A DNA stretch of 64,000 bases, from assembly GCA_902476355.1 (NCBI GenBank), contig CABSCS010000007.1, positions 3,503-67,502 of the forward strand, in the 5' to 3' direction. Below, in pieces: positions 1-64,000 of this stretch (its first letter is position 1; each line of letters begins with the position of its first letter). Below the pieces are notes generated by a model. It was given only the letters and a program-made list of their open reading frames with translations, did not search any database and was not told the origin of the DNA. Both the position numbers and the translations under genes were made by a program. Source of the DNA: an uncultured Eubacteriales bacterium. Lineage in GTDB: Bacteria > Bacillota > Clostridia > Christensenellales > UBA1242.

Positions 1-1
1 T

Positions 2-223
2 GCACAGGTGAAAGAAATTGCTGGCGAGTGTGGTTTTGCAACTGACAACAAACTTTATAAAGCAAATCCAGAGGCTTTCAAAGGAAATGTTGCTGATGCT
101 TGCGCACTCATTCGTGTTGCTGTCACCGGAACAAATCAAACCCCAGACCTTTGCACAATTTTGAAAATCCTTGGCAAAGAAGAGGTTGAAAAACGACTTG
201 CTTTTGTTCTTGAAAACTTATAA
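2..223 (+). CDS. gltX: glutamate--tRNA ligase, C-terminal fragment (5' part outside window)
   Basis: Open from the window edge. The tail ..ALIRVAVTGTNQTPDLCTILKILGKEEVEKRL.. matches the conserved GltX C-terminal motif (RVA(L/V)TG..sPpl.e.m.lLGkee...RL). Confidence 0.6.
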   Translation, partial: AQVKEIAGECGFATDNKLYKANPEAFKGNVADACALIRVAVTGTNQTPDLCTILKILGKEEVEKRLAFVLENL

Positions 224-254
224 AATCAAAAATAAAACGCAAAAATATTAAAAA

Positions 255-280
255 AGAGTGCAATTTCGCACTCTTTTTTT
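255..280 (+). terminator. rho-independent terminator after gltX
   Basis: Hairpin gagtgc-aatttc-gcactc followed by a T7 run. Confidence 0.7.
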
Positions 281-353
281 GTCAAATGCTCAAAATTGTT
301 TGAAGCAATCAATAAAATATTGTATCATATTATGGTATCAAAGGAGAAAAAAT

Positions 354-1535
354 ATGAGAACAGTTGGAACATCTGCTTTCGGAGTGAGAACTCCAATCAT
401 CAGAAACGGAGACAATCTTGTTGACATTGTTGCAACAAGCGTTGTGAACGTTGCGAAAGACAAAAATTTTGAACTTAAAGACAAAGACATTGTTGCTGTA
501 ACCGAGGCGGTTGTTGCAATTTCACAAGGGAACTTTGCGTCGGTTGACGACATTGCAAAAGATGTGCGAAGCAAAGTTGGAGAAGGAAAGGTTGGTTTGA
601 TATTTCCAATTCTTTCAAGAAACCGTTTTGTTGGAATCTTGGAAGGAATTTCAAAGTCTGTTGACGAACTAGTAATTCAACTTTCATATCCATGTGACGA
701 GGTTGGAAACCCTCTTGTTTCTGCCAAAGAACTTTATGAAAAGGGAATCTATACCTATGGAAAGTCATACACTGCCGAAGAGTTCTATAAACTTGTTGGC
801 AAGGTTGAACATCCATTCACCGGCGTTGACTATATCAAAGAATATTTGAGCGTTTGTGGCAAAAAAGCAACCGTGATTTTGTCAAACGACCCACTTGAAA
901 TTTTGAAATATACAAACAAGGTTATTGTTGCAAGCATCCACACAAGAGAAATGAACAAAGACCTTTTAAAGAAAAATGGGGCAAAAGTTGTGATCGGCCT
1001 TGATGACATTTTGAACAAGCCAAGCAAAGTTCATGGCTATCATGAAAAATATGGCGTTCTTGGCTCTAACCGTTCAACAGACGGACACCTTAAATTGTTC
1101 CCAAGAAATGGCGAAGAGTTTGCACTTGCACTTCAAAAAGAACTTAAAAAACGCACAGGCAAAACACTTGAATGCATGGTATATGGCGATGGTGCGTTCA
1201 AAGACCCAGTTGGCGGAATTTGGGAACTTGCCGACCCAGTTGTAAGCCCTGGTCACACAAAAGGCTTGAACGGAACTCCAAGCGAAATTAAACTTAAATA
1301 TGTTGCGGACAACAATTTCGAAAATCTTCGTGGCGAAGAACTTGAAAAGGCAATGAGAGAGTTCATTAAAAACAAAACCAAAGACACCAAAAACAAAAAA
1401 GAATGTCTTGGAACAACCCCAAGAAGAATTGTAGACCTTGTTGGTTCACTTTGCGACCTTATGAGTGGAAGTGGAGACAAAGGAACCCCAGTTGTGCTTA
1501 TCACAGGCTATTTCGACAACCTTTCAAATGACTAG
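354..1535 (+). CDS. CofE-like (F420-0:gamma-glutamyl ligase family) protein
   Basis: ATG at 354 lies 7 nt after AAAGGAGAA. The N-terminus ..RTPIIRNGDNLVDIVA...DKDIVAVTEAVVAISQG.. resembles the CofE/COG1478 signature. The ORF-track start at 258 has no RBS. Confidence 0.5.
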   Translation: MRTVGTSAFGVRTPIIRNGDNLVDIVATSVVNVAKDKNFELKDKDIVAVTEAVVAISQGNFASVDDIAKDVRSKVGEGKVGLIFPILSRNRFVGILEGISKSVDELVIQLSYPCDEVGNPLVSAKELYEKGIYTYGKSYTAEEFYKLVGKVEHPFTGVDYIKEYLSVCGKKATVILSNDPLEILKYTNKVIVASIHTREMNKDLLKKNGAKVVIGLDDILNKPSKVHGYHEKYGVLGSNRSTDGHLKLFPRNGEEFALALQKELKKRTGKTLECMVYGDGAFKDPVGGIWELADPVVSPGHTKGLNGTPSEIKLKYVADNNFENLRGEELEKAMREFIKNKTKDTKNKKECLGTTPRRIVDLVGSLCDLMSGSGDKGTPVVLITGYFDNLSND

Positions 1536-1782
1536 TTTTGATAAATCGACTATGAATTTTTCTATTTGTAAAAAATATACAGAGTTAGAACTTAAAGAGT
1601 TAGATATTAAAAGTCTAATTCTTTTTTATTTGTGAAATTTATAATCGCCAAAAATATTTTATCTATTGATGATGGAATTGCTGATAGAAAAAATGGTGTT
1701 TTTAAATATCAAAAATAATTTATATATTTGTAACTTTTTTTACGTTTGTGTGTTATAATGGTTCATACAGAGGAGAATTATC

Positions 1783-3051
1783 GTGGGTAGAAGAAGTATA
1801 ATATCTATGACAGCAGTAAGAAGAATTGCTTCAATGTCTAATAGAGTAAAAAGAGAAAAATATAATAATGAACTGATAAAATCACAAGGCAATGAAAAGA
1901 CACGACCTCCCCAATATAGTTTAAATAAAGTTGATTTTAACATTACGTCAAGGATTGCTCGTATTGAGATATTACAAACACAGGAATATAGAACAATACA
2001 AAAATATATAACGCAGAACTATGAGAAATATCCAGTTTACTCTGAATGGAAGATTAAAGAGAAAATATTAAAGAAAACATTAAAATTGACAAACTCAGAA
2101 TTGGAGTTACTGAACGTTAACGATGATGAGTTGATAAGGATGTTTGCCGAAGAAATTGTTTTAAAACTGGATAATGAAGAATTGTTTCCTTCATGGTTTA
2201 TAAAAATGTATTTGAAAAGAGATTTGGATTTTGATTTGCAAACCATGAAAAATGAATTAGATGATTATATTGGAAATCAAAATAACAAAATTAACGTTCA
2301 ACAAACAAATATTGATTGTTATAATAATGAAATTGTTGATTATAAAATAAAACTTCAAAAGCAACAAAAAAGAGGAAATAAATTAGTGTCAAAATTACAA
2401 AAATTATCTATATCAAAACCAAATATATTAAAATCAATAATCTCTTTCGGAATATATAATTATTTAATATCGAACAAAAGAAAAAGAAAATTAGAATTGA
2501 AATTGTCTACCTGTTATAATTTGATAGAAGAATTTAATAAAAATATTTTGGAAGACAGTGACGAGATAACTAAATGTAATAAAAATATAAAAAATTGCGA
2601 ATCAAATATTGGTAAAAAAGAAAAAGAGTTTAAAAATAAAAAAGAAGTAAGAATAAGTGATTATAACAAAAACTTGTCTGAGGTAAAGCCGTTATCAAAC
2701 ATCGTTGCACAAGATGAAAGTTTTACGATGTTGAAACTATTTAGTGGGCTTGAATATGAAAAAATAATTGGTGTCTATATAATACATAACAAAGAAAAAG
2801 ATAAATACTACGTTGGACAATCAAAAGACGTGATGAAACGTATTAAACAACATTTCAACGGAACTGTTCCTAAAAACTCTGTGTTCGCTGAGGATTATTA
2901 TACTTCACAAATGGAAAACAAAGATAATATTTTTGAATATAAAATTATTAGATGTGAGACAAAAGATGAATTAGATAGTTTGGAAAAGAAATTGATCTAC
3001 GAATATGATTCTTGGAATAGTGGTTATAATGGCACTAGTGGAAATATTTAA
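1783..3051 (+). CDS. coiled-coil protein with C-terminal GIY-YIG nuclease domain
   Basis: GTG start after GAGGAG. The C-terminus reads GVYIIHNKEKDKYYVGQSKDVMKRIKQH...LEKKLIYEY...GYN, giving the GIY / YxG / R / E / N catalytic pattern. The N-terminal ~300 aa are K/N/E/I-rich heptad-like. The gene is visibly more AT-rich than its neighbours. Confidence 0.7.
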   Translation: MGRRSIISMTAVRRIASMSNRVKREKYNNELIKSQGNEKTRPPQYSLNKVDFNITSRIARIEILQTQEYRTIQKYITQNYEKYPVYSEWKIKEKILKKTLKLTNSELELLNVNDDELIRMFAEEIVLKLDNEELFPSWFIKMYLKRDLDFDLQTMKNELDDYIGNQNNKINVQQTNIDCYNNEIVDYKIKLQKQQKRGNKLVSKLQKLSISKPNILKSIISFGIYNYLISNKRKRKLELKLSTCYNLIEEFNKNILEDSDEITKCNKNIKNCESNIGKKEKEFKNKKEVRISDYNKNLSEVKPLSNIVAQDESFTMLKLFSGLEYEKIIGVYIIHNKEKDKYYVGQSKDVMKRIKQHFNGTVPKNSVFAEDYYTSQMENKDNIFEYKIIRCETKDELDSLEKKLIYEYDSWNSGYNGTSGNI

Positions 3052-3054
3052 GAT

Positions 3055-3085
3055 AAAAACGAACCGTGATTGGTTCGTTTTTTAT
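3055..3085. terminator. bidirectional-looking terminator
   Basis: aaaaacgaacc-gtga-ttggttcgtttttt: stem flanked by an A-run and a T-run. Confidence 0.7.
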
Positions 3086-3396
3086 CTTTCAAGTTCCTCT
3101 TCGTCTTGTTTGGATTTTAGACCATTTTCTATGCTGGCAATTTTCTTTGCCTTCAAAAGATTGTCCAAATTTCGGTTTATGTTTTTTACGTTTGACGAAT
3201 AAAGGTTTTCATATGCAATTTTAAGTGCATTTTTTGTGCTTATCTTTTTCATATACATTTTTTGCCCATTTGTGCAGAATTTTATACATTTTTCGTTATA
3301 TATGTATAACAAAAATATTGACGATGTGCTTTTGATTGTTTTATACTTATATAACAATTTATAAATGTCAAAAATTATATCGCACAAAGGTGGAAA

Positions 3397-4227
3397 ATGA
3401 AGAAGAAAGTTGTTTGGGGCGAAAAGCGTTATTATACCGATTGGAAAGATAATAGTTTCATGAAAACTATTGTTCTTCGCGAAAAGAAAATCAAGAATAA
3501 CTATCGATATGTTCCATGCTGGTTTGTTCGCTTTTTTCAAGGACTTTTCTATTATGTTTTTGCTCTTCCAATTTTAACCATAATGCTCAAAGTTAAATAT
3601 GGCGTTAAAGTATATGGAAAAAAGAACATGCGAAAAGTGAAAGGTGGGGCAATTTTAATCGGAAACCACACCCACGCAATGGACGGCTGTTTTGCATCGG
3701 TGAATGTTGCGTTTCCAAAACGAAACTATATCATTACAAAGAAAGACGCGGTCGAAGTTATTTTTGCAAAGCATTTCACAAAGGCACTTGGTGCACTTCC
3801 TTTGCCAGATGAACCAAAGGGTCTTGCAAATTTGAGCAAGGCTATTGATTTCTATTTGAAGCATGGCAAAACTGTGACAATTTTTCCAGAGGCGTGCGTT
3901 TGGCCATATTATAACAAACTTCGTCCACTTGCTCCGGCTAACTTTCACTATGCAGTGAAAAGCAATGTTCCAGTTGTTCCATTTTGCGTTACATATCGTT
4001 ATGTAAAAGGCAAAAATTATTTGAATAAAAAACCAAAAGTAAACATTACAATTTTGGAACCAATCTATCCAGATTTGTCGCTTTCTCCAACCGAGGCAAA
4101 GAACAAACTTGCACAGCAAACAGAAGAGGCAATGCGAAAAGTGATTGACAAAGAAGATAACGTTGCTTTCTTTGAATATGTTCAAAAAGATAAAAACGAT
4201 GAAACAAACAAGATAGAGGAGAACTAA
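3397..4227 (+). CDS. lysophospholipid (1-acyl-sn-glycerol-3-phosphate) acyltransferase family protein
   Basis: HX4D acyltransferase motif (GNHTHAMDG) and a downstream FPEA(C) block. RBS aaaggtgg. Confidence 0.7.
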   Translation: MKKKVVWGEKRYYTDWKDNSFMKTIVLREKKIKNNYRYVPCWFVRFFQGLFYYVFALPILTIMLKVKYGVKVYGKKNMRKVKGGAILIGNHTHAMDGCFASVNVAFPKRNYIITKKDAVEVIFAKHFTKALGALPLPDEPKGLANLSKAIDFYLKHGKTVTIFPEACVWPYYNKLRPLAPANFHYAVKSNVPVVPFCVTYRYVKGKNYLNKKPKVNITILEPIYPDLSLSPTEAKNKLAQQTEEAMRKVIDKEDNVAFFEYVQKDKNDETNKIEEN

Positions 4228-4228
4228 A

Positions 4229-5545
4229 ATGTATCATCAGATTTTTCATGTTGGAAATATTATTTTCTATATTTTGCTTGCAGTTTGTGGTGTTTTGTTG
4301 ATTCAAAAAATCATTTATCACATTTTTGGACTTTTTCCATCAAAAAGATTTCCAGATGCAAAAAAAGACCATAAATATGCAATCATAATTCCTGCAAGAA
4401 ACGAAAGCAAGGTTATTGCTGGGCTTCTTGATTCCATCAAAAATCAAAATTATAATAAAGATTTGCTCAAAACTTTTGTTGTTGTTGAACAAGAATCCGA
4501 CCCAACTTGCGAAATTTGCAAAAACTATGAAAATGTTGAAGTATTTGTAAGGAAGCATCTTGAAAACAAGGGTAAAGGCTATGCTTTGGACGAGGTCATA
4601 AAACACATTTTTGCATCTAACGAAAAATATGAAGCATTTTTCATTTGTGATGCCGACAATGTTCTTGACAAGAACTTTATCATGGAAATGAACAAGTGTT
4701 TTGATATGGGCTATAAACTTTGCCTTGGCTATCGCAACAGCAAAAACTGGAATGGTGGCTGGGTTGCGTCTTGCAGTGCACTTACATTTTCAATGATAAA
4801 CACCTTTCAAAACAAAAGCAAAGCACGCTTCAACAGAAATGTTGTTGTAAGCGGAACTGGATTTTATATTGCTTCTGACATTTTGGAAGAACTTGGCGGT
4901 TGGGATTTTTGCACCCTTACCGAAGACTATGAGATTTCAACCTATTCAACTCTTCACAACATTAAAAGCACCTATAACGAATATGCCGAATATTATGACG
5001 AGCAACCAACAAGCCTGAAAACAAGTTGGAATCAGCGCCTTCGCTGGTGCAAAGGATATAGCCAAGTAAACAAAAAATATAACAAAAAACTTATCAAAAG
5101 CGTGATTTTTGATAGAGAGAAACGCTTGAACAAATTTGAATATGTTTTCAGCATTTTGCCGGTTATGGGATTGATTGCAACAACAATTCTATACACGCTT
5201 TTCACATTTGTTCTTGCAATTGTTGGCTCTTGCATTGGCTCGGCATATGCTTGGCCGGTTTGGAGAGCGTTTATCACAGTTGTTGGCGCAATGTATTTGT
5301 TTTTTGTGCTCTATTCAATGGTAATGTTGATTGCGGAAAGAAAGCACACAAACATTACAATGAAAAACTCTTTGATATGTTGCTTGATGAGTCCATTTTA
5401 TTGGGCTAGCTATGTTCCAATCTATGTCACCGCAATGTTTAAAAGAACGGTTGAGTGGAAGCCAATCATTCACAAAGTTCAAATGAGTGACGACGGAAAA
5501 ACCTCGGTTGAAGCAACCTTGGAAGAGGGTGTGGAAAAGAAATAA
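4229..5545 (+). CDS. membrane glycosyltransferase family 2 (processive-synthase-like topology)
   Basis: N-terminal TM, then YAIIIPARNE, the CDADN (DxD) block, QRLRWCKG (QxxRW), and C-terminal TM helices. Starts 1 nt after the acyltransferase stop. Confidence 0.7.
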   Translation: MYHQIFHVGNIIFYILLAVCGVLLIQKIIYHIFGLFPSKRFPDAKKDHKYAIIIPARNESKVIAGLLDSIKNQNYNKDLLKTFVVVEQESDPTCEICKNYENVEVFVRKHLENKGKGYALDEVIKHIFASNEKYEAFFICDADNVLDKNFIMEMNKCFDMGYKLCLGYRNSKNWNGGWVASCSALTFSMINTFQNKSKARFNRNVVVSGTGFYIASDILEELGGWDFCTLTEDYEISTYSTLHNIKSTYNEYAEYYDEQPTSLKTSWNQRLRWCKGYSQVNKKYNKKLIKSVIFDREKRLNKFEYVFSILPVMGLIATTILYTLFTFVLAIVGSCIGSAYAWPVWRAFITVVGAMYLFFVLYSMVMLIAERKHTNITMKNSLICCLMSPFYWASYVPIYVTAMFKRTVEWKPIIHKVQMSDDGKTSVEATLEEGVEKK

Positions 5546-5755
5546 AAGCACTAAAAATAATGCCTGAAACACTAAAATTGGTTTTGATAACTTCGTAAAT
5601 TTGCAAAAAATTAGTTGTGGAAAACATTATAAATCAGAATTGAAGAAGCTTTGAAGAAAGTTATATTCAGTTAATGTGGTTTAAAAAGCGTTGCAAACAT
5701 GAATTTGATTAGTTGTTGAACATGTTATAAAATTGAATTTATGCTTTATAAAAAT

Positions 5756-5790
5756 AAAAATCTCACGGTGAAAGTGGGATTTTTTATTTT
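5756..5790 (+). terminator. rho-independent terminator
   Basis: aaaaatctcac-ggtgaaa-gtgggatttttt. Confidence 0.6.
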
Positions 5791-5961
5791 GGTTGATTTA
5801 AAAAGAAAAATATGGTGATAGAGTATAAGGAATAAGCCCAAAATTACGCTTTGAAGCGAGATTGATTTATTGTTTGATAAAATACTAATAAAACCCAATA
5901 GACCAAGAACATTGCGTGGTTTTTATTTTAAAATGAAACGGAAATATCAATTTTTTCGCAT

Positions 5962-5998
5962 GAAAAAAAGCCTTGCAAAGGTGAACTTTGCTTGGCTT
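5962..5998 (-). terminator. terminator of the 6012..6581 gene
   Basis: On the minus strand: agccaagcaaag-ttcac-ctttgcaaggct followed by T7. Confidence 0.6.
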
Positions 5999-6011
5999 TC
6001 TATTTTTCGCA

Positions 6012-6581
6012 CTAAGCCTTCATAAGTTTTTTTGTAACAAGGCTTCCGAAAGAAAGGGTAGAAGTTACAAATGCAACGATAACGCCTGCACCGAACTTGT
6101 AACCTTCACTGAACTTGGTTGAAACAACTTCAACATTCATAAGTGCTCCAACACTGATAAGTGCTGCAAGAGATGCTGCAAACATTACAAGTACTGCAAT
6201 TCCTGCAAGAAGAGCGGTGTTGATTTTGAACATTGAAAGAAGAAGTGCAACAACTAAAACAAGTCCTGCAACAGCGGCTGTAAATTCCATCCAAGCGGCA
6301 AAGCCAAGTTTTCCTTTATAGTTGTCATTGTTTTTAAGAGATGCAAGTTCTGTATAGTGTGCTGCTTTGTTAAGGTTAAGGTTTGTTGTTTCTTCTTGTG
6401 CTTTTTCTTTTGCTTTTTCAACGCTGATAAAGCAAATCTCAGATGCTGAAAATGCACGGTTGTCTGAATCTTTTGCTTTGATTGTTGGCACAAAGAACAT
6501 TACAATTGACACAACAGCAAGAGCAAGTGCAACAAAACTTAAAATTGTTCCGAGCAATTTATTTTTTGATTTTTTTGCCAT
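6012..6581 (-). CDS. hypothetical membrane protein
   Basis: RBS aaggagaaaaact before the ATG. One N-terminal and about three C-terminal hydrophobic helices. No recognisable motif. Confidence 0.6.
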   Translation of the reverse strand: MAKKSKNKLLGTILSFVALALAVVSIVMFFVPTIKAKDSDNRAFSASEICFISVEKAKEKAQEETTNLNLNKAAHYTELASLKNNDNYKGKLGFAAWMEFTAAVAGLVLVVALLLSMFKINTALLAGIAVLVMFAASLAALISVGALMNVEVVSTKFSEGYKFGAGVIVAFVTSTLSFGSLVTKKLMKA

Positions 6582-6675
6582 AGTTTTTCTCCTTTTTTTA
6601 AAACTGATTATAGTTTAGCATATGTTGAAAAAATTGTTCAACAAAAAAACAGTGTTTTTTCAAATTTTGTTATTT

Positions 6676-7545
6676 TTATATGATTTTGTTGAAAATTTCT
6701 TTTATCAGTTTTTTGTGTTTTGCACAAGGTTGGCAAAGTGGCATCCGATAGATTGGTTTTACAAGAGAAAAGAGCGATAAATAATATTTGATAGGAATCG
6801 GGTTGGTTTCAACTTGAAGCGCATTTATAAGTGGTTCAAATTTTTGATATAAGTTTTTCACAAGTGTTGGGTCAAATGGATACATTTCAAAAAGAGAGTG
6901 AACAAACTCGGGCATTGCATTTCCAAGAACCGAAACAACCCCACATGCTCCAACTGAAAGCATTGGTAAAATGAAATTGTCGTTTCCGCATAAAATTTGA
7001 AAAGAATCACAAATGAGTTCACTTTCTTTCACAATGTCTGAAAAGCATGTTGATGCTTCTTTAACTCCAATAATGTTTGGGTGAGCAGAAAGCGTTTTCA
7101 TAGTCTCAAACTCAATTGTGCTTGCTGTTCTGGATTTGATGTTATAAAGGATAATTGGAGCGGGCGAAAAGTTTGCAAGGGCGGTGAAGTGTTTTTTTAT
7201 TCCGTTTTGTGTTGGCTTTATATATGGCGGAACTGCAATCAAAAAAGCATCGGCACCAAGGCTTGCGAAAAGCGAAATTTCTTTTTTACAACTTGCCGTT
7301 GAATATCCTAAAATCGAAACAATAAGTTGAATATTTTTTGGAACTTTTTCTCTTGCAATTTTCATGATTTGCTTTCTTTCTGAAAGTGTAAGTGTGTGTC
7401 CTTCACCAGTGCTTCCAAACAGAACAATGCCGTCAGTATTTTCATAAATTTGCTTGTCTAGCAGTTTTTCTAGCGATGCATAGTCAACTTTGCTTTGGCT
7501 TAAAAATGGTGTTACAAGTGCAGTATAGTTTCCAAAAAGTTTCAT
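6676..7545 (-). CDS. dapA: 4-hydroxy-tetrahydrodipicolinate synthase
   Basis: N-terminus ..TALVTPF......VDYASLEKLLDKQI...DGIVLFGSTGEGHTLTLSER.. is the typical DapA signature. Overlaps the lysC stop by 4 nt. Confidence 0.85.
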   Translation of the reverse strand: MKLFGNYTALVTPFLSQSKVDYASLEKLLDKQIYENTDGIVLFGSTGEGHTLTLSERKQIMKIAREKVPKNIQLIVSILGYSTASCKKEISLFASLGADAFLIAVPPYIKPTQNGIKKHFTALANFSPAPIILYNIKSRTASTIEFETMKTLSAHPNIIGVKEASTCFSDIVKESELICDSFQILCGNDNFILPMLSVGACGVVSVLGNAMPEFVHSLFEMYPFDPTLVKNLYQKFEPLINALQVETNPIPIKYYLSLFSLVKPIYRMPLCQPCAKHKKLIKEIFNKII

Positions 7546-8708
7546 ATTTTTCTCCTTTTTATAAGGTCATTGTGAAGCGCTTTTGAAAGCAAAAGTGCTT
7601 GGTTTGGTTTTGTAACAATTTTTATGGTTGTTGGTGAAATTGAAATTATAAATGTAAAAATGTTTAATTTTTGGCATGTTTTATACAAATAAGATTTCAG
7701 TTTCTCGTGATTTGTAAATCCGCAACCAACAATTGTAATCATTTCACACTTTTTCAAGGTTGTTTTTTCAAGGTTTTTTAATGCTGACTTATCTTCTCTT
7801 GAAATATTGTCTAAAACTGCGTGAAAAAATTGCGCATTTTTATTTGAAAAATGGTCAAAATAAATGTTTTGAGCCTGTTTTTCACAAATATTTTGGATAA
7901 TTTGCGGAAAATCTGCGTTTTTTGAATATGCCAAAACAAGATTGTTTTTAAAAGACAGCGCATCAGTGCGTGAAAACTGAACAGGAAAGTTATAAAGACT
8001 TGTTCCGTTTTTGGTTTGACTTTTGCGAACTTCGGTTTCGGTGTCACATGCATGTGCAATTTCAAGGCTTTGTTGTTCCATTATTTTTGCCCCACAAGAA
8101 GAAAGTTCAATTGCTTCTTGAATATTTAAATTTTCAAGTTGTTTGGCTGTTTTAATTTGATTTGGATTTGCGGAAAAATATCCTTTAACATTGGTATAAA
8201 TAACGCATTTTGCATTCAGTGCCGAAGCAAGTGCGGTTGCAGAAATGTCTGACCCTCCGCGACGAAGCATACACAAATTTCCGCTTTGGTCAATTGCTTG
8301 AAAACCGGGAACAATTGCAACTTTTTTCTGCGATAGTGTGTGCAAAATTCTTTGTGTTTCAATGTGGGTCAAAACCCCACAATCGTTTTCGCCCTTGCAG
8401 AACATGCGAATGTTTTCTGGATAAAGAACAACATTGTCAACGCCAATGTTTTCAAGTGCAAGCGAAAGAACGTTTGCGCTTATTTTTTCACCAATGCAAA
8501 CAAGTTCAGGAAGTTTTTCTTTTGGAAGATTTTTGTTTGCTTTTTTTGCAAGATTCAAAAGTGCATCGGTGGTTTTTCCCATTGCGCTTACAACAATAAC
8601 AAGTTCGTTTGCCTTGGTTTTAAGAAAATATGAAACAAATTCTGCAACTTTTTTAACTTTTGAAACTGTGGAAAGACTGCTTCCACCAAACTTTATAACA
8701 AAACGCAT
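7542..8708 (-). CDS. lysC: aspartate kinase
   Basis: MRFVIKFGGSSL...VVSAMGKTTDALL is the amino-acid-kinase signature. It lies directly upstream of dapA. Confidence 0.85.
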   Translation of the reverse strand: MRFVIKFGGSSLSTVSKVKKVAEFVSYFLKTKANELVIVVSAMGKTTDALLNLAKKANKNLPKEKLPELVCIGEKISANVLSLALENIGVDNVVLYPENIRMFCKGENDCGVLTHIETQRILHTLSQKKVAIVPGFQAIDQSGNLCMLRRGGSDISATALASALNAKCVIYTNVKGYFSANPNQIKTAKQLENLNIQEAIELSSCGAKIMEQQSLEIAHACDTETEVRKSQTKNGTSLYNFPVQFSRTDALSFKNNLVLAYSKNADFPQIIQNICEKQAQNIYFDHFSNKNAQFFHAVLDNISREDKSALKNLEKTTLKKCEMITIVGCGFTNHEKLKSYLYKTCQKLNIFTFIISISPTTIKIVTKPNQALLLSKALHNDLIKRRKI

Positions 8709-8826
8709 TTTTGTCTCCTTTGCAACTTATTGTATGAGTTTTAGCCATTAAGTGTTTCTTCACTTTAAAATTTCGCTTGCTATCACTTTGATAAAATGAT
8801 AATATATTCATATAAAGGTGAAAAAA

Positions 8827-9855
8827 ATGGCAAAAATTTCTAAATGTAAAAATTGTGGGGCAGAACTTGTTTTCAGCCCAAGCAAAAAATGTCTTGTTTG
8901 CAGAAGTTGCGGAAGTGAGTTTCCGGTTTTAACCGAAAGTGGACAAATCAAAAGAAGAGTCTATTCTTTTGACTATGACCAAAATGACAACAGAGTTGAC
9001 GAAACTCAATATGAGTGCCCAGCATGTGGCTCTAAAATCATTTCAGGAAAGGAACGACCTCTCGGGATTTGTGCATCTTGCGGAAACACAAATTTGATTA
9101 AAAAGTCAGAGTCGGTTTTGATTCCGGACGGAATTGTGCCTTTTGAAATTTCAAAAGACAAAGCGGGTGAAATTTTTCAAAATTTCGTAAAGTCAAGAAA
9201 GTTTGCTCCATCAGATTTAGCACAAATGGCAAGGTCGCAAAAACTTATTGGTGTCTATAACCCAACATGGCGTTTTGGTTTTGAAACCCACATCAGATAT
9301 TCCTATGTTGGTGTGAAAAAATATCTTGACAAAGAAGACCATGAATATGTGAGATATTATCCAGAGGAAAAAAGCAAAGAAGAACGCTTTGAAAACGTGC
9401 TTTTAAGTGGAAACCGAAAAATTGATGACAAAGTGCTTTCGGAAATTGGTGACTATGATTTTTCAAAAGCAATTCCATATTCAAGCGATTATGTTTTGGG
9501 CTTCTATGTGACCGACACAAATCGCGACCTTCATATTGTGTATGACAAATATAAAGATGAAATGTCCTATCAAAACCAAAAAGAAGTTGAATCGCGCGTT
9601 CGCAAAAACTTTGATTCGCTTGAAAATTTTGTTTGCAAAACAAGGTTTAAAGACGAGGCTTTCAACTATGTTGGCGTTCCAATTTGGGCAAACCACTATA
9701 CATATAAGGGTAAAGAATATCACTGCTATATCAACGGTCAAACCGGGAAATATACGGGCAGTGCTCCAAAATCTGTTTGGAAAATTTTGGGAACAATTGG
9801 CGCGGGCATTCTTGGTGTTGGGCTTTTGGTTCTTTTGCTTATTAAACTTTTATAG
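8827..9855 (+). CDS. hypothetical zinc-ribbon protein with C-terminal TM anchor
   Basis: CKNCG..x..CRSCG and CPACG..x..CASCG Cys pairs. C-terminal helix ILGTIGAGILGVGLLVLLLI. The ATG at 8827 has better RBS spacing than the GTG at 8818. Confidence 0.55.
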   Translation: MAKISKCKNCGAELVFSPSKKCLVCRSCGSEFPVLTESGQIKRRVYSFDYDQNDNRVDETQYECPACGSKIISGKERPLGICASCGNTNLIKKSESVLIPDGIVPFEISKDKAGEIFQNFVKSRKFAPSDLAQMARSQKLIGVYNPTWRFGFETHIRYSYVGVKKYLDKEDHEYVRYYPEEKSKEERFENVLLSGNRKIDDKVLSEIGDYDFSKAIPYSSDYVLGFYVTDTNRDLHIVYDKYKDEMSYQNQKEVESRVRKNFDSLENFVCKTRFKDEAFNYVGVPIWANHYTYKGKEYHCYINGQTGKYTGSAPKSVWKILGTIGAGILGVGLLVLLLIKLL

Positions 9856-9866
9856 GAAGATAAAAA

Positions 9867-17764: not shown

Positions 17765-17793
17765 ATTATATAACCCTTTCACGCATTTTTCAA
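17765..17793 (-). promoter_or_regulatory. promoter abutting the ATG (leaderless transcript predicted)
   Basis: Minus strand: TTGAAA-17 nt-TATAAT-agtggc-ATG. Confidence 0.55.
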
Positions 17794-18041
17794 GATACAA
17801 GTTTTGATTTTTTGCGGAAGTGGAATAATGGTAATGTCTTAATGTTTGGTTGTGGCGTCTTTTTATTGATTTTTATTTGATTCGGTGTGAATAAACGATT
17901 ATTTAAAGATGGTGCCTTTTCGTGATTCTTTATTATGTCACTTTTACATCATTGTATTTTTTCTCTTTGCAAATCACAAAATATCCAAATACTTTTTCGC
18001 TCTTCACCAATCACTATTGATTAAAACATTAAAGAACTTCT

Positions 18042-18069
18042 TCACTATTCACTAATCACTATTCACTAA
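18042..18069. repeat. perfect 14-nt tandem repeat x2 (TCACTATTCACTAA)
   Basis: 18042-18055 is identical to 18056-18069. A partial third copy, tcactattga, lies at 18011-18020. Confidence 0.9.
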
Positions 18070-18100
18070 AAAAACTCCCACCCAAATGGGTGAGAGTTTT
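18068..18100 (-). terminator. rho-independent terminator directly after the tRNA-Glu 3' fragment
   Basis: Minus strand: ctctcaccc-attt-gggtgggag followed by T7. Confidence 0.65.
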
Positions 18101-18103
18101 ATG

Positions 18104-18129
18104 TTTGGTAGTCCCAAGGAGAGTCGAAC
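18104..18129 (-). repeat. orphan copy of the tRNA-Glu 3' end (T-loop to CCA plus 2-3 flanking nt); att-like direct repeat
   Basis: tttggtagtcccaaggagagtcgaac is identical to 18408-18433. Sequence 5' of the T-loop cannot form a T-stem or any other tRNA arm. Confidence 0.85.
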
Positions 18130-18372
18130 AGAGATGGTTCCGCCTCTCTGACGAGCCGGCGGAACCTATATCCGCATCTTCACTCGCCTTTTTGGCTAAA
18201 AAAAACAACCAAGAACCTCAATGTAACGCAAGATACAACCCAAGAACCCTGTTTGGTGTTTTTGTCTCAAAAATTCGGGCGAACCTGCTGTGTTAGTTCT
18301 CACTTTGGTTAAAAGTGGAAAAATAAAAGAGTGTCCTGTGATTATTTGCTGGCAACTCTGTTTGAAAATATG

Positions 18373-18405
18373 CAAAAATAAAAGCACATCAGAAGATGTG
18401 CTTTA
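18373..18405 (-). terminator. terminator hairpin immediately after tRNA-Glu
   Basis: Minus strand: aaagcacatc-ttct-gatgtgcttt then tattttt. Confidence 0.6.
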
Positions 18406-18409
18406 TTTT

Positions 18410-18484
18410 TGGTAGTCCCAAGGAGAGTCGAACTCCTCACTTCGCCGTGAAAGGGCGATGTCTTAACCGATTGACCATGGGACC
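18410..18484 (-). tRNA. tRNA-Glu (anticodon UUC), CCA encoded
   Basis: Reverse complement GGTCCCATGGTCAATCGGTTAAGACATCGCCCTTTCACGGCGAAGTGAGGAGTTCGACTCTCCTTGGGACTACCA folds as a cloverleaf. Anticodon loop is CT-TTC-AC. Confidence 0.9.
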
Positions 18485-18490
18485 ATATTG

Positions 18491-18567
18491 TGGTAGCGGC
18501 TGTGGGATTTGAACCTACGACCTACTGGGTATGAACCAGGCGCTCTAGCCAACTGAGCTAAGCCGCC
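18491..18567 (-). tRNA. tRNA-Met, elongator type (anticodon CAU), CCA encoded
   Basis: Reverse complement GGCGGCTTAGCTCAGTTGGCTAGAGCGCCTGGTTCATACCCAGTAGGTCGTAGGTTCAAATCCCACAGCCGCTACCA. It lacks initiator hallmarks (no 1:72 mismatch, no GGG/CCC anticodon stem). Anticodon loop is TTCATAC, as in elongator Met. Confidence 0.85.
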
Positions 18568-18595
18568 ATTTGATTGAATTTTTCAACGCTTTCAC

Positions 18596-18624
18596 ATTTT
18601 ATTATAAAATCGCCCATTTGTCAA
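18596..18624 (-). promoter_or_regulatory. promoter of the tRNA-Met/Glu unit
   Basis: Minus strand: TTGACA-17 nt-TAAAAT, about 30 nt upstream of tRNA-Met. Confidence 0.55.
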
Positions 18625-18818
18625 CACATTTGGGCAAATTTCTTTTTCTTTTTTTGTGCGCAAAGAAAAAGGAGTGAATACAACTCTATTTTGTCAGAAA
18701 ATTGAAAGAAATGGAAGCACTTTTTGTTGCTTGTTTCAAACTTTATGCATAATAAACAAAAAATCCAAAACCCCATTGGCTGTTTGTTTAAAAATGCGAA
18801 AAGGACTATAATGAAATC

Positions 18819-19673
18819 ATGGAAATTATAGACGGAAAAACTATTGCACAGGAAATTAAGCAATCGGTTCAAAAAGAAGTTCAAAAAGAATTTATTGATA
18901 AAGGCAAAAAAGTTCCAGTTCTTGCTTGCGTTATTGTAGAGGGGAATAAGGCAAGTGAAGTGTATGTTGCTTCAAAACAAAAGGCTTGCACTTTTTGCAA
19001 CATGGAGTCGCGCGTTGTAAGGCTTCCAGAAGATGTTTCAGAAGAAAAATTGTTTGAGACATTGGATGAATTGAATGAAGACGAAGATGTTTCAGGAATC
19101 CTGCTTCAACTTCCACTTCCAAATGGGCTTGACAGCGTGAAGGCAACAAATCGCATTTCGCCAAAGAAAGATGTTGACTGTTTGACATTTGAAAATCTTG
19201 GTGCGCTTTTTTCAGCAAAAAAAGTGATTGCACCTTGCACGGCAACTGGAATTATTAAAATGCTTAAACATGAAAACATTGAAATTTCTGGAAAGCGTGC
19301 GGTTGTAATTGGGCGCAGTTTGCTTGTTGGCAAAAGCGTTGCAAACCTTCTTGAACAAGAAAATGCAACAGTTACAATTTGCCACAGCAGAACCCAAAAT
19401 ATGCAAGAAATTACAAAACAAGCCGACATTTTGGTTGTTGCGATTGGAAAGCCAAAATATGTGACCGAAGACTATGTGAAAGACGGCGCAGTTGTGATTG
19501 ATGTTGGCATAAACCGAACCGAAAACGGACTTGTTGGCGATGTTGATTTTGATGGTGTTAAGGACAAATGCAGTTTCATTTCGCCAGTTCCGGGTGGCGT
19601 TGGCCCACTTACGGTTGCATGCCTAATGGAAAACACACTTTTGCTTCATAAAGAAAGACACAAAGGAGAATGA
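18819..19673 (+). CDS. folD: bifunctional methylenetetrahydrofolate dehydrogenase/cyclohydrolase
   Basis: MEIIDGKTIAQEIK.., ILLQLPLP, and GRSLLVGKSVANLL..NATVTICHSRT are typical FolD blocks. Confidence 0.9.
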   Translation: MEIIDGKTIAQEIKQSVQKEVQKEFIDKGKKVPVLACVIVEGNKASEVYVASKQKACTFCNMESRVVRLPEDVSEEKLFETLDELNEDEDVSGILLQLPLPNGLDSVKATNRISPKKDVDCLTFENLGALFSAKKVIAPCTATGIIKMLKHENIEISGKRAVVIGRSLLVGKSVANLLEQENATVTICHSRTQNMQEITKQADILVVAIGKPKYVTEDYVKDGAVVIDVGINRTENGLVGDVDFDGVKDKCSFISPVPGGVGPLTVACLMENTLLLHKERHKGE

Positions 19674-19674
19674 T

Positions 19675-20505
19675 ATGAGTTACGCAGATAAAGTTTTTGT
19701 AAAGAACATTAAAGATATTTTGAAATATGGTGTCACAGACAACGACCGCGAGGTTCGCCCTAAATGGCTTGACGGAACCCCTGCGCACACAATCAAAAAG
19801 TTTTGCATTGTGAACCGCTATGACCTTTCAAAGGAATTTCCAATTATCACCATTCGCAAAACCAACTATAAAAATTGCATTGATGAACTTCTTTGGATTT
19901 GGCAAAAAAAGAGCAATAATATTCATGACCTTGCAAGCCATATTTGGGACAGTTGGGCAGACGAAAACGGAACAATTGGAAAGGCCTATGGCTATCAACT
20001 TGGCGTTAAACACAAATATAAAGAAGGCATGTTTGATCAGGTTGACAGAGTGATTTTTGACCTTAAAAACAATCCAACTTCTCGCCGAATTATGACAAAC
20101 ATTTATAATCATCATGATTTGAGCGAAATGGCACTTTATCCTTGTGCATATTCAATGACTTTTAACGTTACTGGCAACAAACTCAATGCAATTTTGAACC
20201 AACGTTCACAAGACATGCTTACAGCAAACAACTGGAATGTTTGTCAATATGCTGTTTTGGTTCACATGCTTGCACAGGTTGCGGGGCTTGAAGTTGGTGA
20301 ATTTGTTCATGTTATTGCCGACGCGCATATCTATGATCGTCACATTCCAATTGTGAAAGAGATTATCAAACAAAAACAATATAAAGCGCCAAAGTTTGAA
20401 ATTGACAAAAACATTAAAGATTTCTATGATTTTAAAGTTGACAGTTTTAATTTTAAAGACTATAAATATAACACTAAAAAATATAAAATCGAAGTTGCGG
20501 TATAG
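19675..20505 (+). CDS. thyA: thymidylate synthase
   Basis: ThyA blocks: ELLWIW, YGYQL, RRIM(T)N, LYPCAYSMTFNV, QRSQDM. Confidence 0.9.
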   Translation: MSYADKVFVKNIKDILKYGVTDNDREVRPKWLDGTPAHTIKKFCIVNRYDLSKEFPIITIRKTNYKNCIDELLWIWQKKSNNIHDLASHIWDSWADENGTIGKAYGYQLGVKHKYKEGMFDQVDRVIFDLKNNPTSRRIMTNIYNHHDLSEMALYPCAYSMTFNVTGNKLNAILNQRSQDMLTANNWNVCQYAVLVHMLAQVAGLEVGEFVHVIADAHIYDRHIPIVKEIIKQKQYKAPKFEIDKNIKDFYDFKVDSFNFKDYKYNTKKYKIEVAV

Positions 20506-20514
20506 GAGTAAAAT

Positions 20515-21015
20515 ATGAATTTTATTGTCGCAGTAAGTGCGGATTTTGCAATTGGAAAAGACAACAATTTGCTGTTTTCTCTTCCAAAAGACCTTGCATA
20601 TTTCAAAGAACACACATTAAACAAAGTTGTTGTAATGGGAGACAGAACCTATTTTTCTCTTCCAAGACGTCCACTTCCAAAGCGCACAACAATTGTGATG
20701 ACTTTTGATAAAAATTTTCATGAAGAGGGTGTGACAGCGGTTCATTCGCTTGAAGAACTTTCAACCGAACTTAAAAAATATGACAGCAACGATGTTTGGG
20801 TTTGCGGTGGCGCAAGCATTTATAACCTTTTGATGGACTATTGCGAATATGGATATATCACAAAAGTTCAAAAAATTGTAGAGGCAGACACCTATATCAA
20901 TAACGTTGACAAAAAAGAAAATTGGGAACTTTTGAAAAAAGGTGAAATCCAGTCGGAAAATGGCCTTGAATATTCTTTTGATGTTTATGAAAATAAAGAT
21001 GTGAAAGAACTTTAA
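20515..21015 (+). CDS. folA: dihydrofolate reductase
   Basis: NFIVAVSADFAIGKDNNLLFSLPKDLAYFKEHT..VVMGDRTY.SLP..PLP.R. Follows thyA. Confidence 0.85.
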   Translation: MNFIVAVSADFAIGKDNNLLFSLPKDLAYFKEHTLNKVVVMGDRTYFSLPRRPLPKRTTIVMTFDKNFHEEGVTAVHSLEELSTELKKYDSNDVWVCGGASIYNLLMDYCEYGYITKVQKIVEADTYINNVDKKENWELLKKGEIQSENGLEYSFDVYENKDVKEL

Positions 21016-21034
21016 TGTTTAGCGAAAAATAGAA

Positions 21035-21064
21035 AGAGAAATTGGAAAATTTCTCTTTTTTTTC
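21035..21064 (+). terminator. rho-independent terminator
   Basis: agagaaatt-ggaa-aatttctct followed by T8. Confidence 0.75.
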
Positions 21065-21123
21065 TTATATTGTTTGTGGGTTTGCGAATATTTATATATA
21101 ATAGAAAAAAAGGAAGGAAAAAC

Positions 21124-21672
21124 ATGTCTGAACATAAAGTTATAATTTTGGTTGGCCCTGGTGGTGTTGGAAAAAGCACAATTTCACAATATTTGTGCTC
21201 GCATTTTCCAGATGAATTTCAAGAAACAGTTTCTTGCACAACAAGAGCAATCCGAAAAGGTGAAGTTGACGGCGTTCACTATCATTTCATAAGCGAAAGT
21301 GAGTTTGCAGAAAAAATCAAAAACAATGAGTTTTTGGAATATAATTTGTTTCCAAACGGAAACATGTATGGCACACTTTTTAGCGAGGTGGACAATATTT
21401 TAAAAACCAAAAACTGCATTTTGGTTATCGACCCGTTCACCGCAATGGAAATGAAATCTAAAATGCCAAACAACAAAGTTGTTACAATTTTTCTTGATAT
21501 TGATGATGATAGTTTAATCTCGCGTCTCAAAAAACGTGGCGATGATGAGGGGGCAATCATGCAAAGAATTTTGATTGCTCATGAAGAGAGAAACGCAAAG
21601 GGAAAGTGTGACTATGCCCTTATGGCAGACAATGTTGAAAAAACCGCAAATATCATTCATCTTCTTGTATAA
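21124..21672 (+). CDS. gmk: guanylate kinase
   Basis: The ATG at 21124 follows aaaggaagg. P-loop GPGGVGKST, then SCTTRAIRKGEVDGVHYHFIS. Confidence 0.8.
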   Translation: MSEHKVIILVGPGGVGKSTISQYLCSHFPDEFQETVSCTTRAIRKGEVDGVHYHFISESEFAEKIKNNEFLEYNLFPNGNMYGTLFSEVDNILKTKNCILVIDPFTAMEMKSKMPNNKVVTIFLDIDDDSLISRLKKRGDDEGAIMQRILIAHEERNAKGKCDYALMADNVEKTANIIHLLV

Positions 21673-21699
21673 AACATGTCAAATTTGTGTTAAAAATAC

Positions 21700-21736
21700 A
21701 AAATAAGAACCACCAAATTTTGGTGGTTCTTTTTTA
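21700..21736. terminator. bidirectional terminator
   Basis: gaaccacca-aattt-tggtggttc with flanking A and T runs. Confidence 0.75.
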
Positions 21737-21740
21737 TCTA

Positions 21741-22289
21741 TTATCTGAAAAATTCTAGTCCGTTTAAAATGATTGTTTTAATGTTCTCACGAGTTTTTTC
21801 ATCGTTTGGAATGTATCCCTTGATGATTTTTTTCGAATAATAAAGCGCTGTAACTCTTACATAGTCCCAAATCAAATATAACATGTCGTCTGAAAGATTC
21901 TTTTTAAAAAGAGATTTTGCAGCAACCAATGTTTCTGCTGAATATGAGCAGTTGATTGGGCTTTTGATTGAATGAAGATATGAAGTGTAGAAAAGTGTTT
22001 CATTTTTGTTTTCAATGAAGCGGTCAAGACAAGAGTTGTAAATGAAAGTTGAATCATTTCCTCGCATGATAAGGTCTTTCAAAAATTGAAGATGTCCATG
22101 ACGAATTGTTTGTGCAATCTCATCAATAAGTTCTTGCATAGATTTAAAGTTTTCATAGATTGTGTGTGTTGAAATGTCACAAGCAGAGGCAACTGTTCTT
22201 GCAGAAATTGCATTGAAGCCTTTTTCTGCGCCAATTTGGAGAGTTGCTTCCAATATCTTTTCCCTTACATTTTCAAGTTTTCTGAACAT
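21741..22289 (-). CDS. TetR/AcrR-family transcriptional regulator
   Basis: The N-terminal HTH ILEATLQIGAEKGFNAISARTVASACDISTHTIYENF is typical of TetR_N. Confidence 0.8.
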   Translation of the reverse strand: MFRKLENVREKILEATLQIGAEKGFNAISARTVASACDISTHTIYENFKSMQELIDEIAQTIRHGHLQFLKDLIMRGNDSTFIYNSCLDRFIENKNETLFYTSYLHSIKSPINCSYSAETLVAAKSLFKKNLSDDMLYLIWDYVRVTALYYSKKIIKGYIPNDEKTRENIKTIILNGLEFFR

Positions 22290-22410
22290 TTTAAATCCCC
22301 CTTATATGAAGTAGTATATTTATAAATAAAAAAAACACAAGCAATTTTCGCAAGTTTGTTGCAAATATCACTAGTGTTTTAAACTTTTGTTCAAAATTTA
22401 CAAAAATATG

Positions 22411-23316
22411 TTATTTTTCTTGTTCTTCTTCGGCATCTTTTTTGATTTCGGCACAGGTTTTCATTTGACTTTGTGTGTCTTCAAAATCTGAAAGTGCGCT
22501 CAAAATGCGTTTGCAAAGTTCAATCTCATTTTTGTCAAGTTCTTCTTGCTCGTCAAATTTGGTTTTTTGTTTGTTTCTTGAAAAAAGATTTTTTATTGCT
22601 TGAAGATTTCTTGCACATTTAACTTGGCGGTTGAATTTTTTTGTCACATTTTTATAAAGCCCGTCAACTTTTGAAAGTTGCCCTTCAATATATTCTGCAT
22701 TTTCATATTCTTGTGTCATTGCTTTTTTGCTGAATTTGTAAAGATATTTGCGATATAGTGGAATGTTGTCATCTTTGTCAACATTGTTGTTTGTTGTGAG
22801 CATAATGCCAAGGTCTTCGGCAATAACGCCATAGCAAAAGTCAAGGGCAGAAATATCTTCCACAAGGTCGCAGAGTTGATGTTCGGTTGGAACTCTTTTT
22901 CCGTTATAGTCGCGGGTATAGTTGCTTTTTGAAAAATTTATTTTTGTTGTTGCTGCAAAAATACTGTTTGCAACTGCACCATATACCATGTCTGGGTCAT
23001 TGCTTGTTGGGCTGTTGAAAAAATCTTCATCATAGTAGATATCACGACCCTTGAAAAGCGCCATTGCTGCTTCCATGCGGTTTTTCATGATTAGGGTATA
23101 TTCATCGTCTTCATAGTTTTTTTCAACGGCAGAAAGAAACTCTTTAATGCTAATGCGGTTGATTGGCTTGTCAAAAGATTCGGCCTCATCAAGTGCAACA
23201 AGGCAAAGATATGCATCAAAGGCGTCACGTCTGAAAGAAAGCAAAGTTCTTTGTTCTTTTTCGGTTAAATTTCTTCTTCTGCAAAAAGTTTTCATTTCAA
23301 CAATATTATAAAACAT
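22411..23316 (-). CDS. hypothetical protein (301 aa)
   Basis: Long ORF with RBS ggagaag. No motif recognised. Acidic/Lys-rich C-terminal tail. Confidence 0.6.
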   Translation of the reverse strand: MFYNIVEMKTFCRRRNLTEKEQRTLLSFRRDAFDAYLCLVALDEAESFDKPINRISIKEFLSAVEKNYEDDEYTLIMKNRMEAAMALFKGRDIYYDEDFFNSPTSNDPDMVYGAVANSIFAATTKINFSKSNYTRDYNGKRVPTEHQLCDLVEDISALDFCYGVIAEDLGIMLTTNNNVDKDDNIPLYRKYLYKFSKKAMTQEYENAEYIEGQLSKVDGLYKNVTKKFNRQVKCARNLQAIKNLFSRNKQKTKFDEQEELDKNEIELCKRILSALSDFEDTQSQMKTCAEIKKDAEEEQEK

Positions 23317-23366
23317 ATTTCTTCTCCATATATATCCATTTTACACCAAAACATGCTTGTTTTCAA
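23317..23366 (-). promoter_or_regulatory. promoter plus 21-nt 5'UTR cassette (shared with the 25460..26716 gene)
   Basis: Minus strand: TTGAAA-17 nt-TAAAAT-GGATATATATGGAGAAGAAAT-ATG. Confidence 0.55.
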
Positions 23367-23545
23367 GATGCAAAACCGATTTTATTGCATATGTTTGCAT
23401 GTTTGCGGTTTTTGTAGCATTTTTGCTTGCTTTTGATATTGAAATGGTGCATTTTTCGCAAAATCATGGTAAAATTGATGAAAAAATTGTGTAAAAATTG
23501 ATGAATATTTGTTGTTTTTTAGTCTGTTGGTTTTGTTAAATCTGC

Positions 23546-23574
23546 TTTACAATAAACCTGAAATTTGATATAAT
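23546..23574 (+). promoter_or_regulatory. sigma-A-type promoter of ndk
   Basis: TTTACA-17 nt-TATAAT. Confidence 0.55.
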
Positions 23575-23604
23575 GTTTACAGTTTAAAAATCAAGGAGAA
23601 AACT

Positions 23605-24033
23605 ATGAAACAAACATCTTATGTAATGGTGAAACCAGGCTTTGCAAACAACGATAAAGTTGTTGCTGAAGTGAAGAAAAGACTCAAAGAAAATGGAATT
23701 TCAATTTTGGAAGAAGGCTTCATTCGCTATGATGAAGCACACGCAAAAAGACACTATCATGAACATGTTGGCAAATCTTTCTATCCAGGACTTGAAGCAT
23801 ATATCACAAGCGATAAAGCCTATGGAATGAAGGTTGAAGGCGAAGATGCAATTGCACGCATTCGTGCTCTTGCTGGTTCAACAAAAAATCCAGAGCCAGG
23901 AACAATCAGATATGACATTCCTGAAATGCTTGGAATTGAAAGAAGAATCACTGAAAATGTTGTCCATTCATCTGACAGTGAAGAAGCAGCAAAACTTGAA
24001 CTTGCAATCTTCAAGGAACTTCTTAAAAAATAG
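23605..24033 (+). CDS. ndk: nucleoside-diphosphate kinase
   Basis: ..YVMVKPGF.., ..RHYHEH.., ..NVVHSSDSEEAA.. (active-site His block). Confidence 0.8.
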   Translation: MKQTSYVMVKPGFANNDKVVAEVKKRLKENGISILEEGFIRYDEAHAKRHYHEHVGKSFYPGLEAYITSDKAYGMKVEGEDAIARIRALAGSTKNPEPGTIRYDIPEMLGIERRITENVVHSSDSEEAAKLELAIFKELLKK

Positions 24034-24040
24034 TTTTCGA

Positions 24041-24068
24041 AAGTTGCCATTTTGGGCAACTTTTTTTA
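24041..24068 (+). terminator. rho-independent terminator
   Basis: agttgcc-attttg-ggcaact followed by T7. Confidence 0.75.
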
Positions 24069-24240
24069 TGCATAAAAAATCAGAAAAAACGCAAAAAAAT
24101 CAAATTTGCCCTTAAATTTTGTGCAAAACAACAGAATTTTTTGATTTTGCAATAAAATATTGTGTTTTTGAAATTTGTTTGCTATAATATATCAATATTG
24201 AAGCGAAAAAAAGCAAAAATAATTGTGGAGGAAGAAAAAA

Positions 24241-24837
24241 ATGATATATGTTGTGAAAAATTTTAATAAAATCAGCGAGAAGAGAATTGAAACTTTATAT
24301 GACAAACTTCCTCGAAGCATTAAAAAGAAAGCAAATGCAAGAAAAGGAACACCGGCTTTTCGTCCAACAGTGATGGAATATTATGTTGTAAAGCAACAAC
24401 TTGACCTTGAAGATGGAACTGATTTTTCATATAACAAAAATGGAAAACCAAGTGTTAAAGGCAAAAAATATTTTTCAATTGCACACGATGATGATGTTTT
24501 GGCTGTTGCAGTTTCAATCTATGAAATTGGTGTTGACGTTAGAAAGAAAATAAAGTTCACACAAAAACTTGCAAAAGAAATTTGCAACAAAGAAGAGTTT
24601 GAACAAGTGATGAACGCAGAAGACCAAGCACTTGAACTTACAAAAATTTGGACAAAAAAAGAAAGTTTTGTAAAAATGAAAGGTGCAAGCATTGCACAGT
24701 TCGACATTAAAACCATTCTTGAAAATGCAAAAGACTGCATGTTCAATTTCAAGTTCGAGGATGACAGTGTTGTTTGCGAATGCATCAACCACGAATCAAC
24801 TGAAAAAAGACCAAGAAAAACTGCTGTGAAAAAATAG
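24241..24837 (+). CDS. 4'-phosphopantetheinyl transferase (Sfp-type)
   Basis: FSYNKNGKPSV, FSIAHDDDVLAVAVS..IGVDV, and WTKKESFVKMKG motifs. The ATG at 24241 follows GGAGG. Confidence 0.7.
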   Translation: MIYVVKNFNKISEKRIETLYDKLPRSIKKKANARKGTPAFRPTVMEYYVVKQQLDLEDGTDFSYNKNGKPSVKGKKYFSIAHDDDVLAVAVSIYEIGVDVRKKIKFTQKLAKEICNKEEFEQVMNAEDQALELTKIWTKKESFVKMKGASIAQFDIKTILENAKDCMFNFKFEDDSVVCECINHESTEKRPRKTAVKK

Positions 24838-24870
24838 AAAAGTCCACACCAAATTTGGTGTGGTTTTTTG
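24836..24870 (+). terminator. rho-independent terminator
   Basis: ccacacc-aaattt-ggtgtgg followed by T6. Confidence 0.75.
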
Positions 24871-24972
24871 TTGCTTTTTTCAAGAAAAATCATATGTTTT
24901 TTAAGGGTGCATATTGACTTTGACCCTCTGCTATGTTATCATGATTATAACAATATTTGTGGGGGAAAAATA

Positions 24973-25389
24973 ATGAAAAATTGTATCAGTATTGATGATT
25001 TGTTTGTCGCCGATGTGAAATATTGCATCGACCGCAGAGAAGCATATCCAGGAGAGGAAAAGGGCATGGCTGTTGGCGACCTTATTGAAAAAAATGCAAT
25101 TGTTTTGCGTTTTAACGACAGATATATTCCTTTCTATCTGATTTCAAATGAAAGCGACTTTGACAAGATTCTTCAATATTCAGCAAATGGAAATGTTGAA
25201 AGATGTGGCAAACGCGCAATGGCAGAGTTTCCTGCCGAAATTGGCGACAACTATGTTGTGAATGTTGGCGCTTTGCTTTTAGAGGGTGACCACACCTATG
25301 TTGGCTATGAAGACATTAAAGCCATCGACGACGAGTGGGGAAAACTTGTTGGCGAAGAAGACTATTCTGTTGTCCAATATGAACTTTAA
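24973..25389 (+). CDS. hypothetical protein (138 aa)
   Basis: The ATG at 24973 follows gggggaaaaata. Upstream promoter TTGACT-17-TATCAT. No motif recognised. Confidence 0.55.
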   Translation: MKNCISIDDLFVADVKYCIDRREAYPGEEKGMAVGDLIEKNAIVLRFNDRYIPFYLISNESDFDKILQYSANGNVERCGKRAMAEFPAEIGDNYVVNVGALLLEGDHTYVGYEDIKAIDDEWGKLVGEEDYSVVQYEL

Positions 25390-25398
25390 TTTGCAAAG

Positions 25399-25431
25399 AA
25401 AAATACAGGTTTGTTGACCTGTATTTTTTTA
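25399..25431. terminator. terminator between convergent genes
   Basis: aaatacaggt-ttgttg-acctgtattt followed by T run. Confidence 0.75.
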
Positions 25432-25459
25432 TGCGTATTTTCGGTTTTTAATTTGATTT

Positions 25460-26716
25460 TTATGGCTTTTTAAAGTTTGTTTTTGAAAGGCTTTTTCCAT
25501 TTTCAAGCCCTCTTCCACACAAAGTTTGATACATTGAAACAGTTCCATTTCTCATTTGTGCTTGGGCAGACATTGGAACTTTGAGCATTGAAGCAGAATA
25601 AACATCTCTGTTTGATTGCATCAAAGCGTCCGGAACTGGTTTTTTTCCGTTTGAAAGTTCACGCTCTTTTTCTGCATTATAGAATGTTGCAAGCGCAAGT
25701 GCTTCATCTGGTTTTTCACAATTGTTTGCGCATTCACGGATATAGGCAAGCGCTGTGTTTCTTGCGTCAATTTCGTCTGGTTCTGAAAGATAGTCTGCAA
25801 AAGATTTGCTTGCGTTTGGATGAATAAGTGATGCCTTCAAAAGGCGTTCAGCCTCGGTTCTTGGTTGTTTGTCAAAATTCATGAACTGAACACGGTGTTG
25901 TGCTTCGTGAATGATTGTTGAAAGGATTTTATATGGAAGGGCAGTGTTGCCTTCTTCATACATTGCGTCCATTGCTGAAAGCAGGTGAGAGTTCAAATAG
26001 ATTGTTCCTTTTGCTGGGACATATTCGCCAAAACAAACAGATTTTGAGTCATGTGGCAAGTTCACAAGTTCAACGGCACAAGGAGCAACTCCGTTTGCAA
26101 GAAGAAAGTTGTTTGCAACTGCTTGGAACAAAACTTGTTTTTGACGGTCTGAAAGTGAATAGAAAACATTTGGCTTGAACATTGAAACAAGTTGATTTCT
26201 TGAAAGGTTGTCAAGGCTTCTTGTGTCAAGAACTGGCTTTTTTGTTGCAGTGAAACTGCTGTCTTTGAACTTTTCAAACGACCAATCAGCATAGTTCTTG
26301 GCTTTGTTTTCAATGATTTGAGTTTCAACTGTTTTTTTGGTGTTTGATTGCTCGGTTGGTTTTGTGTCTGAACCAGCGCCACTAGTTTGCTTGTTATTGT
26401 CTTCTTTTCTTTCAATTTCTTCTTTGATTTGTTCAATCATTTCAAGCAAAACTTCATCTTGCGAAAGGTTATAAAGTTTCATTAAAAGGGCAAGAAGTCT
26501 TGATTTGTCGCTTTTTGACAACTTTGCATAGCGCTCTGCGTCAAAATTGCGGTGCGTGAAATCAATTCCTGAAAGGTCTTTGATTTTGCTTTTAAGAGAA
26601 CTTATGTCGCGTTCTTCTTGAAGTTCAAGAACAGGAACTGGGATTGATGATCTGTATCTGTTCAAATATACAAAATATGATGAAACAAAATTTGATTTAT
26701 TTTCATTATTTGCCAT
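25460..26716 (-). CDS. hypothetical protein with HExxH zincin-like motif
   Basis: ..LSTIIHEAQHRVQF.. is followed about 40 aa later by ..EPDEIDAR.. (possible third ligand). The N-terminal half is K/E-rich and predicted helical or disordered. Confidence 0.5.
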   Translation of the reverse strand: MANNENKSNFVSSYFVYLNRYRSSIPVPVLELQEERDISSLKSKIKDLSGIDFTHRNFDAERYAKLSKSDKSRLLALLMKLYNLSQDEVLLEMIEQIKEEIERKEDNNKQTSGAGSDTKPTEQSNTKKTVETQIIENKAKNYADWSFEKFKDSSFTATKKPVLDTRSLDNLSRNQLVSMFKPNVFYSLSDRQKQVLFQAVANNFLLANGVAPCAVELVNLPHDSKSVCFGEYVPAKGTIYLNSHLLSAMDAMYEEGNTALPYKILSTIIHEAQHRVQFMNFDKQPRTEAERLLKASLIHPNASKSFADYLSEPDEIDARNTALAYIRECANNCEKPDEALALATFYNAEKERELSNGKKPVPDALMQSNRDVYSASMLKVPMSAQAQMRNGTVSMYQTLCGRGLENGKSLSKTNFKKP

Positions 26717-26765
26717 TTTTCTTCTCCATATATATTCATTATATCACATTTTTGTGATTTTTCAA
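26717..26765 (-). promoter_or_regulatory. promoter plus 21-nt 5'UTR cassette (shared with the 22411..23316 gene)
   Basis: Minus strand: TTGAAA-16 nt-TATAAT-GAATATATATGGAGAAGAAAA-ATG. Confidence 0.55.
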
Positions 26766-26831
26766 GAGATATTTGCGTTTTTAATTGACAGCATAAATGC
26801 GTGTTGTCATAATAAAAACAAGGAGAAAATT

Positions 26832-27185
26832 ATGAAAAAATCCACTTTGATTGTTCTTACAATTTTGTCTTCCTTGCTTGCAATTTTTGGATATTTCCAC
26901 ATTCCAATTTTGGGCGCACTTGGGGTTGATTTGTTCCCAAACCGAAGTTTTGTGTGGCTTTTGTTTTTGTTCCCTTTTGTGATTTTTTGCAACATTCCAC
27001 TTGTTCTTTGCATCATGAAGTTTAGAAACATGAAAAAGAAAAATAAAATGCAAAATGTTCAAAATGGCGAAATGGTTTCGGAAAATCAAAATAATGGTGA
27101 TTTAGCCAATTCAAACCAAGAAAAAAGTGATGAAAAATCAGAAACAACCACTGGTTCTGAAAACAATGTTAAAAGTGAAAAATAG
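26832..27185 (+). CDS. hypothetical small membrane protein
   Basis: The ATG at 26832 follows aaggagaaaatt. Two or three TM helices, then an N/S/E/K-rich tail. Confidence 0.55.
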   Translation: MKKSTLIVLTILSSLLAIFGYFHIPILGALGVDLFPNRSFVWLLFLFPFVIFCNIPLVLCIMKFRNMKKKNKMQNVQNGEMVSENQNNGDLANSNQEKSDEKSETTTGSENNVKSEK

Positions 27186-27373
27186 ATTTGAATTTGAAAG
27201 TTATTTATTTTATAAATAAAACTTTGAGAAACTTTCTTCAATAATCACTCATGAAGCGTTAAACCATGGTTGGTTTTCGAGATGGGTTTTAATGTTTGCA
27301 CGTTTTAGTTATACTAGATTACAATCATTAAAAACTAGACAAAGATAGTATATTTCAACATAACATCAGCATG

Positions 27374-27402
27374 AAAAAAAGAAGCAAATTTTGCTTCTTT
27401 TA
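27374..27402. terminator. bidirectional terminator
   Basis: aaaaaaagaagcaa-attt-tgcttctttt. Confidence 0.7.
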
Positions 27403-27448
27403 ATTTTGTTATTTTTTCAATTATTTTGTTTTTTTTAAACTTTATTTT

Positions 27449-27934
27449 TTATTTTTCAATTTCATAAACTGTGTTGCAATATGGGCAGAAAAGTTTGCCA
27501 TCTTTTTCAGCAAGTGTTCCGCCACAGTTTTCGCACTTTCCAAGTTTTTTCACTTTCGCAGTGTTGTTGTTTGCTTTGAAAGTTTCGCCGTCAAAAAGCA
27601 AGCCTGAAATATAGTTTTTTTCAATTGCTTTGTTCACTTTTTCTTTAACATCTTTTTCAGGAAGTTGAAGTTGGATTGCAATGTCTTTCACCGAATAAAT
27701 TTTTTCTTTTTCAATGGCATAAACAACTCTTTTAATTGCTTTATTTTCGCCATAGGAAATGAACCAAAGTGGGGTGCCATAGAACCCGTTAATGCCAAGA
27801 ATGATTCCCGCAGTCAGCATGATAGCCGATTTTCCTGCGCCAAAGATGATAAGCAAAATTCCTGCAACAAAACCAATTGCAGAAAAAATGCCAAAAGAAA
27901 GTTTGATTGAAATGTCTTTGTTAATTTTTTTCAT
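27449..27934 (-). CDS. hypothetical membrane protein with C-terminal zinc ribbon
   Basis: Two N-terminal TM helices, a helical middle, and C-terminal CENCGG..x..CPYCN. Confidence 0.55.
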   Translation of the reverse strand: MKKINKDISIKLSFGIFSAIGFVAGILLIIFGAGKSAIMLTAGIILGINGFYGTPLWFISYGENKAIKRVVYAIEKEKIYSVKDIAIQLQLPEKDVKEKVNKAIEKNYISGLLFDGETFKANNNTAKVKKLGKCENCGGTLAEKDGKLFCPYCNTVYEIEK

Positions 27935-27940
27935 GACTTT

Positions 27941-27986
27941 ATTATATTATATTTTTTCGTAATTTCAAAATGTTTGAAAACATTTT
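27941..27986 (-). promoter_or_regulatory. promoter abutting the ATG (leaderless predicted), with adjacent palindrome
   Basis: Minus strand: TTGAAA-16 nt-TATAAT-aaagtc-ATG. The palindrome AAAATGTTT-ga-AAACATTTT (27967-27986) overlaps the -35 box. Confidence 0.5.
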
Positions 27987-27996
27987 TATTTTTTCA

Positions 27997-28024
27997 ATAA
28001 AAAAAGTTCCAAAGCGGAACTTTT
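27997..28024 (-). terminator. terminator of the 28032..29705 gene
   Basis: Minus strand: agttcc-gcttt-ggaact followed by T7. Confidence 0.65.
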
Positions 28025-28031
28025 AAAATTG

Positions 28032-29705
28032 TTATGAATGTTTTTCGTCATCTTCGCTTATGGTGTGTGGTTGAGAACCGGTGAAAGATGAAACAAGTGC
28101 GTCTTCTTCGCTTTGCTCTGCTTCGGTGAATGTTGAAGTTTCTTCTTTGTTTTCGGCTTCTTTTTGTGCTCTCAAAGATTCTGGTGTGTGACATTGAATG
28201 CCTGCATATGAAATTGCAGTTTCATATTCGTCTTCTTTGGTTGTTTCAAGGTCAACACTTGTTGCAAGTCCATCAATCAAAACAGAAAGTTTGCGTTCAA
28301 GACGTTCTTTGGTTTCAAGAGTGCTGTAATAAACTTGTGATGCAAGACCCTTTTTGTCGCGAACTTGTTTAAGGCGAGTATTCAGCGAAGAAATTTGACT
28401 TTCAAGTGAAGAAATTTGACTTTCAATTTCGCTTATGGTTTTGTTGTCACGTTTTTCACGTGCTTTATAAACGCCAATAAGGTGATTTATAAATCTTCTG
28501 TCAAGCGAACGACTGCTTGTTCCAGTAAGGCGCTTGATATATGAATTGTTTGGGTTTTGTTCAAGGTTAGAAGAAAGAACAGTTTTGATTGTTGCAAGAG
28601 TTTTGTCCATTTGTTCTGGGTTTGCTTGAACGCGGTCGATGAATTTTGAGCCCATTCTTGTTTTGTTTAAAAGGTTCAAAACAAGGCGTGCGGTGTCGCC
28701 GTCAACGGCATACATTTTAAGAGCGTCATAGCCAAACACAACAGCATTGTCGCCATAGAACCCGAAAGTGAGGCCAGTTTTTTCATTGTGGATTGCTTTT
28801 TTGATTCCTTTCACAACATAGCGAAGGTTGTCTTGTCTTTGAATGTCCCAGTTGGTTGAATGATTTCTTTTAACAAGAAGGGTTTCGTTTCCAAGGTCAA
28901 CAATTTTGTCAATTGGATATGAACGATTTCTGCCTTTCTCGTCGATAAATCTTTTGTTTCCTTCAAAGTCGGTTGCAAGCCAGTGTCCATGAACGTTTTC
29001 AATTTTTGCATATTGGTCTGAAAGTGCTTGCATGTTTTGGTCGCAAACTGCAAATGCAGGTTTATATTTTGGTGCATAGTCAAATTCTGGATAAATTTCA
29101 ACAGCCTTTGCACCTTCTTGTTCTTCTTCATTTTCCTTTTCAATAAATTTTACAGAGCAAGGAAGGAAGTTTTCGTTAAGATAGTAGGTTGCTTGTTGAC
29201 CATAGTTATTCTTTTTCAAGGTTGTAACTTTTCTTTTGCCGTCTTCTAAAAGTTCAACAGAAGAATATTCTTCGGTCATAAATTTTGTTTGTGGGTCGGC
29301 ATTGATAATGAAAAATGTGCCACCAAACATTTTGTCTTCAACTTGAACAACTTTTTGGTCATCTGAAAGGAAAGATACACTGCTATATTTGCTGTCGTCT
29401 CCCATTTCAAAAATCTTTGTTCCGTCTTGACCATAGATTGTATATTTTTTGTCGGTGTCAAGTGTTGCAAAATGGTTTTGGTTTACAATTTTCTTTGCAT
29501 CGTCTGGTGCTTCAAATTTTGAAAATACATCAACAACATTTTTTTGCAAAACCTTTCCGTTTTCGAGAAGAGAATATCCAGGTGCAACTCTATATGGTCT
29601 TCTTGAATAGCCTCTTTGGAAAGTTATGTTATAGATTTCATCGTGTCCAATGTTTTCAACTTCTCCAAATCTAATTTTGTTTAAAATTCTTAAAAATATG
29701 TTCAT
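28032..29705 (-). CDS. hypothetical protein (beta-rich N-terminal two-thirds, coiled-coil/acidic C-terminus)
   Basis: Long ORF. Start uncertain: the ATG at 29705 lies 12 nt after AGGAGA, and the ORF remains open to 29747. Contains an in-frame 21-nt tandem duplication (ESQISSL x2). Confidence 0.55.
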   Translation of the reverse strand: MNIFLRILNKIRFGEVENIGHDEIYNITFQRGYSRRPYRVAPGYSLLENGKVLQKNVVDVFSKFEAPDDAKKIVNQNHFATLDTDKKYTIYGQDGTKIFEMGDDSKYSSVSFLSDDQKVVQVEDKMFGGTFFIINADPQTKFMTEEYSSVELLEDGKRKVTTLKKNNYGQQATYYLNENFLPCSVKFIEKENEEEQEGAKAVEIYPEFDYAPKYKPAFAVCDQNMQALSDQYAKIENVHGHWLATDFEGNKRFIDEKGRNRSYPIDKIVDLGNETLLVKRNHSTNWDIQRQDNLRYVVKGIKKAIHNEKTGLTFGFYGDNAVVFGYDALKMYAVDGDTARLVLNLLNKTRMGSKFIDRVQANPEQMDKTLATIKTVLSSNLEQNPNNSYIKRLTGTSSRSLDRRFINHLIGVYKAREKRDNKTISEIESQISSLESQISSLNTRLKQVRDKKGLASQVYYSTLETKERLERKLSVLIDGLATSVDLETTKEDEYETAISYAGIQCHTPESLRAQKEAENKEETSTFTEAEQSEEDALVSSFTGSQPHTISEDDEKHS

Positions 29706-29941
29706 AAAAAATTTAAATCTCCTTAAAAATCGCATAAATTTTATCACACAACCTGTGTTTCGTCAATAGTCAATTTTTGCCAAGGTGTTGAAATTTGCCG
29801 TTTTTTCGGGCTTTTTTATGCTTAAAAATATGAATGAAAGTTTTGACGTGTGAAATAAATATAATAAAATGTTAAAAAACATTAGTAAAAGAATAAAAAA
29901 TTTGATATATTGTTTACAATCAAAAAATTTGGGAGATTTTT

Positions 29942-30874
29942 ATGGAAAAACAAAAAATAATTTTCGACGTTGACCCAGGGGTTGACGATTGCATGGCGCT
30001 TATCATGGCTTTTTATGAACCAAGCATTGATGTGCAACTTGTAACAACAACTTTTGGAAACGTTTCAAACGCACAAACAACAAAAAATGCGTGCTTTATT
30101 GTTCAAAATTTTGCAGATAAAGACTATCCAGTTTATCAAGGTGCAGACAGAGGACTTAACACCCCTGTTCACAATGCAGCCGAAGTTCACGGAAGAACCG
30201 GTCTTGGAAACAAGATTGTTGCAGAAAACGTGACAAAAACTGTTGCAAACAAGCCAGGCTATGGTGCTGTTGAAGCAATGCGTGACACAATTTTGAAAAA
30301 TCCAGGAGAGATTACACTTGTTGCTGTTGGCCCTGTAACAAATGTTGCAAACCTTTTCACAAAATATCCAGAAACAATTGAAAAAATCAAAAGAGTTGTT
30401 CTTATGGTTGGCTCAATTGATGGAAAGGGAAGCATCACTCCATATGCAAGTTTCAACGCATATTGCGACCCAGACGCAGTTCAAATTGTGATTGACCAAG
30501 CAAAAAAAGTTCCAATCACAGTTTCAACCAAAGAAAACGGAACAACTTGCTATTTTGAAGATGACCAAAGAGAACGCTTTGCAAAATGCGGAAGACTTGG
30601 CCCACTTTTCTATGACCTTTGCGACGGCTATGTTGATAAAATTTTGCTTCCTGGTCAATATGCTCTTCACGATACTTGTGCACTCTTCACAATTTTGGAA
30701 GACGAAGAGTTCTTCACAAGAGAAAAGGTTTCAATGAAAATCAACACAACCTTTGATGAAAAAAGAGCACAAACCAAGTTCAGAAAATGTGCTTCAAGCA
30801 ACATTACGCTTATCACCGGTGTTGACAAGCAAAGAGTGATAAAAAGAATCGAGAAAATCTTAAAGAGAACATAG
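29942..30874 (+). CDS. nucleoside hydrolase (inosine/uridine-preferring, IUNH family)
   Basis: N-terminal fingerprint IIFDVDPGVDDCMAL (DxDxxxDD), plus a later ..HDT.. Confidence 0.85.
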   Translation: MEKQKIIFDVDPGVDDCMALIMAFYEPSIDVQLVTTTFGNVSNAQTTKNACFIVQNFADKDYPVYQGADRGLNTPVHNAAEVHGRTGLGNKIVAENVTKTVANKPGYGAVEAMRDTILKNPGEITLVAVGPVTNVANLFTKYPETIEKIKRVVLMVGSIDGKGSITPYASFNAYCDPDAVQIVIDQAKKVPITVSTKENGTTCYFEDDQRERFAKCGRLGPLFYDLCDGYVDKILLPGQYALHDTCALFTILEDEEFFTREKVSMKINTTFDEKRAQTKFRKCASSNITLITGVDKQRVIKRIEKILKRT

Positions 30875-30909
30875 AAAGGGTCTTATTTTGAAAAAATAAG
30901 AAATGGGTA

Positions 30910-30938
30910 TTGAAATTTGTGCCTCTTTGTGCTATAAT
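30910..30938 (+). promoter_or_regulatory. sigma-A-type promoter
   Basis: TTGAAA-17 nt-TATAAT (with TGc upstream of the -10). Confidence 0.55.
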
Positions 30939-30975
30939 AAGAGCATAAAAAAATACCTCAAAGGAGGAAATGCAA

Positions 30976-33900
30976 ATGGCAGATGATGAAAAAAGCAAAA
31001 CCGGCGAACAACAATCTGAAAACCAAAACGGACAAGGCAAGTCTGGTGGGGATGATAAAGGAGCAGGAACAACTCAAAAAGTTACAAATGACAGTGAAAA
31101 AGCACAAAGCAGTGCAAAAGCCCCAAAAGAAAAACCTTTGATTCCTGGTGGAGATGCAAGAAGTTATGCTGAACTTTATTTGTTCTCAGACGCAATGAGA
31201 GACATTGCTAATGACGGACCAGTAATGCAAACACTTCGCAGAAGAACCAATCTTTCAGAGGAAGATCGTGCACTTATTGACAGTTTCAATGGCAGTGCTG
31301 TTGGAGTTTCAAAATTCATGAAAGTGATTTCAAGATTCTATAATGATTTTGGCTTCAATCGTCCAATGAGCGAATCTGATCTTCGCAAATATTATGTCTA
31401 TGGAAAGTCTATCGCTTCTAAAAACGGAAAAATTCCGACTGAAGAAGAGGTTAACCAAGCCAAAGCAGACTATGACAGCAAAAAACAAGAAACCACAGAA
31501 GATGCAAAAAACAAAAAAGATAACGCAGAAAAGGGTTATAAAGTTGCAAAATCTGAGAAAAGAAAAGCAAACTGGAAAACCAGATTTGCAACCCTTGGTG
31601 TTGCAGGCTCTGCTCTTTTGGCGCTTGCAATTCCTGGATTGGTATTTGGAGGAGTTGTTGCAATTGCAACCGTTCCTGCAATTTCAATTGGATGGATGAC
31701 TGGTGGCGGTCTTGCACTTTTTGCTGGTGGCGTTGTTGCTCTTCGCTATGTTTTCCCAAGAACTTTGAAACTTTTTTCAAAAGCATGGAACTATTTGAAA
31801 GATAGATGGGCTGAACGAATGAAAGCAAGAGAAGCGAAAAGAGATGCTAAAAAACTTTTGAAAAAAGCAAAAGCGCAATATCGTTCAATTTCATCACAAA
31901 ACAACATGGACAATTGGTATGAGCAATATAGCCAAAAATATCCAGGCAAAGTTAAAGAACAAACACTTGAAGAAACTATTGAAACAACAATGGTTCCAGT
32001 TTCTGCACAAAATGCTAAAAACGACGAACAAGAAAAAATTGTTGTTCCAACTGGAAAAAGTGATGAAAGCAAAGAAAAAACTGGTGAAGGTGAACTAGAA
32101 TATTTGAAAGGCTATTCAGCAGAGGATAAAGCAATGTTTGCTGAATATGAAAAATTTCTTGAATCATCAACATTTGTTTCAGATATTGAAGATGAAAACC
32201 TTGGACAATTTGTAACCGACATGAAACTTAAAGATAAGAATTTTGACGGTGAAGCATTCAAGAAAAAATATAAAGAAATGCAAGCAAAGAAAAAAGCATT
32301 TGAAAACAAACAGCAATCTGTTTCAAATCCTTCTAAATCTGAAAAAGAAGAAAAAGAACCTGAAATTTCTGCTGAAAATGCAATGACACAAGAAGAGCAA
32401 GAAGAGTTCTTCAAAAAGTTTGAGGTAAGCAGAATTCAAAGCGGAAAAAATAAACAATCTCCAACAAAAGAAGAGTTGCACAATTTCGCGAAACAACAAC
32501 TTAAAGATCCAAATCTTTCACAAGAGCAAGCAACTGAATATTTTAAAGAATATCAAAAGTTTGCAATTGATCGTGCAGAAAGAGGAAAAGAACAATCAAC
32601 AAACATCAAGTTTGGCACTGATGGACAACTTGAATATAATGGTGACACAGCACCACGTGTTGAAGGAATTTTAAAAGACTTTGACGAGTCTAAAATCCCA
32701 GAAGGTGCAAAAGATTCAAGAGAAGCATTTGTTGCAGTTGCGCAAGAACATGGTGCAACCGAACTTGAAGCCGAACTTCTTTATCAAGACCAAAAAGAAA
32801 AAATTGATCAAACAATTGTTGTGAAAGACAAGGCTACTGATGCAGGAAGCACAGGAAGCGACACAACAGGTGATACAGTCGGTGAAACTGCTGGTGACAC
32901 AAACGTTGTTGAAGAAGTTGCAGAAACTGTTGCTGACACCGCTAAGGTTGTTGCAGAAAACATTGCTGCCGCAGCCACAGAAAAAGAAGTGAAAGAAGAA
33001 AAGAAAGCCGAAACAGAAGAAAAGAAAGACAGCACAAAGACAACTGCTGAAAAGGTTACTCCTGCTGCAAAACCAGCAGAACAAAAAGCAGAACAACCAA
33101 AATCAAAACACAACAGCCCATGGCTTGCAATCAACTGTTTCGAAGCAATTGGAAATGTTGCAACACAAGAACAAATTGAAGCAATCTATGCAAAAACTGG
33201 ATACAGAAGTCTTGAAGACGCTAAAAAGGCATATGCAAAATCAAAGAAAATTGAACCAAATGCGGTGAATGTTTTCCCTGGAGAAGGCAAAAAACCAAAC
33301 CGTCCATGGCTTGCAAAAACCATTGCTGAAACTGTTGGTGTAAAAAATCTTACTGATAACTATGCAAAACTTACTGGCTATACCGACCCTGAAAAAGCAG
33401 CGCTTAACTATGCAAAAACTCAATTTAGAAAAGCAAGCAAAGAAACTCTTCAAAAACTTTCAATTTCAAGTTGGAAAGAGTTGTCTGCAAAATCACCAGA
33501 AGATGTTGTTGCGCTTTGGAACAATCTTGAATATGAAAATAAGTCTAACTTGATTTCAACCCTTGATGGTCTTTCAGTCGAAGAGGTCGCAAAACTTACA
33601 GAGTCAATGCCAAATGGTATCAAACAATTTGTAAGAACTGGTGTTCATGTTCGTGCAAGAAAAGTTTCTGTTGAAAATGACGAACAAAAAGAAACACAAG
33701 TAAGAGAAGAACCTGTAAAAACCGAACCAAAAACAGAGGAAAAGAAAGCAGAACAAAAGCCTGCTGAGCAAAAGGTTGAAAAGAAACCAGAAGAAAAGAT
33801 TGAACTCAACAACAAAGAACCAGAACAAATGGTTGTGTTGTTTGACAGGTACCATGCATATCTTGCAGAAAATGGTTTAAACTGGCAAGAAGAAGGTCTT

Positions 33901-34572
33901 GACAACTTCATTAAATATATGACAGAAAGTCAAAGTCAACCTGCCGAACTTGCTCAAAGACTTTGGGGCTTCTATAAGGGTTATGAAGACAATCTTGTTT
34001 ATGAAGCAGAAAACGCAGAGAAACAAGAAAAACAACCTGAAAAAGAAGAGCCAGAAGTTGAAAAAACAGAGCAAGAACCTGAAAGAAAGGAAAATGCAGA
34101 AGAACAAAAATCTGAACCAGAAACAATCAAATTTTCTCAAAGAGAAATTGGAATTTATCAACTTTATGCAAACATCGAGGCTCAACAAGGCAGAAAACTT
34201 GATGCTGAAACCTTTGTAGCTTTTGCAATTGGACAAGGTGTTTCTCGTGAAAGAGCAGAAGAACTTTTCAATGAAATGTCTGCTGAAAAGCAAACTCAAA
34301 CTCCAAAAGCAGAAGAACAAGTTGAGAAGCGTGCACCAGAAGAGGAACGTGGACTTGATTTTGTTCTTGAAAGAATGGATGATCCAAGCATGACTGCATT
34401 GTTCAGAGCATTTGCTCTCACAGAAAAAGGAAAAGCATTGCTTCCTCAACTTGATGAATATGTTAAAAACATTTTAAAGAGCGATGATCCAAACTATGCA
34501 TACACTCTTGTAACAAACTTCTATAACAAACATGTTAAAGTGAAAGAAGACGATTCTGAATTGGATCGTTGA
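30976..34572 (+). CDS. large hypothetical membrane-anchored K/E-rich repeat protein (about 1198 aa)
   Basis: The ATG at 30976 lies 8 nt after GGAGG (the ATG at 30970 is too close). Two adjacent TM helices near aa 205-260. Long low-complexity K/E/A/T tracts. Internal repeats such as (S/R)PWLA..x..YAK(L)TGY..x..YAK. Confidence 0.6.
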   Translation: MADDEKSKTGEQQSENQNGQGKSGGDDKGAGTTQKVTNDSEKAQSSAKAPKEKPLIPGGDARSYAELYLFSDAMRDIANDGPVMQTLRRRTNLSEEDRALIDSFNGSAVGVSKFMKVISRFYNDFGFNRPMSESDLRKYYVYGKSIASKNGKIPTEEEVNQAKADYDSKKQETTEDAKNKKDNAEKGYKVAKSEKRKANWKTRFATLGVAGSALLALAIPGLVFGGVVAIATVPAISIGWMTGGGLALFAGGVVALRYVFPRTLKLFSKAWNYLKDRWAERMKAREAKRDAKKLLKKAKAQYRSISSQNNMDNWYEQYSQKYPGKVKEQTLEETIETTMVPVSAQNAKNDEQEKIVVPTGKSDESKEKTGEGELEYLKGYSAEDKAMFAEYEKFLESSTFVSDIEDENLGQFVTDMKLKDKNFDGEAFKKKYKEMQAKKKAFENKQQSVSNPSKSEKEEKEPEISAENAMTQEEQEEFFKKFEVSRIQSGKNKQSPTKEELHNFAKQQLKDPNLSQEQATEYFKEYQKFAIDRAERGKEQSTNIKFGTDGQLEYNGDTAPRVEGILKDFDESKIPEGAKDSREAFVAVAQEHGATELEAELLYQDQKEKIDQTIVVKDKATDAGSTGSDTTGDTVGETAGDTNVVEEVAETVADTAKVVAENIAAAATEKEVKEEKKAETEEKKDSTKTTAEKVTPAAKPAEQKAEQPKSKHNSPWLAINCFEAIGNVATQEQIEAIYAKTGYRSLEDAKKAYAKSKKIEPNAVNVFPGEGKKPNRPWLAKTIAETVGVKNLTDNYAKLTGYTDPEKAALNYAKTQFRKASKETLQKLSISSWKELSAKSPEDVVALWNNLEYENKSNLISTLDGLSVEEVAKLTESMPNGIKQFVRTGVHVRARKVSVENDEQKETQVREEPVKTEPKTEEKKAEQKPAEQKVEKKPEEKIELNNKEPEQMVVLFDRYHAYLAENGLNWQEEGLDNFIKYMTESQSQPAELAQRLWGFYKGYEDNLVYEAENAEKQEKQPEKEEPEVEKTEQEPERKENAEEQKSEPETIKFSQREIGIYQLYANIEAQQGRKLDAETFVAFAIGQGVSRERAEELFNEMSAEKQTQTPKAEEQVEKRAPEEERGLDFVLERMDDPSMTALFRAFALTEKGKALLPQLDEYVKNILKSDDPNYAYTLVTNFYNKHVKVKEDDSELDR

Positions 34573-34582
34573 TAATTTTAAC

Positions 34583-34623
34583 AAAAAAAACAAATCCGTG
34601 GGCGACTGCGGGTTTGTTTTTTT
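34583..34623 (+). terminator. rho-independent terminator
   Basis: acaaatccg-tgggcgact-gcgggtttgt followed by T7. Confidence 0.65.
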
Positions 34624-34922
34624 GTGGCTTGAAAAAGAAAGATGACCAATAAAATGTGTTTGATTGTTTTTAAATACGCTTGATATACAAAATCTGAAAT
34701 CAACGAGAATTTATGATTGTGAATGGTTGATTCAAATTTTAAACAGATGCAAAAATAATTGTAAAAATCTAGGGCAAAAAGCATTTCATAATTTACTGGT
34801 TCAAGGTGAAATTTTATGAAATTGACAAAAACAGACATGCCAAAGTTGTTGATTGTTTTATTTTTGTTTAAAAAGGTTTTAAAATTTCAAAAAGTGTGAT
34901 ATTATTTTTGCGGAGAAAGAAA

Positions 34923-36018
34923 ATGGACATTAAAGAAACAATTGCGTCTATGCAGGAAAAGTTGCAACATTCCTGCCATTGTCTTTGACCTTGACAAACT
35001 GAAAAGTCAAAAGTTAGAGATTGAACAAGACCTTCAAAAACCAGAAATATATAATGACTTTGAAAATTCAACAAAACTTTCAAAACGTCTTGCAGAACTG
35101 AATCGTGTTTTAGGCTTTGCTCTTGAAACCAAAGAAGAGGTTGAAACAATTGCAGAACTTTATGACCTTTATCAAGGTTTGGTTCCCGAAGAAGACCAAG
35201 AAAGTTTTGTTCGTTCACTTAAAGATGCCGAAAAAAGTGTTGATAAACTTTATCTTGAAAGTTTATATTCGGGCGAAACCGACCCCAACGATGCTATTGT
35301 AGAAATCCATGCGGGCGCGGGTGGAGAAGAAGCACAAGATTGGGCATCAATGCTTGAAAGAATGTATCTTGGTTTTGCAAAACAACAGGGATATTCTGTT
35401 CGTGAGATATACAAAAACCGTGGCGATGGTGCTGGTTTTAAAAGTGCGGGCTATATTTTTTCGGGCGTCAATGCCTATGGAAACATGAAAAACGAACGCG
35501 GAGTTCATCGCCTTGTTCGAATTTCACCTTTCGACGCATCAAAACGCCGTCACACTTCTTTTGCAAGTGTAGAGGTGAGCCCGGTTGTAACAGAAAAAGA
35601 CATTGTCATCAATCCGGCAGACTTGAAATTTGATATCTATCGCAGTGGTGGCGCTGGCGGACAAAACGTGAATAAAGTTGAAACCGCAGTCCGCATCACA
35701 CACATTCCAACTGGAATTGTTGTTGCATGTCAAAATGAAAGAAGCCAACTTCAAAACAAAGAGATTGCGCTTCAAATGCTCTATGCAAAACTCAAAAGTC
35801 TTGAAGAAGAAAAACGTCAAGCCGAGAAAGACAAACAAATGGGCGAGCGCGCAAAAAATGAGTGGGGCGGACAAATTCGAAGTTATGTTCTTTATCCATA
35901 TCAAATGGTGAAAGACCTTCGAACCAACCATGAAACAAGCGACACAGCCTCGGTTCTTGCAGGCGATATTATGGATTTTATAACAGCCAACCTAATCCGC
36001 ACCGCAAGTGATAAATAA
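34923..36018 (+). CDS. prfB: peptide chain release factor 2 (requires programmed +1 frameshift at 34983-34988)
   Basis: Frame 0 reads [21 protein letters not shown] then TGA. Frame +1 continues [11 protein letters not shown]... with the RF2 SPF motif (RISPFDA) and GGQ ([17 protein letters not shown]). Confidence 0.9.
34983..34989 (+). promoter_or_regulatory. RF2 autoregulatory +1 frameshift site CTT TGA C
   Basis: The canonical CUU-UGA-C heptamer is seen directly. No obvious SD-like element lies 3-6 nt upstream (tcctgccattgt). Confidence 0.85.
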
Positions 36019-36028
36019 GGAAAGAACA

Positions 36029-37054
36029 ATGGAAAAGAAAAAAGATATTTTGATTTTAGGAATTGAAAGTTCGTGCGACGAAACAAGCATTGCTGTTGTG
36101 AAAAACGGCAGAGAGGTTTTGTCAAACGTGATTTCAAGCCAAATTGACATTCACAAACTATATGGCGGGGTTGTTCCTGAAATTGCTTCACGAAATCATG
36201 TCATCAACATTGACGGAGTTATGAAAGAAGCACTTGATGTCGCCGGTGTTACAATTGACGACATTGATGCAATTGCCGTGACCTATGGTGCGGGTCTTCT
36301 TGGCGCACTTATTGTTGGTGTGAACTTTGCAAAAGCGCTTGCCTATGCAACCAAAAAGCCACTTATTGCAGTGAACCATATCGAGGGGCACATTGCGGCA
36401 AACTATATTGAACACAAAAATCTTGAACCGCCATTTGCCTGCTTGATTGTAAGTGGCGGACACACTGCACTTTGCAAAATGGAAACCTATCTCAGCCGTT
36501 CACTTATTGGTACCACAACCGACGATGCAATTGGCGAGGCGTTTGACAAAGTTGCTCGTGAGTGTGGGCTTGAATATCCGGGTGGGCCAAATGTGCAAAA
36601 ACTTGCCCTTTCGGGAAAAAAGAACATTACATTTATCAGTAAACCACATGAGAAACTTAAAGATTTCAACTTTTCATATAGCGGACTTAAAACCGCAGTT
36701 ATAAACTATATCCACAATAAAAAACAACGTGGCGAAGAAGTGAACTATGCCGATGTTTGTTGCTCTTTCCAAGAAGAAGCAGTTTCACAAGTTGTGTTCA
36801 AAGCGGTTGAGGCTTGCAAGAAATATAACCTTAAAACCCTTGTGCTTGCTGGGGGAGTAAGTGCAAACGCTCGTCTTCGCGAAATGGCAACCGAAGAAGG
36901 GAAGAAAGCGGGCATCACTGTTTTATATCCACCTCTCAAACTTTGCACAGATAATGCAGCAATGGTTGCCTCTGCTGGATATTATTCTTTCATCGAGGGC
37001 AAAAACCTTGCAGACCCACTTACTCTTGCGCCATCATCGGTTGTGAAACTATAA
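36029..37054 (+). CDS. tsaD: tRNA N6-adenosine threonylcarbamoyltransferase
   Basis: ILGIESSCDETSIAVV, ..VNHIEGH.., ..LVLAGGVSAN.. are typical TsaD/Gcp blocks. Confidence 0.9.
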   Translation: MEKKKDILILGIESSCDETSIAVVKNGREVLSNVISSQIDIHKLYGGVVPEIASRNHVINIDGVMKEALDVAGVTIDDIDAIAVTYGAGLLGALIVGVNFAKALAYATKKPLIAVNHIEGHIAANYIEHKNLEPPFACLIVSGGHTALCKMETYLSRSLIGTTTDDAIGEAFDKVARECGLEYPGGPNVQKLALSGKKNITFISKPHEKLKDFNFSYSGLKTAVINYIHNKKQRGEEVNYADVCCSFQEEAVSQVVFKAVEACKKYNLKTLVLAGGVSANARLREMATEEGKKAGITVLYPPLKLCTDNAAMVASAGYYSFIEGKNLADPLTLAPSSVVKL

Positions 37055-37106
37055 TTTATATATAATACAAGAGAAAAAAAATAACAAAAAAATAACAAAA
37101 TCGTGC

Positions 37107-37135
37107 TTGACAACAACGCACCCGTGTGTTATTAT
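37107..37135 (+). promoter_or_regulatory. strong promoter of rpmG-secE-nusG
   Basis: TTGACA-17 nt-TATTAT with a TGt extended -10. A-rich UP-like tract upstream. The spacer carries ACGCACCCGTGTGT. Confidence 0.6.
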
Positions 37136-37179
37136 AATAAAGCACTATCCTTCGGGGGTGTTTTTTTAGGAGTAAAATT

Positions 37180-37329
37180 ATGAGAACCAAGATTACACTT
37201 GAATGCACAGAATGCAAACAAAAGAACTATGATAACTATAAAAACAAAAAGAATGATCCAGACCGAATCACTTTGAATAAGTATTGCAGATTTTGCAAAA
37301 AGCACACCGCTCACAAAGAAGCAAAATAA
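37180..37329 (+). CDS. rpmG: 50S ribosomal protein L33
   Basis: Not in the ORF track (49 aa). [49 protein letters not shown], with RBS taggag. Confidence 0.9.
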
Positions 37330-37348
37330 TTTATAAGGGAGATACACT

Positions 37349-37639
37349 ATGGCAAAAGTAGAAAAAACTCTTGCAAGCAATACTACCGAAGTTAAAGAAG
37401 TAAAGAAAGACAAACAAGCAAAAGCAAAAAACAAAAAGGTGAAGAATGCAAACGCTCAACCAAAACGCTCTCGTGTTAAAGAGACAATGGGTGAACTTAA
37501 AAAAGTTTCTTGGCCTACTTTTGGCAAGACAATGAAACAAACAGGAATGGTTATTTCTGTTGTTTTGATTTTCACACTTGTTGTTCTTGGAATTGACAGC
37601 CTTCTTGGTTGGCTTCTCAAACTCATCACCAACATTTAA
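37349..37639 (+). CDS. secE: preprotein translocase subunit SecE (Lys-rich N-terminal extension)
   Basis: ..ELKKVSWPT....T..V..VV.....LG.. followed by a single TM. Sits at the conserved rpmG-secE-nusG position. Confidence 0.85.
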   Translation: MAKVEKTLASNTTEVKEVKKDKQAKAKNKKVKNANAQPKRSRVKETMGELKKVSWPTFGKTMKQTGMVISVVLIFTLVVLGIDSLLGWLLKLITNI

Positions 37640-37664
37640 TTTTTAAAAAGGAAAGAAGTGAAAA

Positions 37665-38201
37665 ATGAGTTATAATGAAATTTTAAAAGAAGAGCCAAAG
37701 TGGTATGTGCTTCACACATTCTCTGGCTATGAAAACATGGTTCAAGAAAACCTTTACAAAACAATTGAAAACAACAACCTTCAAGACTTTATTGTTGAAG
37801 TTCGCATTCCAATGGAAGATGCCATTGAAGAAAAGAACGGAAAAAAGAAAGTTGTTCAAAGAAAAATGTTTCCTTGCTATGTTCTTTTGAAAATGAGATA
37901 CACCGACGACCTTTGGCACACAATTGTAAACACTCGTGGTGTTACAGGTTTTGTTGGCCCTGCGGGAAGACCTCTTCCACTCACCGATGAAGAAGTAAGA
38001 AAAATGCGTCTTGAAAAAGTTGCAATTGATCTTAAAGTTGATGTTGGAAACAAAGTTAAAGTTGTTTCTGGCCCACTTGAAGGTTTTGTTGGCGATGTTC
38101 TTTCAGTTGACCAAGCAGAACAAAAATGCAAAGTTTCAGTTGAAATGTTTGGAAGACAAACACCAGTTGATCTTGACTTTGCACAAATCGAAATCATTTA
38201 A
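37665..38201 (+). CDS. nusG: transcription termination/antitermination factor NusG
   Basis: KWYVLHTFSGYEN.., with a C-terminal KOW (GNKVKVVSGPLEGFVGDV). Confidence 0.9.
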   Translation: MSYNEILKEEPKWYVLHTFSGYENMVQENLYKTIENNNLQDFIVEVRIPMEDAIEEKNGKKKVVQRKMFPCYVLLKMRYTDDLWHTIVNTRGVTGFVGPAGRPLPLTDEEVRKMRLEKVAIDLKVDVGNKVKVVSGPLEGFVGDVLSVDQAEQKCKVSVEMFGRQTPVDLDFAQIEII

Positions 38202-38284
38202 TCTCGGACTCATATCCATATATAACGCATGTGCATGTGCACGCGCGAGCCAAAACAGTTGGCAAAACATTTGGTTATTCGCAT

Positions 38285-38386
38285 TTGAGCCTAGGGGTGA
38301 AAATGCTGATAATAATGTGGGAGAGATGAGAATTCTCACACTACACCACAGAAAACACTATATATATTGAAAAAAGGAGAAAAATT
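38285..38386 (+). promoter_or_regulatory. candidate rplKA promoter and leader
   Basis: TTGAGC-17 nt-GATAAT (38285-38313), followed by a GGGAGAGATGAGAATTCTCAC hairpin-forming leader. Could be an L1 autoregulatory mimic, but this is not verified. Confidence 0.3.
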
Positions 38387-38818
38387 ATGGCACCAGTAAA
38401 GAAAATTACAGCCGTTGTTAAACTTCAACTCAATGCCGGAAAAGCAACCGCAGGTCCTCCTGTTGGTTCATCACTTGGTCCTCACGGAATCAACATTCCT
38501 GCATTCGTTAAAGAGTTTAACGAAAAAACAGCATCACAAGAAGGATTCATTATCCCTGTTGAGATGACAATTTATCAAGACCGTTCATTCACTTTCGTTT
38601 TGAAAACCCCACCAGCTGCGGTTCTCATCAAGAAAGCAATCGGAATTGAATCAGGTTCAGGAAAACCAAACACAACAAAAGTCGGAAACATCACAAAAGA
38701 ACAAGTTCGCAAAATTGCAGAAACAAAAATGAAAGACCTCAATGCGAACGATGTTGAAGCAGCAATGCGCATGATCGAAGGAACAGCACGCTCAATGGGC
38801 GTTGTTGTTGTAGACTAG
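38387..38818 (+). CDS. rplK: 50S ribosomal protein L11
   Basis: ..[31 protein letters not shown]. Confidence 0.95.
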
Positions 38819-38833
38819 TCAAGGAGGCTCGCT

Positions 38834-39514
38834 ATGAAACACGGAAAAAACTATAACGCATCAGCAGAAAAAATCGAGCACCTTAAACTTTATGATGTTA
38901 ACGATGCTCTTAATCTTGCAGTAGAATCTGCAAAAGCAAAATTTGACGAATCAATCGAAATTCACATTAAACTTGGCGTTGACCCTAGAAACGCAGATCA
39001 ACAAGTTCGTGGATCAGTTGTTCTTCCAAACGGAACTGGTAAATCAAAGAAAGTTCTTGTAATTGCAAAAGGCGACAAGGCTGACATTGCAAAAGCAGAA
39101 GGCGCAGATTTCGTTGGCGCAGAAGAAATGATTGACAAAATCATGAAAGAAAACTGGCTTGGATTTGACGCATGTATCACAACCCCAGACATGATGGGAC
39201 TTGTTGGTCGTGTTGCGAGAGTTCTTGGACCTCGTGGTCTTATGCCAAACCCAAAAAGTGGAACTGTAACTCCTGACGTTGCAAAAGCAATCAAAGATAT
39301 CAAGGCTGGTAAAGTTGAATATCGTCTTGACAAATTTGGTATCATCCACTGCATCATTGGTAAAAAGAGTTTCGGGGTTGAAAAACTTCGTGAAAACCTT
39401 GACACTTTGATGGACGCTATCATCAAAGCAAAACCACAAGCAGCAAAAGGACAATATATCAAATCTGTTTCTGTTGCAAGCACAATGGGACCTGGAATCA
39501 AAGTTAAATTCTAA
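38834..39514 (+). CDS. rplA: 50S ribosomal protein L1
   Basis: ..[34 protein letters not shown].. Confidence 0.95.
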
Positions 39515-39517
39515 TTT

Positions 39518-39549
39518 TAAAAAGCATGAAATTTTTCATGCTTTTTTTA
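39518..39549 (+). terminator. rho-independent terminator after rplA
   Basis: aaagcatgaaa-ttt-ttcatgcttt followed by T run. Confidence 0.8.
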
Positions 39550-39700
39550 TTACATAAATCACGATTTTGCCTTTCATATTTTTTCTTGTATATATCAATA
39601 TATATAACAAATCAAAATTCGTGTTAGTGAAAGAAAATATGGGATTTTTTTATTGCGCGAAAAAAATATTAAAATTTGTCAAAATATTTTCAAAAAACTC

Positions 39701-39729
39701 TTGACACGCACCCGTGTGTATAGTACAAT
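39701..39729 (+). promoter_or_regulatory. promoter of the S10 operon
   Basis: TTGACA-17 nt-TACAAT. The spacer carries the same ACGCACCCGTGTGT 14-mer as the rpmG promoter. Confidence 0.6.
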
Positions 39730-39735
39730 AAATAG

Positions 39736-39908
39736 GCTGTAATTTGGGAAGATGCGGAAGGTTACTCATGAGCCTTGATTGAGAGAACTTTCGTTGACAA
39801 GTCAAAACACGATTTTGGCGACAGGCAGAAGTGGCAAGTGTTATCCAATGGCTTACAGTTTGGAGTCCACTTCACCGTGCTTGGTTATATATACTTGGAG
39901 GTTAAAAC
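39736..39908 (+). promoter_or_regulatory. structured 5' leader of the S10 operon (candidate r-protein autoregulatory leader)
   Basis: A ~170-nt untranslated leader. Long-range complementarity (ctgtaa/ttacag; tttgg/ccaat) and internal hairpins. Position matches known L4-regulated S10 leaders. Confidence 0.4.
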
Positions 39909-40217
39909 ATGGCAACACAAAAAATCAGAATTAAGTTAAAAGCTTATGACCACAACCTTGTTGATGAATCTGCTGCAAGAATTGTGGAAACTGCTAAAAA
40001 AGCAGGTGCAAAGGTTTCAGGACCTATTCCTATGCCAACTGAAAAAGAAGTTGTAACAATTCTTCGTTCAGTGCACAAACATAAAGATTCAAGAGAACAA
40101 TTCGAAATGAGAACACATAAAAGGGTTATTGATATTTTCAATCCATCATCAAAGACCGTTGATTCACTTATGAAAATCGATCTTCCAGCTGGCGTTGATA
40201 TCAATATCAAATTATAA
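39909..40217 (+). CDS. rpsJ: 30S ribosomal protein S10
   Basis: [17 protein letters not shown]......V. Conserved position. Confidence 0.95.
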
Positions 40218-40237
40218 GGTCGGAGGAAGTGAAAATT

Positions 40238-40867
40238 ATGAATAAAGCGATATTGGGCAAAAAAATTGGCATGTCACAAATTTTTACAGATGCCGGTCAA
40301 GTTATTCCAGTAACTGTTGTTGAAGCTGGCCCTTGCCAAGTTTCACAAATCAAAACAAACGAAAAAGACGGATACAATGCAGTTCAACTTGCTTTTGTTG
40401 ATAAGAAACAAAATCAAGTTACAAAACCAGAAGCAGGACACTTCAAAAAAGCAAACATTGCTCCAAAGAAATATTTGAAAGAATTCAAAATTTCAGCAGA
40501 AGGTCTCAATCTTGGAAGTGAACTTAAATGCGATGTATTCACAGTTGGCGACAAAGTTGACGTTTCAGGTTTTACTCGCGGTCACGGTTTCTCTGGCGTT
40601 ATCAAAAGATGGAACGCTCATGGACTTGATGCAAGCCATGGTATTGGACCTGTTCACCGTTCACCTGGTTCACTTGCTGCTAACTCAGACCCATCAAGAG
40701 TTTTCAAAAACAGAAAACTTCCTGGTCAATACGGTAACGAAAAAGTTACAATTCAAAATCTCGAAATTGCAAAAGTTGATGTTGACAGAAATCTTCTTTT
40801 CATCAAAGGAGCAATCCCTGGTGCAAAAGGTGCTGTTGTAACAATCTGCTCAGCAGTTAAGGCATAA
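40238..40867 (+). CDS. rplC: 50S ribosomal protein L3
   Basis: ..ILGKKIGMSQIFT..G..IPVTVVEAGPC.V.Q.K. The ATG at 40238 has proper SD spacing. Confidence 0.95.
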   Translation: MNKAILGKKIGMSQIFTDAGQVIPVTVVEAGPCQVSQIKTNEKDGYNAVQLAFVDKKQNQVTKPEAGHFKKANIAPKKYLKEFKISAEGLNLGSELKCDVFTVGDKVDVSGFTRGHGFSGVIKRWNAHGLDASHGIGPVHRSPGSLAANSDPSRVFKNRKLPGQYGNEKVTIQNLEIAKVDVDRNLLFIKGAIPGAKGAVVTICSAVKA

Positions 40868-40884
40868 GGCAGGAGGAAAATATT

Positions 40885-41505
40885 ATGCAGACTAAACTTT
40901 ATAACATTAACGGCGAAGAAGTTGGCAAACTTAGTCTTAGCGATCAAGTTTTCAAAGCGCCTTATAATGAAGCTCTCATTCACCAAATCATTGTTGCATA
41001 TCTTGCAAATCAAAGACAAGGCACAAAGAGCACTCTCACCAGAAGCGAAGTTCGCGGTGGTGGAAGAAAACCTTGGAAACAAAAAGGAACCGGAAATGCT
41101 CGTCAAGGATCAATCCGTGCTCCACAATGGATCAAGGGTGGAGTTGTATTTGCTCCAAAACCAAGAGATTTCTCAAAGAAAGTTAACAAGCAAATGAAAC
41201 GCGCTGCATTTGTTTCAGCAATTTCAACTTGCCTTGCAGAAAAATGTCTTGTTGTTGTTGACGCTCTCGAATTCGCAGAGCCAAAAACAAAAGAAATGGT
41301 TTCTGTTTTGAACAATCTCAAACTTGACAAAAGAGTTACAATCGTTACTAACGGTGTAAACCAAAACGTTGTTTTGTCAGCGGCTAACCTTCCTCTTGTG
41401 AATGTTACAACTGCTGATCAACTTAACACCTATGACATTGTAGTTTCAGACAAACTCCTTGTAACAAAGGATGCTATCAAAGCAATTGAGGAGGCTTGCA
41501 AATAA
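40885..41505 (+). CDS. rplD: 50S ribosomal protein L4
   Basis: ..RQGT.STLTRSEVRGGGRKPWKQKGTGNARQGSIRAPQW..GG..F.PKPRD. Confidence 0.95.
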   Translation: MQTKLYNINGEEVGKLSLSDQVFKAPYNEALIHQIIVAYLANQRQGTKSTLTRSEVRGGGRKPWKQKGTGNARQGSIRAPQWIKGGVVFAPKPRDFSKKVNKQMKRAAFVSAISTCLAEKCLVVVDALEFAEPKTKEMVSVLNNLKLDKRVTIVTNGVNQNVVLSAANLPLVNVTTADQLNTYDIVVSDKLLVTKDAIKAIEEACK

Positions 41506-41795
41506 TGACTAATCATGACATTATCAGAAGACCTATCCTTTCTGAAAAGAGTTATGGCGACATTGCAAACAAGAAATATACTTTCGAAGTTGCAAAAGAG
41601 GCAAACAAAACTCAAATCAAGAAAGCAGTTGAGGAAATCTTCAAAGTTAAAGTAGAAAGCGTAAACATTTCAAATGTATACGGAAAAATTAAAAGACAAG
41701 GAAAGCACGAAGGACTTACTGGTTCATATAAAAAGGCTATCGTTCAACTTACAGCAGATAGCAAAACCATTGAATTCTTTGATAGTTTATCATAA
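41505..41795 (+). CDS. rplW: 50S ribosomal protein L23
   Basis: ..DIIRRPILSEKS......KYTFEV...ANKTQIKKAVEEIF.VKV..VN. Start could alternatively be the TTG at 41496. Confidence 0.9.
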   Translation: MTNHDIIRRPILSEKSYGDIANKKYTFEVAKEANKTQIKKAVEEIFKVKVESVNISNVYGKIKRQGKHEGLTGSYKKAIVQLTADSKTIEFFDSLS

Positions 41796-41813
41796 TAGAG
41801 GGGAGATATAATT

Positions 41814-42641
41814 ATGGCATTAAAAAGATTTAAGCCGATAACCGCTGGTACAAGAGGAAAAACTTCTCCATCTTTCGAAGAAATTACAACCTCTACTCCT
41901 GAAAAATCTCTTCTTGCTACAAAGAAGAAATCAGGTGGAAGAAACCATGCTGGAAGAATCACAGTTCGTCACATTGGTGGCGGAAACCGTCAAAAATACA
42001 GAGTTATCGATTTTAAAAGAGATAAAGACAATGTTCCTGCAAAAGTTGCTTCAATTGAATATGATCCAAACAGATCAGCATATATTGCACTTTTGAACTA
42101 TGCAGACGGTGAAAAAAGATACATCCTTGCTCCTGTTGGCCTTAATGTTGGCGACACAGTAATGAGCGGAGCAAACGCAGAAATTAAAGTTGGAAACACA
42201 CTTGCACTTGACAACATTCCTGTTGGTTCAGTTGTTCACAACATTGAATTCCATCCAGGTCGTGGTGGTCAAATTGCAAGAAGTGCTGGAATCTCTGCAC
42301 AATACATGGCAAAAGAAGGCAGATATGCAACACTTCGTATGCCATCTGGCGAAATGAGAAAAGTTCTTGTAACTTGCCGTGCAACAATCGGACAAGTTGG
42401 AAACGTTGAACACGAAATTGTTTCTCTTGGTAAAGCCGGAAGAAAACGTCATATGGGCGTTAGACCAACAGTTCGTGGTTCTGTTATGAACCCAGTTGAC
42501 CACCCACATGGTGGTGGTGAAGGTAAATCACCAGTTGGACATGCTGGTCCTATGACTCCTTGGGGTAAACCTGCAATGGGTTATAAGACTCGTAAAAAGA
42601 AAAATAATACTGATAAGTTTATTGTTAAACGCATCAATTAG
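41814..42641 (+). CDS. rplB: 50S ribosomal protein L2
   Basis: ..GGRN..GRIT.RH.GGG.....R.IDF.R.., ..HPHGGGEG.. Confidence 0.95.
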
Positions 42642-42652
42642 GAGAGGAAATT

Positions 42653-42946
42653 ATGAGTAGAAGTGTTAAAAAAGGTCCTTTCGTTGCAGAATCTCTTGTA
42701 AAAAAGATTGACGCAATGAACGAATCGCAAGAAAAACATGTTGTAAAAACATGGTCTCGTTCATCAACTATCATTCCTTCAATGGTTGGACATACCGTTG
42801 GCGTTTATGATGGAAGAAAACATGTTCCAGTTTATATTTCCTCTGAAATGGTTGGATATAAACTTGGAGAATTTGCTCCAACAAGAACTTTTAAAGGTCA
42901 TAAAGGAGCAAAAACAACAACAACTGCACCAGGAGGAAAGAAATAA
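42653..42946 (+). CDS. rpsS: 30S ribosomal protein S19
   Basis: [11 protein letters not shown].......TWSR.STI.P.MVGHT..VY.G..H.PV. Confidence 0.95.
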
Positions 42947-43335
42947 TGGCAACAAGAATGCGTGAAAAAGCAATTGCAAGAAAAGAAAACGCAGACAAAC
43001 GCGCTAAGGCAGTTGCAAAATATATCAGAATTTCTCCTTCAAAAGTAAGAATCGTGCTCGATGTTATTCGTGGCAAAAAATATGAAGAGGCTGTTGCAAT
43101 CCTTAAAAACATGCCAAATTCAGGTGCTGAATATGTTGTAAAAGTTCTTGAAAGTGCAGGCGCTAACGCTGAAAACAATCTTGGACTTAACAAAGCAGAT
43201 CTTGTTGTTGCTGAAACCTATGTTGACGGTGGTGCAACACTTAAAAGATTTCAACCTGTAAGCAAGGGAAGAGCACACTCAATCAAGAAACGCACAAGCA
43301 ATATCACAGTTATTCTTGATGTTGCAAAGGCTTAG
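42946..43335 (+). CDS. rplV: 50S ribosomal protein L22
   Basis: ..ISPSKVRIVLDVIRGK....A..IL. Conserved operon position. Confidence 0.95.
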   Translation: MATRMREKAIARKENADKRAKAVAKYIRISPSKVRIVLDVIRGKKYEEAVAILKNMPNSGAEYVVKVLESAGANAENNLGLNKADLVVAETYVDGGATLKRFQPVSKGRAHSIKKRTSNITVILDVAKA

Positions 43336-43344
43336 GAGGACACT

Positions 43345-44013
43345 ATGGGACAAAAAGTTAATCCTGTTGGAATGAGAGTTGGTATCAATAAGGATTGGGA
43401 AAGCAAATGGTTTGCAAACAAAAAAGATTTTGCTGCTAACATCCTTGAAGATAACAAAATTCGTAAAGAAATTGAAAATAACTATAAAAACTGTGGAATT
43501 TCAAAAGTTGTAATTGAAAGAAACGCACAAAGCGTTACAGTAACTTTGAACACCGCAAGACCTGGAATGGTAATCGGTCAAAAAGGTGCTGGGGTTGAAG
43601 CAATGAAAGCAAGACTTCAAAAACTTACTGGCAAAAACATCAATATCAACGTTGTTGAAATCAAAAACCCAGACCTTGACGCACAACTTGTTGCAGAAAG
43701 CATTGCATCTCAACTTGACCAAAGAGTTGGATTCCGTCGTGCTATGAAACAAGCATTGGCAAGATGCCAAAAAGCAGGCGTTAAAGGTATCAAAATCATG
43801 CTTGGTGGTCGTCTTGATGGTGCTGAAATCGCAAGAAGCGAGTTCTATCAAGATGGTTCTCTTCCACTTCAAACACTCCGTGCAGACATTGACTATGGTT
43901 TTGCAGAGGCTCACGTTTCTGGAAAACTTGGCGTTAAAGTTTGGATCTATAAGGGTGAAATTTTGAACAAGAAGAACCACGCTAGAGGAGGAAACAATCA
44001 TGTTGATGCCTAA
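43345..44013 (+). CDS. rpsC: 30S ribosomal protein S3
   Basis: [19 protein letters not shown].., with KH and C-terminal domains. Confidence 0.95.
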
Positions 44014-44443
44014 AAGAGTTAAAAGAAGAAGAGTTCAACGCGGAAGAATGACCGGAAAGGCAACCCGCGGAAACCAAATCTGTCATGGTGAATATGGCAT
44101 TGTTGCAATGGAACCATGTTGGATTACATCAAACCAAATCGAAGCCGCTCGTATTGCTATGACTCGTTATACAAAACGTGGTGGTCAAGTTTGGATCAAC
44201 ATTTTCCCTCACAAACCAGTTACAAAAAAACCTGCTGAAACTCGTATGGGTTCTGGTAAAGGTTCACCTGAATTTTGGGTTGCCGTTGTTAAACCAGGCA
44301 GAGTAATGTTTGAAATTGGCGGAGTTAAAGAGGAAATATGCATCGAGGCTTTGAAACGTGCTACATACAAATTGCCTTGCAAAGTTAAAATTGTTAAAAA
44401 AGCAGATTTAGAGGCTGCTGAAAATCAAGGGGAGGATAAATAA
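44000..44443 (+). CDS. rplP: 50S ribosomal protein L16
   Basis: MLMPKRVK.R...RGRM.G.A.RG... Confidence 0.95.
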
Positions 44444-44691
44444 TGGCTGAGAATTTTACAAATATGACTGATAAAGAACTTGCAACCAAACTTGCAAATC
44501 TTAAAGCAGAACTTTTCAATTTGCGTTTTTCTCATGCAACTGGCAACTTGACCAATCCTCTCGCACTTAGAAAATGCAAAAGAGACATTGCAAAAGTTAA
44601 AACTGTAATGCGTGAAAGAGAACTCGGAATTGCAAAAAGCAGTCCTGCCATAGCAGAGACTAAAAAAGCAACAAAAAAGGCAAGAGGTTAA
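44443..44691 (+). CDS. rpmC: 50S ribosomal protein L29 (short Lys-rich C-terminal extension)
   Basis: ..ELF.LRF..ATG.L.NP......KRDIA...T. Conserved operon position. Confidence 0.9.
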   Translation: MAENFTNMTDKELATKLANLKAELFNLRFSHATGNLTNPLALRKCKRDIAKVKTVMRERELGIAKSSPAIAETKKATKKARG

Positions 44692-44697
44692 TAAGTT

Positions 44698-44970
44698 ATG
44701 GCAAATGTTGAAAATCAAGAGAGAAATCTCAGAAAGAAAAGAATTGGTGTTGTTTCATCAAACAAGATGGACAAAACAGTTGTTGTAGAAGTGCATGAAA
44801 AAATCAAGCACCCAATCTATAAGAAAACAATGAACAAAACAACCAAGTTCGTTGCTCATGATGAGAAGAACGAATGTGATATCGGTGATACAGTCGAAAT
44901 CGCTGAAACACGCCCACTTTCAAAAAGCAAAAGATGGCGTTTGGTTCGTATCGTTGAGAAAGTTAGATAA
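44698..44970 (+). CDS. rpsQ: 30S ribosomal protein S17
   Basis: ..R.GVV.S.KM.KT.VV.V....H..Y.K......K...HDE.N.C..GD.V.I.ETRPLSK.K. Confidence 0.95.
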
Positions 44971-44987
44971 TATAGGGGAGAAAGATT

Positions 44988-45356
44988 ATGATTCAACCAC
45001 AAACAAGATTAAAGGTTGCTGATAACACTGGCGCAAAAGAAATTATGTGTATTCGTGTTCTTGGCGGATCATTTAGAAGAAGTGGCAACATTGGCGACAT
45101 TATCGTTGCTTCTGTAAAGTCTGCTATCCCTGGTGGTTCTGTTAAGAAAGGTGATGTTGTAAAGGCTGTTATCGTTCGTTCAACAAAAGGAATTAAACGT
45201 GCAGACGGAAGCCACATCAGATTCGATGACAACGCTGCTGTTATTATTGATAACTCAAAACAACCAAAAGGTACTCGTATCTTTGGACCTATTGCTCGTG
45301 AACTTCGTGATAAAGATTTCATGAAAATTATTTCACTTGCACCAGAAGTAATTTAG
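44988..45356 (+). CDS. rplN: 50S ribosomal protein L14
   Basis: [27 protein letters not shown]. Confidence 0.95.
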
Positions 45357-45366
45357 GAGGATCGCT

Positions 45367-45870
45367 ATGAAAACATTAAATGTAAAAACTGGTGACACCG
45401 TTGTTGTTATTGCTGGTAAAGATGCTGGAAAGCAAGGTAAAGTTCTCAAAACTTTCCCAAGCAAAAACAGAATCATCGTAAGTGGCGTTAACATGATTTC
45501 ACGCCATCAAAAAGCAAGAAAGGCTCAAGAAAAGAGTGCAATCGTTAAAAAAGAAGGCACAATTGATGTTTCAAACGTTATGATCATTTGCCCTGTTTGC
45601 GGAAAAGCAACAAGAGTTAAACATTCAGTTCAAGACGGAAAGAGCATCAGAACATGCAAATGCGGTGCTGCCCTTGACAAGAAATTTGTAAAGGACGCTA
45701 AAAAGGCAAAGAAAGCCGAAAAAACAGAAGTTAAAGCTGAAAAGGCTAAAACTGAAAAAACAGAAGAAAAAGTTGCAAAGAAAACTGCAACTAAAAAAGT
45801 CGTAGCAACTGGCGCGGTTAAAGAAACAAAAGCAACAACCGCTGCAAGAAAATCTCAAAGAGGAGTGTAA
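45367..45870 (+). CDS. rplX: 50S ribosomal protein L24, Cys4 (zinc-ribbon) form with a ~60-aa Lys/Ala/Thr-rich C-terminal tail
   Basis: KOW motif (GDTVVVIAGKDAGKQGKV). CPVCG..x..CKCG, as in Thermus-type L24. Then ..KKAKKAEKTEVKAEKAKTEKTEEKVAKKTATKK.. 167 aa versus about 100-110 for typical L24. Confidence 0.9.
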   Translation: MKTLNVKTGDTVVVIAGKDAGKQGKVLKTFPSKNRIIVSGVNMISRHQKARKAQEKSAIVKKEGTIDVSNVMIICPVCGKATRVKHSVQDGKSIRTCKCGAALDKKFVKDAKKAKKAEKTEVKAEKAKTEKTEEKVAKKTATKKVVATGAVKETKATTAARKSQRGV

Positions 45871-45876
45871 TTGACA

Positions 45877-46419
45877 ATGGCAAACAGACTTAAAGAAAAA
45901 TATGTTAAAGAAGTTGTTCCTGCACTCGAAAAAGAGTACGGCTATAAAAACATCAACGAAGTTCCAAAACTTGAAAAAATCGTTCTTAACATGGGACTTG
46001 GTGATGTTAAAGACAACAGCAAAAGTTTCAACCTTGCAGTTGAAGAACTTGCTGCAATCGCTGGTCAAAAGCCAATCGTTACAACTGCAAAAAAATCTGT
46101 TGCTAACTTCAAAGTTAGACAAAACATGAAGATTGGTGCAAAAGTTACACTTCGTGGAACAAGAATGTATGAATTTATGGATAAATTCATGTCAATCGCT
46201 CTTCCAAGAGTTCGTGACTTTCGAGGACTTGATCCAAAAGCATTTGATGGCAGAGGAAACTATGCTTATGGTGTTCATGAGCAACTTATTTTCCCAGAAA
46301 TTGTCTATGATAAGATTGAAAAGATTCGTGGATTTGATGTTTGTTTCGTAACAAGCGCAAAAACCGATGATGAAGCAAGATCTTTACTTAAACTCATGGG
46401 CATGCCATTCAAGGCGTAA
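45877..46419 (+). CDS. rplE: 50S ribosomal protein L5
   Basis: ..RLKEKY...V.P.L.......N...[12 protein letters not shown]. The ATG at 45877 is preferred over the TTG at 45871. Confidence 0.95.
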
Positions 46420-46437
46420 GGGTAGAAGGAGAAAGAT

Positions 46438-46623
46438 ATGGCTAAAAAATCAATGATAAATAAACAACAAAAACCACAAAAATTCTCTACGCGTGAGTAC
46501 ACAAGATGCTCTATTTGCGGAAGACCACATGCCGTTCTCAGAAAGTATGGCATTTGCAGAATCTGTTTTAGAGAACTTGCATACAAAGGTCAAATTCCTG
46601 GCGTTAAGAAATCTAGTTGGTAG
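46438..46623 (+). CDS. rpsN: 30S ribosomal protein S14 type Z (zinc form)
   Basis: 61 aa. C..CGR...x..C.IC, then F.E.A..G.IPGV.K.SW. Confidence 0.95.
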
Positions 46624-46642
46624 GATAAGGAGGACAGACAAA

Positions 46643-47041
46643 ATGTTAATCACAGACCCTATTGCAGATATGCTTACAAGAATTAGAAACGCCCAAGTTA
46701 CTAAAAAAGAGAGCATTAGTTTTGAAACTTCACGCATGAAGAGAGATATTGCTCAAATCTTGCTCGATGAAGGATTTATTGCTTCTTTCGAAGAAGTTAA
46801 TGACGGAAAATTCACTAATCTTGTAATTAAATTTAAATATGGCCCAAAGGGAGAAAGAGTTATCACTGGTCTTAAAAGAATTTCTAAGCCTGGTCTTAGA
46901 ATCTATGCTGGTGCTGATGAACTTCCAAAGGTTCTTGGCGGACTTGGCATTGCCATTGTGTCAACATCAAAAGGTGTAATGACAGATAAAAATGCAAGAA
47001 ATCTTGGAATCGGTGGCGAAGTTCTCGCCTACATTTGGTAA
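46643..47041 (+). CDS. rpsH: 30S ribosomal protein S8
   Basis: [17 protein letters not shown] follows AAGGAGG. The ORF-track start at 46493 lies inside rpsN. Confidence 0.95.
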
Positions 47042-47056
47042 GGGGAGGAAACAAAT

Positions 47057-47611
47057 ATGAGTCGTATTGGTAGAGCCCCAATTGAACTTGTTCAAGGTGT
47101 TACTGTTGACGAAACTGTTGACGGAATCATTGTTGTAACAGGACCAAAGGGAACACTTCGTCGTCCAGTTGAAAACTGCGTTAAACTTGAACACACAGAA
47201 CACAACGGAAAACCTGCTGTTGTTCTTACAAGAAATGCAGAAACCAATGAAGTTCGTTCTAAACACGGACTTTACAGAGCACTTATCCATAACATGGTTA
47301 AAGGTGTTTCTGAGGGTTTCTCAAAAAGTTTGACATTCAACGGAATCGGTTATAAATGCGCAATTGCTGGAAACAAAATCACATTGAGCCTTGGACTTTC
47401 ACATCCAGTTTCAATTGAAATTCCAGAAGGACTTACAGTTACAAACCCAACAGCAAACGAAATTGTTGTTTCAGGAATTGATAACGAAAAAGTTGGTCAG
47501 TTCGCTGCTGACATCAAGGCTTTGAAACCAATTGAGCCTTATCATGGATATGGAATCCACTATACAAGTGATCCAGTTCATTTGAAAGAAATCAAGAAAG
47601 GTAAGAAATAA
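47057..47611 (+). CDS. rplF: 50S ribosomal protein L6
   Basis: [14 protein letters not shown]. Duplicated L6 domains. Confidence 0.95.
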
Positions 47612-47622
47612 GGAGAGGAAAG

Positions 47623-47991
47623 ATGTTTAAAAAGGTTGATAAAAATACAATTAGAAAAGCAAAACATGACCGTATTAGAAACACACTTGTTGGAACAAGT
47701 GAAAGACCTAGACTTAATGTTTATCGTTCTACAACTAACATTTATGCTCAAATCATTGATGACAGCACTGGCAAAACTCTTTGCTCTGCAAACTCTCTTG
47801 ATAAAGATTTAGCAAGCAAACTCGAAGGCAAGAACAAAAAAGAACAAGCATTTGTTGTTGGCGAGGCTGTTGCTAAAAAAGCATTGAAAGCAGGAATCAA
47901 AGAAGTTGTATTCGATCGTGGTGGATATATTTACACCGGACGTGTTGAACAAGTTGCCGAAGGCGCTAGATCAGCAGGTCTCGAGTTTTAG
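47623..47991 (+). CDS. rplR: 50S ribosomal protein L18
   Basis: ..RPRL.VYRS...IYAQ.IDD..G.TL..A.., ..[11 protein letters not shown]...A.GAR..GL.F. Confidence 0.95.
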
Positions 47992-47999
47992 GAGGAATT

Positions 48000-48620
48000 A
48001 TGGCAGAAGAAAACGTAACCATTGTTGAAGCAGTTGAAGCAGTTGAAAACACTGAAGCACCTGCACAAAAAACAAATGAGAGAAAATTTAATAGAAACCA
48101 AAAGGGTCCTAAAACAAGACGCGATAACAAACCAGAAAAAGTTAGCGATGGCATCGACAAAAAGATGGTAAACGTTAACAGAATTTCTAAAACTGTTAAA
48201 GGTGGACGTAAAATGCGTTTCAACGCTGTTGTTGTTGCTGGTGACAGAAACGGCAGAGTTGGTGTTGGAATGGGAAAAGCCACCGAAGTTACTCTTGCAA
48301 TTGAAAAAGCAAGCGTAGATGCTAAACGTCATATGGTTAAAATTGACATTAGCGGAACAACCATTCCACATGAAGTTGTTGGTGAGTTCGAAACTACAAA
48401 AGTTTTGCTCATGCCAGCAAGAGAAGGTAATGGTGTTATTGCCGGAGGTAAAGTTCGTGACGTTGTTGAACTTGCCGGCATTAAAGATATCACAACAAAA
48501 CTCTATGGTTCAAACAACCCAGTAAACTGCGTTAAAGCAACATTTGATGGACTTATGAAACTCAGAAGTGCTGAAAAAATTGCTGCTCTTCGTGGAAAAA
48601 CTATAGAGGAAATTAAATAG
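48000..48620 (+). CDS. rpsE: 30S ribosomal protein S5 (with a ~40-aa N-terminal extension)
   Basis: ..V.VNR..K.VKGGR...F.A.VV.GD.NG.VG.G.GKA.EV..AI.KA. Confidence 0.95.
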   Translation: MAEENVTIVEAVEAVENTEAPAQKTNERKFNRNQKGPKTRRDNKPEKVSDGIDKKMVNVNRISKTVKGGRKMRFNAVVVAGDRNGRVGVGMGKATEVTLAIEKASVDAKRHMVKIDISGTTIPHEVVGEFETTKVLLMPAREGNGVIAGGKVRDVVELAGIKDITTKLYGSNNPVNCVKATFDGLMKLRSAEKIAALRGKTIEEIK

Positions 48621-48915
48621 GAGGACAAATTCAAGGGCAGAAACAAAAACAACAAAGAAAACTGAAACTGCTGCAAAAGCAGAACCAAAGAAAGTTGCTC
48701 CTAAAACAAGCACAGCAAAAACAGCAAAAACAGCAAAAACAACTGCTCCAAAGGCTGCTGCAAAAACTGAAAAAACTACAACTGCAAAAAAGACTGCAAC
48801 TAAAAAAGCTCCTGTAAAAACAGCAGAAGTTAAAGTTGAAGAAAAAGTTGAAGTTAAAGTTGCCGAAGCAAAAGAACCTGCTAAAAAAGCGCCTGCTAAA
48901 AAAGCAAACGTTCCA
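48607..48915 (+). other. stop-free, start-less Lys/Ala/Thr/Pro-rich coding-like tract in the rpmD frame
   Basis: 103 in-frame sense codons run between the TAG at 48604 and the rpmD ATG. None is ATG, GTG, TTG, CTG, ATT, ATC or ATA. A strong AGGAGG (48619-24) sits at its 5' end, and rpmD's own ATG has no SD. Confidence 0.6.
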
Positions 48916-49098
48916 ATGCTCAAAATCAAACTTGTAAAAAGTGCAAGTGGAAGACTTGAAAAACAACAAAGAACTCTTGTTGCTCTTGGTCTTCATAAAA
49001 TTGGTAGCGAATCAGTTAAACCAGATAACGCTCAAACAAGAGGAATGATTTTCGTTGTAAAACATCTCGTTACTGTTGAAAGCGTAAAGGAGAACTAA
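48916..49098 (+). CDS. rpmD: 50S ribosomal protein L30 (minimal form from the first ATG)
   Basis: [13 protein letters not shown]...Q..TL.ALGL.K......V.D....RGMI..V.HLV.V. Confidence 0.85.
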
Positions 49099-49099
49099 T

Positions 49100-49543
49100 A
49101 TGAAATTACACGAAATGTCTCCTGCTCCTAACTCTGTAAAGTCAACAAAAAGACTTGGAAGAGGAATTGGCTCAGGTACTGGTAAAACCAGTGGTAAAGG
49201 TCACAAAGGACAAAACGCAAGAAGCGGTGGTGGAGTTAGACCTGGATTTGAAGGTGGACAAATGCCTCTTATCCGTCAACTTCCAAAACGCGGATTCACA
49301 AACAATTTCAGAAAGGTTTACACAACAATCAATGTTGGAGACCTTGAAAGATTTGAACCTAACACTGTTGTAACTGCTGAAATGCTCAAAGCAAAAGGTG
49401 TAATTGCTAAAATCGAACCTTATGGACTTAAAGTTCTTGGCAATGGCACACTTACAAAAGCATTGACAGTTAAAGCAGAAAAATTTACCCCAAGTGCTGT
49501 TGAAAAAATCAACAAGGCTGGCGGTACAGTTGAGGTGAAATAA
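49100..49543 (+). CDS. rplO: 50S ribosomal protein L15
   Basis: MKLHEL-type N-terminus, then ..GRG.GSG.GKTSG.GHKGQ.ARSG.. Confidence 0.95.
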
Positions 49544-50850
49544 TGTTTAAAACACTAGGAAGCGCTTTTAAGAACAAGGAATTACGCAAGGCCATTTTAA
49601 TGACATTGTTGTTTCTTCTCATCTATCGTTTGGGTTGCTATCTTCCTGTTCCAGGGCTTAAAGCATCAGTATATGCCGATGCTGTTTCAAATGAAAACGG
49701 AATGGGAATTCTCAGTTTGCTTAATGCAGTAACTGGTAGCGCTCTTTCAAATGGTGCGTTCTTTGCCCTTGGTGTTACGCCTTATATCAACGCCTCAATT
49801 ATCGTGCAACTTTTGACATTTGGTATTCCTGCTCTTGAAAGACTCAGCAAGCAAGGTGATGATGGAAAACAAAAAATCAACCTCATCACAAAAATTGTTG
49901 CTCTTGTCCTTGCAATTGCACAGGGTGTTGGTATTGTTTTAGGCTATAAAGATTCTATCGCTCCAATTTTTGGCGAGAATCTTATGTGGCTCACATATAT
50001 TTTCGTTATCGTTACTCTCATTGCAGGTGCTTCACTTACAATGTGGATTGGCGACAGAATCACTGAACAAGGTGTAGGCAATGGTTTGTCTCTTATCATC
50101 TTTGTTGGTATCATTTCAACTGCTGGACTTTCACTTGTAAATACAATTGGAAATATCTTTAATGGTGTAACAAGTGCTATTTGGGAACTTATTGGTTTCC
50201 TTGCAATGGTATTTGTAGTTTTTGCTCTTATCGTATTCTTCGATTTGGCTGAACGTAAGATCCCTGTTCAATATGCAAAACAAGTGAAAGGAAGAAAAAT
50301 GTATGGTGGTCAATCAACATACATTCCTTTGAAGGTGAACGCCAATGGTGTTATGCCGATCATCTTCGCAACAGCAATCATCACTTTCCCAAACATCATC
50401 ATGCAACTTTGCGGTGTTACAAGCCAAAGCAGCGGCTTTGCAAAGTTCTATTATGAATATGTTGGTGCCGGTGGTATTGTATACAGCATTTTGGTTGGTC
50501 TTTTGATTTTGTTCTTCGCATATTTCTATGCACAAATTCAATTCAACCCAACTGATGTAAGTTTGAACATTCAACAACAAGGTGGATTCATTCCAGGAAT
50601 CCGTCCAGGAAAACCTACAACTGAATACCTATCAAGGGTTTCAAAAAGAATCACATTGTTTGGAGCAATTTTCCTTGCATTCATTGCAATTGTTCCATCA
50701 ATCGTATTTAGATATGTTGCTGGTGGTTCGCTTGGTCTTATCAACGCGTTTACTGCAACAGGAATGCTTATCGTTGTTAGTGTAGCAATTGAGTTTAACA
50801 CTCAACTTGAAGCACAACTTATGGCGAAAAGACATAAAAACATTTTATAA
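49543..50850 (+). CDS. secY: preprotein translocase subunit SecY
   Basis: 435 aa with about 10 TM helices. ..ALGV.PYI.ASII.QLL.., conserved operon position. Confidence 0.95.
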   Translation: MFKTLGSAFKNKELRKAILMTLLFLLIYRLGCYLPVPGLKASVYADAVSNENGMGILSLLNAVTGSALSNGAFFALGVTPYINASIIVQLLTFGIPALERLSKQGDDGKQKINLITKIVALVLAIAQGVGIVLGYKDSIAPIFGENLMWLTYIFVIVTLIAGASLTMWIGDRITEQGVGNGLSLIIFVGIISTAGLSLVNTIGNIFNGVTSAIWELIGFLAMVFVVFALIVFFDLAERKIPVQYAKQVKGRKMYGGQSTYIPLKVNANGVMPIIFATAIITFPNIIMQLCGVTSQSSGFAKFYYEYVGAGGIVYSILVGLLILFFAYFYAQIQFNPTDVSLNIQQQGGFIPGIRPGKPTTEYLSRVSKRITLFGAIFLAFIAIVPSIVFRYVAGGSLGLINAFTATGMLIVVSVAIEFNTQLEAQLMAKRHKNIL

Positions 50851-50853
50851 TTA

Positions 50854-50903
50854 GTTTTCAGTTTTGCCCAAGGCTTTTGCTTTGGGCAAGGAAAAACTGA
50901 AAC
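50854..50903 (+). promoter_or_regulatory. long imperfect hairpin between secY and adk
   Basis: gttttcagttTTGCCCAA-ggcttttgct-TTGGGCAAggaaaaactgaaac. No T-run follows, so it is not a classical terminator. Confidence 0.5.
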
Positions 50904-50917
50904 GAAAGGGGATATAC

Positions 50918-51532
50918 ATGAAACTTGTATTACTAGGTGCACCAGGTGCTGGAAAAGGCACTTTGGCAAATGGTCTTATAAAAGAACTTAACATTCCAAC
51001 AATATCAACCGGAGATTTACTCAGAAATGAAGTGAAGTCTGGAAGCGAACTTGGATACAAAGTGAAAGACATAATGACAAGCGGAAAACTTGTTCCAACC
51101 GAAGTTGTAATTGAACTTCTTCAAAACCGTTTAGCACAAAGTGATACAAAAAATGGATTTATCCTTGATGGTTTCCCAAGATCAATTGAACAAGCAAAAT
51201 TGCTTGAAGAGATTGCAGACATTGATAAATGTTTAAATCTTGTTATTGATAAACAAGTTATTCTTGACAGAATTTGTGGAAGAAGAACTTGCAAGACTTG
51301 TGGAAATATCTATAACACAAACAACTATGATAATGAGATGTGTGAATGTGGTGGCGAATTGTTGGCTCGTGAAGACGACAATCCAGAAACTGTTGCAAAG
51401 CGTTTCGACACATTTGTAACAAACACTGCTCCACTTATCGACTATTATAGAAATAAAGGCATTTTGGTTGATGTCATCTGCCAAGATAAAGCAGAAGACA
51501 CATTGAAAAATGCATTGGAGATCTTAAAATAA
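50918..51532 (+). CDS. adk: adenylate kinase (zinc-lid form)
   Basis: MKLVLLGAPGAGKGT... Lid: CGRRTCKTCG..x..CECGG. The ATG at 50918 follows aaagggga. Confidence 0.95.
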   Translation: MKLVLLGAPGAGKGTLANGLIKELNIPTISTGDLLRNEVKSGSELGYKVKDIMTSGKLVPTEVVIELLQNRLAQSDTKNGFILDGFPRSIEQAKLLEEIADIDKCLNLVIDKQVILDRICGRRTCKTCGNIYNTNNYDNEMCECGGELLAREDDNPETVAKRFDTFVTNTAPLIDYYRNKGILVDVICQDKAEDTLKNALEILK

Positions 51533-51533
51533 T

Positions 51534-52280
51534 ATGATGACACAAGTTAAGACTCCCGAGCAAATTGAAAAGATGCGCGAAGCGGGAAGAATTGTTGGAG
51601 AAGTGCTCAACCTTTTGGAAAAGCACATTAAACCAGGAATTTCCACTCTTGAACTTGACAAAATTGCTCACGATTATATAATAAGTAGAGGTGCAAGACC
51701 ATCGTTTTTGCACTATGACGGATTTCCTGGTTCAATCTGTGCATCAATTGATGATGTTGTTGTTCACGGAATTCCAAAAAAAGACCTTGTTTTGAAAGAA
51801 GGTCAAATTGTAGGCATTGATGTTGGGGCGGTTAAAGACGGCTTCCACGGAGATGCAGCACGAACTTTTCTTGTTGGAGAAGTAAGTGAAGAAAAAAAGA
51901 AACTAGTAGAAGTAACTAAACAATGCTTCTTTGAGGCAATAAAAGGCCTTAAAGACGGAAGCAGACTTGGTGACATTGGTGCTCGTGCTCAGCGCTGTGC
52001 TGAGAAACATGGTTATGGTGTTGTCCGCGAAATGGTTGGACATGGCATCGGAACCCACATGCATGAAGACCCAGGCATTCCAAACTATGGAACCGAGGGA
52101 ACAGGCATGAAAATCAAAGCGGGTATGACTCTTGCGATAGAACCAATGATCAATATGGGCTCTTACCAAATAAAAATCAATGGATGGGATGTCCGAACAA
52201 AAGATGGTCTGCCAAGTGCTCACTATGAGAACACCGTCTTGATTACCTCAGATTCAGTTGAAATTTTAACACTAATTTAA
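51534..52280 (+). CDS. map: type I methionyl aminopeptidase
   Basis: ..HG.P......L..G.IV.IDVG....G..GD.A.TF.VG.., ..GHGIG...HE.P. Confidence 0.95.
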   Translation: MMTQVKTPEQIEKMREAGRIVGEVLNLLEKHIKPGISTLELDKIAHDYIISRGARPSFLHYDGFPGSICASIDDVVVHGIPKKDLVLKEGQIVGIDVGAVKDGFHGDAARTFLVGEVSEEKKKLVEVTKQCFFEAIKGLKDGSRLGDIGARAQRCAEKHGYGVVREMVGHGIGTHMHEDPGIPNYGTEGTGMKIKAGMTLAIEPMINMGSYQIKINGWDVRTKDGLPSAHYENTVLITSDSVEILTLI

Positions 52281-52294
52281 AAGGAGACAATATT

Positions 52295-52513
52295 TTGAGT
52301 AAAGATGATGTTATTGTAACCGAAGGAACAGTTGTCGAGGCAATGCCTGGTGCAACTTTCAAGGTTCAAATTGCTGGTGGTCATATTGTTACAGCATATC
52401 TTTCAGGAAAACTTTGGAAAAACTTTATTCATATCTATGAAGGTGACACTGTAAAACTTGAAATGAGTCCATATGATTTGAGCAAAGGCAGAATTATTTG
52501 GAGAAATAAGTAA
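52295..52513 (+). CDS. infA: translation initiation factor IF-1
   Basis: TTG start. ..KDDVI...G.V.E.....F.V....GH...A..SGK......I..GD.V..E.SPYDL..GRI..R. Confidence 0.9.
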
Positions 52514-52538
52514 AACATACTTTAAGGAGATAAAAATT

Positions 52539-52652
52539 ATGAAGGTTAGATCAAGTGTAAAGCCTATGTGCGAAAACTGCAAAGTTATTAAGCGTGAAGG
52601 CAAAGTAAGAGTTATCTGCAAAAACCCTAAACACAAACAAGTTCAGGGCTAA
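52539..52652 (+). CDS. rpmJ: 50S ribosomal protein L36
   Basis: Not in the ORF track (37 aa). [37 protein letters not shown], with RBS aaggaga. Confidence 0.95.
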
Positions 52653-52689
52653 TTAACTTTGAAAATAATCACAAATAAGGCGGCATAGG

Positions 52690-52719
52690 GTGACAAACCC
52701 TACTTATGTGTGTTATTAT
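52690..52719 (+). promoter_or_regulatory. candidate promoter of the alpha operon
   Basis: GTGACA-18 nt-TATTAT, preceded by GTGTGT as at the rpmG promoter. Hairpin tagggt-gacaa-acccta overlaps the -35. Confidence 0.4.
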
Positions 52720-52815
52720 ATATTTATAAGTTTGAATTTATCACTTATTCAAACAAAAAATTTTTAAAAAATCTATAAAAAAATAAAATTTACAAATTAT
52801 CTTTGGAGGATAAAG

Positions 52816-53181
52816 ATGGCACGTATTGCTGGTGTGGATTTACCAAATGAGAAAAGAGTTGAAATCGGTCTTACATATATCTATGGTGTTGGAAGAGTAA
52901 CCGCTAACAAAATTTTGGAAGCAACAAAAATCAATCCTGACACAAGAGTTAAAGACTTGACAGAAAACGACATTGGTAAAATTCGTGAATATATGGATAA
53001 AAATTTGAGTGTTGAAGGCGACAAGAAAAGAGAAGTTGCAATGGACATTAAAGCACTCATGGAAATCGGTTCTTACCGTGGTGTAAGACACAGAAAAGGT
53101 CTCCCTGTAAGAGGACAATCAACTCGTTCTAATGCAAGAACAAGAAAAGGTCCAAGAAACGGTGGAGCAAAGAAGAAATAA
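52816..53181 (+). CDS. rpsM: 30S ribosomal protein S13
   Basis: [21 protein letters not shown]. Confidence 0.95.
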
Positions 53182-53197
53182 AGGAGGAAGATGAAAA

Positions 53198-53593
53198 ATG
53201 GCACAAGCAACTAAAAAATCAACTAAAAAACGTAAAATTACCACAAATGTTGATAAGGGCATTGTTCATATTCAAGCTTCTTTCAACAACACAATTGTAA
53301 CAATTACTGACACACAAGGAAATGCTCTTGCATCATGCAGTGCTGGTGAACTTGGATATAAAGGAAGCCGTAAAAGCACTCCATTTGCTGCCGGTCAAGC
53401 AGCGGAAAGAGCGGCTAAAAAAGCAAAAGATTTCGGACTTAAATCAGTTGAAGTATATGTTAAAGGTCCTGGAAACGGAAGAGAATCAGCAATTCGTTCT
53501 CTTGCAACCGCAGATCTTGAAGTAACACTTATTCGTGATGTATCACCAATACCTCACAATGGTTGTCGTCCACCAAAACAAAGAAGAATGTAG
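53198..53593 (+). CDS. rpsK: 30S ribosomal protein S11
   Basis: ..[17 protein letters not shown]......[13 protein letters not shown]. Confidence 0.95.
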
Positions 53594-53603
53594 GAGTAGT
53601 GAA

Positions 53604-54227
53604 ATGGCAAAATATACTGATGCAGATTGCCGTCTTTGCAGACGCGAGGGCGCAAAATTATTTTTGAAAGGTGACAGATGCCTTTCTAAAAAATGTGCAA
53701 TGGAAAGAAGACCAAGCGTTCCTGGTCAACATCCAAACACAAGAAGAAAACCTTCTGAGTATCAAACACAACTTAGAGAAAAACAAAAAGTTAAAAGAGC
53801 ATATGGTCCTTTGACAGAAAAGCAATTTCATGCTTACTATGTAGAGGCTGAAAGAATGAAAGGTAAAACTGGTGAAAACATGTTGAGTTTGCTCGAAAGA
53901 AGACTTGACAACGTTGTTTACAGAATGGGACTTGCTTCAAGCCGTCATGCTGCAAGACAACTTGTTAACCACGGACACATTTGTGTAAATGGTAAAAGAG
54001 TTAACATTCCATCATATCAAGTAAAGGTTAATGATGAAATTTCTGTAAAAGAAAACAAAACAAAGAAGGCTCCATTTGTTGAAGTTAGACAGTCAAGAGT
54101 TGTATTGCCAAAATGGCTTGAATTCAACACTGAAAAACTTTCTGGAAAAGTTCTTGCACTTCCTGCAAGAGATGATATTGATCTTAATATCGAAGAGCAC
54201 TTAATTGTCGAACTTTATTCTAAATAA
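53604..54227 (+). CDS. rpsD: 30S ribosomal protein S4
   Basis: [25 protein letters not shown]. The ORF-track start at 53535 lies inside rpsK. Confidence 0.95.
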
Positions 54228-54248
54228 TAACATATAGGAGGCTAAAAT

Positions 54249-55202
54249 ATGTTAGAAATCGAAAGACCTAGAATTGAATGTATTGAAGAAGAGGACAACG
54301 CAACTTCTAAGTTCGTTTTGGAACCTCTTGAACGTGGTTTTGGTGTTACAATCGGAAACGCTCTTAGAAGAGTGCTTCTTTCAAACCTTCCAGGTGCAGC
54401 CGTAACCAACATTAAAATTGAAGGCGTTTCTCATGAATTCACAACTCTTAAAGGTTGCAAAGAAGATGTAACTGAAATTGTTTTGAACATGAAAGGTCTT
54501 GCTGTTAAAACTGCAAGCAATGAAAATGGCTTTAAGAAAGTTTTACATCTTAAAAAGAAAGGTCCAGCAGTTGTAACTGCTGCCGACATTGAAGCAGATG
54601 ACGAAGTTAAAGTTTTGAATCCTTCTTTGTACATTTGCACTCTTGAAACAGATGGTGTTTTAGACATGGAAATTCTTGTTGGTCGTGGCAGAGGCTATGT
54701 TCCAGCAGAAGGAAACAAAGATGTTTCTCTTCCTCTTGGCTATATTGCAATTGACAGCATTTTCACACCTGTTCGTCGTGCAAGTTACGAGGTTGAAGAC
54801 ACTCGTGTTGGTCAAAGCACAGACTATGACAAACTTGTTTTGGAAGTTACAACAAATGGCACAGTTTCTGGAAAAGAAGTTGTAAGCCTTGCTGCAAAAC
54901 TTCTTGGTGAACACATCAACTTGTTTGTTGAACTTGTAGAGTCAATGGCAAACACATCAATTCTTGTAAGTCGTGAAGAAGATAAAGTTCACAAACTTAT
55001 GATCATGAGCATTGAAGATATGGATCTCTCAGTTCGTTCATATAACTGCTTGAAGAGAGCAGGAATCAACACTGTTGAAGACCTTATCCATAAGACTGAA
55101 GATGATATGCTCAAAGTGAAGAACCTTGGTCGCAAGTCTCTTGATGAGGTTATTCATAAACTTGAAAGTCTTGGTTTAAGTCTTAAAACCAAAGAAGAAT
55201 AA
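54249..55202 (+). CDS. rpoA: DNA-directed RNA polymerase subunit alpha
   Basis: ..F.LEPLERGFG.T.GNALRR.LLS...G.A. C-terminal domain ..LSVRS.NCLK.A.I.TV..L. Confidence 0.95.
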   Translation: MLEIERPRIECIEEEDNATSKFVLEPLERGFGVTIGNALRRVLLSNLPGAAVTNIKIEGVSHEFTTLKGCKEDVTEIVLNMKGLAVKTASNENGFKKVLHLKKKGPAVVTAADIEADDEVKVLNPSLYICTLETDGVLDMEILVGRGRGYVPAEGNKDVSLPLGYIAIDSIFTPVRRASYEVEDTRVGQSTDYDKLVLEVTTNGTVSGKEVVSLAAKLLGEHINLFVELVESMANTSILVSREEDKVHKLMIMSIEDMDLSVRSYNCLKRAGINTVEDLIHKTEDDMLKVKNLGRKSLDEVIHKLESLGLSLKTKEE

Positions 55203-55213
55203 GGAGAACTATA

Positions 55214-64000: not shown

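Follow-up and report, generated by a model that had tools for sequence, protein, structure and literature searches.

The 295-nt stretch that separates rpsE from rpmD in the window (by which we mean the whole 64,000-nt stretch of DNA analysed here) is, judged by its counterparts in related genomes, the 5′ part of rpmD, where it encodes an N-terminal extension of ribosomal protein uL30 whose start codon has been changed from ATG to AGG. We consider it probable that this represents a recent and real loss of the start codon in one strain, in which full-length L30 would be reliant on very weak initiation. The extended L30 is a further case of known basic tails, and the missing start amounts to an everyday point mutation or to an error; the current understanding of translation is left unaltered by these findings.

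The S5-L30 spacer in the window and in related genomes

The preliminary description of this DNA had reported a gap of 295 nt between the genes of S5 and L30, and this gap is indeed present, as the S5 TAG ends at 48620 and the canonical L30 ATG stands at 48916 (Table 1). The 103 stop-free codons that had been counted in the L30 frame are also there, running from 48607 to 48915 directly after an in-frame TAG at 48604-48606, and none of them is ATG, GTG, TTG, CTG, ATT, ATC or ATA, in agreement with the absence of start-like codons that had been claimed. Likewise, the Shine-Dalgarno (SD) sequence AGGAGG was found where it had been placed, at 48619-48624, and no SD-like word lies ahead of the ATG at 48916. 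Stops abound in the remaining two forward frames of the spacer, and no promoter or terminator of note was found on the plus strand. Two minus-strand ORFs, at 48510-48929 and 48631-48996 (139 and 121 aa, respectively; rich in Phe, Cys, Ala and Val), were rejected as genes, as they mirror the AAA/GCA/ACA codon repeats of the plus strand.

The product of the L30 frame (frame 1) falls within the Pfam family of uL30 (PF00327), with an E-value of 9.7e-19 and 67.4 bits against a cut-off of 23 for residues 105-155 of the frame-1 translation. In a Pfam scan of the full protein, Ribosomal_L30 was the sole match and nothing was found on the extension. This is also the single uL30 match in the window's own genome, and its position is rpsE-rpmD-rplO in the spc operon.

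Table 1. Features of the S5-L30 region and of the related L24 tail (positions in the window)
Feature	Position	Strand	Remarks
rpsE (ribosomal protein S5, 206 aa)	48000..48620	+	TAG stop at 48618-48620; Pfam Ribosomal_S5 E 5e-24, S5_C E 3e-29
Shine-Dalgarno sequence AGGAGG of the extended rpmD	48619..48624	+	overlaps the S5 stop; spaced 9 nt from the start position
rpmD start-codon position	48634..48636	+	AGG in the window through T>G at 48635; all other strains have ATG
Part of rpmD coding for the 93-aa Lys/Ala/Thr-rich extension at the uL30 N-terminus	48637..48915	+
Canonical uL30 core (60 aa) and stop	48916..49098	+	first codon is internal Met94; no SD
rplO (L15)	49100..49543	+	1-nt gap after the rpmD stop
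Lys/Ala/Glu/Thr-rich C-terminal tail of L24, spc operon	45688..45870	+	composition resembles the L30 tract; one 16-nt copy at 45784-45799
9-nt tandem repeat ACAGCAAAA, 3.3 copies (TAK repeats)	48712..48741	+	9-nt in-frame length difference between strains (151 or 154 aa)
15-nt tandem repeat (EPAKK/APAKK)	48870..48905	+	in strain L021, 15 nt are deleted here in frame

When the frame-1 translation was used for a protein search, 344 clusters of L30 proteins were returned. The N-termini of these relatives, which are 84-169 aa long and have a MAETK... start, read MAETKTTKKTETA..., and the closest L30 proteins begin MAETKTTKKTETAAKAEPKK..., colinear with the window translation directly past the AGG codon. 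When 40 related genomes were searched in six frames, L30 was present in 33 of the 33 high-quality genomes, and Lys/Ala/Thr-rich in-frame extensions of 55-154 aa were observed ahead of the L30 core (19 loci inspected). On inspection locus by locus, the extension was seen at every locus from the same genus, as well as in several further genera of the family, and every extension has an ATG and an SD of its own, with 11, 12, 13 or 14 nt (27 nt once) from the S5 stop to this ATG. No such extension is found at six loci that belong to other families of the order (L012-L017), where the L30 core follows the S5 stop at the usual distance of 13-31 nt. All sequences in an alignment of 40 homologues start with MAE, and conservation extends to a MAE(T/V)K N-terminus, an AEVK(V/A)E motif and a KKAxGP junction, while the middle part is variable. 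As the internal Met at the start of the core is not conserved in several genera, the extension must belong to the protein there.

These comparisons change the meaning of the spacer in several respects. The tract had been labelled an insert, which it cannot be called any longer, as it is orthologous across the genus and encodes the N-terminal extension of uL30; a foreign insert was discarded for the same reason, and because the composition of the tract is continuous with that of the operon. By contrast, the statement that frame 1 is or was translated gains support from all the genus relatives recovered, which encode the extension. It had also been suggested that orthologous spacers be aligned, and once this was done an ATG was seen in the relatives, with a frame-preserving length variation that amounts to codon-like evolution. 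For the species, what is found is thus the plain case that the preliminary description had set against its own reading, that is, an N-terminally extended L30 with an ordinary start. The gene in the window has the colinear tract, the (M)AETK N-terminus and the AEVKVE...KKAxGP junction of the clade-specific extended uL30. Where the clade has an ATG 11-14 nt past the S5 stop and behind an SD, the window has the SD and the codon AGG. On these grounds, we regard the gene as a member of the extended-uL30 family by descent, in the form of an allele without a start. In the genus and in part of the family (small-genome gut Clostridia), uL30 would be made as a protein of 115-217 aa, consisting of the conserved N-terminus MAE(T/V)K, a variable Lys/Ala/Thr tail, the AEVKVE...KKAxGP junction and the ordinary 60-aa fold, and translation of rpmD would normally start at an ATG located 13 nt past the S5 stop and 9 nt past AGGAGG.

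Recoding at the S5 stop had been offered as one way to reach a frame without a start codon. In such a model, a +1 frameshift or read-through of the stop at AAA-TAG-G would yield a fusion of S5 with the tract and L30. This would suit the lack of a start codon in the window sequence and the frame of the tract, which is shifted by +1 with respect to S5 and becomes open 14 nt ahead of the S5 stop. However, the relatives have a separate ATG and SD, and their distances from the S5 stop to the start (11, 12, 13, 14 and 27 nt) comprise all three frame relations, so that no fixed relation to the S5 frame exists. Read-through would additionally be interrupted, as the S5 frame reaches a TGA 15 codons past the TAG. 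In prfB-type shifting the SD lies 3 nt upstream of the slippery codon, whereas here it is found on or after the stop, and none of the features looked for in prfB-like recoding (no independent downstream start, a conserved frame relation and an open read-through frame) was found. As a single substitution explains everything, recoding is hardly credible.

The Lys/Ala/Thr-rich tail and its known counterparts

Among the 93 aa of the extension there are 26 K, 22 A and 18 T, with a net charge of +16. The tail is encoded by tandem repeats with periods of 9, 12, 15 and 18 nt, and within the species L30 has 139, 149, 151 or 154 aa through in-frame indels of 9, 15 and 45 nt at tandem repeats; in the sister species, the lengths are 151, 177 and 182 aa. 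Variation in tail length from strain to strain is a consequence of repeat slippage. When AlphaFold2 was run on the alignment, the L30 core was modelled with confidence (pLDDT 89-94), and residues 1-93 were left without secondary structure (pLDDT 40-54); the N-terminal tail is thus predicted to be intrinsically disordered.

The preliminary description had also compared the tract with the tail of L24. The 16-nt identity between them (45784-45799 and 48793-48808) is real, but beyond a common composition and codon preference it says little. Specifically, 3.7% of the trials in which codons were shuffled within both Lys/Ala/Thr tracts gave a common word of 16 nt or more (P = 0.037), and the identity was consequently not accepted as a sign that the L24 tail and the L30 tract share an origin. 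In fact, low-complexity segments of 43-87 aa, rich in Lys, Ala, Thr and Glu, are found in nine open frames of the window's genome (G000; contigs C1, C2, C3, C7, C8 and C10). L24 and L30 are among these frames, as is a 154-aa protein of contig C3, and several of the segments are C-terminal tails of larger proteins. Low-complexity segments of this kind are, then, a genome-wide habit and no peculiarity of L30.

A separate observation concerns the tRNA genes of this genome. ARAGORN detected 31 tRNA genes in G000, with none for Gln, His or Tyr, nor for Lys(UUU), despite AAA being the commonest codon of the tract. As the completeness of the genome is estimated at 99.68%, clusters of tRNA genes are probably missing from the assembly.

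Lys-rich tails of ribosomal proteins occur in mycoplasmas, mycobacteria and CPR bacteria. Extensions of ribosomal proteins have been reviewed (PMC11764897), and a histone-H1-like, Lys/Ala-rich tail is known as the C-terminal extension of mosquito RPS6 (PMC548281). The L30 tail resembles H1-like tails in being a basic, low-complexity and fast-evolving appendage that is found on several proteins of one genome, here including L24. In contrast to the H1-like tails compared, it is located at the N-terminus of L30 and carries the start codon, and, for this reason, one start-codon mutation disconnects the whole protein.

A parallel in architecture is found in Borrelia burgdorferi, whose uL30 was seen by cryo-EM to be N-terminally extended, with the canonical fold C-terminal (PMC10618245). 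In Borrelia, the extension (about 40 residues, 2-40) folds into a bent alpha-helix that occupies the bL37 pocket (H39-H42, H89 and 5S rRNA); extended uL30s have been noted in other bacteria as well, and a shorter form might be expressed from within the gene (PMC10618245). Both proteins share an N-terminal enlargement and a C-terminal L30 fold, and it is by this architecture, not by sequence, that we set them side by side. Unlike that of Borrelia, the tail described here is a Lys/Ala/Thr low-complexity segment of 55-154 aa that has a repeat-based coding sequence, differs in length and is predicted to be unstructured; for instance, no helix of the Borrelia type was predicted in residues 1-93, where pLDDT is 40-54. 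A search of the literature found no description of a Lys/Ala/Thr-rich form of uL30.

The start codon among strains: allele or sequencing error

At the place where the window has TCA AGG GCA GAA..., the sequence of near-identical contigs is ...AGGAGGACAAATTCA ATG GCA GAA..., so that the two differ by one substitution (T>G at 48635) and no gap. A T is present at 48635 in 12 other contigs of the same species, which come from various human-gut studies and are 99.2-99.6% identical to the window, as well as in four contigs of the sister species with about 94% identity, and the SD AGGAGG is identical in all these contigs. In strain L034, the 154-aa protein is identical and starts with ATG. A G at 48635 was found only in the window and in L029/L037 and L038, which correspond to two ENA records that are 99.985-100% identical to the window. 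One of them, ERZ28621688 ("NIEL14-1_SAMEA2042559", scaffold_6, 242 kb), has 3 mismatches in 20,444 nt, and the other, ERZ916409 ("ERR321429.PRJEB4336", k127_19403), is identical over 1,813 nt. In a public record of the AGG allele, a 60-aa L30 is annotated. This exact product is reported by a gene caller only when the upstream start is missing, and a look-up for it found three contigs in the whole collection, while the neighbouring L15 protein is indexed in 212 blocks, which indicates that the allele is confined to one lineage.

With regard to the mechanisms that had been proposed for the missing start, a sequencing indel is ruled out by the alignment, which has a substitution without a gap. 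Among the four mechanisms offered, a recently decayed N-terminal extension comes closest, with the qualification that the start codon alone has been hit, from ATG to AGG, by one substitution. No compensating change was found near the internal AUG, as the single further difference within the tract, at 48891 (GCG or GCT), is a polymorphism common to other strains. Since no other part of the gene is damaged, and its sequence otherwise matches that of sister strains, the change of the start codon must be very recent.

The question of whether the G is real deserves separate consideration. The true codon could be ATG, in which case the G would be a read-level artefact inherited by the assemblies and rpmD would be normally expressed. 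A T in every other strain and in the sister species is in line with an error of this kind, as is the lack of damage elsewhere in the gene. Additionally, T>G/A>C changes are a common class of Illumina error, and the T>G at 48635 is one of two transversions among 15 private changes. Consensus errors do occur in these data, as the long assemblies differ at 3 sites in 20 kb, and L029 (ERZ28621688 scaffold_6) has, in comparison with the window and nine other strains, a private, error-like AA>CC in rplV, at its positions 3918-3919 (window 43017-43018). Nevertheless, the G is present in three separately built assemblies (the window genome, ERZ28621688 scaffold_6 and ERZ916409 k127_19403), which makes a glitch of the assembler unlikely, and the agreement of three assembly pipelines requires a majority of G in the reads. 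Against this, the record names indicate that the three assemblies may share one sample or study of the MetaHIT era and, thus, that they are possibly not independent. The local sequence also speaks against an artefact, since the GGC motif that has been tied to systematic sequencing error does not precede 48635 on either strand and the window assembly is otherwise clean in the region. Moreover, the private substitutions of the lineage with respect to nine other strains (15 in 16 kb, of which 13 are transitions) have an otherwise natural, transition-dominated spectrum, which supports a real allele. Taking all this together, we infer that AGG is quite likely a real allele, and assign to a base-calling or consensus error a minor, albeit appreciable, chance. 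The position may also be polymorphic within the sample.

The same comparison of strains provided some observations unrelated to the start codon. At 42470 (rplB, synonymous), a third codon position, the A of the window is private; the other strains have C or T there. Homology to most other strains (L027, L028, L030-L034 and L036; region compared, window 39100-39637) breaks at window position 39637, just upstream of the S10 leader; before S10, those strains have a gene for a DUF285/LRR surface protein, while rplA (L1) is found in the window, L029 and L035. Consequently, the order of rplKA followed by S10 is a strain-level difference and no trait of the species. Another DUF285/LRR gene, located downstream of rplQ (962 aa, 56264-59152; region 55800-59550), is hypervariable among strains that are 99.2-99.6% identical, with called products of 840, 960, 962 and about 1221-1224 aa and a nucleotide identity that falls to 92-97% or vanishes.

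Possible consequences for the synthesis of L30

If the start-codon loss is real, full-length L30 would arise only through very inefficient initiation at AGG. This initiation would be aided by the strong SD, by the unstructured RNA around the rpmD initiation site (MFE -0.3 kcal/mol) and by ribosomes terminating on S5 13 nt upstream. In this regard, the gene resembles the E. coli reporters in which all 64 codons were assayed (bioRxiv 10.1101/063800), as it combines a strong SD and optimal spacing with a codon other than AUG, GUG or UUG, and low-level initiation would be expected; it differs from those engineered constructs in that AGG is here the product of a mutation in a natural ribosomal-protein gene. 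As such codons initiate at approximately 0.01-3% of AUG in the reporters (bioRxiv 10.1101/063800), AGG would give a trickle of full-length L30 at most. A tail-less L30 of 60 aa could also come from weak, SD-independent initiation at the internal AUG at 48916, which has no SD and is adjoined by modest local structure.

Non-canonical initiation had been proposed to account for the missing start, and it might be argued that AGG works as a start codon that gives enough fMet-initiated, full-length L30 for normal ribosomes. The SD, the spacing, the absence of structure and the S5 stop 13 nt upstream are all ideal for this purpose; many non-canonical codons initiate detectably in E. coli (bioRxiv 10.1101/063800), and the strain is abundant enough to produce contigs of 80-240 kb. 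However, the efficiencies observed in the reporters are far below the need for a stoichiometric ribosomal protein, and the relatives use ATG exclusively at this position. The tRNA genes point in the same direction, as an odd initiator tRNA was searched for with ARAGORN and the result was a single, normal initiator tRNA(CAU), together with a tRNA-Arg(CCU) that is an ordinary elongator; nothing points to reassigned initiation. We therefore consider a fully working AGG start very unlikely, and non-canonical initiation fails as a full explanation, although a weak residual activity of AGG may exist. Some chance, still small, is given to a broader scenario in which the allele is real and ribosomes contain L30, made either from the AGG start or as a tail-less core from the internal AUG.

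As an independent observation on start codons in this genome, the infC frame (L039 1489-2088, minus strand; C5 of G000) has no ATG, GTG or TTG near the conserved N-terminus of IF3 (..TIKQEHQLNGDI..), which is consistent with a start of the AUU/AUA type, as is typical of autoregulated infC. Relaxed proofreading of start codons by an altered IF3 was also considered, but an exact look-up of the infC product in the collection, with both spellings of the first residue, gave no match with which strains could be compared, and the idea was dropped.

Under the preferred reading, that is, a recent and real start-codon loss, the strain would carry a natural knock-out, or a strong hypomorphic allele, that affects L30 as a whole or at the very least its tail. 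Such a state could be tolerable because L30 is among the dispensable ribosomal proteins; deletions of rpmD are viable in E. coli and B. subtilis. CPR bacteria are described as often lacking uL30 (PMC9297842). As in the CPR/Patescibacteria covered there, whose L30-free ribosomes work, a knock-out would plausibly be viable here. The difference is that the gene is gone in those organisms (PMC9297842), while here the ORF is intact and 33/33 high-quality relatives keep L30. Such retention indicates selection on the gene, so that a fixed knock-out would be somewhat surprising. In any case, a severe L30 hypomorph is plausible in a strain that is abundant enough to assemble well. As 465 nt would be left untranslated, rplO, secY and adk might also be affected in a polar manner; for rplO, a separate SD is present (GGAG, 49089-49092).

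From the point of view of annotation, gene callers would respond to this allele with a 60-aa L30 and a 295-nt "intergenic" gap. One substitution in a low-complexity extension is thus enough for them to give a normal-looking L30 and an unexplained spacer, and such gene calls, as in the ENA record, hide both the extension and the lesion. If AGG does initiate, it would be a natural bacterial AGG start on a ribosomal-protein gene, made possible by a perfect SD and by termination-reinitiation coupling to S5. If the allele is true, a conserved ribosomal protein would be knocked out, or made a severe hypomorph, through its start codon in a strain living in the wild, which would bear on the natural dispensability of L30 and of its tail; if only the core of L30 is made, the strain would show, as an experiment of nature, that life in the gut is possible without the conserved Lys/Ala/Thr tail. 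For the family of small-genome gut Clostridia, a uL30 tail of 55-154 aa, predicted to be disordered, is a characteristic of part of its members.
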